NCBI GenBank assembly: GCA_963793425.1
Contig: CAWCAG010000009.1
Span: 384,001-448,000, forward strand
Direction of reading: 5' to 3'
Length of the DNA stretch: 64,000 nt
DNA from: an uncultured cyanobacterium
Lineage (GTDB): Bacteria > Cyanobacteriota > Cyanobacteriia > Cyanobacteriales > CAWCAG01
Position numbers and translations under genes: made by a program
The notes under the pieces: generated by a model
What the model was told of the DNA's origin: nothing
Seen by the model: only the letters and a program-made list of their open reading frames with translations
Databases searched by the model: none
In this document: in pieces, positions 1-64,000 of the stretch
Position numbering within the stretch: position 1 is the first letter of the stretch
Layout: every line of letters begins with the position of its first letter

Positions 1-1
1 C

Positions 2-115
2 CTCTTTGGTAGTGGGGAAACTGTCTCCCTTAAAGAAGTGGATGAAAAATGGAGTATTAATAATGTTGATTTAGTCGTCCTCAGTGCCTACCAAACTGGT
101 TTAGATGGTTTGTAG
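2..115 (+). pseudogene. 3' remnant of a CHAT-domain gene, cut by the window edge and truncated
   Basis: Frame 2 reads LFGSGETVSLKEVDEKWSINNVDLVVLSAYQTGLDGL*. This matches the CHAT motif VDLVVLSACQTG with Cys replaced by Tyr, followed by an early stop. Confidence 0.65.
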
Positions 116-228
116 AGTTATTCCTAAACAACCTAAATACTATAGTTCTCGAGGTGCGATCGCACCTCAAAACAAATATCCTAAACTAGCATTAAATTAA
201 CTGCCGCATCCTCACGAAAAGAATACTC

Positions 229-1028
229 ATACCAGATTTTGGTGAGTGGCATAACTTATCTGTTAGGGTAGGCAAAAGGCAAAATTAGGGAAGTAGGGAG
301 ATGGGGAGACTGGGGAAACAGGGAGATAAATCAACTTATTACTTAAAAACCCATAAGCTATAATCAAAAGCTATAAGCTGGCTTTGATTCTGCAACGGAA
401 AAGTAGTCCTATGGTACAGACACCCACAAAACCCCTAACCTTAGAGGAATTCCTGGAGTTACCAGAGACAAAACCTGCTAGTGAATACATTAAGGGAAAA
501 GTTATTCAGAAAGTCATGCCCCAGGGAAAGCATAGTATCTTACAAAGAGAGTTAACTTTTGCTCTCACGGTTCAGTTTAGAATAGAGCGAAAGGCACAGG
601 CTTTCCCTGAATTGCGCTGTACTTTCGGAGGAAAATCTATCATTCCTGATATAGCAGTCTTTCGTGCAGAGCGTATTCCCAGAGAAAGCAGTGGGGATGT
701 AGCCAATGCGTTTAATTTACATCCAGATTGGACAATAGAAATCCTCTCTCCTAATCAAAGGCAAAGCAAAGTAATTCGTAATCTTCTTCATTGCCTCGAT
801 TATGGTGCAGAAATGGGTTGGTTAGTAGATCCGGAGGAATTCTGCATCTTTGTTTATAGTGCTGATAAGTCAGTGCAGGTGTTTGAGGGAGAAATGGTGT
901 TGCCAGTGCCAGAGTTTGCCCAAGGTTTGCAACTTAAGGTAAGTGAAATATTTGCTTGGTTGAAAGAGTAGTAGTGTTAGGTACAATCCCCTCACAGATA
1001 AGTTATGAAACTTACCAGAATCTGGTAT
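229..1028. mobile_element. TIR-bounded, MITE-like element containing the Uma2 gene
   Basis: 229-268 and 989-1028 are inverted repeats with 35/40 identity; ends are TA-CCAGATT...AATCTGG-TA; no transposase inside. Confidence 0.6.
411..971 (+). CDS. Uma2 (DUF820) family PD-(D/E)XK endonuclease-like protein
   Basis: LTLEEFL, PELRCTFGG, IPDIAVF, PDWTIEILSP and GWLVDP motifs; ATG at 411 preferred over TTG at 384. Confidence 0.9.
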   Translation: MVQTPTKPLTLEEFLELPETKPASEYIKGKVIQKVMPQGKHSILQRELTFALTVQFRIERKAQAFPELRCTFGGKSIIPDIAVFRAERIPRESSGDVANAFNLHPDWTIEILSPNQRQSKVIRNLLHCLDYGAEMGWLVDPEEFCIFVYSADKSVQVFEGEMVLPVPEFAQGLQLKVSEIFAWLKE

Positions 1029-1235
1029 TAGATTATATTTTGGTAATCGGTTGAAGAGAATTCTTGAATTTTGCATAAAATTGCGCTGCTTCATGAGAAA
1101 TACAAATAGATACTGGTGAAATTCTCAGATGCTCAGATGGGCTTGCGTAAACTTTTGCCACTTATGGCGTTCAGTAAGGACATTTTGTAGTAGTTGAGAT
1201 AATAATTGAGTAAATCCAGATGAGTACCATGAAAT

Positions 1236-2204
1236 ATGAGGGAACCAATACAGATAAGTGATTTACTCAAAAAGTATCAAGAATCTAGACCTGAGAGTGA
1301 GGAGGCTATAGCAATTAAAACAAACATTATCGAAAAGTTATCTACATATTGTTGGTGGAGAAACCAGGAGCTTAAAGAATTATTTACCGCCGAAATTCAA
1401 GCCATCAAATCAGAATTGAAGCAAAAGATTCAAGATTTGTGGGAATTTCAAATCAATCAAACCACCAATTGTTTAGAAATAGCTAAATCTTTAATAGAAG
1501 AAGCCGTTATTTTGAAACAACAATACGAGCAAAAGTTAATTACAGATAACTTTATCAATACTCTAGCCGCCAAAGTTAAACATAGTCCGGAAAATAGTTC
1601 TCAAAGAAGAGTTTATACCCAATGGCTTCTTAAAGCTATGGATACAAAGAATGTTTATAAAAGAGTAGGACTAGGAGCAAATTTTAATTTATCAAGGCGG
1701 GATTACGAAGAGGCGTTTTATGAAGCCAAAAAAGAGTCAATTATTTATACTCTGAAAAGGATTAGTGAATATGATGAAAGCAAAAATTTCATGGCTCTGA
1801 TCAATTACTGGATTGCCATAAAATTCTCTGATGCGGCTGGCCAGATTATCGGGCTTAAAAAGAGTCAATCTCGTAAAGCCCCAGAAGATAAAGTTTTAAT
1901 TAATATTGAAGATCCTACCTCGCGAACCTTTTCTAATCAATCAGGAGACTACGAAGAGAAATTTGCTTGCAACCAAAGGTCAGAAGAACTAAAAACCCTT
2001 GTTAAAGAACACCCGAAGTTGAATAAAAAGATTAGAAAAACTGCGAAGGAAACTTTTGCTGATATTCTAATTGGTCTTTATTGGGAAGGAGAGACTTTTG
2101 AAAATCTTTCCCAAAAATGGAATATTCCTCAAAGCACCATCAGCACTTTCTATTATCGAGAGCGAAGCAAAGTTAAACCCTATTTAAGAGAAATTTTGCA
2201 ATAA
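1236..2204 (+). CDS. divergent sigma-70-like / HTH regulator
   Basis: Region-2-like YEEAFYEA...ISEYDESKNFMALINYW; C-terminal HTH ETFENLSQKWNIPQSTISTFYYRE; lies directly upstream of DUF1822. Confidence 0.6.
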   Translation: MREPIQISDLLKKYQESRPESEEAIAIKTNIIEKLSTYCWWRNQELKELFTAEIQAIKSELKQKIQDLWEFQINQTTNCLEIAKSLIEEAVILKQQYEQKLITDNFINTLAAKVKHSPENSSQRRVYTQWLLKAMDTKNVYKRVGLGANFNLSRRDYEEAFYEAKKESIIYTLKRISEYDESKNFMALINYWIAIKFSDAAGQIIGLKKSQSRKAPEDKVLINIEDPTSRTFSNQSGDYEEKFACNQRSEELKTLVKEHPKLNKKIRKTAKETFADILIGLYWEGETFENLSQKWNIPQSTISTFYYRERSKVKPYLREILQ

Positions 2205-2224
2205 TTAACTAGGAGCAAAAAGTA

Positions 2225-3202
2225 ATGAATGTCCAGGCAATAACTGATAATTTGACATTTCCTATTGACTTAACAGCTTCTCATCAAGAAGTAGCGAGAA
2301 AGTTGAGTCAAAATAAATTAAGTTCAGCTCTGGCTAAGGAGTTTTACTATAACATTTTGGCAGTATGTCTTGTTAAAGATTATTTAGAACTATTAGGTTA
2401 TGAAACAGATTGGGACAGTAGCGATTTTCATAATCCAGTAATGTCTAGCTTTGCTGATGTAGCAGATTTAGAAGTTAAAAACCACGGTAAGTTAGAATGT
2501 CGCGCCGTTTTTTCAGATGAGGATATTTATGTTCGTCCTGATGCTTGGAAAGACCGTATTGGTTATGTTTTTGTTTGTTTAGATGAATCTCAAAGACAAC
2601 AACATATTATCGGTTTTGTACCTTCAGTGGAAGAGACAGAAGGAGTTATTTCTTTTGATCAATTACGTTCTTTAGAAGATTTTCCGGAATATCTTAGCCA
2701 ACAGGAACAGTACGAAGTTACAACTCAAAGCATTGGTGAAACAATTGAAGAAAAAGTAGTGGTACTAGGACAGTGGTTTAAGGATGCTAAAGCAAGTTTG
2801 CAACAGGGCTGGCAAGATGCGGAAGAGTTGTTGCTGAGACAAACCCAAAGCCTCAGTTATATGACGAGAAATGCTACTGGCACTATTGATAAAGCCAAGT
2901 TGATTGACTTAAAAATCAACTTGGCTAATCGAGGGGTAATGTTAATGATCACGATTACACCACAATCAGAAGAAAGACTAAAAATTCGCGCTCGTTTATA
3001 TCCAGCTTCTGGGCAGAAACACTTGCCATTAAGTTTGAAGTTAGAAATACTTTCTGAAGCAGAAAAATCTCTTAAAGAAGTTACATCTCAATGGAGAGAT
3101 TATTTCATTCAATTACCAGAATTTACTTGCTCACCAGGAGACAAGTTTAAACTTAGGGTTAGCTTAGGGATGGCTAGCTTGACTGAAGAATTTATAGTTT
3201 AA
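2225..3202 (+). CDS. DUF1822 family protein
   Basis: YYNILAVCLVKDYL, DVADLEV, GKLECR, DRIGYVFV, AKLIDL, LPLSLKLEILSE, SLTEEFIV; AGGAG RBS upstream. Confidence 0.85.
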   Translation: MNVQAITDNLTFPIDLTASHQEVARKLSQNKLSSALAKEFYYNILAVCLVKDYLELLGYETDWDSSDFHNPVMSSFADVADLEVKNHGKLECRAVFSDEDIYVRPDAWKDRIGYVFVCLDESQRQQHIIGFVPSVEETEGVISFDQLRSLEDFPEYLSQQEQYEVTTQSIGETIEEKVVVLGQWFKDAKASLQQGWQDAEELLLRQTQSLSYMTRNATGTIDKAKLIDLKINLANRGVMLMITITPQSEERLKIRARLYPASGQKHLPLSLKLEILSEAEKSLKEVTSQWRDYFIQLPEFTCSPGDKFKLRVSLGMASLTEEFIV

Positions 3203-3225
3203 GTTGGTGCAGAGGTATAAATGTC

Positions 3226-5607
3226 ATGAGAAAGATTATTTCTTTGCGCTTAGGAAATGGCAGTTTAGAAGCAGGTTTTTCTAATCTTGTTGTCACTGTT
3301 TATAAAGGTGCTGAATTATTAGAAGAAATAGATATTGGTGGTCTGCCTCCTAACCAGGAAATTCAAACAACTTATCAGAGATGGCAATGGCTCTATCAAG
3401 ATTTTATTGGTCACAGCAGTAGTTTTCTTGGTGGTGATATTGATGAGGGAGGACTTGATTTTAGACCCAGAGTATTAGAATTTTCTAATGATGGTATTGA
3501 AAGAGGCAATCAAGAAAACGCCACAGAATTACCTACTTATTTATTAGAATCACTTAATCAGTGGCTCAATTCTTCAGAATTTAGACCAATTGATCAAGCT
3601 TTACGTACTAATATTAATGTCGAAGATGAAGTTGTTTTAGTAATTCAAACTGATAATGAGATATTAAGAAAATTACCTTGGCAGGAATGGGACTTTTTCA
3701 AGAAGTATCCTCAAGCAGAAGTTGCTTTGAGTGCGCCTCGGTTTTCTTCCAAGCAAAAATCTGCAACTACGGCCGGACAAGTAAGAATTTTAGCAATTAT
3801 TGGAGATTGCCAAAATATAAACCCAGAAGCAGATTTACATACCCTCAGAAATAATCGGCAGGTAGAGTTAGAAATTGTTACTCAACCTTCTCGTCAACAA
3901 ATTTGCGATCGCCTCAGAGATCAACAAGGCTGGGACATTTTATTTTACGCTGGCCATAGTAAGTCTAATGCAGAGAAAGGTTGGATTAGTATTAATGAAA
4001 ATACTAAGCTAGAAATATCTGAGTTAAATGCTGCTTTGCAAGTAGCAATTGAAAATGGTTTACAGTTAGCTATCTTTAATTCTTGTCAAGGATTAGGTTT
4101 AGTTCCGCAATTAGAACTATTAGGAATGCCTCAAGTTATTGTTATGCGCGAACAAGTACAAAATCGCGTTGCTCAAGAATTTCTAGGGGAGTTTATCACT
4201 AACTTTTCTAAGGGGAAATCTTTTTATATTGCGATTAGAAAAGCCAGAGAAAGACTTAAAGATATAGAAGACCAATATTACTGCGCTAGTTGGCTGCCTG
4301 TAGTGTGTCAACATTGGTCTGTTCAACCCCCAACTTGGGAACAATTATGTAATCCTCCTGTGCTATCTCCCCGTGATTTATTACTTCGTAGAGGAGGAGT
4401 AATTACCTTCGGGTTGTTGATAGGAATGTTGGTAGTTGTATTGCGTTTTTTTGGTTTATTCCAAGCTTGGGAATTTAAAGCTTTTGATTGGTTAATGAGG
4501 ATGCGTCCTGATGAAGGAGTAGATTCTCGTTTGTTAGTAGTTGAAGCAACAGAAGAAGATATTAATCGTTTTGGTTATCCTCTTTCTGATGGCATACTTG
4601 CTGAAACTATCGAAGTGATCAAAGAACATCAACCTAATAATATAGGTTTATTTATTCTTCGCGATCGTCCTATCAAATCAGGTCATCAAAAACTACTTGA
4701 TCTTTTACAAAATGATGATAATTTAATTGCTTTGTGTAGTGTCGGCTCAAACAAAGATGACCCAAATAAACCAGGTATTGCTTCACCCTCTGGATTAACT
4801 GAAGAAAGTTTAGGATTTAGTAATATAGTATTAGATAAATTTGATGGAGTTCAACGTCGTAATCTTTTGTTTATGAGTCCTGGTTTGAACAATTCTTGTA
4901 GTACTCGCTTTTCTTTTAGCTTTCAACTTGCTTCAAAATACTTAAGTTCAGTAGGAATAGAACCAGAAACAATCGATAGAAATCGCGTTAAAATTGGTAA
5001 TGCAATATTTGAACGTTTACAGCCCAATAGTGGTGTATATCAAAATTTAGATGATCGTGGTTTTCAAATTTTACTTAATTATCGTAGTTCTGAAAATGCG
5101 GCTCCAACAATTTCTCTTAGTGAGGTATTGGAAAATAAGTTCAATCCTGAATTAATAAAAGGACGTACTGTTATTATTGGTGTAGTTGCCCCAGTATCTA
5201 ATCCTACAGCTTTCTCTTCTACTCCTTATAGTAACGGCGTATTAAACCAAATGCCTGGGGTTTATGTCCAAGCCCAAATGACTAGCCAAATCCTCAGTAC
5301 AGTTTTAGATAAACGCACTTTGTTATGGAATTTACCGTTAACAGGAGAAATACTTTGGGTACTTATTTGGTCTTTAGTAGGGAGTGGAATTACTATTATT
5401 TGTTTAAGGGAATGTAACTCATTTTTACTCTTTATCTACACAGGATTTGGTATTTTAGTTTTATATTTAGTTTGTTTTGGTTTTTTACTGCAAGGAGGAT
5501 GGCTGCCATTAGTACCAGCAGCAATTTCTTTATCAATTAGTAGTGTGGGAGGATGGCTTTTGATGAAAGATTGGCGAGAATTTGGGGAAGTAATAGGTAA
5601 TAGGTAA
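3226..5607 (+). CDS. CHAT (caspase-like) protease fused to a CHASE2 sensor, membrane protein
   Basis: LPWQEWDFF, ILFYAGHS (His) and AIFNSCQG (Cys); a TM helix, then CHASE2 (WEFKAFDWLMRMRP, RLLVV, MPGVYVQAQMTSQILS) and three C-terminal TM helices. Confidence 0.9.
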   Translation: MRKIISLRLGNGSLEAGFSNLVVTVYKGAELLEEIDIGGLPPNQEIQTTYQRWQWLYQDFIGHSSSFLGGDIDEGGLDFRPRVLEFSNDGIERGNQENATELPTYLLESLNQWLNSSEFRPIDQALRTNINVEDEVVLVIQTDNEILRKLPWQEWDFFKKYPQAEVALSAPRFSSKQKSATTAGQVRILAIIGDCQNINPEADLHTLRNNRQVELEIVTQPSRQQICDRLRDQQGWDILFYAGHSKSNAEKGWISINENTKLEISELNAALQVAIENGLQLAIFNSCQGLGLVPQLELLGMPQVIVMREQVQNRVAQEFLGEFITNFSKGKSFYIAIRKARERLKDIEDQYYCASWLPVVCQHWSVQPPTWEQLCNPPVLSPRDLLLRRGGVITFGLLIGMLVVVLRFFGLFQAWEFKAFDWLMRMRPDEGVDSRLLVVEATEEDINRFGYPLSDGILAETIEVIKEHQPNNIGLFILRDRPIKSGHQKLLDLLQNDDNLIALCSVGSNKDDPNKPGIASPSGLTEESLGFSNIVLDKFDGVQRRNLLFMSPGLNNSCSTRFSFSFQLASKYLSSVGIEPETIDRNRVKIGNAIFERLQPNSGVYQNLDDRGFQILLNYRSSENAAPTISLSEVLENKFNPELIKGRTVIIGVVAPVSNPTAFSSTPYSNGVLNQMPGVYVQAQMTSQILSTVLDKRTLLWNLPLTGEILWVLIWSLVGSGITIICLRECNSFLLFIYTGFGILVLYLVCFGFLLQGGWLPLVPAAISLSISSVGGWLLMKDWREFGEVIGNR

Positions 5608-6318
5608 ATGGAAAAGATAATAACTTATTTAGCAATTTTGAGCTTGATATTTATTGTAGTGGAAGACTATATAATCAGTCCGGCTGCAAGTCAAAATATT
5701 CCTGGTTATGAACCTCTTGAATATGACCCACCTATTAATGGTCAACCAGAAACTGAGCCTGGTAACACTAGTCGCGGTGATTGTCCTCGTACAGATAAAC
5801 CTTTTACTCCCTTAATACCTCAAAATAATGGGATAAATACTTTAGCAGAATATCCTACTCTTTGGTTTTATTCCCCTTATAAACAGTTTACTTTAAATTT
5901 AGTAATTGAAGACAAAGATAGCAATAATACTGTAGTAAACGAGATTTATGAAATCAAGCAAGGTGAAAGTATTGTCGGTGTTACTTTACCTAAAAATATG
6001 CTAGGTTTAGAAGTAAATCGTACTTATAATTGGCGAGTTAAATTTACTTGTGATCCTTTAGTTGAAGCTTCTGCTGCTGCTGCCAGTGGAGTGATTCAAC
6101 GAGTAACCACAGATGAATATTTAATCACTCATAGTAGTATTAAAGAACGGATTCGTTTGTATGCGAAACAAGGGTTATGGGCTGAAGCAATTACTACGTT
6201 AATAGAAGCCCGTAAGTTCAATCCAGCAGATGAAGAATTACAACAAAACTGGTCAGATTTATTATCAGATTCTGATGTGTTATTAGAAGATTTTGTTTCT
6301 GAACCTTTAGTTGAATAA
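5608..6318 (+). CDS. DUF928 family exported protein
   Basis: Signal peptide, SRGDC, TLAEYPTLWFYSPY, YNWRV and YAKQGLWAEA; starts immediately after the CHASE2 stop codon. Confidence 0.85.
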   Translation: MEKIITYLAILSLIFIVVEDYIISPAASQNIPGYEPLEYDPPINGQPETEPGNTSRGDCPRTDKPFTPLIPQNNGINTLAEYPTLWFYSPYKQFTLNLVIEDKDSNNTVVNEIYEIKQGESIVGVTLPKNMLGLEVNRTYNWRVKFTCDPLVEASAAAASGVIQRVTTDEYLITHSSIKERIRLYAKQGLWAEAITTLIEARKFNPADEELQQNWSDLLSDSDVLLEDFVSEPLVE

Positions 6319-6377
6319 AATAAAGTAAAACAAGAGTAACCCTGGGGTACAGCCTGGATTCTGGTTTTTGCTAGTGG

Positions 6378-7391
6378 CTAATAGCTAGTGGCTAGTGGCA
6401 TTACTGCATTTCTTAACAACGCTTTTAACTTCTGCCGCATTAAAATTCCTGGCTTATCACTCATCATATGTTGTTCTAGTTTGAGATCCAAAGGAACGTT
6501 ATAATCAGTGGTTTCTAATATAGCTTTGTCTTCTAGAGTTACTGCACGATCAAAAGCAATTATATCTTCAGCTTTGGTTTCGGTTTCGGTGTCGTTTCGC
6601 AGACAAAATTGAACAATCTGGGAAGTAGAATCATTAATGGGAGTAGCGGTATTGACAATAATATGAACTAAACCGTTAGGATAATTAATTCGTATTTTAG
6701 CAGTAAAAGGTAAATACCAATTCATATCTAAAGTTCGGGTAATTACTTCCTCACTCATTTTTAGGTTTTGCTGCTGCTGTTTAGGGTTAACTACATTCAA
6801 AGTTGCTGTACTATGAATGCCGTATTCTGTTTCTTCAACTTCTATGTCATCGGGGATAGGATGAGCTTCGCTACCAAAAGTAGTAGTATGAACAAAGGTA
6901 GGATGGGCGAGATCAAACTCGTTTTCCATTACCCGCAACCCTGCACAATTCCAAGTTTCATAAAATTCAGGAATGAGACGAAAGTTAGGCTCTTTGGCTT
7001 CAGCTATTTCGGGAATCTTATTAAGAGGTTCTCCTAAACAGACCCAAATATAACTATAATGTTCTTGACAATTATAGGTTTTGATTTGATAGGTTTTAGG
7101 TATCTGGTCACTGTCTTCTAATTGTGGTACTTTTACACAATCCCCCTCACTATTAAACCTCCAACCGTGGTAAGGGCAAACAATATTACCATCTATTACT
7201 TTACCTTGAGAGAGTTGCGCTGAACGATGACAACAGCGATCCTTTGCTGCTATTACTTTGCCTGAATTATTTAACCATAAAACAATTTTTTGCCCCAATA
7301 ATTCAAACTTCTGGGGCTGTTTTAATAAATGCGATCGCGGCATTACAGGATACCAAAATCTTTGAAAAACTGGCTGCTGAGTAACTAACAT
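6378..7391 (-). CDS. Rieske non-heme iron oxygenase alpha subunit
   Basis: Rieske ligands CCHR...CPYHGW; mononuclear iron motif ENEFDLAHPTFVH...EDKAILE. Confidence 0.9.
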   Translation of the reverse strand: MLVTQQPVFQRFWYPVMPRSHLLKQPQKFELLGQKIVLWLNNSGKVIAAKDRCCHRSAQLSQGKVIDGNIVCPYHGWRFNSEGDCVKVPQLEDSDQIPKTYQIKTYNCQEHYSYIWVCLGEPLNKIPEIAEAKEPNFRLIPEFYETWNCAGLRVMENEFDLAHPTFVHTTTFGSEAHPIPDDIEVEETEYGIHSTATLNVVNPKQQQQNLKMSEEVITRTLDMNWYLPFTAKIRINYPNGLVHIIVNTATPINDSTSQIVQFCLRNDTETETKAEDIIAFDRAVTLEDKAILETTDYNVPLDLKLEQHMMSDKPGILMRQKLKALLRNAVMPLATSY

Positions 7392-7398
7392 CTGTAAA

Positions 7399-7430
7399 TA
7401 ATTGCTAATTGCTAATTGCTAATTGCTAAT
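7399..7430. repeat. heptamer repeat (TAATTGC)x4
   Basis: Read directly from the sequence. Confidence 0.9.
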
Positions 7431-7489
7431 AGTTAAAGCTTTCACCCCATCTCCCTATCTCCCTAGCTCCCCAGCTCCCCAACTCCCCA

Positions 7490-8242
7490 TCACACTCCAA
7501 TCATACTCAAAACCCTCAAAGCCATTGCCCTCATTTTTTGAGTCTTTGAGAAAATACCAAACAACATTTGTCGTATAAACCAACGTCCTAAACGAGGTAC
7601 AATTAACCGCAGTAACCTTTGGAAACCTTGTTTAAATAACCAAGACATAATAATTGGTACAAAATAGGTAATGGGATCTAAGGTTTGAATTTGTTCTAGA
7701 TTAACTGCACCAAATCCTCCTACGGTTAATAAAGATAGTAACCAAGAAACTCCATTTAATTTATTAGTTATATCTAAGCGTAATTCAGCAATTAAACAGT
7801 TAATCAACCAACAATGAGTGCGAATAATATCTAAGTTAAATCGTGGCGATGCTAAACAATCATTACTGACTTGTTGAATAATATCTCCATCAAGGGAAAT
7901 AAAGCTTCTGATTACTGGCTGAGAAAACTGTTCCTGTTGATAATAAGAAGAAAAAGTCATGCCTGTATTAAAGCTATTTCCTTGCCCAAAAAGAGCATAG
8001 TAACGAAAATTGTTGAGTAATTCTTTGCTAACTTTGATTGTAATAGTACTTGGTGGTACTTCCTTGAATATAGAAATGATTTCTGGATTTAAGTTAAGGT
8101 TAAGACCATAAATAACTTCTTGCTTATTCTCATCTTTCTCTTTAACTACTTGAATATAATCATCCAAAATTAAAGTTGTTAATAGATGGCGATGCTGGAG
8201 TTTGGCTTTGCCTGGGCGCTTTTGAAGAGGATTATTTTTCAC
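7490..8242 (-). CDS. hypothetical protein with C-terminal hydrophobic helices
   Basis: 250-aa ORF; IRSFISLDGDIIQQV motif shared with neighbours; hydrophobic C-terminus. Confidence 0.7.
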   Translation of the reverse strand: MKNNPLQKRPGKAKLQHRHLLTTLILDDYIQVVKEKDENKQEVIYGLNLNLNPEIISIFKEVPPSTITIKVSKELLNNFRYYALFGQGNSFNTGMTFSSYYQQEQFSQPVIRSFISLDGDIIQQVSNDCLASPRFNLDIIRTHCWLINCLIAELRLDITNKLNGVSWLLSLLTVGGFGAVNLEQIQTLDPITYFVPIIMSWLFKQGFQRLLRLIVPRLGRWFIRQMLFGIFSKTQKMRAMALRVLSMIGV

Positions 8243-8264
8243 ATCTCAACGCAGAGTCACTACT

Positions 8265-9125
8265 TCAATTTTGATCAGAATTATTGCTACGTCCTAAAAA
8301 ATTTAACCCAGTACCAATACCTTTTTCTAAACCTGTTTGTACTATATCAATCACAAATCCTAATAAACCTCGCCATTCTTTTTCACCATTTTCAACACTA
8401 ATTTTGTGAATTTGCAGAATCAAATCTCGATGGGGATGGTCAAATATTTTATCGGAAAAACGGTTAATAATATCTCCATCAAGCTGAATTACTGTTTGAG
8501 CATAGATAATATCAGTTTTAACAGTATTTTCAATAACTTCCGAAGTTACATAACTTTCATGTTCTGCTGTTTCTTCAATCAAAGAACGGTTACGATTATC
8601 TAAGGCTGTTTTCAGTTCTCCCATTTTACGCAAACAACGCAAGAAACGACTGTCAGCAAACAAACTACGAATATCTGCTTGTGCTTGGATAGTTTCTTGA
8701 TCAAAAGGATTTGGTAATCCTGTAACCATCTCTTCCATTGTTCCATTAGGATCGCTAATCGCCTCAGATTCTCCCTTCATAGAAGCTACTTTTTGAGGAC
8801 TATATAAGCTAGAATCAGGATCACCCAAAAGAGAAATATAGTTAAGTTCGAGTTCTTTTCGTAATTCCATATAAGGTTCCCACAAAGATTGATGAACCTC
8901 ATGTTGTTTTAAGTAGCTACGATCAATGGCGTAAATATCTTGGTAAGTTTTCCAAGGCATAAACTTGTCACCACTGATGTGGTCAACTACCATAGTATTA
9001 ACTTCTAATGCCGTAATATCTGTAAGGACATTACCCATGGAGGCAACAAAATCATTGAGACTTTTTTGTAGACTAAAACGGTAAGTCTCGTCCTCATTAA
9101 TAGTTCCCTTAATTTCATTTGTCAT
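8265..9125 (-). CDS. hypothetical protein
   Basis: 286-aa ORF; ALEVNTMVV and YAQTVIQLDGDIINRF motifs. Confidence 0.75.
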   Translation of the reverse strand: MTNEIKGTINEDETYRFSLQKSLNDFVASMGNVLTDITALEVNTMVVDHISGDKFMPWKTYQDIYAIDRSYLKQHEVHQSLWEPYMELRKELELNYISLLGDPDSSLYSPQKVASMKGESEAISDPNGTMEEMVTGLPNPFDQETIQAQADIRSLFADSRFLRCLRKMGELKTALDNRNRSLIEETAEHESYVTSEVIENTVKTDIIYAQTVIQLDGDIINRFSDKIFDHPHRDLILQIHKISVENGEKEWRGLLGFVIDIVQTGLEKGIGTGLNFLGRSNNSDQN

Positions 9126-9134
9126 TTGTGCTTT

Positions 9135-10589
9135 TTAACCTCTTTTATCTTGGTTTAAGTCGTCATTAACTGTTTCTGAAGGCATTTGTTGCTCCTTTGA
9201 CTCTTCAACATTAAGGTTAGAGTAAGGCTCTAGTTCTTCAATAGAAAACTCATCCCAATCTTCCTCAAATTCTGAATCTAATACAGAAGCCTCATCGTAA
9301 GAAACAGCAAAGGTATTAATGGTTTGTTCTTCTTCTTCCCAATCATCATTATCTTCTAAATCTAGGGAGTCAAGGTTAGGAATAATTGGTGTTTGGTAAC
9401 TTGTTTCAGTCGAAGATGTTGAAGAGTTTGTTGTAACTAATTCTTCAGGTATTGAGCTTGGTTCTTCTTCTAACCAATCTCCCCAATCTTCATCATTATC
9501 TTCTGTTAAAGACTCAGATTCAAAAACATTTGCTTTTGCTTCTGTGGCAAAAGAATCTTCCTCTTCTTCATTTTCTACTACTTGTTGGATCACCCTAGTA
9601 GATTCTGCTTCAACGTTTTCTGTTCCGGTAGCAAAAAAAACTTCCTCTTCTTCATTCTCTACAACCTGTTGAATTTCTGTAGTAGCTTCTGCCTCTAATT
9701 CAATTTCTACTTCTTCTTCTAAACCAACCAACGTTTGTGGCAACGTTGTTTCTTCTTCTGCTAAATAATCTCCCCAATCTTCTTCCTCTTCTGGATCAAT
9801 ATCTAAATCATCTAAACTCAAAATACTCTGTTCTGTATCTTCATCTTCCCAAGTTTCATCTTCCCATTCCGAATCAATAGCAGCAGGAAATTCCGCCTTT
9901 GCTTCTTCCCAGTCTTCTATCTCTAAATCAGTAGCTGGCATTTCTGGAGTCGGTGTCAATAAATCGCTTCCCGAAGCTTCTATGACTAACTCCGTTTCTG
10001 AATTAGGTTTAAAGGAAATGCCCTCTGAAGTTTCTTGATTAGGGACAGATGTAAAAATATCTAAAACAGAATCATCCCAGTCATCATCTACTTCTGGCTC
10101 TTCTGATTCTACCTCTAAGATGGTAGCAGGAGGAGAAACTACTTTTATTTCCGGTTTACGAGAAACTGTAGAACTAAATAAATCTAGTAAAGCTTCTTGA
10201 GAAAGTGCTTGATCCCCTTGATGTTTTTGGATTGCCTGTAATAGCTGAAATAGTTTTTGTAAGCTTTTAATATTATCTCTAATAGTTTTATGGCCTTGCA
10301 GTACCTGTTCGAGATGAAACCGTTTCAAGGCTTTATGGGTGGAATCACCAACGAATTGTTCCCCCACTTCATTTTTGATTTTGCCCTCAACCAAATTAAT
10401 TTGACTACGCAGACTTTCTCCTGGCTTCTCTTGGTTAGCTAACTCCGAGGTTTTAGCTTCTGAGGTTACCCAAGTGGTGATGTTCAATTCTACAGCATTG
10501 CTCATTGCCATCACGAGGGCATCACCTAGGTTGCCCGCCTTAATCGCCTCTCTTAAATTATCCCTTGAGGTCATATCATCATCTTCCAA
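9135..10589 (-). CDS. hypothetical protein: conserved N-terminal domain plus long acidic disordered tail
   Basis: N-terminus is paralogous to 10617-11033; E/D-rich tail with repeated DW/EW. Confidence 0.75.
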   Translation of the reverse strand: MEDDDMTSRDNLREAIKAGNLGDALVMAMSNAVELNITTWVTSEAKTSELANQEKPGESLRSQINLVEGKIKNEVGEQFVGDSTHKALKRFHLEQVLQGHKTIRDNIKSLQKLFQLLQAIQKHQGDQALSQEALLDLFSSTVSRKPEIKVVSPPATILEVESEEPEVDDDWDDSVLDIFTSVPNQETSEGISFKPNSETELVIEASGSDLLTPTPEMPATDLEIEDWEEAKAEFPAAIDSEWEDETWEDEDTEQSILSLDDLDIDPEEEEDWGDYLAEEETTLPQTLVGLEEEVEIELEAEATTEIQQVVENEEEEVFFATGTENVEAESTRVIQQVVENEEEEDSFATEAKANVFESESLTEDNDEDWGDWLEEEPSSIPEELVTTNSSTSSTETSYQTPIIPNLDSLDLEDNDDWEEEEQTINTFAVSYDEASVLDSEFEEDWDEFSIEELEPYSNLNVEESKEQQMPSETVNDDLNQDKRG

Positions 10590-10616
10590 CCATAGGAAAC
10601 TTTATACTATCTTCCC

Positions 10617-11033
10617 TTAAGGTAGCTTATCAGAATGCTCTCCTGAATTCAGAAGAGCTAAACTTTCTGAATCGGAAGTTTCAGAAGTTGCGATCGCCAG
10701 GGCAAGATAAATTTCCTGTAAGCTTTCTAAGTTTTGTTGCATAATCTGCCTTCCTTCTTTAACCTGCTGGAGATGAAATTCTTCTAATTCCTGGTAATGC
10801 CCCTTTGCTAAAAATTGTTTACCTATTTCATTTTCAATAGCAGCATCAAGAAGATTGATGCGAGTATGGAGACAGTTTTCTGGTGGAGGAGAAGTTAGAG
10901 AAGTTTGATGATTTTGTTGAGAAGATACCCAAGTAATAATTTCTAACTCAGTGGCTTCATTAGCGGCAATGGCTAATGCTTCAGCAAAATTTCCCCCTTG
11001 AAGTTGTTTCTGAAATTCCTCACTCGCCCCCAT
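10617..11033 (-). CDS. hypothetical protein (single shared domain)
   Basis: 138-aa ORF with a GGAGG RBS upstream; ELEIITWV and LHTRINLL motifs. Confidence 0.75.
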   Translation of the reverse strand: MGASEEFQKQLQGGNFAEALAIAANEATELEIITWVSSQQNHQTSLTSPPPENCLHTRINLLDAAIENEIGKQFLAKGHYQELEEFHLQQVKEGRQIMQQNLESLQEIYLALAIATSETSDSESLALLNSGEHSDKLP

Positions 11034-11125
11034 TTAAGAACCTCCCCAAACTAAGTATGGCAATATGGGTTAAATTCTAACTCTTAACCGTAGGGCTTGC
11101 CGTTACCCCAGGCTTAACTAAACAA

Positions 11126-11644
11126 ATGACAAATTGGTATAGAGACTGTACTCCAGAGCAGAAGAGGGCATGGTATGGCGGAGTAGCCGAAGCCTACGAC
11201 AAAACTAGACCTGCCTATCCTCCTCAACTAATTAATCGTGCGATAGAATTAACTTTACTTCCTGATGATGCCAAAATACTAGAAATAGGTTGTGGTCCGG
11301 GAACGGCAACAAAAGATTTTGCTAAACGAGGTTACTCTTTGGTTGCTGTGGAACCGAGTCCGAAAGCTTGTCAGCTAGCGAGACAAAACTGCCTGAACTA
11401 TCCCCAAGTAGAGATTATTAATACTACTTTTGAAGAATACCCCCTACAACCTCAAACATTTGCTGCTGTTCTTGCCGCAACTTCTTTCCATTGGGTTTCG
11501 CCAGAAATAGTCTATCAAAAAGCGGCTACGGCATTAAAAGCAGGTGGGTTTTTGATTTTACTTTGGAATACACCACCACAACCAAGTCAGGAAATATATC
11601 AACAATTTCTCCAGAGCATTTATCAAGATATCACTAACCATTAA
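11126..11644 (+). CDS. class I SAM-dependent methyltransferase, probably C-terminally truncated
   Basis: ILEIGCGPG, AVEPS and ATSFHWV motifs; the ORF ends shortly after LLWN. Confidence 0.75.
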   Translation: MTNWYRDCTPEQKRAWYGGVAEAYDKTRPAYPPQLINRAIELTLLPDDAKILEIGCGPGTATKDFAKRGYSLVAVEPSPKACQLARQNCLNYPQVEIINTTFEEYPLQPQTFAAVLAATSFHWVSPEIVYQKAATALKAGGFLILLWNTPPQPSQEIYQQFLQSIYQDITNH

Positions 11645-11652
11645 CAAATACA

Positions 11653-12948
11653 ATGTCAATATTTACTTCAATTCTAGAGTGGCTGCTCTGGATTATTTTA
11701 GCATTAGCCGTAATTATTATAGTAAGTCTTTATATCAGAGGAGCTTTCCGTGATCCGGTAAAATATACAGTTAAAAATGCTCCTCATCCAGGAGAACCTC
11801 GCTTTACTCTTACCTTAGCAAGCATCTCCAACTCCTTAACTAGTTCTGGTATCACCACAGACTTCTGGGCTGAACCGGATCAGATTCAAAATGCCCGCTT
11901 AGAAGCTATTAAAAGCGCCCAACATAGCATCCATTTTGAAACATTTTTCATGACTCCGGGGCGACGTGCTAATGATTTTGCTGCGGCGATCGCCGAACGT
12001 GCAGCAGCCGGAGTTGAGGTACAGTTAGTTGTTGATAGTCATGGAACCCACACCCTACCCAAGCGTTATTGGCAGCGTTTGCGTAAAGCAGGAGTGCAAG
12101 TTGTCTTTTTCAATAAATTTGATCCCAAAGCCCCTGCTAACTACGCAGGAAGAACTCACCGCAAACTATTACTTATTGATGGTGAATATGCCTTGATTGG
12201 CGGGGCTGGAATTTCTGACTATTGGGATGGTATGGAGAAATTTGGTGATACTGAACCTTGGTTAGATGTAGAGATGCGTTTGCGAGGGGAAATAGTTGCC
12301 GTATTAGAAGGAATATTTATGAGTCACTGGACTTATAGTGGTGGTACGGCGGATCTTGATGCTAAAGTGCTTAAGCCTTATCCGGCTGATAACCTAACCA
12401 TCTTAATAACCTTGGGAGACAATCCCACCTATCGTTCTTCCCCCATCAAAGCCCTCAAACAAAATAGTATCATCTGCGCCCGCCAAAGGATTTGGTTAGC
12501 TAGTCCTTATTTTCTACCTGACACTAATTCCATTGAACTCCTCAAAGCAGCTAAAAAATTAGGTTTAGATGTACGCATACTAACTACCAGTTCCCGTTGC
12601 GACAAAAAGTATGTCTACTACGCTTCCTACGAACTATTCGGCAAACTCCTCAAAGCTGGTATAGAGGTTTACGAATACCAACCAAGTATGATTCATGCCA
12701 AAATGATGCTTATAGATGACTATTGGGTGAATACAGGCAGTGCTAATTTCGATCCTCGCAGTTTCTATCACAATGAAGAACTTGATATTTCTACTAGTGA
12801 CCCAAAATTGGTTGAAAATGTTGAGCAAGTTTTTGAGAAAGCTTTCACAAAAAGCAGGCGTGTAACCTTAGAAGAATGGCGCAAGCGTTCTTTTATCAGA
12901 AACCGTATCATTGGTAATTTAGTGGGTTTCTTTCAATGGCAATTATGA
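11653..12948 (+). CDS. cardiolipin-synthase-like phospholipase D family protein
   Basis: Two HKD motifs (HRKLLLID, HAKMMLID), SPYF, GSANFD and an N-terminal TM helix. Confidence 0.85.
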   Translation: MSIFTSILEWLLWIILALAVIIIVSLYIRGAFRDPVKYTVKNAPHPGEPRFTLTLASISNSLTSSGITTDFWAEPDQIQNARLEAIKSAQHSIHFETFFMTPGRRANDFAAAIAERAAAGVEVQLVVDSHGTHTLPKRYWQRLRKAGVQVVFFNKFDPKAPANYAGRTHRKLLLIDGEYALIGGAGISDYWDGMEKFGDTEPWLDVEMRLRGEIVAVLEGIFMSHWTYSGGTADLDAKVLKPYPADNLTILITLGDNPTYRSSPIKALKQNSIICARQRIWLASPYFLPDTNSIELLKAAKKLGLDVRILTTSSRCDKKYVYYASYELFGKLLKAGIEVYEYQPSMIHAKMMLIDDYWVNTGSANFDPRSFYHNEELDISTSDPKLVENVEQVFEKAFTKSRRVTLEEWRKRSFIRNRIIGNLVGFFQWQL

Positions 12949-13060
12949 TTATTTCTCATCAACAAACTTTAGATTTAACAATGCCGGAAAGTAGATAAAA
13001 AAACAGGTAGTCAAAAATTAACCCATTCTCTTAATAGCTAAATATTTAGATTCAGAACTT

Positions 13061-14077
13061 ATGTCCCAAAATCATCGACATTTTTCTTTTCTGACTGCAA
13101 TTACTATTAGTCTTAGCTTGACTTCTTTAACAGCAAGCTGCACTTTAACTGAATTTCCTGAATTTCCTGAAGTACCAATCACTAACCCTGCCTCAACCGG
13201 GGTGTTAAGTAGTGACTACTCCCCCATGGACCAAAATTGGTCTGCCGCAGAACAAGCTATCTTAGCAGAACATAATCAAGTCAGGCAAAATCCTCAAAGC
13301 TACATCCCTTTAATGGAAGCTTGGTTAGATAGTTTTACTAACGAAAGCATTGTCAAAAATGGTGTTAGTCCTGGGGTAGACTTAATTACCAAAGAAGGTA
13401 AAGCTGCTGTACTAGAAGCCATTGAATACCTACGCCAGCAACCTCCTGTGGGGCCACTACAACCTTCTATCGGTTTAGCCAATTCAGCAGCAGATCATCT
13501 TGAAGACCAAAGTCAGACAGGAAAAACTGGTCATGATGGGTCAGACGGTAGTGATCCTGCAACGAGAATGAAGCGTTACGGCTTACCTTTCTTTAGTGGT
13601 GAGAATATCGCCTATGGTCCCACAACGGCCCAGCAGGTAGTTATGCAACTGATTATCGACGACGATGTTCCTGATCGTGGCCACAGAACTAATATTTTTA
13701 CACCTGAATTTAAGGTTGCTGGAGTAGCCTGCGGCTCTCACTTGACTTTTCGGACTATGTGTGTAATCAATTATGCTCAGGGATATTTAGAAGACCCTAA
13801 CACTCAAGTATCGGATCTAGTTTTCAAAGTTAGTAATCAAAGTGATTTTGATATTACTGAGATTTATCTTACTTCTGTTAGTGAAAGCGATTGGGAAAAC
13901 AGGTGGTCACAACCTCTAGGAAACAACTATACCGGTACTTATAGCCATTCTGCTTTAATTAGAGGAAACTCTCAAGTTTGTGAATTCAATATTCGTGCTG
14001 TCATGGCTACAGGGGAAGAAAAGGTAGCTAACAACATTAATCTTTGTGAGGAAGTTTATACCTTATCTGTACCTTAA
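13061..14077 (+). CDS. CAP (SCP) domain lipoprotein with an extra C-terminal domain
   Basis: Lipobox-like [27 protein letters not shown] and CVINYA. Confidence 0.85.
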
Positions 14078-14083
14078 AACTTG

Positions 14084-14149
14084 AGACTCACCAGAAAGCA
14101 TCACGGCATCGGTTCCATCGATAATAGCATTAGCAACATCAAAGGTTTC
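14084..14149 (-). pseudogene. 66-bp pyruvate kinase gene fragment
   Basis: Minus strand reads [22 protein letters not shown], a conserved pyruvate kinase segment; no flanking ORF. Confidence 0.75.
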
Positions 14150-14373
14150 ATGGTTACTCTAAGTTCAATTTGCGATCACTAATCCCCTAATTAGTTAAGC
14201 ATTTAATCAAAATCAAGATTGTATTGAGAAAAACCTTCCCTCAAGATAATAACCTGCTGGTATTGGGAAAGTTAAGCAAATCAGTAAAAACCCCCTTTTC
14301 TATAGTGACAAATAATTGCTATAAAAGTCTTATATTTTATTCGTATAAAAAACTTTTTCTTAACAAAACTTCC

Positions 14374-15150
14374 ATGAAGATTATTAAACAAACTACTCAG
14401 CAATTAAAGATAAGTGATTCGATTTCCTCTCTATTATTCGACTTATTGTGGGGGGTAACATTCAGCAGCTTACCCCTGGTAATAGGGTGGCTGGCAATGA
14501 ACAACTCTGGAGTAACTAACCTCAATTGTCAACGTGTCCAGTCAGCCCAAGTAAACTGCCACCTAACAAGTTCAAAGTTGATGGGCTTAACCACCGCAGA
14601 AAATCGCGTTTTAAGCGGGGTGAAAGGGACAGTCCTCGAAGCAAAAAGTCGTGAAAACAAGCAAAAAGAAGGTAAGTTTTTTTTAGTCGCAGACCAAGGT
14701 AAAGTTCCTGTAAAGATTGAGCAGATTGATGCACGCAAAGTTAATAGTTTAATCGCTAGTCATCAAAAAGGTCTTTTGAAAATAAAACATGACGATCGCC
14801 TCTTCTTGGTAGCTTTTATTCCCTTAGCGGCAATTTTTGTGGCTATTAATTTACAGCATCTTCTGACTCTAAAAATTTATTCTTGTAATTTTGATCTTAC
14901 TTCAAGAAAATTAGTATTTCACGATCGAAACATAATTAGTAAAGACTATCAAGAATATGCTCTAGAAGATATACTCAACATCACATTAACAAGAGAGATA
15001 GATTCTAGAGGGGATAACTTATATCAAGCAAAATTAATTTTAGCAACAGGGGATAGCTTACCTTTATCTTCTCCAAGTATTGACCCTATTAATGCTCAAA
15101 AAATTGTCGATAAAGTGAGCAGTTTTCTCAAACCCTTAAGGGATATTTAA
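14374..15150 (+). CDS. hypothetical membrane protein
   Basis: ATG at 14374 (MKIIKQTT); two TM segments; a Cys pair in LNCQR...VNC. Confidence 0.7.
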   Translation: MKIIKQTTQQLKISDSISSLLFDLLWGVTFSSLPLVIGWLAMNNSGVTNLNCQRVQSAQVNCHLTSSKLMGLTTAENRVLSGVKGTVLEAKSRENKQKEGKFFLVADQGKVPVKIEQIDARKVNSLIASHQKGLLKIKHDDRLFLVAFIPLAAIFVAINLQHLLTLKIYSCNFDLTSRKLVFHDRNIISKDYQEYALEDILNITLTREIDSRGDNLYQAKLILATGDSLPLSSPSIDPINAQKIVDKVSSFLKPLRDI

Positions 15151-15194
15151 TAAATTCATCCGAGTATTAGTAGCTTGTAAAAAATCTGTTCAGA

Positions 15195-16364
15195 ATGAAA
15201 ACAAAAGTAATCGGCTTAATAAGTGGTACTTCCGTAGATGGAATTGATGCTGCTTTGGTAGAAATTTCTGGCTTAGATTTAGACCTTGAAGTTAACTTAT
15301 TAGCTGGAGAAACTTACCCCTATCCAGCTAGTTTAAGAGAACAGATTCTCGCCGTTTGTGCTGGAGAAAAGCTATCTGTAGAAGAGTTAGCGAAATTAGA
15401 TGACGAAATTGCCACTCAATTTGCCCAAGCAGCCCAAAAGATTCAAGGTAAAAGCAAAACTGCTGATTTAATTGGTTCCCACGGGCAAACTATCTTCCAT
15501 CGCCCCCCCAACAGAGAACAAGCTACCCTTGGTTACAGCTTACAAATTGGTAGGGGAAGTGTAATTGCCAATTTTACAGGCATCCCCACCGTTAGCAACT
15601 TCCGGGTAGCAGACATCGCTGCGGGAGGAGAAGGTGCGCCCCTTGTTTCTAAGGTAGATGCCTGTTTGCTAAGTCATCAAGCCCAGTATAGATGCGTTCA
15701 GAACTTAGGAGGCATTGGTAACGTAACTTACCTGCCAGCCCGCCAGGAAGCCAACTGGCTGGAGCAAGTTTGTGGTTGGGATACAGGACCAGGAAATGCT
15801 TTACTAGATTTAGCTGTACAAAGGTTAACCAAAGGCGCTCAAAGTTACGATGATAATGGTAACTGGGCTGCAAAGGGGCAACCTTGTCAAGAGTTAGTTA
15901 ATGATTGGTTACAAGAAGAGTTCTTTTGGCAACCTCCTCCTAAATCTACAGGGAGAGAACTGTTTAGCCCCTCTTACCTGGAAAAATGTTGGCAAGATGC
16001 CCAAGCTAAACAGTTACCAGATGAAGACTGGTTAGCCACCTTGACGGAATTAACCGTAGCTTCGGTAGTTCATAGTTACCAGAACTTTCTCCCCAGAATG
16101 CCAGACGAAATATTACTTTGCGGAGGAGGTTCTCGCAACAGCTATCTCAAGAATCGCCTAGCCCATAAGCTAAAACCGATCACCGTCACCACAACCGAAG
16201 AAGCAGGAATCAGCACAGATTTCAAAGAAGCGATCGCCTTCGCTGTCCTGGCTTACTGGCGCTCTCAAAACTCCTTTCCAGGTAATTTACCCCAAGTTAC
16301 AGGGGCTAATCAACCGATGTTATTGGGGGAAATCAACCTTCCTCTCTATTCCCAAATGTTATAA
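15195..16364 (+). CDS. anmK: anhydro-N-acetylmuramic acid kinase
   Basis: [38 protein letters not shown] and KEAIAFA. Confidence 0.95.
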
Positions 16365-16512
16365 GCTCACAAAGAGTAATCTGTCCTCTAATTCAAGTGT
16401 AGTTATACTTGAACATACTGAAACTTTTTTTTCTCTCCCTCATTAATCGAAGGATAGTTAAACTTGTTTTCAGGAACGGTGGCACAAAGATCGTCAATAA
16501 TGGATACAAGCT

Positions 16513-16956
16513 GTGGGTCACACCTTTTTAATGGAGCCAGGACGGTGGACACTCCAGGGAAATTGGCTGGAGACTGAGGGAATGCCGATTGCGGTCAAAG
16601 GTAGAACAATAGTTGCTTGGGGTCAGGATAACTGGTTCACCATGGTAACAAAATTAGTTTTTCCTGATAGCGATCGCGAGGGCATCTCTTTCCAATATCG
16701 AGGACGTTTGGATGGAGGATCAAGACAATATACCTATGTACTACAGCAAAGTCTTTTGGGTCGTATTGAAGGGGAAGGCTGGATTTGCCCTGAATCTGTA
16801 GTACAGCGTTACTGGGTATTAAACGACAACAAGCGGCGTAGCGGCTTTGAAACTTTTTACCGACTTAACAACAATACTTATCATCTCACCAGTAGTATTT
16901 TAGTAGGTCACAGTCTAAGTAGCACGATGGAAGCTACCCTAGAAAGACAGACTTGA
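16513..16956 (+). CDS. hypothetical protein upstream of spkA
   Basis: 147-aa ORF with GTG start and beta-strand-like pattern; co-oriented with the kinase. Confidence 0.75.
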   Translation: MGHTFLMEPGRWTLQGNWLETEGMPIAVKGRTIVAWGQDNWFTMVTKLVFPDSDREGISFQYRGRLDGGSRQYTYVLQQSLLGRIEGEGWICPESVVQRYWVLNDNKRRSGFETFYRLNNNTYHLTSSILVGHSLSSTMEATLERQT

Positions 16957-17035
16957 AAAGTTCCAAGGTTTACTCGCAACTTCATTATCACCCCTTACCC
17001 CTTGCCCTTGTGACATTGCGATCGGAGTTTAATTT

Positions 17036-18532
17036 ATGACGAAAGACACCAATCAAGGTCGCCGACTCTCTAACCGCTATCAACTTGTCGAGATGGTAGG
17101 TAAAGGGGCGATGGGTCGAGTTTATCTAGCAGAAGACAATTTGCTTGGTGGTGTGGCTGTTGCGGTTAAATTTCTCTCCCAAGCTTTGCTGAACAAAAAA
17201 ATGAAGGAACGCTTCTTAAGGGAAGCAAAAATCTCTGCTTTGCTAGCAGAAAAAACTATTCATATTGTTCGTGTTCGAGATTATGGGGTTGATGAAGACG
17301 AAATTCCTTTCTATGTTATGGAATTTCTCCAAGGAGACAGCATAAGTGAACTAATTAAGGTTCAGCCTTTTACTCTACCAAGATTCTTAAAATTAGCACG
17401 ACAAATTTGTTTGGGTTTGCAGCCTGCTCATCAAGGGATTATTTTTGATAAAGAGCAGGTACAAATTATTCATCGAGATATTAAACCTAGCAATGTTTTA
17501 GTGGTTCAAGATAGTACTTTAGGAGAGTTAGTTAAGATTCTCGATTTTGGCATCGCGAAGCTGATCCAATCTGGTGGGGCCCAAACCCAATCTTTTATGG
17601 GTACTCTAGCTTATTGTTCCCCCGAACAAATGGAAGGTAAAGAACTAGATAATCGTTCCGATATTTATAGTTTGGGGATAATGATGTACGAAATGCTAAC
17701 GGGGGATATGCCCATCACCCCAGAAACCCATAGTTTCGGCGGTTGGTACAAAGCCCATCATCACAATACCCCAAAACCCTTTAAGACCAATGTAAAAATT
17801 CCTTCAGCCCTAGGAGAATTAATTCTTAGTTGTTTAGCTAAAGACCCCAGAAAGCGTCCTCAAACCGTAGGAGATATTTTACAGTCCCTAGAACCTTTAG
17901 AAAAACGCTTCAGTAATAATCTTAAACTTGGTCAGCGCATTGATGCGACCTTATCTGGGGTCAAAATTGAGACTCCCCTCTCACCAGAAGATATCTGTTT
18001 GCGTACAAATTGGCCAGAAGACAAACCTAATAAAAAAATAGTTTTCCCCCGTCTTATTCGCACAGAGTCTGAAGTCTTGGTTACTCTTTGGGTAATGTTA
18101 GAGCAGCAGGATATTAATAATCGCCTCTTTAGTACTCGCTACAATCAATTTCTCTGTTTAATGGCTCCTCATCCCATGTTGCTATGGATTAGCGTCCTTT
18201 ACAACCATAACTATGGTCCCCGTTGGTTGCGCTGCTATCTTGATCTTAAAACAGCTAATGGTCAGAAAATAGCTCGTTTGTTGGGTAAAGCAGGTCACTA
18301 TCGCATTCTCTTTTTCGCCTTAGAAGACTATCAACATTGTAAGAGGGTGATGAAATTCACCATTGACCCCAACCAATGCCAAAGGTTAATTGATTGGGCT
18401 AATGCCAGTCATACCGTAAGATCCGCAGCACAACCTAATATTAGTAGACAGGCTTTGCAAAAAGAGTTTGAGAGATTTAAACCAAAGATACAGCTTAAGC
18501 TAGAATCTATTCAAACTAATCCTAATCTTTGA
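17036..18532 (+). CDS. spkA: Ser/Thr protein kinase SpkA
   Basis: VGKGAMG, VAVK, HRDIKPSN, DFG and SPE motifs; the C-terminal WPEDKP..KIVFP / PHPMLLW / GPRWL domain matches Synechocystis SpkA as I recall it. Confidence 0.85.
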   Translation: MTKDTNQGRRLSNRYQLVEMVGKGAMGRVYLAEDNLLGGVAVAVKFLSQALLNKKMKERFLREAKISALLAEKTIHIVRVRDYGVDEDEIPFYVMEFLQGDSISELIKVQPFTLPRFLKLARQICLGLQPAHQGIIFDKEQVQIIHRDIKPSNVLVVQDSTLGELVKILDFGIAKLIQSGGAQTQSFMGTLAYCSPEQMEGKELDNRSDIYSLGIMMYEMLTGDMPITPETHSFGGWYKAHHHNTPKPFKTNVKIPSALGELILSCLAKDPRKRPQTVGDILQSLEPLEKRFSNNLKLGQRIDATLSGVKIETPLSPEDICLRTNWPEDKPNKKIVFPRLIRTESEVLVTLWVMLEQQDINNRLFSTRYNQFLCLMAPHPMLLWISVLYNHNYGPRWLRCYLDLKTANGQKIARLLGKAGHYRILFFALEDYQHCKRVMKFTIDPNQCQRLIDWANASHTVRSAAQPNISRQALQKEFERFKPKIQLKLESIQTNPNL

Positions 18533-18610
18533 GGTAATGGCTAATTGCTAGTTGCTAGTTGCTAGTTGCTCAGTGATAAATGTTTAATAATAAATGATAA
18601 ATGAAATGGT

Positions 18611-20944
18611 ATGACTGTTGATAAAGTACGCAAAGTTCGTAAATATCGTACCAAAAGACTTGTTGGCGCTAAACGGCGTAGAGTACCAGCTTGGGCAGTA
18701 AAGTGGGGAGTTGCTATGACCCTATTAACAACCGTAGGTATTATGGTTGGGGGGGCTTGGTTAAGTTTGATGCTGATTATTAATCCTGATTCTGTAGTTT
18801 GGCTAAATCGCTACTTACCAGAATGGACACGCATTCCCCTTGACGTTTCTAACCCTCCCCAAACCCTAGCAGAAATTAGGCTAGAAGCTAGGGAAGCAGA
18901 ATTACGCTTAGGAGAGGCTTTTAAGTTAGATTCAGAAGTACTTTTTCCTTTATGGCGTAAGCAAATTAATTGCCAGACTAATTGTGAGAAAATTGTTGAA
19001 TTGAGGGTTTATCAACCTATACAAGGAACGAAGCAAGAAGAACAACAATATCGCTTAGTTAGGGCATTAGATGTACCGAAAGTAGAAGAAATTGTGGCGA
19101 TCGCACCTTTGAGGGAACTAGAAAAAGAAGGTTTTGCCACAACTCGTTCCTTGCCTTTCCACAAGCTTAGTGAGTTACCGGATTCTCCTCCTTCAGGGGT
19201 TTGGCTTAACCTGAGTGGAGAATTTGTCAGGACTGATACGAAGCTCCTTTATGGTTATATTTTTCACTATAACCCCAACTCCATGCACCTTAGCCCCCTG
19301 ATGGAGTGGTCAACTACTACGGGCAAAATTCCCCAATGGCAAGAAGTGACAGGGGGAAGGGAAAGTACCCAGGAATTGCTAATTGATCAAAGCGTTGGTT
19401 TAGAACCAAAGTTTAAAGTCTTTCACCTTAAACCCCGAAACTTTGCCCCCGATCCCATCAGTTTAGAAGAAATTTCTTTGCGGGAACCAGCTATTGATCA
19501 ACCAGCATTGAAAAAAGAATATCAGCAGGTTTTTGCCTTAAGTAGCGATGGTTTATGGTCACCTGCTTTAAAAAGGTTCCAAACTTTAAAAGATAAAGCC
19601 ACCCCAGAAGAATGGAATCCCCAAGCCCAAGAACAATTGGATGTGATTGCTTTACACGCCAAAATCACTAAAGAACAGTGCGAAAAACCTTGGGCTAGTC
19701 CTAGCCAACAAATTTTAGCTTGCTTAATTGATGGCCGTTTAAAAGATTCTTTGGATTTGTTTCAAGTTTCCCTGAATGAAACCACTGCCCCAGAAATTAC
19801 TACTCTCCTCAAAACTGATTCAGGAAGACTCTGGAAGCGGGTACAAGCAGCCTTAGAGGTCAATCCTCAAGATTTTGAAGCGAAGGCTTGGGGGGCGCTA
19901 ATTTTGGCTAGTCAACAGGATAGAAAAAGGGCAATTTCTTGGCTAGAAGAGTTACCCCAAAATCAGCCAGAAACCTTAGCAAAAATTAAAATTATCCTTG
20001 ACCAATTAGATAATGTTGCTATCACTGTTGAGAATACCCCTATGGTTAGCTTAACAGCTAGCAGAATTATTGGTTTGGCTCAAAGGTTAGAAAGTATTAA
20101 CTCCCAAGCATGGCTGCCCTACCCTGATCCAGTACTTCTGCCTTTAGAAGGACAACAAACTTGGTATCAAATTCAAGTTTCTACCTTTAACAATGGTAGC
20201 GGTTGGCAAAAACCACCTTTCCCCAATCTGCAACCACCCCAAGGCAACTCAGGAAAGGAGTTGGCCAAGCAATTGGGTTTGGAGATAGATTCTCGTATTG
20301 AGATTGCTGCTTGGACTCAAGGAGGTCAAAGACAGTCTATCTTAGGAGCAATTAAAGCAGTGCAGTTTCAAGGAGGAGTGCTTAAATTGCTGGCGGTGGG
20401 AGACAATCTTGCTAACCTCAACCCAGGAACCATCAGTCCTAACCGTCGTCCCTTTGCCCATAGCGTCTCTGCTTTAAACTGGTTAGAACCTGGTTCTGTT
20501 AGTCTAGCGGATCTTAATCAAATGCAACCAGATTGGGTCGCTAAGCTGCTCCCTGCTATTTGGCGAGATTTGCAAGCTGGTGGTAAAGTTGCCTCTGGAG
20601 AAGTCCCCAAGGTGGCAGAGTTGCTATCCCAAATTGGTCATTGGTCTATTCGCCCCGTAGATTTGACCGGAAACGACCAACCAGAAGCCATTTTAACCTT
20701 ATACGAAGAAACTTCAGGAAATCTCGATAACTTACCAGGTTCAGGAGACACAGCTAAAAAGCCCCGTACCATGATTGTTTCAGACGCAGGGACGGTTATT
20801 TATAGCGAGTTTACTAAAAATCAAGGTAATTCTTGGCAGGCGATCGCTGATTTAGGAGAAAAAGGAAGTTCAGGGTTACTCGTTGATAGTGGTAAGGATT
20901 ATTTACTCAAACGTTGGTCTGCAAAAACTCAAGGGTTTGAGTAG
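18611..20944 (+). CDS. hypothetical membrane-anchored protein
   Basis: 777-aa ORF with a basic N-terminus and one TM helix; DLTGNDQPE loop near the C-terminus. Confidence 0.75.
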   Translation: MTVDKVRKVRKYRTKRLVGAKRRRVPAWAVKWGVAMTLLTTVGIMVGGAWLSLMLIINPDSVVWLNRYLPEWTRIPLDVSNPPQTLAEIRLEAREAELRLGEAFKLDSEVLFPLWRKQINCQTNCEKIVELRVYQPIQGTKQEEQQYRLVRALDVPKVEEIVAIAPLRELEKEGFATTRSLPFHKLSELPDSPPSGVWLNLSGEFVRTDTKLLYGYIFHYNPNSMHLSPLMEWSTTTGKIPQWQEVTGGRESTQELLIDQSVGLEPKFKVFHLKPRNFAPDPISLEEISLREPAIDQPALKKEYQQVFALSSDGLWSPALKRFQTLKDKATPEEWNPQAQEQLDVIALHAKITKEQCEKPWASPSQQILACLIDGRLKDSLDLFQVSLNETTAPEITTLLKTDSGRLWKRVQAALEVNPQDFEAKAWGALILASQQDRKRAISWLEELPQNQPETLAKIKIILDQLDNVAITVENTPMVSLTASRIIGLAQRLESINSQAWLPYPDPVLLPLEGQQTWYQIQVSTFNNGSGWQKPPFPNLQPPQGNSGKELAKQLGLEIDSRIEIAAWTQGGQRQSILGAIKAVQFQGGVLKLLAVGDNLANLNPGTISPNRRPFAHSVSALNWLEPGSVSLADLNQMQPDWVAKLLPAIWRDLQAGGKVASGEVPKVAELLSQIGHWSIRPVDLTGNDQPEAILTLYEETSGNLDNLPGSGDTAKKPRTMIVSDAGTVIYSEFTKNQGNSWQAIADLGEKGSSGLLVDSGKDYLLKRWSAKTQGFE

Positions 20945-20982
20945 AATTGAGACCCCGGAAAATATAATTAAGGAAAATAAGA

Positions 20983-21225
20983 TTGGCAACTAAACCACAA
21001 AATAAAAAAGTTATTGATTCTGATACAAAGTTCGCTTTATTAGTTTTTGGTATTCCCATTGCTGGTCTGATTTACTGTGGCTTAGGTATCACAGCGATGG
21101 TTTCTTTTCCTTTCCTGAGACAACACGCTCTAATTTCCGGCGGATTCTTTCTTTTTACTCCCTTTAGTATTGCTGCTTCAATTTGGATTAGGGCTTCGGC
21201 GAAAGCTTATAGAAAGACGGGGTGA
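20983..21225 (+). CDS. small two-TM hypothetical protein
   Basis: 80-aa ORF with two hydrophobic helices and an AAGGA RBS. Confidence 0.6.
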   Translation: MATKPQNKKVIDSDTKFALLVFGIPIAGLIYCGLGITAMVSFPFLRQHALISGGFFLFTPFSIAASIWIRASAKAYRKTG

Positions 21226-21245
21226 CATCTAAAGATATTAATGTC

Positions 21246-21355
21246 CTAGTAGTCTGTCAATTGCCAATTGACGGGTAAGGGGGAAGGGGGAAAGGGTAAG
21301 GGTAGTACACTTGATAGTTCGGCTATACCCAAATTCAATCTGGACAAACCACTAG
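21246..21355. mobile_element. 110-bp MITE-like element
   Basis: Ends CTAGTAGTCTGTCAA and TGGACAAACCACTAG are inverted repeats (12/15); G-rich heptamer-like core. Confidence 0.5.
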
Positions 21356-21438
21356 TCGTTAGGATTGAAACTCTGGAAAATGGGGAAATCATTTAAAATG
21401 ATGGCATTTCCACAGTTAGTAAAAAGTTGAGGCTCAAT

Positions 21439-21827
21439 ATGGACCCTATCACTACAGCAATTGTCGCTGCCCTAGCTGCTTTGAGTAAAGATGCGATTAA
21501 AGACGGTTACAATGCTCTTAAATCTACTTTGAAGAAAAAGTTTGGCTCAGAAAGTGATCTAGTTGATGCTGTTGAAAAATGGAAAAGAAGCCGGATTCCG
21601 AGGGTCGTAAGGCGATGGTACAGGAAGAAGTTGAAACAGCTAAGGCTAATGATGATACTGAAATTGTACGATTAGCTCAGGAATTGCTAGAGCAAATTAA
21701 AGAACAACCAGGCGGGCAACAAATCATCACCCAAAATATCAGTAACGTTAAATATGCTGCTACCTCTGGTTCCGGTAGTGCTAACATTAGCAACATTACT
21801 GAGCAGAGTAAATCTGAGGACGACTGA
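21439..21827 (+). pseudogene. Bell-like helical effector with C-terminal amyloid-like motif; 1-nt frameshift near 21580
   Basis: MDPITTAIVAALAA...KDGYNALKSTLKKKFG joins EKKPDSEGRK...AQELL...NVKYAATSGSGSANISNI if one base is restored at AAAT(T)GGAA. Confidence 0.7.
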
Positions 21828-21855
21828 GATTAGTTTAATTGCCAAAGTAGCTGAT

Positions 21856-22860
21856 ATGTCTGAGCAAGAGGAGATTAAGCAAAGGGTCACAGAGGCTGAG
21901 TATGCTGCCACCTCAGCTACTGGTGATGCCAATATCACCATTACTAATCGGTGGTAATTATCAGTAGATTATTTTTGACGGCTAAGGAACGACAGAAACA
22001 AGCTGAGCTGAGTGAAGCTGACTCTCTGGCTCGCTATTCACTGTCTTTGCTGAATGAAGAGAAGAATTTGGATACTTTCGTTGAAGTAATCAGGGCAGGA
22101 AAAATCCTGCAAAAATAGAAGAAGCAAGATCCGGAGGTGGTGAGCGCTCTAGCAGCACATATCTACCAACTTAGGGAACTCAACCGTTTAGAAGGACATA
22201 ATGACTTAGTTTAGTCTTGATAGCAAGCTACTCGTTTTCGGAAGTGGTGAAACCAAACGACTATGGATATAGGCCAGCGTAAGTTTCAGCCCAGATGGTG
22301 AAACCTTGGACACGCTACTGGTAGTGTGAGATGATACTATCAAACTCTGGAATGTCGAGACAGGAGAAGAAATTCGCACTCTCAAAGGACATACTAGCTG
22401 GGTCTGGAGCATAAGTTTCAGTCCAGATGGTCAGATATTGGCTACTGGTAGTCATGACAAGACTATCAAACTCTGGAATGTTGAGACGGGAGAGGAAATT
22501 CGCACTCTTGAAGGACATGATGCTTGGGTTTACAGTGTAAGTTTTAGTCCAGAGAGTGAAGCCTTGGCTACGGGTAGTAAAGACAATACCATCAAACTCT
22601 GGAATGTTGAGACGGGGGAAGAAATTCGTACTCTTAAAGGCCATGATGACTCAGTCTGGAGCATAAGTTTCAGCCAAGATGGTCAGACTTTGGCTACAGG
22701 AAGTCTTGACAATACCATCAAACTATGGGGAGGGAAAATAGGCTGGAGCTTGGATGAGATAATGGAGCGAAGTTGTGATCGCATCCGCAATTACTTAAAG
22801 TACAATCCCAACGTCAAAGAAGAAGATAAACGCTTGTGTGATGGTATTGGTAAAATTTGA
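21856..22860 (+). pseudogene. degraded NLR-like WD40 protein; NTPase region missing, with stops and frameshifts
   Basis: N-terminal peptide 21856-21957; linker ...IRAGKIL...IYQLRELNRLEGH; WD40 repeats LATGS.D.TIKLWNVETGEEIRTL.GH; C-terminal SCDRIRNYL..NP. Confidence 0.75.
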
Positions 22861-22895
22861 AAAAATACCTTAACTCTCGATTAACGAAGAGGTAA

Positions 22896-23132
22896 ATGAT
22901 GAATGCAAAACTTATGGTTCAGCCGTCATTTTTTATTAATGCTGGCATTCAAATGAAATTAGTCAGAGGGCTTTATCTTTTTAAGTTCAGTGATGGCTTA
23001 CAAGAGCGATTGGAAACTCTCAACGAGAAGAAAAGAGAACTAAGTTTGATACCCAGTGAAGAAGTAGAACTTACTGGAATTCTTGAGTTTAGATCGAATT
23101 TGCAGCCTTGTCAAGCCAAAATGTATTTATGA
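22896..23132 (+). pseudogene. small hypothetical gene upstream of the HNH remnant, frameshifted and partly duplicated
   Basis: LQERLETLNEKKRE..L.P.EEVEL; its 3' part is imperfectly repeated at about 23229-23345. Confidence 0.45.
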
Positions 23133-23318
23133 GTAGAGATAAGAATGACTACTGGGGCAAAGATTCAGTGGAGGTGGAGAATGACAAATATCGCTTGAGT
23201 AATTCACTAATAGAAGACAGGCACAGAAGTTTATACCCAGTGAAAAAGTAGAAGCTGCTGGATCAGATTGAATTTTCACCTTACTCAATGCCAAAATTAT
23301 TGCTGAGTCAAGATAAGA

Positions 23319-23480
23319 ATGGCTATTGGGAGAAAGATTCGACAGCAGGTTCGAGAAAGGGCTGAATATCTCTGTGAGTATTGTCACTCATCAGAAGAGG
23401 CCAGTGCTGCAAAATTTGAGATTGATCATATTCAACCACGTTCTAAAGCTCCACTGCTTGCCAATAACTTACCCTCATAA
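23319..23480 (+). pseudogene. truncated HNH endonuclease
   Basis: MAIGRKIRQQVRERAEYLCEYCHSSEE...FEIDHIQPRSK; similarity stops where the convergent PPTase gene ends. Confidence 0.75.
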
Positions 23481-24150
23481 CTTCTCCTCCGGCAGCCACT
23501 GCACCAAAATAATTTTCTCCCAACTGAATATCTTCTAGAAACCAACCAGGAATATTAATTAAGTTTGCTGGCTCTTCTGGTAGCAAAGAAACTTCTACTC
23601 GTTCTAAGCCTCCTCCTAAGCCTTCTCCTGTAGCTTTTAAATAAGCTTCTTTGCGAGTCCAAGCGCGAAAAAAAGCTTGTTTTTTTTCTCTGGGCGGTAA
23701 GCGATTTATAACATCCTGTTCCCTTGGGGAAAAGAAGCGTTGGGCAATTTGCTCTACAGGTTTAGTTTGATTAAATCCTTCTACATCAACTCCTACTGGA
23801 AAGTTCTTGGTTACCGCATAAAGAGCTAAATTTTGAGAATGAGAGAGATTAAAATGTATTTGCTCTCCTTTTAAATAAGGCTTACCACGCTTTCGATAGC
23901 TAAACTGTAACTGGCTAGGTTCAACTTCTAAATAAGCACCAAGGATTTTTCTTAACATTCCTCGACAAGCAATGAAGCAAAGACGATCTTTTTGAAAATA
24001 GAAACGTTCTGCCCGATGTTGTTCTTCTGGGCAAAGCAATTGAGCTAGTTCTTGTATTTTAAACGAAGGCTGAGTTAATGAGAAGCGCCAAATATCAAGA
24101 GTGCCGTCAGATAAGACTAGTTTCTCAGGAACAGGTTGCCAGTCAAGCAT
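23443..24150 (-). CDS. Sfp/HetI-type 4'-phosphopantetheinyl transferase
   Basis: GKP, FNLSHS, VGVDVE and WTRKEAYLKATGEG. Confidence 0.92.
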   Translation of the reverse strand: MLDWQPVPEKLVLSDGTLDIWRFSLTQPSFKIQELAQLLCPEEQHRAERFYFQKDRLCFIACRGMLRKILGAYLEVEPSQLQFSYRKRGKPYLKGEQIHFNLSHSQNLALYAVTKNFPVGVDVEGFNQTKPVEQIAQRFFSPREQDVINRLPPREKKQAFFRAWTRKEAYLKATGEGLGGGLERVEVSLLPEEPANLINIPGWFLEDIQLGENYFGAVAAGGEVMRVSYWQAVEL

Positions 24151-24509
24151 TTCGTCTCACTACAATTGGTAGTTAGCTATTAGCCACTAGCAACTAGCCA
24201 CTAGCCATTAGCCCACTAAATCAAAAAATATCTTGTCTCTACGGTTCTACATTAGTTAACTTAGGGGAGATTAGGGAAAAATAAATTAGAACTTGTTAAA
24301 AGTTAAGGGAGTTTGTTTTTTTGATGAAGATTAAATAAAGTGCAGCCAAGCAACAAAAGCCTGTGACACAATTATGGAGGAATATGTAGAGGTAGGTTCT
24401 AGTAAATCTATATTGTTATCTAAAATAATATAAATCACCCCTCCCCTACTTAAGGATACGAAGCCTCCTATAGCCAATCCACCGAAATTGACCTTTAATT
24501 CTTGGAGTC

Positions 24510-26354
24510 ATGAAGATGACGCAAAGCCCTACAAATTCAACAGTTAGGGAAGACCAACCGGCTACACTAGTAGAATTGTTACGTACTAGAGCAGCTCAAC
24601 AAAGCGACCAGCTTGCTTATACATTTTTGATAGATGGTAAAAGAGAGGGGGCTTGCGTAACCTATTCCCAACTCGATGCCCAAGCTAGGGCGATCGCCGC
24701 TTATTTGCAAAAGAATCAAGTTAAAGGAGAACGGGCCCTTCTTCTTTATCCCCAAGGTGTTGAGGTGATAGCAGCCTTCTGCGCCTGTCTCTATGCTGGG
24801 GTGATTGCTATCCCTGTCCCTCCCCCAGAATCTGGGCGGATGAAGCGGACTTTACCGAGATTGAGGTCAATTGTCAAAGATGCCCGCGCTTCTCTTGTTT
24901 TGACTACGGGCAGAATTTTGGAAACCATTGTTGATGTCCAGGAGGAGTTTCCTGAATTTGAGACAATGGAATGGATCGATACAGAAAAAATTGATCACCA
25001 ACTAGGGGAAAAATGGCAAGATCCTCAAATAGATCAAGAGGCGATCGCCTATCTTCAATATACTTCCGGTTCTACTTCCACTCCTAAAGGGGTAATGCTC
25101 ACCCACGGTAATTTGGTATTCCACTGCGGCAACCTACAAAAAGCCTGCGGTTATAACGATAGTAGCGTTACTGTGACTTGGATGCCCTATTTCCATGATT
25201 ATGGTTTAGTTGAAGGGTTGATGGTTCCTTTATTTAATGGAACTCCTTGTTACATCATGTCCCCCTTCGCCTTTGTTAAGCGTCCTTTACGGTGGTTACA
25301 AAGTATTAGTAAGTATCAAGCTACCCATAGCCAAGCCCCTAACTTCGCCTATGACCTTTCGGTACGCAAAATCAAACCCAAGCAATTAGAAACTTTGGAT
25401 TTGAGTTGTTGGGAAGCGGCTGGAAATGCGGCGGAACCCATTAACCCCAAGGTGATGGAGAAGTTTTATGAAACCTTCGCCTCAACTGGTTTTCGTTGGA
25501 ATGCCTTTGCCCCAGCCTATGGTTTAGCTGAAGCAACTTTGTTAGTTTCTACTAAGCCCAAATTAACTGAACCAGTAATTGGTTACTTTGATTCTCAAGC
25601 TTTGGAACGGGATAAAATTGTGACCGTTAGTCAGGATGGAGAAGGGGTAAGAACTATTGCTAGTTGTGGCCAGTTAGTGTGCGAAACTCAAGTAGCTATT
25701 GTTAATCCTGATAGCAAAAAGCGTTGCGACCCTGATGAGGTGGGAGAAATATGGGTTTCTGACAAGAGTGTTACCCAAGGTTATTGGGAACGCCCTGAAG
25801 CCACAGCAGAGAATTTTAATGCCTACATTGCTGATAGCCAAGAAGGGCCGTTTTTGAGGACGGGGGATTTAGGTTTTTTGCAAGAAGGGGAACTTTATAT
25901 TAACGGTCGGATTAAAGATTTGATTATTATCCACGGCACAAATCATTATCCCCAGGATATTGAGTGGACGGTACAACAACTACATCCCGAACTTCGCCCT
26001 GATTATGGTGTAGCTTTTTCCATTTTAGTGAGGGGAGAAGAAAAGTTAGTGGTTGTTCAAGAAATAGAACGTCGTGCCAAGGATATCGACCCTGAAGCCA
26101 TGTTACCGGAAATTAAGCAAGCGATCGCCGAGGAACATGAATTGCAAGTTCATGCTTTGGTGTTAGCAAAACCAGGCAACATTCTTAAAACCTCTAGCGG
26201 CAAGATTCAACGCCGCGCCTGCAAAGCGAGTTTCTTAGCCGGGGAACTGGGGGTGGTTGCTGATTGGAGTGAAAATCCGCAAATTACCGCAAAATTTCGT
26301 GACTTGGAAGGAGAAGTAGAATCTTTAGCAGCTAGTATAAAAACCAACAAATAA
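24510..26354 (+). CDS. fatty acyl-AMP ligase (FAAL)
   Basis: YLQYTSGSTSTPKGV, FHDYGL, YGLAEATL plus the FAAL-type insertion, RTGDLG, GTNHYPQDIE and KTSSGKIQR. Confidence 0.92.
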   Translation: MKMTQSPTNSTVREDQPATLVELLRTRAAQQSDQLAYTFLIDGKREGACVTYSQLDAQARAIAAYLQKNQVKGERALLLYPQGVEVIAAFCACLYAGVIAIPVPPPESGRMKRTLPRLRSIVKDARASLVLTTGRILETIVDVQEEFPEFETMEWIDTEKIDHQLGEKWQDPQIDQEAIAYLQYTSGSTSTPKGVMLTHGNLVFHCGNLQKACGYNDSSVTVTWMPYFHDYGLVEGLMVPLFNGTPCYIMSPFAFVKRPLRWLQSISKYQATHSQAPNFAYDLSVRKIKPKQLETLDLSCWEAAGNAAEPINPKVMEKFYETFASTGFRWNAFAPAYGLAEATLLVSTKPKLTEPVIGYFDSQALERDKIVTVSQDGEGVRTIASCGQLVCETQVAIVNPDSKKRCDPDEVGEIWVSDKSVTQGYWERPEATAENFNAYIADSQEGPFLRTGDLGFLQEGELYINGRIKDLIIIHGTNHYPQDIEWTVQQLHPELRPDYGVAFSILVRGEEKLVVVQEIERRAKDIDPEAMLPEIKQAIAEEHELQVHALVLAKPGNILKTSSGKIQRRACKASFLAGELGVVADWSENPQITAKFRDLEGEVESLAASIKTNK

Positions 26355-26388
26355 TACCAAGACAAAATTAACAAAAAAATGTCTCAAA

Positions 26389-26420
26389 CCCTACTCCCTA
26401 CTCCCTACTCCCTACTCCCT
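26389..26420. repeat. heptamer repeat (CCCTACT)x4
   Basis: Read directly; lies between the FAAL and ACAD genes. Confidence 0.9.
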
Positions 26421-26462
26421 GCCCTAACCAATCAACTCTGCAAACAAACACAAACTTAAAAT

Positions 26463-28271
26463 ATGCATCCCTTAAAACGATATTGGGTCGCAGAAACCTT
26501 AGAAAAAGACTTAGGCGCACCCACAAACCCCAACAGTAAAGTCTCTTGGCAACGTACCGCCGAGTTAGATGAAAAAGAAGAGTTCCCCCAGGCAGAAGTT
26601 GACTGGCTTTACAACTGGAAACTGCAACATTACTACATTCCCAGTGAATACGGTGGCGAATTTACTAACTTTGAAGAATTTGTTGCTTTTGTGAGAGTGC
26701 TTTCTCGCCGGGATCAAAATGTAGCGATCGCCTTTACTACTATGTTTTGGTCTTATTTATGTTGGATGGCAGGAACCCCAGAACAGAAAAAGAAATTGGC
26801 TAGTCTCATGAAAGATGAGAACGAAACCATGTGTCTGGCTTATTCGGAAAAAGAACATGGTAGCGACTTGGTAGGGGGAGAAACCACAGCCACAAAAGTT
26901 CCTGGAGGTTACTTACTTAACGGGGAAAAATGGCCTATTAACCGCGCCACCCGTTCCGGTACAACTTTTGTGATTGCCCAAACCGACCCAGAAGGGGGAA
27001 GCAGAAGCCTTTCTTTATTTATGGTGGATAAGCGGGAATTAGACAAGTCTCAATATTACAACCTGCCCAAAATCCCTTGTCATGGCATCAAGGCTGCGGA
27101 TATGAGTGGTATTGGTTTCACAGATTGTTTTATCCCGGAAAGTACCCTGTTAGGGGAAGAAGGGCAGGGTTTAGAATTGGGGCTGAAAGGTTTCCAAATT
27201 ACTCGTACCCTCTGTGCTGCTTTTTCTCAAGGGGCGGCTGATACCACAGTTCGTACTACCTTGAAACTTGCTTTAAATAGAATTGTTTACGGCAAAACGG
27301 TTTTTGACTTACCTTTGCCTCGCCGCATTTTAGTAAACGCTTTCTTAGATATATTAATCTGCGATTGCGAAGTAATTGCCTCAGCTAGGGGATTTAGCGT
27401 CGTCCCTCAACAATTTAGTGTTTGGGCTTCGGTGGTTAAATATTTCGTTCCCATCACCTTGGAAAATATGATCAACGGCCTCTCTTCGGTATTAGGGGCG
27501 CGTTTCTATTTCCGGGATGAACATGACTCTGGGGTTTTCCAAAAAATGCTCCGGGATAACTCTATTATTAGCATCTTTGATGGTAGTGGACTGGTTAACC
27601 TCCACGCCTTGATTTTGCAATTCCGTCAAGTTGCGAAACAGCGCAGTCGGCTTAATGAGAAGAAGAAAAAGGCCTTAGCATCCCGTCTGGAAACAATCTT
27701 TACCCTCAACCAAGAAGTTCCCCCCTTTGACGGTAGCAAGCTAGAAATTTTTGGCCGTGGTGCAGATGACCCCATGCAAGGTTTAGAATTATCCCTGGCT
27801 AAGTTAGAGAAGTGGCAAAATAATCCTGATGTTGACCAACAGGTACTTAAATATCTTTTGCAATTAACTAGCAAAGTAGGAGCAGAAGTTAATGATATGC
27901 ACGAAACTTTTGCTAACTCAAGCTTTGAGTTTGGTCATGACCAAACTCCAGAGTCTTTTGAATTAGCGAAAAAGTACTGTGCTTTGCACGCTGCTAGTTG
28001 CTGCATCCATATGTGGGTTTATAACCGCACCAACTTAGAAGTATTCTTTGCCCAAGGAGAATGGTTGGTTTTGGCTTTAAATAAGCTACTCAAGCCCTAT
28101 CATCCTAACGAAGAGTTGATTTTACCAGATTATGCGGAAAACCTTGCCCAAGAACTGGTTAAGCTTTATAACCAAGACAAGCTCTTTTCCATTGTTCCTT
28201 TCCAATTAGCACAAACCCAATCCCAGGAGAATAAAAAAGATGCAAGTTCAGAATTACAACTCCAAGCCTAG
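26463..28271 (+). CDS. acyl-CoA/acyl-ACP dehydrogenase family protein
   Basis: YSEKEHGSD, LNGEKWPIN and SIFDGS (Asp at the usual catalytic Glu position). Confidence 0.88.
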   Translation: MHPLKRYWVAETLEKDLGAPTNPNSKVSWQRTAELDEKEEFPQAEVDWLYNWKLQHYYIPSEYGGEFTNFEEFVAFVRVLSRRDQNVAIAFTTMFWSYLCWMAGTPEQKKKLASLMKDENETMCLAYSEKEHGSDLVGGETTATKVPGGYLLNGEKWPINRATRSGTTFVIAQTDPEGGSRSLSLFMVDKRELDKSQYYNLPKIPCHGIKAADMSGIGFTDCFIPESTLLGEEGQGLELGLKGFQITRTLCAAFSQGAADTTVRTTLKLALNRIVYGKTVFDLPLPRRILVNAFLDILICDCEVIASARGFSVVPQQFSVWASVVKYFVPITLENMINGLSSVLGARFYFRDEHDSGVFQKMLRDNSIISIFDGSGLVNLHALILQFRQVAKQRSRLNEKKKKALASRLETIFTLNQEVPPFDGSKLEIFGRGADDPMQGLELSLAKLEKWQNNPDVDQQVLKYLLQLTSKVGAEVNDMHETFANSSFEFGHDQTPESFELAKKYCALHAASCCIHMWVYNRTNLEVFFAQGEWLVLALNKLLKPYHPNEELILPDYAENLAQELVKLYNQDKLFSIVPFQLAQTQSQENKKDASSELQLQA

Positions 28272-28551
28272 CGAACAAGCTACTGAGGAAAATTCCCCTA
28301 CCCAGGCTATTCAAAGCTGGTTAGTGGCGCAATTAGCTGAGGAATTATCCTTAGATCCCAAATCGATTGAAGTTAGCGAACCTTTAACCCGTTATGGCTT
28401 AGATTCTATTGATGCTGTAACTTTGGTGGGTGATTTAGAAGATTGGTTAGATTTAGAGTTACCCTCAACCCTATTTTGGGATCACCCTACCATTGAAAAA
28501 TCTGCCCAATTTCTCGTTTCTGAGTTTGATGTGGCAGAAGCGTTGGAATAG
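28240..28551 (+). CDS. acyl carrier protein
   Basis: YGLDSIDAV phosphopantetheine site and WDHPTI; overlaps the 3' end of the ACAD gene. Confidence 0.92.
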   Translation: MQVQNYNSKPSEQATEENSPTQAIQSWLVAQLAEELSLDPKSIEVSEPLTRYGLDSIDAVTLVGDLEDWLDLELPSTLFWDHPTIEKSAQFLVSEFDVAEALE

Positions 28552-28571
28552 GTAATGGGTAATGGGGAATT

Positions 28572-28693
28572 AAGTAATAAGTAATAAGTAATAAGTAATA
28601 AGTTTAAGAAGTTACTGTTCCCTGTTCCCTGTTCCCTGTTCCCTGTAGCCTCTAACCACTAGCAATTAGCAACTAGCCATTAGCAATTAGCAT
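28572..28693. repeat. compound heptamer repeats AAGTAAT, CTGTTCC and TAGCAAT-like
   Basis: Read directly; lies between the ACP and MBOAT genes. Related arrays occur near 30845 and 32075-32155. Confidence 0.9.
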
Positions 28694-28702
28694 CAAAATA
28701 AA

Positions 28703-30181
28703 TTGAACTTTTCAGACTTTTCATTTTGGTGGGTGCTGCTACTCTACAGCATTCCGTTTTTAATCATTCGCACCCTTTGCAAGTCCATTAACCGTTGGTC
28801 ACCAGAATTTGACCGTATTGGTTTGATGGTCTTGTCTTTGACGTTGTTTTTAAATGCTTCTTTTAAAAGCTTTATCGTCTTCCTGTTTGAGATTATTTTT
28901 AATTACTTAATGGTGCGGTTAATGCTGCGCCAAAAAGGAAATTCAGCTAAAATATTTGCCACTTTGGTGATTGTTTTTGATATTGCTATTTTGGCTTATT
29001 TTAAATATCTAACTTTTTTTGTTGAGGATGTTGTTGGTTTAGCTATACCTGGGGGCCTCTCAGAGAATTGGCAAGCAGGCTTTCCTTTACCGGTATTTGA
29101 CCAAATTCCCCCCGGAGTTTCTTTCTACACCTTCCAAATGGTGTCTTTTGTGGTGGAATCCCTGAAGCAAACGAAAAGGAAACGTAAGCCCAAACCGATT
29201 GCTTTTATTGATTACGTTAACTTTGTGGCTTTCTTCCCGCAAATTGTGGCAGGGCCTATTGAACGGCGTTCGGATTTATTTCCTCAGCTACAAAAGTTTG
29301 AGTTTCAATTTAATGCAGATAATATTGAAGCGGGGCTGCGTTGGTTTTCTTTAGGGCTATTTATGAAAATGGTTCTAGCAGATAATCTTTTCCCTTTTAT
29401 TGATGTCGAACAAGCAACTAATCCTTGGTTAGTTTGGTTATATGCTTTCTTATTTACCCTAAGAATTTACTTTGATTTCGCTGGTTATAGTTTCATGGCT
29501 TTGGGTATTGCTAGGACTATGGGGGTGAAACTAACTATTAACTTTCTTTCTCCCTATACTTCTACCAGTATTCAAGAATTTTGGCGAAGGTGGCATATAA
29601 CCTTAAGTACTTGGTTTCGGGATTATGTTTTTATTCCTTTGATGGGAACGAATAAAAAGTGGGCGACATCTTATCTTTTTATCACCTTCACCCTATCGGG
29701 TTTTTGGCACGGGGCAGCTTGGAACTTTATTATTTGGGGCGCTTATCATGGGGCTTTGTTGCTTTTATTACGCTATGCTGGGCGACCTTTCCAACGCATG
29801 ATGGGAAACAAATCTGGTGGGGGTTCCCGCTTTTTCTCTTGGGCTTTAACTTTTGGGTCGATAATTTTGGGTTGTTTATTCTTTATGGACACGAATATCA
29901 GCCGCTTAGTTACCAAGTTACAAACTATCATTAACCCCACAGCTTATTCCTTGGGTAACTTAACTGGGGCTTTTAGTGACTTTACCGTCAATGAAATAGC
30001 AGCCTTGACTTTAACCTTGGGGTTAAGTTTAGGTTGGCTACTAATTGAACATATTGAAGTGTGGCAAAAACGCCCCGAATATGAATTATTACGAAATCCT
30101 TGGGTATCCCCTTTGCTGTTAGGTTTAACTTTATTGTTAGCAGCTAATCAACCTTCTGAATTTATTTACTTTGAGTTCTAA
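28703..30181 (+). CDS. MBOAT O-acyltransferase (DltB/AlgI-like)
   Basis: PPGVSFYTF, FFPQIVAGPI, YFDFAGY, EFWRRWHITLS, GFWHGA; C-terminus SEFIYFEF. Confidence 0.92.
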   Translation: MNFSDFSFWWVLLLYSIPFLIIRTLCKSINRWSPEFDRIGLMVLSLTLFLNASFKSFIVFLFEIIFNYLMVRLMLRQKGNSAKIFATLVIVFDIAILAYFKYLTFFVEDVVGLAIPGGLSENWQAGFPLPVFDQIPPGVSFYTFQMVSFVVESLKQTKRKRKPKPIAFIDYVNFVAFFPQIVAGPIERRSDLFPQLQKFEFQFNADNIEAGLRWFSLGLFMKMVLADNLFPFIDVEQATNPWLVWLYAFLFTLRIYFDFAGYSFMALGIARTMGVKLTINFLSPYTSTSIQEFWRRWHITLSTWFRDYVFIPLMGTNKKWATSYLFITFTLSGFWHGAAWNFIIWGAYHGALLLLLRYAGRPFQRMMGNKSGGGSRFFSWALTFGSIILGCLFFMDTNISRLVTKLQTIINPTAYSLGNLTGAFSDFTVNEIAALTLTLGLSLGWLLIEHIEVWQKRPEYELLRNPWVSPLLLGLTLLLAANQPSEFIYFEF

Positions 30182-30817
30182 TGTCGAAACCTTTAAACCT
30201 ACTTAAATGGGTTACTGCGGCTGGTTTAGCTTGGGGTCTTGGTTGCGTTTACAACGTTTACTACGGCGGTGAGTTGAGTTGGTTACGGATTATGTATCAA
30301 GAGAAAGTTGCCCTAGCCGAAAAGGTAGAAGCCCCACGCAGATTAATTATTACTGGGGGTTCAGGGGCGCATTATACCATTAATTCTGAGTTGTTAGAAA
30401 AAGAGTTAGGTATACCTGTAATCAACCTGGGTATAGATGGGCCGGTAGGGTTAGATGTGATTCTACCCAGTGTTCTTAAGCAAGTGCAACCAGGAGATAT
30501 TGTCCTGTTAATTCCAGAATATTTAGTTCTTCTGGATGAAGACGGTTTGGCTGAACGTTCCGGGCCTTTTGTTTTAGCTACAGGGCAAGTGGGTTTGGGA
30601 GATATTCCCCCGAAACAATTAGTCCAAGATGTTTGGATGCTAGGGATTCCTAGCTTAAGAGCCTTGACAAAATCCACAAAATTACAATATCCAAAGCGAT
30701 TCGGATCTCTTTGCTGATACCCATTACCATCTCAAACTAAATTCTATGAAAATACGATCGCGCCAAATTGCTGAAGAGATTGAACCAATTTTGGAAGAAT
30801 TAGGGAACAGGGAATAG
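30181..30817 (+). pseudogene. SGNH/DltD-like acyltransferase partner, disrupted by an internal deletion or frameshift near 30680
   Basis: N-terminal TM, IITGGSGAHY and NLGIDG in the first frame; LFADTHYHL (D-x-x-x-H) in another frame that stops at 30817. Confidence 0.65.
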
Positions 30818-30888
30818 TCAACAGTCAATAGTAAGTTCTTAAACTTATTACTTATTACTTATTACTTATTACTTCTTCCCTAAACCAG

Positions 30889-32088
30889 ATGTTAGATACT
30901 AACAGAATTACAAACTCAACAAGTCCTACTAAAATCTGCATCCTGGGGGGTGGTTTTGGTGGTCTTTATACGGCTTTATATTTACAGTCTTTTAAAGGGA
31001 TTAATTCTTCTCAATATCAAGTTACATTAGTTGATCAAAATGATCATCTCCTCTTTACTCCCCTACTTTATGAAGTGATTACTGATGAGTTACAAACTTG
31101 GGAAATTGCCCCTGCTTATAAAAAGCTGTTGAGTCATACCAAGGTAAGAATTATTCAGGATCGGGTTGTTGATTTAGATTTAAAAACCCATTTAGTAAAA
31201 TTGTTGCAAGGACAACTTACCTATGATTATTTAGTCCTGGCTTTAGGGAATAAGAATCGTTTTGCAGGAGTTGTGGGGGCGAAAGAACATAGTTTAACTT
31301 TCCGTAGTTTAAAAGATACTTTACTGCTGAAAGAAAAGCTTGTGGAGTTATCAAAATCAGCACAAGAAACTATTCGAGTTGCGATTATTGGTGGTGGACC
31401 CAGTGGAGTGGAATTAGGGACAAAAATTGCTGACTTTTTGGGTAGAAGGGCGGATATACGCTTAATAGAAAGGGGAACTCAAATTCTTAAAGCTTATACT
31501 CCAGCGACGCAACGTAGTGGTAAGGAAGCTTTGGAGAAACGGGGAGTAAGAATTAGTTTTGAAACTAGTGTTGAGAAGGTTGAACCGAATCAAGTTACTT
31601 TGATTCAGAAGGAAGAAACTTTTACGATTCCGGTAGATTTGGTGTTATGGAGTACTGGTACAAAAACTCAGGAATTGATTGCTAATTTAAGTTGTCAACA
31701 TAACGAAAGAGGACAAGTTATTACTTTACCAACCCTACAAATTCCTGAATATCCAGAAGTTCTTGCTTTAGGGGACTTAGCAGAAGTTAAAAACCCTAAT
31801 GGTAAATTAGTGCCAGCAACGGCACAAGCCGCCTATCAACAAGCAAGTCAAGCAGCGAAAAATTTGAAGGCTAGCTTTAAAAATAAACCTTTAAAACGCT
31901 TCCGTTATTTGCATTTAGGAGAAATGATTACTTTAGGAATTAATGATGCTGCCGTATCAAGTTTTGGTATTAATTTAAAAGGTTCTCTTGCTGCTTTGGT
32001 AAGAAGAATTGTTTATCTTCAACGTCTACCTACTTTTTCGCATCGTTGGGAAGTCCTTAAGGGCTGGTTGGGATTAAGTAATAAGTAA
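30889..32088 (+). CDS. ndbB: type II NAD(P)H:quinone oxidoreductase, NdbB-like
   Basis: ICILGGGFGGLYTAL, ELQTWEIAP, IIGGGPSGVEL and PATAQAAYQ. Confidence 0.7.
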   Translation: MLDTNRITNSTSPTKICILGGGFGGLYTALYLQSFKGINSSQYQVTLVDQNDHLLFTPLLYEVITDELQTWEIAPAYKKLLSHTKVRIIQDRVVDLDLKTHLVKLLQGQLTYDYLVLALGNKNRFAGVVGAKEHSLTFRSLKDTLLLKEKLVELSKSAQETIRVAIIGGGPSGVELGTKIADFLGRRADIRLIERGTQILKAYTPATQRSGKEALEKRGVRISFETSVEKVEPNQVTLIQKEETFTIPVDLVLWSTGTKTQELIANLSCQHNERGQVITLPTLQIPEYPEVLALGDLAEVKNPNGKLVPATAQAAYQQASQAAKNLKASFKNKPLKRFRYLHLGEMITLGINDAAVSSFGINLKGSLAALVRRIVYLQRLPTFSHRWEVLKGWLGLSNK

Positions 32089-32160
32089 TAAGTAATAAGT
32101 AATAAGTAATGGGAACAATAATTGATATTAACAACTAGCAATTAGCAATTAGCAAAAACT

Positions 32161-34047
32161 ATGAAAGAAAAACCTCAAAATATTTGGGCATCTAAATTTT
32201 CGCAAGTGTTTGGTTTCGATTTGCGATCGCTGGCTGCTTTTCGTGTTGGTTTGGCATTAGTTATTTTAGGAGATTTGTTTACTCGTTTAGGAGATTTAAC
32301 GGCCCATTATACAGATTTAGGAGTTTTACCTCGTTCTGCTTTAGAAGATGGCATTCTTAAGCCCTGGTACTGGTCGATTCATCTAATTAGCGGTCAACCT
32401 ATAGTCCAGTTTCTCATTTTTTTGACGGCAATTTTTGTTACTTTATGCTTATTAGTTGGTTATCGAACTCGATTGGCTACAATTGCTTGTTGGGCTTTGA
32501 TAGTTTCGATGCACAATCGTAACTTAGCTTTAATTTTTGCTGCGGATGATGTGTTGCGAGCGATTCTCTTTTGGGCAATGTTCTTGCCTTTAGGGGCAGC
32601 ATATTCATTAGATAGTGCTTTCAATAATTCCCCAAAAACTTTACCTAAGCGAGTAGTTTCTGGGGCAACTATTGCTTTACTAGCACAGCAGTGTTTTATT
32701 TATATTTTCTCGGCTGCTTTTAAAACCCAGAGTCCAACTTGGTTTCCTGATTATACAGCAGTTTATTACGCTTTAAGTTTTGACCAATATGTTACTCATA
32801 TAGGACGTTTCTTACTCAACTTTCCTCTCCTCCTAAGCATCTCCACAGCCATTACTTTAGTTTTAGAGTGGATTGGCCCTTTATTTTTATTAGTACCAAA
32901 TAACCTAGTTCGTTTATTAACTGTACTTACTTTTATTGGCTTACACGCTGGCTTTGGTTTCACCTTAAATATTGGTATTTTTCCCTTCTTAAGTATTGCT
33001 ACTTGGTTAGCTTTTTTACCTTCTTCTTTCTGGGACAAGTTGGAGAGGAAGTTAGCAACTCAAGAAAGAAAAGGTTTACGGATTTATTACGATGCTGATT
33101 GCGGTTTTTGTAAGAAAGTAGTTTATATTCTGCGTACCCTCCTTATCTTACCGGGAACTCCTCTTTTAATCGCTCAAGATGAGCAATCTATTTATGAAGA
33201 TATGCAGAGAATTAACTCTTGGGTTGTGGTTGATGCTAAAGGAGATCGCTATTACAAATTTGGTGCGATCGCCTATGTCGTTAGTCTTTCTCCTGTTTTC
33301 TTCCCTTTAGCAAAAGTATTACGCTGGCAACCAATTATGAAGTTGGGAAATAGGTTCTATGAAACCATTGCTAATAATCGTAAAAAAGCGGGATTATTCA
33401 CCAAACCATTTCAGTTTCGCCCTCTCAAAGTTCGTCCCTCTTTACTCCTGAATGTTGTTACTTCTCTACTCTTACTTTTAACCTTTATTTGGAATCTACG
33501 CAGCTTTACCCAGCATTTTGCTTTCATAGATAATCAAAGTAAGCCTTTTACTAGTTTACGAAGAGTGACTACCAGTAGAAGCCTACAAAGAGTAGACCCT
33601 TTAAGTCGTATTACCAGATTAGATCAATCTTGGAATATTTTTGCTCCTAGCCCTCCTAAAGATGATGGTTGGCACGTTATGCCAGGGAAACTTAAAAATG
33701 GGGAAGAGGTAGATATTTTTCAAGACGGCGACTCTGTAAGCTGGCAAAAACCTACCTTAAATAAGCGCAATTCCCTTTATAAAAATATGCAATGGCGAAC
33801 TTATTTTATTAACCTCAATCGCAACATCGGCAAGAAGCTTTATCCTTACTATGGTAAGTATGTGTGTCAAGATTGGAATAAGCAACATATAGGGGAGGAA
33901 GAATTAGATAGCTTTGAGGTTTATTTCGTGGCAGAAGAAACAGCCGAACCAGGAAAAAAACAGAATCTAGAACGTAAAAAAGTCGGTGAATATTCTTGTT
34001 CGCAGCAAGATAAGGAAGTAAAGAGAGAAGGGCAAGAATCAGAGTAA
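32161..34047 (+). CDS. HTTM-domain membrane protein with an inserted DCC1-like thiol-disulfide domain
   Basis: DLRSLAAFR, HYTDLGVLPR, LLVGYRTR, HNRN; YDADCGFC; LDQSWNIFAP. Confidence 0.8.
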   Translation: MKEKPQNIWASKFSQVFGFDLRSLAAFRVGLALVILGDLFTRLGDLTAHYTDLGVLPRSALEDGILKPWYWSIHLISGQPIVQFLIFLTAIFVTLCLLVGYRTRLATIACWALIVSMHNRNLALIFAADDVLRAILFWAMFLPLGAAYSLDSAFNNSPKTLPKRVVSGATIALLAQQCFIYIFSAAFKTQSPTWFPDYTAVYYALSFDQYVTHIGRFLLNFPLLLSISTAITLVLEWIGPLFLLVPNNLVRLLTVLTFIGLHAGFGFTLNIGIFPFLSIATWLAFLPSSFWDKLERKLATQERKGLRIYYDADCGFCKKVVYILRTLLILPGTPLLIAQDEQSIYEDMQRINSWVVVDAKGDRYYKFGAIAYVVSLSPVFFPLAKVLRWQPIMKLGNRFYETIANNRKKAGLFTKPFQFRPLKVRPSLLLNVVTSLLLLLTFIWNLRSFTQHFAFIDNQSKPFTSLRRVTTSRSLQRVDPLSRITRLDQSWNIFAPSPPKDDGWHVMPGKLKNGEEVDIFQDGDSVSWQKPTLNKRNSLYKNMQWRTYFINLNRNIGKKLYPYYGKYVCQDWNKQHIGEEELDSFEVYFVAEETAEPGKKQNLERKKVGEYSCSQQDKEVKREGQESE

Positions 34048-34101
34048 GGAATCAATATTTTGGTAAGAAAAAATTACCCATTACCCATTACCTAATCATT
34101 C

Positions 34102-35589
34102 ATGCTTTTTAATTCCTACATTTTTATTTTCATTTTCCTCCCCATTACCTTAATTGGTTTTTTCAGCTTAACCAGGTTTAAATTAACTAAATTAGCCACA
34201 ATTTGGTTAACTGTTAGTTCCTTTGTTTTCTATGGTTACTGGAACCCACTTTACCTACCCTTACTAATTCTTTCTGTTGTCTTTAACCATCAAATGGGGG
34301 CGCAAATTGGCAAGCTGATTGCCCAAAGTAATCAGAAACAGGGCAAAATACTCCTTTGGATAGGAATTATTATTAACCTATTGAGTATTGGTTACTATAA
34401 ATACGCCAACTTCTTTTTCACTTCCCTTAACGATACTTTCGGTAGTAACTTTGCCATTTATAAAGTCATTTTACCTTTAGGTATCTCCTTCTATACCTTC
34501 ACTCAAATTGCCTATCTTGTTGATGCCTATCGAGGGGAAACAGAGAAATTAAACTACGACCTCTTAACCTATAGTTTATTCGTCTCCTTCTTCCCGCAAC
34601 TAATCGCCGGACCAATTCTGCGTCACGATGAACTTATCCCTCAATTTCGTCAATTAAAAAACTTTGTTTTTTCCCACAAAAACTTTGCTTTAGGTTTAGT
34701 TCTATTTAGCTTAGGATTATGTAAAAAAGTTCTCATTGCCGATAGCGTTTCCCCTTGGGTAGCTGATATTTTTGCTAATGCTGCTGAAGTCAACTTTATA
34801 GAAGCTTGGGTAGGGGCATTGAGTTATACTCTACAACTTTATTTTGATTTTTCTGGCTACTCTGATATGGCTATTGGTTTGGGTTTAATGTTTAATATCA
34901 ACCTGCCAATTAACTTCAATTCCCCTTACAAAGCAACTTCCATTAGCGATTTTTGGCGACGCTGGCATATCACCTTATCCAACTTCTTAAGAGACTATCT
35001 ATACATCCCTTTAGGAGGAAGTCGCAAAGGAGAAATACGCCGTTACTCTAATTTAATAACCACCATGTTATTAGGAGGATTATGGCACGGTGCAGGCTGG
35101 ACTTATATTATTTGGGGAGGCATTCATGGGCTTTATTTATCTATTAACCACGCTTGGCGTAAATATGCTTTTCCTTTACCCAAAATAATTGCTTGGTTAA
35201 TTACTTTTATGGGTGTAGTGTTCAGTTGGGTACTATTCCGCGCCTTAACTTTAAAAGATGGCATAGAAATCTTAAAAGCAATGGTTGGTTTCAAAGGTAT
35301 AGTTGTTCCCGGAGAAGCAGCAGGCAAATTAGGTTTTATAAGTAACTTTGGTATTCAACTCCAATCATGGAATAATATTACATATTTGCCAGAAACTAAC
35401 GGTAGTAAAATCATCACCTTAGCAGTTCTTTTCGGACTTATACTAGCAGTAACTTTGTTACCAAATACCCAACAAATCCTTCAAAAACTAAGACCAACTT
35501 GGTGGTGGGCAGTTAGTATTGGCTTATTAACCAGCTATTGCTTACTATCCCTCAACCGCGTTTCTGAGTTCCTTTATTTCCAATTTTAA
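34102..35589 (+). CDS. MBOAT O-acyltransferase (AlgI-like)
   Basis: MLFNSY, LPLGISFYTF, FFPQLIAGPI, DFWRRWHITLS, GLWHGA; C-terminus SEFLYFQF. Confidence 0.93.
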   Translation: MLFNSYIFIFIFLPITLIGFFSLTRFKLTKLATIWLTVSSFVFYGYWNPLYLPLLILSVVFNHQMGAQIGKLIAQSNQKQGKILLWIGIIINLLSIGYYKYANFFFTSLNDTFGSNFAIYKVILPLGISFYTFTQIAYLVDAYRGETEKLNYDLLTYSLFVSFFPQLIAGPILRHDELIPQFRQLKNFVFSHKNFALGLVLFSLGLCKKVLIADSVSPWVADIFANAAEVNFIEAWVGALSYTLQLYFDFSGYSDMAIGLGLMFNINLPINFNSPYKATSISDFWRRWHITLSNFLRDYLYIPLGGSRKGEIRRYSNLITTMLLGGLWHGAGWTYIIWGGIHGLYLSINHAWRKYAFPLPKIIAWLITFMGVVFSWVLFRALTLKDGIEILKAMVGFKGIVVPGEAAGKLGFISNFGIQLQSWNNITYLPETNGSKIITLAVLFGLILAVTLLPNTQQILQKLRPTWWWAVSIGLLTSYCLLSLNRVSEFLYFQF

Positions 35590-35707
35590 ATCCGTTGTCT
35601 AATTGAAACCATGAAGACTTTATCTCCAAAGCCCAATATTGCCAAGAGGCAGACTTATAATAATAGCTAGTCCGGAAAAAATATTAGTTACTGAGGATAT
35701 TTAATTG

Positions 35708-36598
35708 ATGAATTGGTTTGATAAAACTCTACATAACTTTCGAGTTAAAAAGCATCATTTAACACAAGAATATTCAAATCATTTGCGTTTTTATAGAACG
35801 TTTATTTTTCAATCAACAGAAATCATTAATCAAAAAGAGATCAGAGTTGTCGGAATACGTCGTACTGGCAATCATGCAATTATTGGCTGGATAAGATCCC
35901 AACATCCAGAATATGCCTTTCATATAAATCATCCTCCTGCTGGGCAAAACCCATATCAGTTTCTTTATACTCATTTCAAAACGCCAGAATTATACCAGGA
36001 AGCTATAGGAAAGTTTTCCCAAAAGAGTCTGCTAATTATTAGCTATGAAGATCAGGAACTTGAAAAGATTTATTCTGCAAAGTTTGAAAAGTTCCATGAT
36101 ACTTATGTTGGAGTTTCAGCAAGCCAATTTGATGTTCTCCTCCTGAGAGATCCTTTCAACTTAGTTGCTAGCAGGATTAAATCAAACAAGTCTAGCATAA
36201 CTGATGGTAGCGCAATAGAAGCTATCGAGCTTTGGAAATCTTACGCACGAGAATTTGTAGGAGAAACAGCATTTCTCAAACACAATAAATTATGTATTAA
36301 CTTCAACAAGTGGCATTATAATGCACAATATCGAGAAGAAATAGCTAAAAGCTTAGAGCTAGAATTTACAGATGCTGGTAGAGAAAGAGTCAGAGATTAT
36401 GGAGGAGGAAGTTCGTTTGATGGGCGCAAGCTTGATGGACAAGCTTCGCAGCTTGACATCCTAAATCGTTGGCAATTATTTGCAGATGAGGATTCGTTTT
36501 GGCATCTATTTAAGGATGAAGAACTACTATATTATATAGAACGTATTTTTGATAAAGAAACTCTACCATTTCATAAAATACAACTTAACAAACGTTAA
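35708..36598 (+). CDS. putative sulfotransferase-fold protein
   Basis: VVGIRRTGNH (5'-PSB-like) and LLRDPFNLVAS (3'-PB-like). Confidence 0.55.
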   Translation: MNWFDKTLHNFRVKKHHLTQEYSNHLRFYRTFIFQSTEIINQKEIRVVGIRRTGNHAIIGWIRSQHPEYAFHINHPPAGQNPYQFLYTHFKTPELYQEAIGKFSQKSLLIISYEDQELEKIYSAKFEKFHDTYVGVSASQFDVLLLRDPFNLVASRIKSNKSSITDGSAIEAIELWKSYAREFVGETAFLKHNKLCINFNKWHYNAQYREEIAKSLELEFTDAGRERVRDYGGGSSFDGRKLDGQASQLDILNRWQLFADEDSFWHLFKDEELLYYIERIFDKETLPFHKIQLNKR

Positions 36599-36609
36599 TT
36601 TTTTTAAAC

Positions 36610-37806
36610 TTGCTTCTACCATCGCCATTAGGTGCTTTCCAAATCAACCTTGTTTCTACGGCAAAAAAGAAACTTTCTCTAATCTTACCTACCTATAATG
36701 AAAGCAAAAACCTTCCTTTAATTATTCCCCAGTTAATCAGTTTATTAGATAGTAAAATACCAGAAAACTACGAACTAATTGTAGTAGACGATGATAGCCC
36801 TGACAAAACCTGGGAAATTGCCCAATCTTTGCTACCTAAATACTCGCAACTCAAGGTGATACGCCGCCAAGAAGAAAAAGGACTTTCCACAGCAGTAATT
36901 CGCGGTTGGCAAGCATCCCAAGGAAAGATATTAGGGGTTATAGATGCCGATTTACAACATCCTCCAGAAATCTTACTTTCTATGCTAAATACAATAGAAG
37001 AAGGGAGAGATTTAGTAATTGCCAGTCGTCATATAGAAGGGGGAGGTGTTAGTGACTGGAGTTTCAGTAGACGATTTTTATCTCGTGGCGCACAAACCCT
37101 TGGCTTAGTGATTTTACCAGAAGTTATTGGTAAAGTGTCCGATCCGATGAGTGGTTATTTTCTAGTTAAAAGAGAGGCGATCGCCCAACAAAAACTCAAT
37201 CCGCGAGGTTATAAAATTCTTATTGAAGTTTTAGCTCGTTGCAACATTGGTAAAATCGCTGAAGTAGGTTATATTTTTCAAGAACGTCAAGCAGGAGAGA
37301 GTAAGGTAACTTACCAACAATATTGGGATTATCTTCTACATTTAATTTCTTTACGCCTCTACTTATGGCAAACTAACCGCTTTATTCGCTTCGGTTTAGT
37401 AGGTTTAACGGGAGTACTTGTAGATATGAGTGTACTTTACCTCTTAAGCGATCCTAGTACTTTCGCTTGGGGGCTAACTCGTAGCAAGATTATAGCCGGA
37501 GAAGTAGCAATTATCAACAACTTTCTCTGGAATGATGCTTGGACATTTGCTGACATTGCCATGAAACAAAAAGGTTGGGGCAAACGCTTGAAACGCTTAT
37601 TAAAATTCAACCTCATCTGCTTGATAGGGTTATTTTTAAATGTCTTGATTCTCAACTTATTATTTAATTACTTAGGTTTTAACAACTTCTCTACTGGTAG
37701 ATACATAGCTAATCTCATCGCTATAGGCATCGTTACTGGGTGGAATTTTTGGCTTAACCTTAAATTAAGCTGGCGAGTAACGGAGGTTAATAGCAACAAA
37801 ACTTAG
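36610..37806 (+). CDS. GT2 polyprenol-phosphate glycosyltransferase fused to a GtrA domain
   Basis: LPTYNE, VDDDSPD, DADLQHPP and DPMSG; C-terminal RFGLVG...NNFLWN...WNFWLN. Confidence 0.88.
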   Translation: MLLPSPLGAFQINLVSTAKKKLSLILPTYNESKNLPLIIPQLISLLDSKIPENYELIVVDDDSPDKTWEIAQSLLPKYSQLKVIRRQEEKGLSTAVIRGWQASQGKILGVIDADLQHPPEILLSMLNTIEEGRDLVIASRHIEGGGVSDWSFSRRFLSRGAQTLGLVILPEVIGKVSDPMSGYFLVKREAIAQQKLNPRGYKILIEVLARCNIGKIAEVGYIFQERQAGESKVTYQQYWDYLLHLISLRLYLWQTNRFIRFGLVGLTGVLVDMSVLYLLSDPSTFAWGLTRSKIIAGEVAIINNFLWNDAWTFADIAMKQKGWGKRLKRLLKFNLICLIGLFLNVLILNLLFNYLGFNNFSTGRYIANLIAIGIVTGWNFWLNLKLSWRVTEVNSNKT

Positions 37807-37875
37807 CTAGGGAGGAACTCTAGAGATAAACCAAACTATAGTAACTTTATTCAATTTCTCTACTAAATATTTGTA

Positions 37876-39042
37876 GTGATGAACAAAACTTCTCGTAAAT
37901 ATCGTCAATATATTGGCATTTTTTTTGCTAGTGTTTGTATTCCTCTATTTGGGGTGGGTTTATTTAATATTATTATTGACCCTTATGGTGTCTTTAATCA
38001 AGAAGATATTCCCGGTATCAACCACGCTAAAGTTAATCAAGATAATAACGATAGGCTAGCAAAAGCTACAGATATTACTCGTATTAAACCTATAACCTTA
38101 TTATTAGGCTCCTCTCGTACTAAGCAAGGTTTAGATCCAGATCATCCTCAAATAGTAAAAGATCAACCTGCTTATAATGTAGCAATTAACGGTCCCAATA
38201 TGTATGAGGTAAAACGTTACCTAGACCATGCTATTGCTAACCAAGAAAATTTACAAACAGTCATCCTTGGCGTGGACTTTTTTATGTTCAATGCCAACTT
38301 AGACAATCAACCTAGCTTTTCCGATGCTAGATTAGGTAAACGTCACCTCATTATTCAAGACTTTATTAATATTGTCTTTTCTATAGATGCTTTTTATGCT
38401 AGTAAAGAAACATTATTAGAAAGTGGGAAGGAAGCTTATCAAAATGATAATTACGGAGAAAATGGTTTTCAACCCAATCGCCAAGCGAATGATGGCAATA
38501 CCAAATGGAGATTTGGTCAGTCTATCAAGCTTTATTTTGAGTTGCATTCTGATTATGACTTTTCCTCAAAATATTTTGCTAACTTTGAAGAAGTAGTTAA
38601 GCTTTGTCAAAAACATAATATTGACTTGAAAGTTTTCATTTCCCCAGCCCATGCTACCCAGTGGGAGTCGATTAGAAGTACAGGACGTTGGCCAGTATTT
38701 GAGGAATGGAAAAGAAAATTAGTTGCAGTTACTCCAGTGTGGGATTTTTCTGGTTATAACTCTATTACTAGAGAAAATATCAGAGATGAAATGAACAATT
38801 ATTCTGATAATTCTCACTATACTAAACCCGTTGGAGATTTAATCTTAAATCGTATTTTTAGTTATCAAGAAGAAAACATTCCTGAAGATTTCGGTATTTT
38901 ACTAACTCCAGAAAACATTGATTCTCACTTGGCAAAAATTCGAGCAGATAGAGAAAATTGGTTAAAGGAAAATCCAGAAGAACTTAAGTTAGTAAAAACC
39001 CTTCAGCAAGAACAGAAAGCTGAACAAAATGCTCAAAAGTAA
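37876..39042 (+). CDS. SGNH/DltD-like periplasmic protein
   Basis: N-terminal TM, IIDPYG, LLGSSR and YSDNSHY. Confidence 0.65.
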   Translation: MMNKTSRKYRQYIGIFFASVCIPLFGVGLFNIIIDPYGVFNQEDIPGINHAKVNQDNNDRLAKATDITRIKPITLLLGSSRTKQGLDPDHPQIVKDQPAYNVAINGPNMYEVKRYLDHAIANQENLQTVILGVDFFMFNANLDNQPSFSDARLGKRHLIIQDFINIVFSIDAFYASKETLLESGKEAYQNDNYGENGFQPNRQANDGNTKWRFGQSIKLYFELHSDYDFSSKYFANFEEVVKLCQKHNIDLKVFISPAHATQWESIRSTGRWPVFEEWKRKLVAVTPVWDFSGYNSITRENIRDEMNNYSDNSHYTKPVGDLILNRIFSYQEENIPEDFGILLTPENIDSHLAKIRADRENWLKENPEELKLVKTLQQEQKAEQNAQK

Positions 39043-39054
39043 CCAAAGGGGAGG

Positions 39055-39092
<38 letters not shown>

Positions 39093-39163
39093 CAGCGAGT
39101 AGGGTTTGAAAACTTTATTCGGTCGATTTTATAAAGGCACTTTAGTAACTGGATTTAGTCTTA

Positions 39164-39847
39164 TTACTTCTTTCTGTACCAATCCCTCAACCTAGTAGGA
39201 GAAACTCCTAAGAAATAACCGGCGATCGCAACTTGATTAATCAAAGTCGTTTTCACAACACCCAACTTTAACCAACGCCTTCCGGAAGTAACTACCTTCG
39301 CCGGTACAATAGCAATTTTCCCCAACCTTCTCAAACGACTTATCAACTCAAAATCTTCCATAATTGGTAACTCTGGGAAGCCACCAACTTCTTGAAAAAC
39401 AGAAGCTTTGAGGAAAATAGCCTGATCTCCATAGGGCATCCCTAAAATCTGCGATCGCAGGTTAACCATCTTTTCTACCAACCTTACGACAAGCTGATCA
39501 AGATCAATTCTGAGTTGAAAAGCCCCAGCGATGGTATAGGGTTGGGCAAGGGCAACACTAACTAGCTCTTCGTAACCGCGAGGTAAACAACTATCTCCGT
39601 GTAAAAATAGTAAAATATCTCCTTGAGCCATTGCTGCACCGACATTCATTTGTATTGCCCTGCCAGGGCAAGAAGTAATCACCTCAACTCCCATAGCTTT
39701 AGTTAGTTTAACCGTCTCATCGTCACTGCCCCCATCTACCACAATAATCTCCACTCCCACCGCTTCTTGCACTCTCAAAATGGTTTTTTCAATAGTTGCT
39801 GCTTCATTCAAAACAGGGATAATTACCGAAATTGTGGCAGCAATCAT
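39164..39847 (-). CDS. GT2 glycosyltransferase (TIGR04283-like)
   Basis: IPVLNE, VDGGSDD, GRAIQMN, YGDQA, MEDFE and TSGRRW. Confidence 0.85.
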   Translation of the reverse strand: MIAATISVIIPVLNEAATIEKTILRVQEAVGVEIIVVDGGSDDETVKLTKAMGVEVITSCPGRAIQMNVGAAMAQGDILLFLHGDSCLPRGYEELVSVALAQPYTIAGAFQLRIDLDQLVVRLVEKMVNLRSQILGMPYGDQAIFLKASVFQEVGGFPELPIMEDFELISRLRRLGKIAIVPAKVVTSGRRWLKLGVVKTTLINQVAIAGYFLGVSPTRLRDWYRKK

Positions 39848-39879
39848 TGATTAAGTAATAAGTAATATAGGTTTAAAGT

Positions 39880-40764
39880 ATGCCTGATATTAACAAGCTT
39901 CTTAAGCAACTTGCTAGCCAAGAAAAAGCCTTACAAAACACTCAATTTTTGGCCCCCTGTGTAATGGGTTGTTCCCTACGCACCTCTGTAGCTAAAATAA
40001 TCTACACCTTTACACCTCAGCCCCAAAATTTCACTGGCTGGGGAATCTTCCAAGCTATTAATCCTCAAGTCGCTGAGTTAGTTACAGAAGCTAGCTTACC
40101 CCAAATAACCACTTACTTAGAATTACTACCTCCCCTACGTCTCCGCCTCGCCCAGCAAATCAGGGAACAAACTTGGTTAGCTTACCCCATCAACGAATCA
40201 GATATGCAACAGCGTTTCGGGGAAGCTAAGCCCCTCGTTGTACATTTGGTAGATCAAGGGGGGCAGTTTGAACCCATTGTTGCCCGCCTCCAAGGTTCCC
40301 ATTGCTGGTTTGAAACTATTGATCGCCGTGCCGAACCCCAACCTACAGAAACTCTAACCACGTATTTACACCAAGAAACTTGTCCTAAAGAAGTAAAATT
40401 CCCTGGCTTAACTCCAGAAATGCTGACAACTTACCAACTAGCTTGGGGACAAACAGAAAATGTTCTCATTCAAGAACAACACCGCCAGCAAGTGCAAGGA
40501 AAAGTCTCAAAGCCCACATCACCTCAAAACCCAGAAATCAGGTTGCAACAAGCCCTACAACAGGGAGGAGGTGAAATGAGAACCTATCGTGATTACGATG
40601 GTTTCTGGCAAGTAGAATGGCTAACGGCAGATGGACAACTCCATACCTCAGCAATATCTAAAGAGGATCTTACGGTAGTTAGTGCTGGAATCTGTTTGAG
40701 TGGGCGCGATCGCGACTTTGATCTCCAATCCTTAGTTGGTGTTATGGAACAGGAGTATGATTAA
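39880..40764 (+). CDS. hypothetical protein
   Basis: 294-aa ORF; C-terminal DLTVVSAGICLSGRDRDFDLQSLVGV. Confidence 0.75.
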   Translation: MPDINKLLKQLASQEKALQNTQFLAPCVMGCSLRTSVAKIIYTFTPQPQNFTGWGIFQAINPQVAELVTEASLPQITTYLELLPPLRLRLAQQIREQTWLAYPINESDMQQRFGEAKPLVVHLVDQGGQFEPIVARLQGSHCWFETIDRRAEPQPTETLTTYLHQETCPKEVKFPGLTPEMLTTYQLAWGQTENVLIQEQHRQQVQGKVSKPTSPQNPEIRLQQALQQGGGEMRTYRDYDGFWQVEWLTADGQLHTSAISKEDLTVVSAGICLSGRDRDFDLQSLVGVMEQEYD

Positions 40765-40965
40765 TTTGCCGAAAGAGCCAACAAGAAAGCGTAAGATGAT
40801 TTATTAAGCTAGGCTGAAGTTAGAGTTCAGGGCTTCTCAGAGATGGGTGCATCCTACAAGCATTAACCCCAGGAATCATTGCACGGCTTGCCGTTGCTGG
40901 AGGTATCATTGATAACACATAAGACAGGGCATGAAGTAGATAATTTAGGTCTGGTTGAGAGCATT

Positions 40966-42006
40966 ATGAATAAACCTGTCATTATTTGTATAGATGACGA
41001 ACCGACTATACTTGAAAGTCTCAAAATAGAGCTAAAAAAAGCTCTAGGGGATGCTTATATAATCGAAGCCTCAGAAGGGGGAGAAGAGGCTTTAGAACTA
41101 TTTAAAGAACTAATGGAAGATAAGTATGAAGTCGCCTTAGTTCTATCTGATTATATTATGCCCGACATCAAAGGAGACGAACTTTTAAAGCGTATTCATA
41201 CCATTTCTCCCCAAACCTTGAAAATCATGCTTACAGGGCAAGCTGACTTAGAAGCAGTGAGTAATGCGATTAAATATGCGAAGCTATATCGTTATATCTC
41301 CAAACCTTGGCAACCTGAAGATTTAAAAGTTACTGTTATTGAAGCAGTTCATAGTTATCTTCAAGATAAAAAACTCACTGAACAAAATACTAAGCTGCAA
41401 CAAATGAACCAGCAACTAGAAGAATTAACCCTTCATCAAGCAGCTTTAATTAACGAACGTACCGTTGAATTAAAACAAGCAAACCAAGAATTACATCTTC
41501 TCGCCAATCTAGACGGTTTAACCCAAATAGCCAACCGCCGCTGCTTCGATCAATATCTTACTCAAGAATGGCAAAGACTAGCTGAAAGCAAACAACCTCT
41601 ATCAATTATTTTTGCCGACGTAGATTGTTTTAAAAGCTACAATGATCAATACGGGCATCAAGCAGGAGATGAATGTCTACAAGCTATTTCCCAAGCCATG
41701 AGTACTACACTCACAAAAGGTTTAGTGGCGCGGTATGGAGGAGAAGAATTTGCCTTCGTATTACCAAACACTGAAACCACAGAAGCAGTGAAAATAGCGA
41801 TCGCTATTCAATTAGCCATTCAACAACTGAAAATTCCCCACCAAGGTTCAACTGCAAGGGAATATGTCACCCTAAGTTTAGGTATTGCCACAACTATTCC
41901 TCAACAGGAATGCTTGCCCTCAACCCTAACAACCCAAGCTGATATTGCTCTTTATGAAGCCAAAAAACAAGGTCGCAATAGATACTGTATCAAGAAAGCG
42001 GAATAA
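40966..42006 (+). CDS. response-regulator receiver fused to diguanylate cyclase
   Basis: CIDDE, LSDYIMP, KPW, DGLTQIANRR and RYGGEEF; ATG at 40966 chosen by comparison with its paralog. Confidence 0.92.
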   Translation: MNKPVIICIDDEPTILESLKIELKKALGDAYIIEASEGGEEALELFKELMEDKYEVALVLSDYIMPDIKGDELLKRIHTISPQTLKIMLTGQADLEAVSNAIKYAKLYRYISKPWQPEDLKVTVIEAVHSYLQDKKLTEQNTKLQQMNQQLEELTLHQAALINERTVELKQANQELHLLANLDGLTQIANRRCFDQYLTQEWQRLAESKQPLSIIFADVDCFKSYNDQYGHQAGDECLQAISQAMSTTLTKGLVARYGGEEFAFVLPNTETTEAVKIAIAIQLAIQQLKIPHQGSTAREYVTLSLGIATTIPQQECLPSTLTTQADIALYEAKKQGRNRYCIKKAE

Positions 42007-42179
42007 TTAATTGAGAAAGGATTATACCTTGTTTGATAGTTACCGAACCGATAGCCAAATTAAAATATCGATGATATGTTTAAGCTGTCAGGTGTCAAGA
42101 ATTACTTGATTAGGATTAGGAAGTAGGGGGCAGAAAAGAGTTACAGCTAATTTCAACTTTTCCTTAATTTTTCAATGTC

Positions 42180-42374
42180 ATGTCCCAAGCAGCAATTTTA
42201 AATATCGAGGATGAATATAGCAGCATTAGATTACATAGCCAAGAAATACTCTTTCCTGAAAAATCCCAGGATAATTATCTCTATGAATTTACTGAAAGTG
42301 TAGTTAAACTCTTGGAGACTATAAAGGAACTTAAAAAGCTAATTCGCAAAAACCTTGAAATCAAAAGGATTTAA
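42180..42374 (+). CDS. small hypothetical protein
   Basis: 64-aa ORF between the two cyclase genes; no recognisable motif. Confidence 0.3.
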   Translation: MSQAAILNIEDEYSSIRLHSQEILFPEKSQDNYLYEFTESVVKLLETIKELKKLIRKNLEIKRI

Positions 42375-42405
42375 TTAAAACTATTAAGTCTGCTGTAGCT
42401 GCCCT

Positions 42406-43464
42406 ATGAACAAACCTGTAATTATTTGTGTTGATGACGAACAAACTATCCTTGACAGCTTAGAAATAGAGCTGAAGAGGGTTTTAGGGAATGATTACCT
42501 AATTGAAACAGCAGGGGGGGGAGAAGAAGCTTTAGAGCTATTTTCTGGCTTACTTGAAGAAGATTACGAAGTTGCTATAGTCATGTCCGATTATATTATG
42601 CCGGACATTAAAGGGGACGAACTCTTAAAACGCATTCATACTATGTCCCCCCAAACCCTAAAAATCATGCTCACAGGGCAAGCGGATGTGGAAGCAGTGG
42701 GTAATGCCCTCAGAAACGCTAAATTATATCGTTATATCTCCAAACCTTGGCAATCAGAAGACTTAAAAATAACTACAATCGAAGCAATACATAGCTATCT
42801 CCAAGATAAAAAGTTAGCTGAACAAAACGAAAAGTTGAAATACCTTAATAAACAACTAGAAAGTTTAATTTGCGACCAAGCAGAATTGATTTCTCAACGC
42901 ACCTCTGAACTCGAACAAGCCAATCAGAAGTTACATTGCCTTGCTACTTTGGATAGTTTAACCCAAATTGCTAATCGTCGTCAGTTCGACCAATATTTAG
43001 CTGGAGAATGGCAAAAATCAGCCCGAATGAAACAACCTTTATCCTTAATTTTAGGGGATGTGGATTTTTTTAAAAGATACAATGATGAGTATGGGCATCA
43101 AGCAGGAGATGAATGTCTCCAGGCTATAGCCCAAGCCTTGAAGAAAGTTGTTGAAAGTAATTCCCCTCCCCAATCTTTAGTAGCCCGGTATGGGGGTGAA
43201 GAATTTGTGATTGTTTTGCCAGAAACAGAATACGAAGGGGCAGCAGAAATAGCAGTGGAGATTCAGTTTGCCCTCGAAGAACTCAAAATTCTGCACTGTA
43301 AATCAGATGTTAGTGATTATGTCACTATTAGTATGGGTATTTCTTTGGTTTTCCCCCAGCAACAGATATCTCCTTCGAGGCTAATTAATCTTGCTGATCA
43401 TGCCCTTTACGAAGCGAAAAAACAAGGGCGCGATCGCTACTATGTTTATGCTGTACCGAGGTGA
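42406..43464 (+). CDS. response-regulator receiver fused to diguanylate cyclase (paralog)
   Basis: CVDDE, MSDYIMP, DSLTQIANRR and RYGGEEF. Confidence 0.92.
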   Translation: MNKPVIICVDDEQTILDSLEIELKRVLGNDYLIETAGGGEEALELFSGLLEEDYEVAIVMSDYIMPDIKGDELLKRIHTMSPQTLKIMLTGQADVEAVGNALRNAKLYRYISKPWQSEDLKITTIEAIHSYLQDKKLAEQNEKLKYLNKQLESLICDQAELISQRTSELEQANQKLHCLATLDSLTQIANRRQFDQYLAGEWQKSARMKQPLSLILGDVDFFKRYNDEYGHQAGDECLQAIAQALKKVVESNSPPQSLVARYGGEEFVIVLPETEYEGAAEIAVEIQFALEELKILHCKSDVSDYVTISMGISLVFPQQQISPSRLINLADHALYEAKKQGRDRYYVYAVPR

Positions 43465-43469
43465 TGGGG

Positions 43470-43578
43470 AAGTAATAAGTAATAAGTAATAAGTAATAAG
43501 TAATAAGTAATAAGTAATAAGTAATAAGTAATAAGTAATAAGTAATAAGTAATAAGTAATAAGTAATAAGTAATAAGT
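43470..43578. repeat. heptamer tandem array (AAGTAAT)x15
   Basis: 15 perfect units at 43470-43574 plus a partial unit. Confidence 0.97.
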
Positions 43579-43651
43579 GAAGAATTTGCTGTTGCCTGTT
43601 GCTTAATTGAAAAGTAGGGTGGGGAGCTAGGGAGCTAGGGAGCTAGGGAGA

Positions 43652-44065
43652 TTAAGCTTTTTGGTGTTTGACGGTAACAACTGTATGTACGTTGCCTCTG
43701 GGGGTAAAATCTCCTTTAACCACTGCTTCTAGGGGGTCACAGGTGGCTACGAAGTCATCTAGAATTTGGTTAACAGCCTCTTCATGGGGAATGTAGCGAT
43801 CGCGGTAACTATTGATGTAGAGTTTCAAGGATTTTAACTCTACTACCTTCTCATCGGGAACATATTTGAGATGAATAGCAGCGAAGTCAGGATAGCCAGA
43901 AAAAGGACATTTACAAGTAAACTCAGGTAAAGTAATCTCAATATCATAGCGCCGCCCTAAGCGAGGATTCGGAAAAGTAATTAACTTTCCTTCGGCAATT
44001 TCCCTCTCACCATATTTAAGCTCTTTTTCTTTTTCTTGTTGTTCCTGACTCATAACATTTATCAT
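43652..44065 (-). CDS. queF: preQ0 reductase
   Basis: PEFTCKCPFSGYPDFA, VELKSLKLY, HEE and PRGNV. Confidence 0.95.
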   Translation of the reverse strand: MINVMSQEQQEKEKELKYGEREIAEGKLITFPNPRLGRRYDIEITLPEFTCKCPFSGYPDFAAIHLKYVPDEKVVELKSLKLYINSYRDRYIPHEEAVNQILDDFVATCDPLEAVVKGDFTPRGNVHTVVTVKHQKA

Positions 44066-44157
44066 TAAACATTAAACATTAAACATTTTTAATTTAACCT
44101 AATGTAGTTATCCCAGGCTTAACTCATCATCGATAATCGATAACTGATAACTGATTC

Positions 44158-45075
44158 ATGGCACACAACCATCACCACGGACATCATCATGAACAACCAG
44201 CTAACTACAACCGTGTCTTTGTTATTGGTACTGTTCTAAATATTGCTTTTGTAGTTATTGAGGCTTTATTTGGTATTCTTACACAATCCTTAGCTTTGCT
44301 TGCCGATGCCGGTCATAATCTCAGTGATGTTTTCGGCTTATTGCTTGCTTGGGGGGCAAGCTGGTTGGCTCAACAACCTCCCACTCAACGTTATACCTAC
44401 GGGTGGCGACGTTCTTCAATTTTAGCAGCTTTAGGCAACGCTATTATCCTTTTAGTAGCTATGGGAGGAATTACTTGGGAAGCCATCAGCCGTTTTTCAC
44501 AACCCAGCACTGTACCTGCTTTAACCATTATTATCGTTGCCCTGGTAGGCGTTGTGATTAATACTGCCACCGCCCTTTTATTCTTTTCTGGTCGCAAAGA
44601 AGATTTGAATATTCGCGGTGCATTTTTACATATGGGTGCTGATGCTTTGGTCTCTTTTGGAGTTGTCTTAGCGGGGTTAGGTATTATTTTTACAGGTTGG
44701 TTATGGTTTGATTCAGTAACTAGCTTAATTATTGTTGTTGCGGTGGTAGTGGGAACCTGGCAGTTATTAACAGACTCTATTAAATTAGCTCTGGATGCTG
44801 TACCCCAAGGAATTGAGCCACAAGCGGTAAAAACTTATCTGGTTGAACTTCCTGGGGTGACTCAAATTCATGACCTGCATATTTGGGCTATGAGTACCAC
44901 ACAAACAGCTTTAACAGCACATTTAGTTATGCCAAAGGGTTATCCGGGGGATAGTTTTTTAAGCCAAACCTCTGGGGAGTTAGAAAAACATTTCGGAATT
45001 GATCATACAACCCTGCAAATAGAAACAGGAGATCCTAACTATCCCTGTGATTTAGCCCCAGATCACAAAATTTGA
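44158..45075 (+). CDS. cation diffusion facilitator transporter (CzcD-like)
   Basis: His-rich N-terminus, SLALLADAGHNLSD, LHMGAD, HDLHIW and HTTLQIE. Confidence 0.92.
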   Translation: MAHNHHHGHHHEQPANYNRVFVIGTVLNIAFVVIEALFGILTQSLALLADAGHNLSDVFGLLLAWGASWLAQQPPTQRYTYGWRRSSILAALGNAIILLVAMGGITWEAISRFSQPSTVPALTIIIVALVGVVINTATALLFFSGRKEDLNIRGAFLHMGADALVSFGVVLAGLGIIFTGWLWFDSVTSLIIVVAVVVGTWQLLTDSIKLALDAVPQGIEPQAVKTYLVELPGVTQIHDLHIWAMSTTQTALTAHLVMPKGYPGDSFLSQTSGELEKHFGIDHTTLQIETGDPNYPCDLAPDHKI

Positions 45076-45099
45076 ATATTTTAATTAAGGATATTTTAA

Positions 45100-46242
45100 A
45101 TGAAACTAAAACTAATTTTATTTCTAACAGCGGCTATTTATTTACCAGTGCAGTTGTTAACGAAAGCACCTACTTTTGCTGCACAAGCTGAAGTCGTAAA
45201 GCAAGATTCTACACCGTTACTCATTGCCCATTATAATCCTGCCATACTTGAGGCCTTGAACCAAGCGATTAAAGAAAATCCTGATAATGCTGATGCTTAT
45301 AAAAATCGTGGTTTACTTCACCTTCATGTAGAAGATTATGAGAAGGCGATCGCAGATTTTAGCCAATTTATTCGTATTAAGCCCCAAGAAGCTGAAGGCT
45401 ATAACCTACGGGGGACAGCTTATTTTTGGATTAATGAATTTGAAAGGGCTAATAATGATTTCAATCAAGCCCTTGAACTTGATGATCAATTAGCTTTTAC
45501 CTATTTTAATCGTGGCTATGTACAAAGAAAATTAGGTAATAGAGAAGCTGCGATCGCCGATTTTAAAATCGGTGCTTCTTTAGCGAAAGAACAAGGAGAA
45601 ACAGAAGCTTACCAACAAGCAATCCAAATAATTACCGAACTTGAACAAGCCCCGCAAATGACGGCTGAGGAATTTATAGAACGGGGTATTATTAAAAGTC
45701 AGGAGGGGGATTCTTTAGAAGCAGTTAATGATTTTGATTCAGCCTTAGCCCTAAATCCTGAACTTGTAGAAGCTTACTCTAATCGAGGCTTAGCTAAAGT
45801 ACAATTAGGGGATTATGAAGGGGCGATGGCAGATTTTAATCAAGCTTTAACCCTCGATCCTAATAATGCTAATGCCTATAATCGACGCGGAAATACTTTT
45901 GCTACCTTTGGGGATATTACCAAAGCAATGGCGGATTTTAATCAAGCTTTAGCCCTCGATCCTAACCACGCCGACGCTTACTATAATCGTGGTTTAATTC
46001 GTACTGAATTAGGAAAATATCAAGAGGCGATCGCAGATTATGACAAAGCTATTAAACTTGATTCTTCTTTAGCTGAAGCCTATGGCAACCGGGGACTAAT
46101 CTATTATGAAAAGGGAGAGAAAGCTAAGGCATTAGCTGACTTGAAACAAGCAGCCCAACTATTTGAAGAACAAGAAAATATAGTTGCTTACCGCAAGACT
46201 ATTTATAATATTCAAATGATAGAAGAAGATGGTTTTCAGTAG
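45100..46242 (+). CDS. exported TPR-repeat protein
   Basis: Signal peptide; multiple AYxNRG...A..DF..A repeats. Confidence 0.9.
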   Translation: MKLKLILFLTAAIYLPVQLLTKAPTFAAQAEVVKQDSTPLLIAHYNPAILEALNQAIKENPDNADAYKNRGLLHLHVEDYEKAIADFSQFIRIKPQEAEGYNLRGTAYFWINEFERANNDFNQALELDDQLAFTYFNRGYVQRKLGNREAAIADFKIGASLAKEQGETEAYQQAIQIITELEQAPQMTAEEFIERGIIKSQEGDSLEAVNDFDSALALNPELVEAYSNRGLAKVQLGDYEGAMADFNQALTLDPNNANAYNRRGNTFATFGDITKAMADFNQALALDPNHADAYYNRGLIRTELGKYQEAIADYDKAIKLDSSLAEAYGNRGLIYYEKGEKAKALADLKQAAQLFEEQENIVAYRKTIYNIQMIEEDGFQ

Positions 46243-46332
46243 TAATTAGTTGAGTTTTGGCTAGTTGCTAATCGCTAATTGCTAATCGTGATCTAGAAAA
46301 CGTAATAGTAAGCTTATTTTACCTATTACCTA

Positions 46333-47100
46333 TTAATAAGGTAATTGTTCCCCATTCCAAGAGAAAAATTCACCACTATCTTTGAGGGTGAGATTCTCAA
46401 TGACATCAAGTAATTGAGTTATAGTTTGTTCCACTGGAAACAACTTTTCTATGGGGACATTTTTTTGAAAAGGTTCAGAAAGCTGGGTATCTGTTGTTCC
46501 AGGATGCAACACAGTGACTATGGTGTTAGGACTTTTACGACTATATTCAATGGCGGTAGTACGCATGAACATATTCAAAGCGGCTTTAGAAGCACGATAG
46601 CCATACCAACCGCCTAAGCGATTATCACTGATGCTGCCGATTTTAGCAGAAATGGTTGCTAACAAATTGCGATCGCCGTGACGTAGTAGAGGGAGAAAAT
46701 ATTTTGCCAATAGCACAGCACCAATACTGTTAACTTGGAAATAACGTAAAAGATACTCTGGGTTAAGCTGTTTTAAGCTTTTTTCTGGTTGTAACTGCCC
46801 TTCATGCAAAATTCCTACGCAGTTAACCACCAAATGTAATTTATCTATCTCACTACGGATCTTCTCAACTGCTATAACAATCTGAGACTCATCTGTAATA
46901 TCCATCTCTAAACAAACTAACTTACCAGGATACTTGCTTCGTAGAGTCAGTAACTCAGCAGCATTTTCTTGGCGACGGTAAGTTGCAAAAATTCTTCCTT
47001 GTTTCTCGCTTTGAAGTAGTTTTCTGACAAAACCTAGACCAATACCTCGACTAGCCCCCACAATAAGTGAAGATGTATATTTCATCTTAAACTTGTCCAA
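46333..47100 (-). CDS. SDR oxidoreductase, CsgA/C-factor-like
   Basis: VGASRGIG, YGYRASK and LHPGTTDT; an alternative ATG lies at 47085. Confidence 0.9.
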   Translation of the reverse strand: MDKFKMKYTSSLIVGASRGIGLGFVRKLLQSEKQGRIFATYRRQENAAELLTLRSKYPGKLVCLEMDITDESQIVIAVEKIRSEIDKLHLVVNCVGILHEGQLQPEKSLKQLNPEYLLRYFQVNSIGAVLLAKYFLPLLRHGDRNLLATISAKIGSISDNRLGGWYGYRASKAALNMFMRTTAIEYSRKSPNTIVTVLHPGTTDTQLSEPFQKNVPIEKLFPVEQTITQLLDVIENLTLKDSGEFFSWNGEQLPY

Positions 47101-47121
47101 TTTTTTACCAACATAATTGCT

Positions 47122-47580
47122 ATGTCCAAAACTGTAGCCGATGTTATGACCCCAGATCCAATTACTGTCAAACCTGAGACTTCTTTAGGGGAGGCCATTA
47201 AGATTCTGGCAGAAAAACGTATTAGTGGTTTGTTGGTGGTGGATGAAGAGGACAAACTCTTAGGTATTCTTTCAGAAACTGACTTGATGTGGCAAGAATC
47301 AGGAGTAGATCCCCCACCCTATATCACCTTTCTTGATAGTATCATTTATCTCAAAAATCCTGCTCGTTATGATAAAGATATTCACAAAGCTTTAGGTCAA
47401 ACGGCGGGGGAGGTAATGAGTGAAAAACCCATTACTATTGAAGCAACTCAAGCTTTGCGGGAAGCGGCGAAGTTGATGCACGAGGAAAAAGTGAGGCGTT
47501 TACCAGTGGTTAATGATGCCAAGCAGTTAGTTGGCATCATCACCCAAGGAGATATTATTCGCTCTATGGCAGCTAGTTGA
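47122..47580 (+). CDS. CBS-domain protein
   Basis: Paired CBS motifs VADVMT, GILSETD, RLPVV and GIITQGD. Confidence 0.92.
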   Translation: MSKTVADVMTPDPITVKPETSLGEAIKILAEKRISGLLVVDEEDKLLGILSETDLMWQESGVDPPPYITFLDSIIYLKNPARYDKDIHKALGQTAGEVMSEKPITIEATQALREAAKLMHEEKVRRLPVVNDAKQLVGIITQGDIIRSMAAS

Positions 47581-47595
47581 GGCTATGCCAAGAGT

Positions 47596-48102
47596 CTAAT
47601 CACCTTCAGGGCGAGGGCCTCTAGGGCGATTTTCACCGCGACGCTGTTCCTTTAATTGGGCTAGTTGAGAACGTTGTTCGGGGGTTAAAACTTCGTTAAC
47701 CTTGAGCATAACTTCAAAACGGCGATCGCTAAGCTGTTGATGCAAACTCTGCATCTGTTGATGCTGTTGTTGTAGCTGTTGGGAAGAAGCCCCGTTAGCC
47801 ATGAGGGTTTGCATTTGCTCTTTGGCTGCCTTCATTTGTTCTCGCAAACCTTGGGAACTTTCCTTTGACTCCTGGTGAATTGCTTTGATGCGTTCTGATT
47901 GTTCAGTAGTTAAATTAAGTTCTTGTAACCAAGGAGGACCATTTTCTGAGTTTCTACTCTTGTTTTCTCCTTGAGGGTTTTGGGCAATTAATTGTGAGGA
48001 TTCAGCCCCAGCATTATGTAATTCTGGGTGAATAGCAGCAAAGGCAGTCATGGGAACAATTAATCCACCAAGGGCAATAATCGAAAAAGCTCGCCAGTTC
48101 AT
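47596..48102 (-). CDS. Spy/CpxP family periplasmic chaperone
   Basis: Signal peptide; LNLTTEQ and VLTPEQR (LTxxQ) motifs. Confidence 0.88.
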   Translation of the reverse strand: MNWRAFSIIALGGLIVPMTAFAAIHPELHNAGAESSQLIAQNPQGENKSRNSENGPPWLQELNLTTEQSERIKAIHQESKESSQGLREQMKAAKEQMQTLMANGASSQQLQQQHQQMQSLHQQLSDRRFEVMLKVNEVLTPEQRSQLAQLKEQRRGENRPRGPRPEGD

Positions 48103-48323
48103 AGTTTAATCTCTCTTAGTCTTATTGAGTGTGTGAGGTACGATTAATTCAATATTAGAAAATAATCCCCACCACTGACCTGGATCAAATCTCCTAAACT
48201 GAGTGCAACTAAGGTACTATTTTGAATCTGGTACTTTTGGCCTATCTGTGAAGTTTGCCGAAAACAGACCAACAAACAATACAATAGCTGAGAATCCTTA
48301 TAACTGCCTTTGGCATCGTTGCT

Positions 48324-49622
48324 TTGAGTTTAGCGATCGCACTACTAACTTTTACCTTGATTCTGGTTTTATGGCAACCGAAGGGTTTGGGTATGGGCTG
48401 GAGTGCTTTACTGGGGGCATTTCTCGCCTTAGCTACAGGGGTTATTACCTGGGAAGATATTGTAGTTGCTTGGGAATTATTAGGTAATTCCTTCCTTACC
48501 CTCATTGCTGTCAGCATTATTTGTTTAATCTTGGATGAGGCGGGTTTTTTCAGCTTATTAGCCCGCCCTATGGCTTTGTTAGGGTTGGGCTTAGGTTGGT
48601 GGCTATTTTGTTTGCTGGCTTTAGTTGCGGCTTTGGTAACTGCCCTGTTTACCAATTATGGCAGCATCTTAATTTGGACACCAGTGGTTATGGAAACCAT
48701 GCAGGTATTAAGTTTTCGCCCTAAACCAACTTTAGCTTATGTTCTGGCTACAGGTTTTATTGCCGATGCTGCGAGTTTGCCTTTACCTTTCAGTAATTTA
48801 GTTAATCTCCTCGCTATCGACTCTTTTCAAGTACCCTTAATTCGCTATGCCATAGTTATGGTTCCCATCCATTTTGTGGCCTTAGCCATAAGTTTTGGGG
48901 TACTGTGGTTTTATTTTGATTTATTAATCCCCCCTACCTATCAACTTGCCCAAACTACTCCGGCTTCAGCAGTTATTCGTGATCCTTTAATTTGTCGTTG
49001 GGGTTTTATTATTCTCGGTTGGCTATTACTCGGTTACTTCCTTCCCCACTTAACTTGGTTAGTAGCTTGGTTAGCTGTATTATTCCTCTTCGCCTTAGCA
49101 GGGCGTTGGTTTTATCCTGGGGGCGGGGTTTTATCCTTAAGGAAGTTATTAAAACAAATTCCCTGGCAACCACTTTTTTTCACCACAGGAATGTATTTTC
49201 TGATTATTGGCTTAGGCAAAGCGGGGTTAATTCCTTTACTCAGCCAACTGTTTTCGCAATTCTCCCGTTGGGGCATAACTTTAGCGAGTATGGGGACAGG
49301 GTTTACCGCTGCCTTACTTTCAAGCTTAAGCAATAATCTACCCGTTGCCGTCGTTAACAACCTCGCCTTACAAGAAGCCACCGCAGATCAAAGCGCGATC
49401 ACCGAAGCAATGCTTTACGCCAACCTCATTGGTACTAGTTTGGGGGCAAAATTGATTCCTTGGGGCAGTCTTTCAACTTTGTTATGGTTAGATATTTTGC
49501 GTCGCAAAGGTTTAAATCTTTTTTGGGGACATTATTTTAGGATTCACATCGCTTTAACTATCCCAGTACTGTTTATTTGTTTTTTAATGCTTGCCCTTTG
49601 GCTTCCTTGGTTAGTTGTTTGA
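48324..49622 (+). CDS. ArsB/NhaD family membrane transporter
   Basis: WQPKGL, LDEAGFF, FIADAASLP, NNLP and WGSLSTLLW. Confidence 0.85.
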   Translation: MSLAIALLTFTLILVLWQPKGLGMGWSALLGAFLALATGVITWEDIVVAWELLGNSFLTLIAVSIICLILDEAGFFSLLARPMALLGLGLGWWLFCLLALVAALVTALFTNYGSILIWTPVVMETMQVLSFRPKPTLAYVLATGFIADAASLPLPFSNLVNLLAIDSFQVPLIRYAIVMVPIHFVALAISFGVLWFYFDLLIPPTYQLAQTTPASAVIRDPLICRWGFIILGWLLLGYFLPHLTWLVAWLAVLFLFALAGRWFYPGGGVLSLRKLLKQIPWQPLFFTTGMYFLIIGLGKAGLIPLLSQLFSQFSRWGITLASMGTGFTAALLSSLSNNLPVAVVNNLALQEATADQSAITEAMLYANLIGTSLGAKLIPWGSLSTLLWLDILRRKGLNLFWGHYFRIHIALTIPVLFICFLMLALWLPWLVV

Positions 49623-49645
49623 AAACCTATCATTCTAATTACCCG

Positions 49646-51838
49646 TTACTTATCACCAATTCCCAATTCCCTAACTTCCGGATTGTAAATAAGTAAATAA
49701 TTCCAATAATTACCAAAAACAGACTCTACATAACCTTTTGTTTCTGGAAAGGGAATATTTTCTATAAATACATCAGGATCTTCCCAACCGTATTCTTTTA
49801 CCCATTTACTCACATTACCAGGCCCCGCATTATAACTGGCGATCGCTAATAAAGAATTATTTTCATACTCTTGGTGAGTATAATTAAAAAACCAAGTCCC
49901 CAGGGTAACATTATCATTAGGATCAGTAAGAGAATAATCTTCAAGATTAATTTTTTCGGCTGCCCATTCCCCTGTGGAAGGTAACACTTGCATCAAACCT
50001 ACGGCCCCCGCTGAAGAAACAATTTCTTTTTCAAATCTTGATTCTTGGCGAATTAAAGAAGTAACCAAAAGGGGATTAAGTTGCCTTTGTTTTGACCCTT
50101 GTAAAATTACATCTTGATAAGGAAAAGGGAAAAGTGCTTGCCAATAATCTGGGCGTTGTCGCAAGACTGCCCATTCTGCTTTTTCTTCAGGTTCGCTGCG
50201 AAGTTTAAGACTCCAAATTTTCCCGATCCCTTGGATATATTCTTGTTGATTTAACATCAACAAACCATCAGTAAACTCTTCATTAACTGTTAGTTCTTCT
50301 TTCCCTCCTACTTCACCTTCCCACAGCATTTGTGCCTGATCATCTTGCCCCAGTTGATAGAGTTCTTGAAATTGTTCTGATCCAGCGGGAGGGGCAAACC
50401 TAATTTGAGGTTCCACAACTTCCGGGTTTAACTGCCGGACATTAGCAAAATCTCCTACATCCATTCCTAAAATAGATGCAGAACGCCAAGCATAATAAGA
50501 ATGGGGATGAGTAGCTAAAATGTAGCGAAAGGTTTTTTCTGCTTCTTGGGTTTGCCCTAATTGTTGCTGCCACTTCCCTACCCAAAAGGCAGCTTTAGGA
50601 GTAACCTCACTTTGGGGATTATTCTCAATAATTTTTTCTGCCCAAGTCGAAGCTTTTTCTAACTCTCCTTCTTTTGCCAACTTTTTCGCCACTTGCCAGC
50701 GATAATCTGCGGTAGTGTCGGATTCGGGATATTTATCAAGCAAAAATTGACGGACTTGGGAAGCAGAAGTTTTGCTTCTCATTTTGTCCAATAAATTAGC
50801 TTTTTTCATTAAAACCTCCGGGGCAGTATCAGGAAAAGCGGCGATCGCCTGATCATAATATTTAATCGTATCCTTGCTGTCAGACAAACTAGCTAAATGT
50901 TTGAGTGCCAAACTAGCTTCTTCTGTATCAGGAAACTGTTTAAGAAATTCCTGGTAATTACCCTTCGCTGCTTCGGTTTTACCCGTCAAATGCAAACCCC
51001 TAGCAATGCGATAGAGGTTTGGGGAAGTAGGAGGGTTTTTTTGGTAGGCTGGTATCGCTTGAGCATAAAGATCATTTTGCCAATAAAAATCGGCGATCGC
51101 TTGCCAGTTTTCTGAAGATAGCTGAGTTGAAGAATCGGTGATTCCTTTCTCCAATTTTGCCAATAAATCAGGGCTATTCGGGGCATATTCAACTAACCAC
51201 AAAACCAACTCAAACTGGTCAGGATTTTTCTCTAAACGTTCCCTAATCATTTGAGCAGTAAGGGGATGGTAAGGAAATTTCGCAATTGCCTGGTCCCAAT
51301 ATTGGGCATCGGTTTTGCCCAAATCATAAAGTGCTTTAACAATAACTGGCTCTTGAGGATAATCTATTAATAATTGGTTCAAGACTTCCTTCTCTTGTTC
51401 CAAGTCCCCCGTCAATTCATAAGCACCAGCTTGTTGCAGGGCAATTTGCGGCGCAAGAAGAGGATAACTTTTTGCCAAACCATCTAACCATTTTAGGGCT
51501 TCTTCCCCTTGTTCAGTAGCAATTAAATCAGCAGCTAACAAATAACGGGCGCGATACTGATCTAAAGACTTTTTACCCTCAGCAATTGATTTTAACTCAG
51601 TCTCCCTCTGTTCCGGTGACAAAGTAGCCAAAGGCAGAACTTGAGAATTAGCATCTTCCTCTTGCTGGCGTTGAGAGGATAATACTTCAGAGTTTTCTCC
51701 CCTTAAAATACCCAACCAACCTCTCTGGGCAGCTAACCAAAAAGTTGCCCCCAAACCAGAAGCGAGTATCACCACCAAAGCGATCGCTAAAGGAAGGTTA
51801 TTATGTTTTTGCAGCTTCCCCATTTTTTCAATGATCAA
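49646..51838 (-). CDS. slt: soluble lytic transglycosylase with TPR region
   Basis: IRQESRF, GAVGLMQ, SYNAGPGN and ETKGYV. Confidence 0.9.
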   Translation of the reverse strand: MIIEKMGKLQKHNNLPLAIALVVILASGLGATFWLAAQRGWLGILRGENSEVLSSQRQQEEDANSQVLPLATLSPEQRETELKSIAEGKKSLDQYRARYLLAADLIATEQGEEALKWLDGLAKSYPLLAPQIALQQAGAYELTGDLEQEKEVLNQLLIDYPQEPVIVKALYDLGKTDAQYWDQAIAKFPYHPLTAQMIRERLEKNPDQFELVLWLVEYAPNSPDLLAKLEKGITDSSTQLSSENWQAIADFYWQNDLYAQAIPAYQKNPPTSPNLYRIARGLHLTGKTEAAKGNYQEFLKQFPDTEEASLALKHLASLSDSKDTIKYYDQAIAAFPDTAPEVLMKKANLLDKMRSKTSASQVRQFLLDKYPESDTTADYRWQVAKKLAKEGELEKASTWAEKIIENNPQSEVTPKAAFWVGKWQQQLGQTQEAEKTFRYILATHPHSYYAWRSASILGMDVGDFANVRQLNPEVVEPQIRFAPPAGSEQFQELYQLGQDDQAQMLWEGEVGGKEELTVNEEFTDGLLMLNQQEYIQGIGKIWSLKLRSEPEEKAEWAVLRQRPDYWQALFPFPYQDVILQGSKQRQLNPLLVTSLIRQESRFEKEIVSSAGAVGLMQVLPSTGEWAAEKINLEDYSLTDPNDNVTLGTWFFNYTHQEYENNSLLAIASYNAGPGNVSKWVKEYGWEDPDVFIENIPFPETKGYVESVFGNYWNYLLIYNPEVRELGIGDK

Positions 51839-51979
51839 TAATCAGTTATCAGTTATTCAGTAATGCCTACGGTAACAGTGAAAAATCTTTCTCCGGTGTC
51901 ACCCAGTGTTCCCATCTCCCCATCTCCTTACTTCTTCCACTAAAATACTAGTTATCCGTACAGAGATTTAGAACAAGGA

Positions 51980-53458
51980 ATGCAAATTCGAGGAACGAAT
52001 CAATCCCAGTTAGACTGGGCTGGTGATGCCCTAGCTGTAGGCTTATTTGAAGAAGCCGTTGAAATTACGGGTGAACTGGCAACCTTAAATGACAAGTTAG
52101 CTGGAACCATTAAAGAATTAATTGCAGAAACAGAATTTGAGGGTAAAGCCAATAGTACAGCCGTAACTCGCGTTGGTGGTAATAGCCCCATTCGGAAAAT
52201 TATTTTAGTGGGTTTAGGAAAGCCCGATGAATTAAACCTAGACCGTTTGCGCCGTTGTGGGGCTGCGATCGCCAGAATTGCCAAACAGGAGAAAGTTAAA
52301 ACTGTAGGTATTAGTTTACCTGTAGTTCAAGAAGATTCTGCGACTACGGCTCAAGTTATTACTGAAGGCATAGTTTTAGCTCTTCATCAGGATAACCGTT
52401 TTAAGTCTGACCCAGAAGAAAAAAAAGAACTAAAACTAGAAACTGTTGATTTGTTGGGTTTATCAGGACAAGAAGCAGCCATCAACCATGCTGAACAAGT
52501 TAGCGCTGGGGTGATTTTAGCACGGGAATTAGTTGCTGCCCCAGCTAATACGGTAACTCCCCTTACCATGGCTGAAACTGCCCAAGAAATTGCCTCTGAA
52601 CATGGTTTAGAGTTAGAAATTTTAGAGCGGGAAGATTGTGAGAAACTGGGTATGGGAGCCTTTTTAGGAGTAGCGATGGCTTCGGATCTACCTCCTAAAT
52701 TTATTCACCTTACCTATAAACCTCAAGGTACACCAAGGCGCAAGGTGGCTATTGTGGGCAAAGGAGTTACCTTTGATTCTGGAGGATTGAATATTAAAGG
52801 TGCTGGTAGCGGCATCGAAACCATGAAAATGGATATGGGCGGCGGGGCAGCTACTTTAGGGACAGCTAAAGCTATCGGTTTATTGAAGCCGGATGTTGAG
52901 GTTCATTTTATCAGTGCTGTGGCCGAAAATATGATCAGCGGTCATGCTATGCACCCAGGAGATATTTTAACCGCTTCCAATGGTAAAACCATTGAAGTTA
53001 ACAATACCGACGCTGAAGGGCGCTTAACCCTAGCAGATGCTTTAGTATTTGCCGAAAAGCTAGAAGTAGATGCCATCGTCGATCTTGCCACCTTAACTGG
53101 GGCTTGTATTGTTGCCCTAGGAAACGAAATAGCGGGTTTGTGGAGTAGCGATGAGGACTTAGGGACACAAATTAAAGAAGCAGCAGAAGCAGCAGGAGAA
53201 AAGTTTTGGCAAATGCCTATGGAAGAGAAGTATTTTAAGGGTTTGAAATCTCCCATCGCCGATATGAAAAATACTGGCCCCCGTGCTGGTGGTTCCATCA
53301 CAGCAGCGTTATTCTTAAAACAGTTTGTCGAGAAAACCCCTTGGGCCCATTTAGATGTGGCAGGGCCAGTTTGGGCAGACAAAGACAATGGAGTTAACAA
53401 TTCTGGGGCCACCGGTTTCCCCGTCAGAACTTTAGTTAACTGGGTTTTACAAAGTTAA
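51980..53458 (+). CDS. pepA: leucyl aminopeptidase (M17)
   Basis: [26 protein letters not shown] and DLATLTGA. Confidence 0.96.
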
Positions 53459-53478
53459 CCAACTACCCAAAAACAGTA

Positions 53479-53514
53479 ATTGACGCTTAAGATGATCTTC
53501 TCTTAAGCGTCAAT
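53479..53514 (+). terminator. hairpin after pepA
   Basis: 14-bp perfect stem ATTGACGCTTAAGA / TCTTAAGCGTCAAT; no clear U-tract. Confidence 0.6.
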
Positions 53515-53837
53515 CACAACCCAAAACCTAGAATTGCACACAGACTTAATTTAATTAATATTTGCGGGTGTCATACTAAACTTAAGAGCATGACAATTTC
53601 TTTTAATAGTTGCACTTCCTTACCTTAAAATCAAGGTCTTAAAATTTTTCATTATTCAATAGTTAATACACCCTGAATAAAAACGACTCATCTAATTTGC
53701 TCCTATAAATATCATCTAGGATGTATGTTTGCGATTATGTATACGTTGGTGTTGATTTTTGTATACGTTTAGGGAAAATTAAAAAAAAGTCTGCTCTTTC
53801 AATAAACGTTGGGAGATGGGAAGAAGTTTTTAAAAAC

Positions 53838-53870
53838 AAAAGCAGAGAGTTAAATTAACTCTCTGCTTTT
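53838..53870 (-). terminator. intrinsic terminator downstream of tRNA-Arg
   Basis: AAAAGCAGAGAGTTAA / TTAACTCTCTGCTTTT stem with T-tracts on both sides. Confidence 0.7.
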
Positions 53871-53907
53871 ACCATAAACTTTCTAATAAGGTCATGGGTT
53901 TAATATA

Positions 53908-53981
53908 CGGGCCAGGAGGGATTCGAACCCCCGACACCGTGGTCCGTAGCCACGTGCTCTAGTCCACTGAGCTACAGGCCC
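53908..53981 (-). tRNA. trnR: tRNA-Arg (ACG)
   Basis: Reverse complement GGGCCTGTAGCTCAGTGG...CGTGG-CT-ACG-GA-CCACG...GGTTCGAATCC; CCA end not encoded. Confidence 0.97.
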
Positions 53982-54019
53982 CTATCTAGATACATTATCC
54001 TAGCATATAATCTCAAAAC

Positions 54020-54538
54020 ATGGAACAAAATTCTTCCGCCCCAAAGCCCCTAACCCATTTAGATAGCCAAGGGCAAGCCCAAATGGTTGATGTATCCCAC
54101 AAAAACCCTACCCGCCGCCAAGCAGTGGCGATGGGTCAAGTGAAGATGTTACACAGTACCCTCGAAGCCATTGAAGCTGGCAATAGCCCCAAAGGAGATG
54201 TTCTGGGTACAGCCAGGTTAGCGGGTATTATGGCAGCGAAACAAACAGCACAACTTATTCCTTTGTGTCATCCTCTACCTTTACATAAAATAGAAGTTAA
54301 CCTAACCGCTGCCCCTCAGTTACCGGGTTATCTTATTCAAGCTTCTGTGATTACGAAAGCAGAAACAGGAGTAGAAATGGAGGCTTTAACAGCAGTTTCT
54401 GTAGCTGCGTTAACTTTGTACGACATGGCTAAGGCTTTGGAAAAGTCTATGGAAATTACAGATATTCATTTGGTTAGTAAGACTGGGGGGAAGTCGGGAA
54501 GTTGGGAGACTGAGAAACTGAGAAACTGGGAGAATTAA
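54020..54538 (+). CDS. moaC: cyclic pyranopterin monophosphate synthase
   Basis: [35 protein letters not shown] and KTGGKSG. Confidence 0.96.
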
Positions 54539-54544
54539 TGAACT

Positions 54545-54566
54545 TTCGCTTTGCCCCAAAGCGAAA
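54545..54566. terminator. hairpin between convergent moaC and aldo/keto reductase
   Basis: TTCGCTTTG-CCC-CAAAGCGAA stem-loop. Confidence 0.6.
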
Positions 54567-55525
54567 TTACCATTTCCACATGACAGGATCGCTGTCGAGA
54601 TGATCGGTTACGTGGTGGCTGATTTGGTCGATTTCTTTGAGTTCTTCTTCAGAAAGCTTAACCTCGGCAGCCTTAGCGTTGGCGGAAGCTTGTTGGGCAT
54701 TTCTTGCACCGGCGATCGCATTACTTTGGGGTTGGGCGATTAACCAAGCCAGGGCTAGTTGAGCTAAACTACAATCATGATTCTTAGCTAAGGGACGAAG
54801 TTTATCAAGGGCTTCTTGCGCTCTTTGGTAGTTTTCTCCTTGAAAAAGCTTGTTTTTAGAACGATGATCACCTTCTGCAAATTGGTGATCTGGCCAAATT
54901 TTCCGGTTAATAATCCCTGGGCAAGGGAAGAATAGGCAAGAATAGAAATATTATTTTCTACACAATAATCCCTAGCATCGGTTTCTACTTGTCGCCAAAA
55001 TAGAGAATAGGGTGGTTGTAAGCTATCAATGCGCCCATATTGTGTGGCTTCAGTTAGCTGACTACGAGAAAAGTTAGAAACGCCAATCGCTCTGATTTTA
55101 CCTTGTTCTTTGAGTTTGTTCAGAGCGTTCATCGTTTCTTCTACTGGTACAACCTCACTATTAAAGTTACCAGAAGGCCAATGAATTTGGTAGAGATCAA
55201 GATAGTCGGTTTGAAGATTTTTTAAAGAGCGATCGCAAGCTTCAATTACTTGATCATACTTAAGATGGTTGGCAAAGACTTTAGAAGCATAAACAACCTG
55301 TTCTCTCACATCAGCCAAGGCTTTGGCAACAACTTGTTCTGAATGTCCTTCCCCATAAACCTCGGCTGTATCAATGGTAGTAATACCAGCCTCAAAAGCA
55401 GCCCGGATTGCTTTAATACTCTCTTCATCTTCAATACCCACCCACATCCGCTTACCGGCTTGCCAAGTTCCCATCAAAATTGGCGATATTTGTACCTCAG
55501 AGTTACCTAAAGTTCGTGTTTCCAT
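54567..55525 (-). pseudogene. aldo/keto reductase with a 1-nt frameshift near 54893 (possible sequencing error)
   Basis: IDTAEVYG, DLYQIHWP, IGVSNF and QGLLTGKF; the reading continues in another frame as PDHQFAEGDHR...LAQLALAWL...IAGARN to a stop at 54567. Confidence 0.85.
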
Positions 55526-55648
55526 ACTTCGTACATCTGTTGTTAAATCTTCATTTTTATCTTGACACACAAAAACTCTTCCTATCTATAGCTGCTGGTA
55601 GTGTGATCGCTTCATTTTTTGTACATCAAAAGATTTAGGCGGGTATAA

Positions 55649-55663
55649 TGATAACCATTATCA
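55649..55663. promoter_or_regulatory. Zur box overlapping a TATAAT -10 element
   Basis: TGATAACCATTATCA versus the cyanobacterial Zur consensus TGATAATNATTATCA; TATAAT at 55644-55649; upstream of a ZnuA-like gene. Confidence 0.8.
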
Positions 55664-55709
55664 TCAAGATTGTCTCCAATCTAGGTTTAAAGGATAGGAA
55701 GTAAAATTA

Positions 55710-56690
55710 ATGCTCAAAACTCTCAGCCTCTTAATCAGTGTTGCCATCACTACGGGTCTATTAGGTTGCACTGAAAGTAGCCAGATAAATAAAGAGAATA
55801 CCAACGCTACAGAAGCAAAAGGAAAGCCGCAAGTAGTAGTTTCTAGTAGCATTCTCTGCGACTTAACCGCAAAAATCGCCCAAGAAACCATCGCCCAAAC
55901 CTGTTTAATAGCAAGAGAACAAGACTCCCATAGCTACACTACAACTACTGCTAATCGCAAAGCCATTGAAACAGCACAGCTAGTTCTTTATGATGGGTAT
56001 GATTTAATACCAGCTATTGAGGATATAGTAGAATCATCTGTAGATACTCCTGCTAATAAGGTGGCTGTTTATGAAGAAGCTGTTACCGAACCAATCATGG
56101 CGAAGCATGACCACCATGAGCATGAAGGGGAAGAACTTGAAGCTGATCCCCATGTTTGGCATAATGTACAAAATGTGATTGCGGCTGTAGAAGTTATTGA
56201 AAAAGAACTAGCAGCCGTTAACCCAGAAGAAAAGCAATTCTATGAAGATAATGCCAAACAGTTTAAAAGAGAATTAGAAGAGTTAGATAGTTGGGTGAAA
56301 AAGCAAGTTGCCACTATTCCCCAACAAAAACGTACTTTGGTAACCACCCACGAAGCTTTTAACTACTACATCCAAGCCTATGGCTTTGAAGGTAGCGAAG
56401 CTTTGCAGGGATTAAGTACAGAGGATTCACCGGCAGCAGCGGATGTAAAAAAATTAGTTAAGATGCTGAGAGAAACTCAAGTACCAACTATTTTTTCTGA
56501 AGCAGCAAGTAACGACAAAATTATTGCGACAGTTGCCCGTGAAGCTGCGGTTAAGGTAGCTGAGGAGAGTTTGCTTACCGATGCTTTAGGGAAAAAAGAT
56601 AGTGAAACAGGTACTTACATTGGCATGATGGTTACCAATACCTGTACCATTGTCGAAGGTTTGGACGGTCAATGTAATGGCTTTTTCTAG
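55710..56690 (+). CDS. Zn/Mn ABC substrate-binding lipoprotein (ZnuA/TroA family)
   Basis: Lipobox LLGC, DSHSY, His-rich loop, DPHVW and THEAFNY. Confidence 0.9.
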   Translation: MLKTLSLLISVAITTGLLGCTESSQINKENTNATEAKGKPQVVVSSSILCDLTAKIAQETIAQTCLIAREQDSHSYTTTTANRKAIETAQLVLYDGYDLIPAIEDIVESSVDTPANKVAVYEEAVTEPIMAKHDHHEHEGEELEADPHVWHNVQNVIAAVEVIEKELAAVNPEEKQFYEDNAKQFKRELEELDSWVKKQVATIPQQKRTLVTTHEAFNYYIQAYGFEGSEALQGLSTEDSPAAADVKKLVKMLRETQVPTIFSEAASNDKIIATVAREAAVKVAEESLLTDALGKKDSETGTYIGMMVTNTCTIVEGLDGQCNGFF

Positions 56691-56748
56691 TGTTAAAAGT
56701 TATGGTTGACATTGGTTTCTCATTCATCCATCAATTCCTGTTAAGCCC

Positions 56749-57564
56749 TTGAATATTCGTTTATTAATCCTCGATATTGACGGCACAATTGCCGGGGAAT
56801 CTAACCAAGTACGTGATGCTGTAATTAAAGCAGTGGAAAAGGTACAAAAGGAAGGAATAATGGTTGCTTTGGCTACCGGAAGAATGTATTGTTCTGCCCT
56901 GCGGTTTTACAAAACTATTGGTTCTAAATTACCTCTTATTGCTTATAATGGCGCTTGGATACAAAACCCTCAAACCGGAAAACTTCTCCGGCATCTTCCT
57001 CTTCCATCAGAAGTTGCTGAGGAATTATTAGATTATTTAGAACAACAAAAGTTTGCTTCTCTATTGGGGATACATTTTTATATCCAAGATAAACTATATG
57101 TTCAAGAAATAACCCAAAGAACAAAGAATTATGCTGCACGTTCTGGTGTTCAACCAACCCAAGTAGAAGATTTACATCAAGTTATTTCTTCTTTGCCAAC
57201 TAAGGTTTTAACCCTTAGTGATGATGTGGAAATAATTAAGCAGTTGACCCAAAGTTTACAGGAGCATTACGAAAATAGTAAGGTATATATTACTCAATCT
57301 ACTCCTACTTTCGTAGAAGCAACTTCTATGACAGCGAATAAAGGTAATGCTGTTCGTTATTTAACAGAAGAAGTGCTGGGTTTAAAAGCAGAAAATGTGA
57401 TGGCTATCGGTGATAATTTTAATGATTGGGAAATGCTTAAATATGCTCAAATTGGTGTAGCTATGGGAGATGGGCCGGAAGAAGTACAAAAATTAGCCCA
57501 GTGGGTAGCTCCAGGAGTAGAGGAAGATGGAGTTGTAGCAGCGATTGAAAAGTTTTTGCTTTGA
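56749..57564 (+). CDS. Cof-type HAD-IIB hydrolase
   Basis: LDIDGT, ATGR, NKG, IGDNFND and EDGV. Confidence 0.92.
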   Translation: MNIRLLILDIDGTIAGESNQVRDAVIKAVEKVQKEGIMVALATGRMYCSALRFYKTIGSKLPLIAYNGAWIQNPQTGKLLRHLPLPSEVAEELLDYLEQQKFASLLGIHFYIQDKLYVQEITQRTKNYAARSGVQPTQVEDLHQVISSLPTKVLTLSDDVEIIKQLTQSLQEHYENSKVYITQSTPTFVEATSMTANKGNAVRYLTEEVLGLKAENVMAIGDNFNDWEMLKYAQIGVAMGDGPEEVQKLAQWVAPGVEEDGVVAAIEKFLL

Positions 57565-57581
57565 AAAGGTAAGTAATAGAT

Positions 57582-58013
57582 ATGACTACTAAATCTCAAA
57601 TGAAAGCTTATAGTTGCCCTATTGAAAAGTTGCCTGGGCTGAGTGAACAGAATAAAATTCAACTTAAAGCTTGCGGCATCAATAATAGTAAGCAACTATT
57701 ACAAAAAGCTGGTACTGTTCAGTTACAAAATGCGATCGCAACTCAATTACAAATTAATGTTAACTACATTAAGAAATGGGTTGCCTTGGCTGATTTAGCC
57801 CGCTTACCTAATGTTGGTTATAAATATTGTGGAGTTTTGCTACATTCCGGCATTGCTTCTGTGGTTCAGCTAGCTCAAACTCCTCCCCACAGACTACATC
57901 GGCAAATTTTAAAAATGCAAGTAGCGACTATGCAACGCCGGGATTTGTGTCCCACAATAGATGAAGTTCAAAAGTGGGTTGAACAAGCAGGTACAATGAT
58001 CAATAATCATTGA
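57582..58013 (+). CDS. DUF4332 family protein
   Basis: LPGL, KWVALADLAR and YCGVLLHSGI. Confidence 0.8.
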   Translation: MTTKSQMKAYSCPIEKLPGLSEQNKIQLKACGINNSKQLLQKAGTVQLQNAIATQLQINVNYIKKWVALADLARLPNVGYKYCGVLLHSGIASVVQLAQTPPHRLHRQILKMQVATMQRRDLCPTIDEVQKWVEQAGTMINNH

Positions 58014-58023
58014 TCAATATAAT

Positions 58024-59049
58024 TCATTTCTGGCACAGGAGCAAGCCAAACCAACCCTGTTTATCTGCCCAAACTTGTAAGGAATTTAAACCTTGACTAG
58101 ATAAATATTGTTGCATTTTTTGTAAATCAAACTTACGAGATATTTCTGTTAAAATAGCTTCTTTTTGCTTAAACTTCACTTCTAAATCAAGACTTTTCAA
58201 GCAAACTGTTTGGTCAACTTCACTAACTAAATAAAGTTCGATTTGCGATTTTTCTGTATTATAAATAGCATGATGGGAAAACAGACTAAGGTTAAAATCA
58301 CCACGAAAACGCCAGTTTAAATGGCGTAGCATATTAAGATTAAATGCTGCTGTTATACCTTGGCTATCATTATAAGCCGCTTCAAGAACTTCTTGAGGTT
58401 TTTGTAAATCGATACCTAAAAGAAAATAATCTCCTGGTTCTAAAGAATTATTCACTTTTTCTAAGAAAAGATTGCACTCTTCCGGACTCAAGTTACCTAA
58501 AGTACTGCCTAAGAAGAAAACTAAACGGCTAGGAAAAGAAGAGGGATTAAGTTTAGCTAAAGCTTGTTCATAAGTGGCAACCAAACCTTCTATTTGCAGG
58601 GAAGTATAATCTTGCAGTAACTGCCTCGCACTATGTTCTAATATCTCCGCGCTGACATCAATAGGAATGTAGCGTAGATTAGGACTTAATTCTTGATAAG
58701 CATCTAATAAAAAGCGAGTTTTGGTTGAACTACCGCTACCTAATTCTACTAACTCACAAGCCCCCGTTAGGCGAGCAGTTTCTGGGGCATATTGCTTTAA
58801 TAAAGAGCCTTCAGTACGAGTTAAATAGTATTCTGGCAATTCACAAATTTTCTCAAATAATTGTGAGCCAACTTCATCATAAAAATAGCGAGGAGAAAGT
58901 GATTTTGTTGTTTTACTTAACCCTGCTATAACATCTTTACCGTCATCTACCTTTAGTTCTAAATCAGGCTTAAGTAAATGTCTAACTTCTAGACGATGTT
59001 CTTTTACAGCTAAGCTGGGGTTTTCTTTAGCACTCTGATAAGTTGACAT
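58024..59049 (-). CDS. egtD: L-histidine N-alpha-methyltransferase
   Basis: YFYDEVGSQLFEKICELPEYY, VELGSGSSTKT, FLGSTLGN, AYND and TEISRKF. Confidence 0.93.
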   Translation of the reverse strand: MSTYQSAKENPSLAVKEHRLEVRHLLKPDLELKVDDGKDVIAGLSKTTKSLSPRYFYDEVGSQLFEKICELPEYYLTRTEGSLLKQYAPETARLTGACELVELGSGSSTKTRFLLDAYQELSPNLRYIPIDVSAEILEHSARQLLQDYTSLQIEGLVATYEQALAKLNPSSFPSRLVFFLGSTLGNLSPEECNLFLEKVNNSLEPGDYFLLGIDLQKPQEVLEAAYNDSQGITAAFNLNMLRHLNWRFRGDFNLSLFSHHAIYNTEKSQIELYLVSEVDQTVCLKSLDLEVKFKQKEAILTEISRKFDLQKMQQYLSSQGLNSLQVWADKQGWFGLLLCQK

Positions 59050-59181
59050 TTCTAATGTATTTTAAGTTGTTGACTGTTGGTTGTTACTAAGTACAATTCT
59101 ATCAACTGTACAACTTATTAGCTATACTAAGCTATTAAACATTACCAAGGTAAGAAAAAAAGTATTATCACTTATTACTTG

Positions 59182-60003
59182 TTACTTATTACCTACCCAT
59201 TCCTGAAGCTGTACCAATTCTTCTTTAGGCATATTACGGAGATTTTCTAAACCAGGAAAACCACTTTTCTCTACATCTTTCTGGTAGCTTTTAATAGTTT
59301 CTAAAGTAAGAGCTTGATAGTCTTGATACTTTTTGGCTAATCTTAACTTCCGAGGAGTAATACCCAAAATATCATTAACAATCAGAACTTGACCATCAGT
59401 AAATCTGCCAGAACCAATACCAATAGTAGGAATTTGTAACTTGCTAGTAATAACTTGCCCTAACTCTTCAGGAACTAATTCCAACACCAGCATAAATGTT
59501 CCCAGTTTTTCTAGCTTAATTGCGCTGGAAATTATTTCTTTTGCTTGCTCAAACTTTTTACCTTGAACTGCTTTTTCTTGCTGAGTTTGAGGCATTAAAC
59601 CAAGATGCCCACAAACTTTAATATCTTGTTCTACTAAGCATTTCACTACATCCTCCCGCACCCCCTCTAACTTGACACAATCAGCCCCATTTTCTACCAG
59701 CCTCTGGGCATTTGCTAAAGCTTGTTGAGGAGTTTCATAGGATTTGTGGGGTAAGTCGGCCAGGATATAACTTTCTTTCACTCCTCGACACACTGCTTTG
59801 AGATGATGGACAATATCATCCATCGTCACTTGGGTTTCATCCTCATAACCAAGAATGTTAGTTCCTACACTATCTCCAACAAAGATGACATCTATGCCAG
59901 CACGATCTTCCAAAATTGCGGTAGGGTAATCGTAACAAGTTAGGGCAGTAATTTTTTGCTGCCGGAGCTTTTTTTGTTGTAGATACTCTGAAGTTTTCTT
60001 CAT
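59182..60003 (-). CDS. panB: 3-methyl-2-oxobutanoate hydroxymethyltransferase
   Basis: TCYDY, VGDS, VKLEG, GHLGLMPQ, PTIGIGSG and DGQVL. Confidence 0.88.
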   Translation of the reverse strand: MKKTSEYLQQKKLRQQKITALTCYDYPTAILEDRAGIDVIFVGDSVGTNILGYEDETQVTMDDIVHHLKAVCRGVKESYILADLPHKSYETPQQALANAQRLVENGADCVKLEGVREDVVKCLVEQDIKVCGHLGLMPQTQQEKAVQGKKFEQAKEIISSAIKLEKLGTFMLVLELVPEELGQVITSKLQIPTIGIGSGRFTDGQVLIVNDILGITPRKLRLAKKYQDYQALTLETIKSYQKDVEKSGFPGLENLRNMPKEELVQLQEWVGNK

Positions 60004-60021
60004 CGAAGTATTCGACCGATT

Positions 60022-60684
60022 TTAATTCGGTTGCCTGTTGGTTGTTGTTGGGGAATCTGAGTTGTTTAAAGGAAATAGTTGAGGCAGAATCAAGCCTGAA
60101 TTAGCTTTGTATGCCTCAAACTCAGGGTAGCGAGAGAGAGAGGTGTCTTTTTTTCGCATATTGGGCAAGAAGACTGCGGCAACAAACAAGCCGAGAATAA
60201 GGAAAGGAAGCCAATGTTGCGCTAGCAAAGCAAAACCAGTGTAAATAAAAATTTCTCCCAAATAATTGGTATTGCGACAACGGGTAAAGAAACCTTCTGT
60301 GATTAAACCTTGTCTATATTTTAAGGTAAAGTATTTTTGGGCATCGCTGCCGTAATGGAGAAAGACACCAATTATGTTAATTGCGATCGCAAAAGCAATT
60401 AAGGGGGGTGCGGGTTCAGAACCACTACTAATTAATAGAAATGGTGCTACCCAATATAGCCCGATCACCAAAAAAACAATCGGACTTAGCCAGAGAGGAA
60501 TTTGTTGTTCCCATTGGGCATCGGGATAAATTTTATCTTTCAACAACCACAAGAACCCATAAGTACCATGAAGGGCAAGATAAACCCAAGGTGCAATAGT
60601 AAAGTTCTGGTACAGGAACATCAAGCCCAAAATAACAAAGAAGGTAAATCCTTTGTGCAAATTAATGATGTGTTTGATTTTCAC
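60022..60684 (-). CDS. DUF1295 / steroid 5-alpha-reductase / ICMT-like membrane protein
   Basis: SDAQK, LITEGFF and RNTNYLGE; several TM helices. Confidence 0.75.
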   Translation of the reverse strand: MKIKHIINLHKGFTFFVILGLMFLYQNFTIAPWVYLALHGTYGFLWLLKDKIYPDAQWEQQIPLWLSPIVFLVIGLYWVAPFLLISSGSEPAPPLIAFAIAINIIGVFLHYGSDAQKYFTLKYRQGLITEGFFTRCRNTNYLGEIFIYTGFALLAQHWLPFLILGLFVAAVFLPNMRKKDTSLSRYPEFEAYKANSGLILPQLFPLNNSDSPTTTNRQPN

Positions 60685-61123
60685 GGTTTAGTACATCCTA
60701 ACCAATGATAAAGGGAACCTAAAATTTCTAGTTCTCGTCAAACTCAGGATAATGTAGTTTAGTTAAGTTATCTCAGACAAGCTAGAAACCTCAGAGAGTT
60801 GAGACTCTTCTTATCAAAAATATTTGGCTTGCGACTCTATTTAAGAAAATTGAAGAAATTAAATTGACCTCTATTCTCACCATTCCTTTAATTTTGCCCC
60901 ATTACTTCTCGAAATCCTGGCCCCGGCTATCTTCCATTTTCTCCTCTAGAGAGCAAATAAAAATTAGTTTAATTCACCTCACTTAGGTTAATATATTTAA
61001 GCTTTATCACCGTAAGTAAAAAGGGCTAATCCTGCTGATCACCAGAATAGTTTCAGCATAGACAAACGACTCACCGATTTTATCTTTAATTAGTTATTTT
61101 TCACTTTTTTACGAATTGCTAAC

Positions 61124-62702
61124 ATGAGAACTCCCCTTATCGCTAAGTTCCAAGTCTTAAAAATTTACTGGTTCTTACTGACCCTTGGTTCTATTTTATT
61201 TCTCTCCTCTCCTGCTGAAGCTGGGAGACTAGTGAGGTGGAAATTCGACCGTACTCAAAACCGCTTAGAATTTAAAACTGACGATCGGGTTCAGCCTCAA
61301 GCACAATTAATTTTTAACCCTACTCGTTTAGTGATTGACTTACCGGGAACCACCTTGGGACAACAAACAGTGAACCAATCTGTAGGAGGTGCAATTCGCC
61401 AAATTAGAGTTGGTCAATTTAATGATTCTACTACTCGTATGGTGGTAGAACTCGCACCAGGATATACCATCGATCCGCAAAAGGTTGAGTTTAGAGGTGC
61501 TGATCCTACCCAGTGGTTTGTTACCCTGCCTACTCCCCAAAGAATATCTCAACAACCATCCCCATCCCCATCCCCATCTCCCACTCCATCTCCATCCCCA
61601 TCTCCCATCTCCAGCCCAAAACCTCCCCAATTCTGCTTTTCAAGTTACGAGGAATGGTTTAGTGGTTTCCCTAGCAGGGCAAAAATTAGCTGAAGACGAT
61701 ATTAGAATCAAACCCAATCGCCGTCGTGGATTAGTAGAAATTGATCTTAGAGGAATTACCTTACCTTCTAGTTTGGTAGATAAAGCTACTGCTGTTACTA
61801 GTGATGTAGTTAATCAAATCCAATTTAGTCAAGAATCAGAAAACTTAGCCCGTATCACTCTCCAAGTTCCTAAAGATAGTCCAGAATGGAATGCTTTTTT
61901 CAGCAATAGATTAGATAGTTTGCTGATCATACCAAGGGGAGGAGGAAACTTTGAACCCACAACCTTAGTAATTCCTCCTCAAAACGAATCTACTGACCCC
62001 GTAGTAACTAACCCCACCAACCCCGATAGGGACATTTCTGTTCCTCCCCCCGACTCAAATCAACTACCAACTCCACCACCCACCACCCCAGTTCCACCTA
62101 TCAGAAAAGATGGTAGAGTACTTGTTACCATAGATCCTGGTCACGGAGGCAAAGATCCTGGTGCTATTGGTATTGGCGGACTGCGGGAAGTAGATGTGGT
62201 TTTACCCATCTCCTTAGAAATGACGGAGATGTTGAACCAAAATGGGGTACAAGTACAATTAACCCGCGATGCAGATTACTTTGTTACCCTGGCAGGACGC
62301 ACTCAACTAGCTAATCGCGTTGGTTCTGATCTTTTTGTCAGCATTCATGCTAACGCAGCACCTGGGGCGCGTCCGGGGGCAAATGGAGTAGAAACCTTTT
62401 ACCATACCAGCGGTCGTAGCCTAGCAGCAGCAATTCAAAATTCCATCATGGAAAGGTTTGATATGAATAACCGGGGGGTAAAAAAGGCGCGTTTCTACGT
62501 TTTGAGAACTTCCAGGATGCCTTCAGCTTTGGTAGAAGTGGGTTTTGTCACAGGAAATGAAGACTCGCGGGTACTTGCTAACTCCGCTTGTCGCACAGAA
62601 ATGGCTAAGGCGATCACAGTAGGAATTTTGCGTTACAGTCGCATCCAAGAACCCTATACTGGTGTTGAGGCGGATGATTCGAGTTGTCCTGCTATTAAGT
62701 GA
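61124..62702 (+). pseudogene. amiC: AMIN-domain N-acetylmuramoyl-L-alanine amidase with a 1-nt frameshift near 61605 (possible sequencing error)
   Basis: AMIN motif PTRLVIDLP and a Pro-Ser linker; then IDPGHGGKDPGA, FVSIHAN and ALVEVGF in a second frame. Confidence 0.85.
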
Positions 62703-62774
62703 GGAAGAAGGTAGTGGGGAGTAGGGAGTTAGGGAAGTTGAGTTTCTTGTTCATTAACGTAACCTTTCTTGCCT

Positions 62775-64000
62775 CTAGTTTGTCGAATTGTTATTGGAAA
62801 TTCCTGCGTTATAGACTTTCTCGTTGGCTTGAACTGATTTTGCTAAATCCACAACAGGATGAGGATAATCAACACCAATCCTAACTCCATAGCGTTTCTG
62901 TTCTTCTGGTGAAAGTTGCCAAGGTTGATGAACTTTGTTGCTAGGTACTTGTTTTAATTCCGTTAGCCAATGTTTAACATACTTACCTTGGCGATCATAA
63001 TCTTTAGACTGTTTAAGGATATTAAAGTAACGAAAACCACGGGCATCGTTACCAACACCAGCTATATAATTCCAGTTCCCCCAATTACTACAAACATCGT
63101 AGTCGATGAGTAGAGACTCAAACCATTCTGCCCCCATTTGCCAATTTATACCCAAGTTTTTGGTGAGGAAGCTAGCTACATTTTGTCGGCCTCGGTTGGA
63201 CATAAAACCTGTGGCTGCTAATTCTCGCAGATTAGCATCTACTAAAGGAAAGCCAGTTTTTCCTTCTCGCCACAGGTTGAAGCGTTGCCAATCTTCTTGC
63301 CAAGGAATGTTGATACCTTGTAAACCAGATTTAGCAAAGATGCGATTCCCATGTTTAGCGCAGATGAAACGGAAGTAATCCCGCCAGAGTAATTCAAAGA
63401 TTAACCAATAAGTAGAATCGTTAGCAACCCTTTGTGTTTCATATTTTTTAACTTCGGCATAGATGTAACGAGGGGATAAGCTACCGTTAGCTAACCAAGG
63501 AGAGAATTTAGAAGAGTAGTCTGCCCCTAACATACCGTTTCTGGTTTGTTTGTAGGAACGTAAAAGGTCTTTTTGCCAAAAGTACTCTGCTAATCTTTCT
63601 CTAGCCGCAGTTTCTCCTCCTTGAAATGGTAATACTGCTTTGGAGTCAATGGGTGTGGTTTCTAGCCCTAAACTTTCTAAGTTGGGTATTTCTCCTGTGG
63701 CAATGTTAGGGAGAGGAGGTAGCTTTTTTGGTAGGGCTACAGGAGGACGAACAGAAGTCGATTTTTCTACTTTTTTGCGAAATTGAGTAAAGACTTCCGG
63801 GAGATAACTAATTTTGAAAGGTAAGTCTTTTGGGTGGAAAAGAGTCGCTATAGGATAGGTTTTTATTTCTACTTGCAAGGCAGTTAAGGCTTTTTTCAAA
63901 GCTTTTTCTACAGCTACTTCTTCAGCAGTTACTTCTTGGTGAAAATGAACTGTAGAAATAGAAAATTCCTCTACTAAGGCGGGGATGATTTTTTCTGGCA
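62775..64000 (-). CDS. DASH-family cryptochrome, 5' end beyond the window
   Basis: GGETAA, YKQTRNG, YSSKFSPWLA, FELLWRDYF, MSNRGRQ, DYDVCSNWGNW and GVGND. Confidence 0.92.
   Translation of the reverse strand, partial: PEKIIPALVEEFSISTVHFHQEVTAEEVAVEKALKKALTALQVEIKTYPIATLFHPKDLPFKISYLPEVFTQFRKKVEKSTSVRPPVALPKKLPPLPNIATGEIPNLESLGLETTPIDSKAVLPFQGGETAARERLAEYFWQKDLLRSYKQTRNGMLGADYSSKFSPWLANGSLSPRYIYAEVKKYETQRVANDSTYWLIFELLWRDYFRFICAKHGNRIFAKSGLQGINIPWQEDWQRFNLWREGKTGFPLVDANLRELAATGFMSNRGRQNVASFLTKNLGINWQMGAEWFESLLIDYDVCSNWGNWNYIAGVGNDARGFRYFNILKQSKDYDRQGKYVKHWLTELKQVPSNKVHQPWQLSPEEQKRYGVRIGVDYPHPVVDLAKSVQANEKVYNAGISNNNSTN

Follow-up and report, generated by a model that had tools for sequence, protein, structure and literature searches.

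A pseudogenised cyanobacterial gene pair, probably a Bell/nSTAND1 module, with a shared amyloid-like motif

Fungi are known to use amyloid signalling from an NLR-type sensor to a pore-forming effector, and bacterial cases have been catalogued. In the HET-S/NWD2 system of Podospora anserina, the N-terminus of a WD40 NLR has one copy of the motif that stands at the C-terminus of the neighbouring pore-forming helical effector. In this fungal system the effector has a HeLo domain, the NTPase is of the NACHT type and the motif, HRAM, occurs twice in the effector. The cyanobacterial gene pair described here follows the same logic and has no sequence relation to it. The bacterial Bell/NLR pairs with BASS motifs come from a screen restricted to partners with NACHT or NB-ARC, which, beyond BASS1-10, yielded 44 pairs through pairwise alignment (Dyrka et al. 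2020, bioRxiv 10.1101/2020.01.06.895854; J Mol Biol 432:6005). Bab/Agp of E. coli ECOR25, whose motif family is BASS11, is the only bacterial pair of this kind with a shown function, abortive infection (Ibarlosa et al. 2024, bioRxiv 10.1101/2024.11.07.622273). The nSTAND1 conflict systems (Kaur et al. 2021, PMC8195603; Dore et al. 2024, PMC10907252) share their NTPase family with the receptors reported below and have WD40 or FGE/CLec sensors. Their effectors are fused or reached through EAD adaptors; in the parts of both papers used here, no short terminal motif in common with a separate Bell-type protein is described.

We analysed a stretch of 64,000 nucleotides from an uncultured cyanobacterium (the window), in which two adjoining ORFs share a motif: a small gene at 21439-21827 and an ORF starting at 21856. 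By analogy with the systems above, we read the locus as a defective copy of a two-gene module that would serve cell death or immunity in cyanobacteria. Translation of frame 1 from 21439 gives MDPITTAIVAALAALSKDAIKDGYNALKSTLKKKFGSESDLVDAVEKW and nonsense thereafter. Frame 3 from 21579 gives (M)EKKPDSEGRK...QQIITQNISNVKYAATSGSGSANISNITEQSKSEDD and ends at the stop codon 21825-21827. The ATG at 21856 starts MSEQEEIKQRVTEAEYAATSATGDANITITNRW, with a stop at 21955. A preliminary description of this DNA had placed the motif at the end of the small gene and at the start of the next gene 28 bp on, which translation and BLASTP confirmed. The features, all on the forward strand, are as follows.

21439..21582, forward strand: effector N-terminal half of Bell / HetE-N type, with a hydrophobic first helix MDPITTAIVAALAAL and Asp at position 2 (translation in the frame of 21439; Pfam PF20701)
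21579..21580, forward strand: frameshift site, one T missing relative to intact homologues; the window reads ...GAAAAATGGAAAAG... and the homologues encode EKLEKK (translation, homologue alignment)
21579..21827, forward strand: effector C-terminal half and stop, comprising the last two helices, the KEQPGGQQ linker and the motif tail (frame of 21579, alignment of homologues)
21726..21800, forward strand: effector-side motif ITQNISNVKYAATSGSGSANISNIT (translation, alignments, pN/pS)
21828..21855, forward strand: intergenic spacer of 28 bp (window sequence)
21856..21957, forward strand: receptor N-terminal remnant, 33 codons and a stop, equivalent to residues 1-31 in intact nSTAND1-WD40 receptors (tblastn)
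21874..21945, forward strand: receptor-side motif IKQRVTEAEYAATSATGDANITIT (translation, BLASTP, alignment, pN/pS)
21946..21950, forward strand: deletion junction, where ~475 codons (~1.43 kb) of the ancestral receptor are gone and the reading frame changes (tblastn of intact receptors)
21951..22211, forward strand: remnant of a hydrophobic helix and of the helical linker that leads to the WD40 region, broken by TAG at 22116-22118 (frame of 21858)
22212..22329, forward strand: decayed WD40 blade region with TAG at 22212, a frame change, TAG at 22270 and TGA at 22327 (translation)
22330..22860, forward strand: open rest of the WD40 sensor, about four blades, with the conserved C-terminal tail ...CDRIRNYLKYNPNVKEEDKRLCDGIGKI (ORF 22438-22860; Pfam WD40)

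The two motif peptides of the window, the receptor start being MSEQEEIKQRVTEAEYAATSATGDANITIT, were aligned by BLASTP with 12 of 25 positions identical and 18 of 25 positive (E 6e-7, as a single comparison). Comparison of the two copies in a 32-codon register found 12 identical residues, six of them written in different codons, and a nucleotide identity of 55/96. The earlier remark that the DNA of the two copies is diverged at synonymous positions therefore holds. Across related loci the motif follows the consensus I-x-Q-x-[IV]-x5-Y-A-A-T-S-x2-G-x-A-x-I. In alignment A3, for which the YAATS columns were the criterion for selecting sequences, I6, Q8, A24 and I26 are invariant on both the effector and the receptor side. 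Local alignment of each effector motif with the receptor of its own pair scored 57.3 on average, with a minimum of 41 (35 loci); shuffled receptor cores, used as the control, scored 20.3 +/- 4.3 with a maximum of 46. The similarity is not due to chance; related loci again show the motif on both sides. As a measure of selection, the ratio pN/pS within the motif was 0.15 on the effector side (27 loci) and 0.29 on the receptor side (22 loci), with pS at 0.50-0.58. Q/N/G/V/I make up 48.5% of the effector-side motif and 34.7% of the receptor-side motif, and K/P/L 4.7% and 1.6%, respectively. Enrichment of the former and depletion of the latter have been reported for BASS motifs (Dyrka et al. 2020, bioRxiv 10.1101/2020.01.06.895854). 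The length of ~25 aa and the position at protein termini are also those of BASS-type motifs (~20-25 aa). By this analogy, the YAATS motif may behave in an amyloid-like manner.

The small protein is most probably a Bell-type effector. Pfam HetE-N (PF20701) matched the N-terminal half of the window protein with 28.1 bits against a cut-off of 25 bits (E 2.5e-6). The same family is annotated in 120 of 120 among the effector homologues listed, and four of six short representatives with a C-terminal motif tested with Pfam matched it. The domain corresponds to one in the TPR-GreA/B-C-PIN systems (Kaur et al. 2021, PMC8195603). Homologues of the effector (n=174) range from 45 to 144 aa; those of 129-134 aa, together with the five-helix model below, fit the description of the Bell domain. 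Homologues begin with MEPIS or MDPIT (alignment A1), and a 'MEPIS'-type N-terminal signature has been described for Bell, Hell and Bab (Ibarlosa et al. 2024, bioRxiv 10.1101/2024.11.07.622273). The first helix is hydrophobic and the second or third residue is acidic (the window has MDPITTAIVAALAAL, its homologues MEPISLIIAALGAGA), as described for this region (Dyrka et al. 2020, bioRxiv 10.1101/2020.01.06.895854; Ibarlosa et al. 2024). The AF2 model of the closest intact homologue (P0001, 129 aa) contains helices at residues 3-13, 18-35, 40-50, 55-67 and 74-89 with pLDDT 81-91. Its tail, residues 93-129, is disordered with pLDDT below 50, and the motif is unstructured in the monomer. The Bell-side BASS2 file of PMC8086366 includes cyanobacterial proteins with the same PGGQQIINQT linker. 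The HetE-N match, the five predicted helices with a disordered tail and these same-linker sisters in the BASS2 set support the Bell-like character proposed in the preliminary description, and membrane attack would follow by analogy. In a test for kinship with HeLo, the MLKL 4HB or Babybell, Foldseek of the effector model against the PDB found nothing at E <= 0.001; no significant structural match to HeLo, MLKL or a solved pore-former was seen. The wide VIA-align search gave generic helical bundles only (best Z 6.2), and a PDB sequence search with profile A2 returned nothing meaningful and no PDB sequence relative. In PADLOC and NCBIfam only WD40-type rows came up, and neither the effector nor the NTPase was assigned to a family; lacking a PADLOC match, neither has a documented role in defence. 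A tblastn search of a plasmid collection with P0032 gave no match.

Relatives of the pair were collected from other cyanobacteria as 37 loci; L005 (Lusitaniella), L003 (Crocosphaera) and L027 (Anabaena azotica) are examples of intact pairs. A same-strand NTPase box PY[RQK]GL lies downstream of the effector gene in 35 of the 37, and in the remaining two the motif ORF is cut short or degenerate. Where the box is present, the receptor frame mostly opens no more than 40 nt from the effector stop (28/35 loci). The motif was found in nine of 401 sampled genomes of the phylum, each with two adjacent same-strand matches (9/9), and the module is sporadic in cyanobacteria. Homologues are thus arranged as effector-C/receptor-N pairs, as had been proposed, with the proviso that the 37 loci and nine genomes are mutually related and their counts overstate the independent support. 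A 32-column motif profile retrieved 41 cluster representatives among 1.84 billion: 19 carry the motif N-terminally, followed by an nSTAND1-like NTPase, 13 carry it C-terminally in short proteins, seven are N-terminal fragments and two are odd.

The intact downstream proteins do carry a STAND NTPase, as anticipated, and it belongs to nSTAND1 rather than to NACHT or NB-ARC. Pfam found nSTAND1 in 10 of 10 downstream proteins tested (E 3e-77 to 2e-123), and PF20703 was present in all 11 database matches. NACHT and NB-ARC were absent from the five proteins with a full Pfam list (L036, L008, P0138, P0153 and P0164). The sensor is WD40 in eight of the 10 tested receptors and FGE-sulfatase in one (L008); the tenth (L036, 504 aa) has no sensor domain. 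L008, with nSTAND1 and FGE-sulfatase, resembles the DGR-diversified targets of Kaur et al. (PMC8195603) and Dore et al. (PMC10907252). A hydrophobic helix lies between NTPase and sensor in 19 of 19 receptors, at about residue 500-520. From the N-terminus on, intact receptors of ~700-1250 aa consist of the motif, NYYYREE, the nSTAND1 NTPase, a single hydrophobic helix and a sensor, which is WD40 or, in one case, FGE-sulfatase; the intact effector has ~129 aa.

Two motif classes occur on one scaffold, the YAATS type in 31 loci and a BASS2-like type in six, and the classes on the effector and receptor sides agree in 37 of 37 loci. Alignment scores are 17-20 across classes and 47-57 within a class. 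At one locus (L028) both sides have changed, to QSAIS and QSAVS, and P0145 is a natural dual-motif effector composed of Bell, the YAATS motif and a BASS2-like motif. The motif of the six-locus class stands in the published BASS2 set (PMC8086366). None of YAATS, KYAAT, SNVKY, SATGNA and ITNYY occurs among the BASS1-10 instances compared, which come from part of the PMC8086366 supplement. No description of the YAATS motif was found in the literature searched. Within that literature, the suggestion that YAATS is a motif family of its own is supported, and the motif appears to be a family without a name there. By eye only, it is loosely like BASS6 instances.

Compared with published Bell/NLR BASS pairs (Dyrka et al. 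2020, in the parts used here), the cyanobacterial loci have the same ~130-aa helical effector, whose first helix is hydrophobic and whose second residue is acidic. The ~25-aa motif likewise ends the effector and, after a short spacer, opens the product of the collinear STAND NTPase gene that follows. The compositional bias is also the same, and sister loci of this effector family carry a motif filed under BASS2. They differ in the YAATS core, which is not among the BASS1-10 instances compared, in having an nSTAND1 partner where the published ones are NACHT or NB-ARC, and in the hydrophobic helix between NTPase and sensor; the window copy, moreover, is a relic. Bab/Agp likewise joins a Bell-related effector with a 'MEPIS'-type helix to an adjacent sensor whose N-terminus shares the effector's C-terminal motif, but its effector is shorter (~80-aa domain) and its motif is another one, and the cyanobacterial pair has no known phage link (Ibarlosa et al. 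2024).

These loci add a well-conserved motif family outside the reach of the published screen, which, limited to NACHT or NB-ARC partners, could not have paired the YAATS motif. They also add a new receptor class, nSTAND1 with a hydrophobic helix ahead of the sensor, and a natural motif-swapping experiment on a constant scaffold, through which the specificity of signalling can be tested cleanly. At odds clearly below even, these observations may be drawn together by taking YAATS as an undescribed twelfth BASS family that couples Bell effectors to nSTAND1 receptors with a predicted membrane-spanning helix. The motif cassette, YAATS or BASS2-like and always matched, would have been exchanged on one effector and receptor scaffold to give insulated signalling channels, and natural dual-motif effectors such as P0145 would let one executioner serve two receptors. 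Given the predicted membrane-spanning helix between NTPase and sensor, the WD40 or FGE sensor may lie across the membrane.

We consider 21439-22860 to be, with a probability of roughly 75%, a pseudogenised two-gene Bell/nSTAND1 module with a shared amyloid-like motif, whose mechanism is proposed by analogy. Directly seen in the loci are how the genes are built and arranged, that their motifs match and are conserved, and that partners agree in motif class. In an intact module, a ligand on the sensor would induce NTP-dependent oligomerisation of the receptor, which would gather the N-terminal motifs into a beta-arch (amyloid-like) stack. This stack would template the identical motif on the effector, and the templated effector would free its hydrophobic helix, leading to membrane damage and cell death. 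The amyloid formation, templating and killing in this scheme are modelled on HET-S/NWD2, the Bell/NLR BASS pairs and Bab/Agp.

The shared motif could instead be a homotypic docking tag that brings the effector to the oligomerised receptor, through ordinary beta-strand pairing or a small folded interface, with neither a self-propagating cross-beta fold nor prion-like templating; we regard this as unlikely. Docking of this kind is the presumed mode of action of effector-associated domains (EADs) and Death-like adaptors elsewhere among NTPase conflict systems. The architecture and the class-matching require specific recognition only, the AF2 monomer has no beta structure, one representative (P0137) links the motif to an EAD1 adaptor domain, and an adaptor logic has been set out for nSTAND1 systems (Kaur et al. 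2021, PMC8195603). The ~25-aa length, the terminal position and the N/Q/G/S/T/I-rich, K/P/L-poor composition are nevertheless BASS-like, and the other motif class found on this scaffold is filed under BASS2. Several BASS motifs gave fibrils and prions (Dyrka et al. 2020, bioRxiv 10.1101/2020.01.06.895854), and Bab/Agp provide a case of an amyloid motif switching a Bell-type effector (Ibarlosa et al. 2024, bioRxiv 10.1101/2024.11.07.622273).

The preferred reading, a pseudogenised Bell/nSTAND1 module, includes decay of both genes in the window. In tblastn with 22 intact receptors, residues 1-31 matched 21856-21948 at 55-87% identity, and residues ~32-506 had no counterpart in the window, a loss that takes in the entire nSTAND1 NTPase and one half of the hydrophobic helix. 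The junction is flanked by residues 1-31 and then 507-594 of the L005 receptor, or 1-31 and then 522-606 of that of L003; in G008, 1443 nt separate the two flanks. Pfam found no NTPase family in any piece of the window, and it found WD40 (PF00400) in ORF 22438-22857 with three stretches (E 4.9e-34). The C-terminal tail of this WD40 remnant is common to intact receptors. The claim that the receptor has lost its NTPase region is thus borne out as a deletion of ~475 codons. In the effector, one T is absent behind 21579 relative to homologues reading EKLEKKPDSEGRK, and no other motif copy was found in the same genome. As its sequence reads, with the NTPase lost, stops, a frameshifted effector and no second motif copy in the genome, the module in the window cannot work. 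ORFs of at least 120 aa cover 87% of the window and this locus is the only long gap; since the window is otherwise well assembled, its lesions are probably real.

Near-identical sequences qualify part of this decay. We compared metagenome contigs from four runs, all from one study; the sequencing runs listed for the locus included no RNA run. Record 1 of X1 spans 21844-22212 and with it the deletion junction, which is therefore also present in independent contigs, and none of the metagenome alleles extending across the junction has the NTPase. A contig of 1876 nt departs from the window sequence at 21948, within the junction interval. In run X3, one contig carries an additional T behind 21579 that leaves the effector frame open, and P0034, 98% identical to the window effector, also reads through the frameshift site. 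Position 22118 is C, not G, in all four runs, giving TAC (Tyr), as in homologues, in place of TAG. The main contig in three of the four runs omits 21580-21843 (264 nt, a multiple of three), starting exactly from the frameshift base; the resulting 84-aa ORF (P0133) fuses half of the Bell domain in frame to the receptor motif. Metagenome contigs also lack 22213-22273, with further losses of 5 nt at 22309 and of 1 nt at 22329, and an allele with these losses has an uninterrupted helix-WD40 frame of 281 codons. Several differently broken alleles of one locus exist in the population. The frameshift and the 22116 stop, absent from near-identical contigs or P0034, are thus strain-specific or possibly assembly errors, and either could be a sequencing error. 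The 1-nt frameshift named in the preliminary description is present in the window and absent from P0034 and one metagenome contig. The view that this copy is probably dead stands for the receptor, with its NTPase deletion, stops and frame changes.

These alleles also bear on the idea that the locus is partly alive, its frameshift and some stops being erroneous or private to the strain and the surviving part having a residual or new function, with an orphan Bell effector, or a fusion together with the helix-WD40 ORF, acting as a decoy or modulator of amyloid signalling. The 264-nt skip preserves the frame, P0133 and the 281-codon frame are open, Tyr replaces the 22116 stop in all runs, and the effector frame is open in one contig and in P0034. 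We consider the idea very improbable, given that the NTPase is missing from every allele over the junction, that the genome has no second motif copy as a target and that the fusion retains only ~47 residues of the five-helix domain. The window is well assembled elsewhere, which makes its lesions probably real; chance alone predicts open frames soon after a deletion, and the four runs amount to one study. Sequencing error as the source of all lesions is ruled out by the NTPase deletion in independent contigs, and gene conversion or recent duplication as the origin of the motif similarity by the different codons of half the shared residues and by side-specific flanks preserved across loci on both sides.

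The window copy itself matters only as an example of module decay. In G001, a genome of the same genus, there is no pair at the syntenic site. A neighbour gene there (1785 aa), searched for the motif, encodes a different, weakly related STAND protein without YAATS. An IS-truncated effector is present at another place in that genome.

The interval 21439-22860 of the plus strand translates into two collinear genes, both broken. Its features, and a gene fragment beyond it, are as follows:

From 21439, plus strand: N-terminal half of the effector, in the frame of 21439, reading MDPITTAIVAALAALSKDAIKDGYNALKSTLKKKFGSESDLVDAVEK
From 21579 to the stop at 21825-21827, plus strand: remainder of the effector, shifted to the frame of 21579 by one missing T behind that base, reading (L)EKKPDSEGRKAMVQEEVETAKANDDTEIVRLAQELLEQIKEQPGGQQIITQNISNVKYAATSGSGSANISNITEQSKSEDD
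From 21856, plus strand: N-terminal remnant of the receptor, its ATG 28 bp past the effector stop, reading MSEQEEIKQRVTEAEYAATSATGDANITITNRW and then a stop
23319-23480: truncated HNH endonuclease ORF (Pfam HNH, E 3.8e-5)

The effector-side and receptor-side motifs of the window align without gaps with 12 of 25 residues identical (BLASTP E 6e-7, a single comparison), and in a 32-codon register six of the 12 common residues are specified by different codons. The preliminary description of one peptide motif on two genes with diverged DNA is therefore accurate in every particular. The finding is real and was read correctly: we put the probability that this is a decayed Bell/nSTAND1-WD40 pair with matched motifs at about 0.9. 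The remainder of the window is intact, with long ORFs over 87% of it and a sole long gap at 20945-23442.

To determine the extent of decay, we compared 22 intact receptors with the window by tblastn. Residues 1-31 lie at 21856-21948; from 21948, in another frame, the receptor continues at residue 507 (receptor of locus L005) or 522 (L003). This jump means that ~475 codons, the whole NTPase and half of a hydrophobic helix, are gone, as the proposed loss of the NTPase region had it. The sequences flanking the junction are 1443 nt apart in another genome (G008). Downstream the relic is interrupted by four stops (TAG at 22116, 22212 and 22270, TGA at 22327) and, between the second and the third, by a frame change; it is open from 22330 up to a stop at 22858. 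The suspected effector frameshift was likewise borne out. The closest homologues, P0001 and P0002 (87% identical), and P0034 (110 aa; the same as the window effector save at the frameshift site, listed at 98%) all read EKLEKKPDSEGRK over the site, so that the window lesion is a 1-nt loss. Neither the effector nor the motif has a second copy in the window's own genome (5.28 Mb, 9 contigs, 98.6% complete). With the NTPase gone and stops and a frame change downstream, the copy in the window is a relic, dead as had been supposed.

At the syntenic site of a genome of the same genus (G001), window stretch 21226-23442 is entirely missing, and the genes for an 81-aa membrane protein and the phosphopantetheinyl transferase stand 48 bp apart without the pair. 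The effector copy that G001 has elsewhere (L051; G001:C11:566600-568090) breaks off after ~62 residues at an insertion bearing a transposase, and it adjoins an unrelated STAND gene. Beside the cut lies an opposite-strand 417-aa ORF resembling a transposase. The only other strong nSTAND1 gene of the window's genome (G000:C5:2133938-2138025; L054:1938-6025) encodes a CHAT-like N-terminal region, nSTAND1, a hydrophobic helix and WD40. It is broken as well: it has an in-frame TGA at L054:3672-3674, and its frame changes near L054:5591. The genome's NLR-like genes seem to be in decay.

Near-identical DNA was found on contigs of four sediment-metagenome runs (X1-X4) of one study. Every contig covering the 21948 junction has the NTPase deletion; the other lesions vary. 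Missing from all four runs are 22213-22273, 5 nt at 22309 and a single nt at 22329; each run has C at 22118. The main contig in three of them is without 21580-21843, an in-frame 264-nt deletion that begins at the base of the window's frameshift, and one low-depth contig carries an additional T, with which the effector frame stays open. Thus the NTPase deletion is old and shared, and the frameshift and some of the stops occur only in the window's strain or, with lower probability, are errors. Computed from window slices, the 264-nt-deletion allele encodes an 84-aa fusion (MDPIT...ITITNRW, library protein P0133) in which the first 47 effector codons are joined to the receptor motif, and its WD40 remnant forms one open helix-WD40 frame of 281 codons. 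A 1876-nt contig of lower depth departs from the window exactly at 21948 and has ~1.67 kb of other sequence beyond, as a putative NTPase-bearing allele would do.

In the N-terminal half of the window effector, Pfam HetE-N (PF20701) scores above its curated cut-off. Its C-terminal half as database query retrieved 174 proteins of 45-144 aa, mostly 129-134 aa; PF20701 was present on all 120 of those listed, and the named ones are cyanobacterial. An AlphaFold2 model of P0001 (60 aligned homologues) has five helices (3-13, 18-35, 40-50, 55-67 and 74-89; block pLDDT 81-91) and, from residue 93 on, an unstructured tail (pLDDT below 50). The first helix is hydrophobic, position 2 is Asp or Glu, and many homologues start with MEPIS. 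The same features define the Bell domain (Dyrka et al., 2020; 10.1101/2020.01.06.895854), and the MEPIS region is common to Bell, Hell and Bab (Ibarlosa et al., 2024; 10.1101/2024.11.07.622273). The assignment of the small protein as Bell-like thus stands on the Pfam match, the five-helix model, the acidic position 2 and the MEPIS-type start. The name HetE-N traces to Kaur et al. (2021; PMC8195603), who described an uncharacterised effector domain, also found in fungal HetE proteins, within TPR-GreA/B-C-PIN systems, the type to which Bab/Agp belongs. Fold searches linked the effector model to no solved pore-former.

We then compared 37 related loci from species-representative genomes. The pairing predicted for homologues recurs: in 35 of the 37, a same-strand gene no more than 1600 nt downstream carries the NTPase-opening box PY[RQK]GL, and in 28 of those 35 the receptor frame overlaps the effector stop or starts at most 40 nt from it. 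Of the remaining two loci, L013 has a receptor truncated directly behind the motif, and L029 has a degenerate motif ORF that lacks PY[RQK]GL. Intact partners are STAND NTPases, as anticipated: nSTAND1 (PF20703) was detected in all ten downstream proteins scanned (E 3e-77 to 2e-123) and in 11/11 database proteins retrieved with the receptor's first 42 residues. Sensors of the ten were WD40 repeats (eight) or an FGE-sulfatase domain (L008), and one protein showed nSTAND1 alone (L036, 504 aa). The L008 receptor (L008:6286-8592) is of the YAATS type with the FGE-sulfatase (C-type-lectin-fold) sensor in place of WD40; this is the kind of domain that diversity-generating retroelements target in nSTAND1 proteins (Dore et al., 2024; PMC10907252). 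The most hydrophobic 19-residue stretch of receptors longer than 560 aa falls at residues 499-522 in 19/19 (Kyte-Doolittle 1.63-2.34; receptors of L001-L027), a single strongly hydrophobic segment of ~20 residues that separates the NTPase from the WD40 or FGE sensor and of which 21951-21990 is the window's remnant. If the segment spans the membrane, sensor and NTPase would lie on opposite sides, an unusual layout for an NLR-like protein.

One effector/receptor scaffold carries two unrelated motif classes among the 37 loci. The YAATS class (31 loci) reads ...Q[NT][IV]SNVKYAATSG[ST]GNASIS.I[TN]E on the effector side and MSEQ.EI.Q.[IV]TE.EYAATSATG[DN]A.ITITNYYYREE on the receptor side; the second class (L019, L030, L032, L034, L035 and L037) reads ...NTVSG..VGGNFEFKPVQ and ...KDT.VGRDL.FAPVQI, respectively. 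Effector and receptor agree in class in 37/37 loci. Own pairs had a mean local alignment score of 57.3 (minimum 41), compared with 20.3 +/- 4.3 (maximum 46) for shuffled receptor cores and 17-20 for cross-class pairs. At L028 both sides deviate together (effector QSAISATG, receptor QSAVSGTG). When 33 effector-side and receptor-side segments are aligned without gaps, I6, Q8, A24 and I26 do not vary on either side and G22 hardly varies; the YAATS columns are constant because the segments were chosen on them. The motif is under purifying selection, with pN/pS across loci of 0.15 on the effector side (27 segments) and 0.29 on the receptor side (22 segments; pS 0.50-0.58), pN being somewhat lowered by the choice of segments with exact YAATS. 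The effector-side core is rich in Q/N/G/V/I (48%) and poor in K/P/L (5%), a compositional bias like that reported for BASS motifs (Dyrka et al., 2020).

A 32-column profile of both motif sides was searched against 1.84 billion cluster representatives (E <= 0.001) and matched 41 proteins. The motif lies at residues 2-34 before an NTPase fitting a profile of nSTAND1 regions in 19 and is C-terminal in 13 short proteins; seven are short N-terminal fragments, two of them products of the window locus, and two are odd (P0162, motif after a COR-B domain; P0166, a probable chimera). In P0162, a 292-aa fragment, COR-B (Roc-COR) precedes an internal receptor-type motif, and a proline-rich linker and further region follow it; P0162 may represent a further type of receptor or the product of merged gene calls. 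P0137 (157 aa) combines an EAD1 adaptor domain, a Bell linker and the YAATS motif, and the Bell protein P0145 (158 aa) has two tandem motifs, YAATS type then BASS2-like. Among 401 genomes drawn evenly from the phylum, the window's included, nine have the motif, all in one order and in eight of 156 genera. The module is therefore rare and patchy, as is often the case with defence-type genes. Each of the nine has two same-strand matches ~55 to 240 nt apart, the adjacent-pair recurrence expected from the window. PADLOC gave no match, a defence role is undocumented, and no plasmid copy was found in a plasmid collection.

The system as such is of a known kind. Dyrka et al. (2020) examined neighbours of Bell homologues within 5 kb, retained only Pfam NACHT or NB-ARC matches, built ten families, each on a motif seen in five or more pairs, and stated that diversity surely exceeds ten families. 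In the supplement of PMC8086366, which lists BASS1-10 instances, our second class is filed under BASS2, with cyanobacterial entries having the same PGGQQIINQTQTNT lead-in; the effector family was thus within the published Bell set. None of the five partner proteins with a complete Pfam list matches NACHT or NB-ARC, and because the partners are nSTAND1, YAATS was left unnamed in that screen. YAATS, KYAAT, SNVKY, SATGNA and ITNYY were absent from the part of the BASS1-10 listing that was searched; YAATS, KYAAT and NYYYRE were absent from the searched supplement files of PMC9815663. The literature searched contained no YAATSG, YAATSA, NVKYAATS or EYAATS as a motif (the single match was unrelated) and no BASS number above 11 in an amyloid context. 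By eye alone, the motif loosely resembles some BASS6 instances. The suggestion that YAATS may be a family of its own held up in the literature covered, and both this family and its nSTAND1 partnership appear undescribed.

By analogy with HET-S/NWD2, the tested BASS1 and BASS3 motifs (Dyrka et al., 2020) and Bab/Agp, we somewhat favour amyloid templating as the coupling mechanism. A trigger at the sensor would oligomerise the NTPase, which would nucleate a cross-beta fold of the N-terminal motifs; this fold would template the effector tail, and the hydrophobic helix so freed might attack the membrane. Plain homotypic docking, the main rival, would couple the partners by the same matched motifs and seems to us rather unlikely. 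Exchange of motif cassettes on the one scaffold offers a useful experiment.

Between the relic and the phosphopantetheinyl transferase gene (23443-24150, minus strand), window 22896-23480 holds further debris: small ORFs without family and the truncated HNH ORF. In another genome (G010), pieces matching 22899-23101 and 23270-23443 adjoin each other. Upstream of the effector, 21247-21355, which includes the G-rich run GGGGGAAGGGGGAAAGGGTAAGGGTAG, has ~9 partial copies elsewhere in the genome (82-96% identity) and more in G001. This stretch, probably a small dispersed repeat, is covered several-fold more deeply in the metagenomes.
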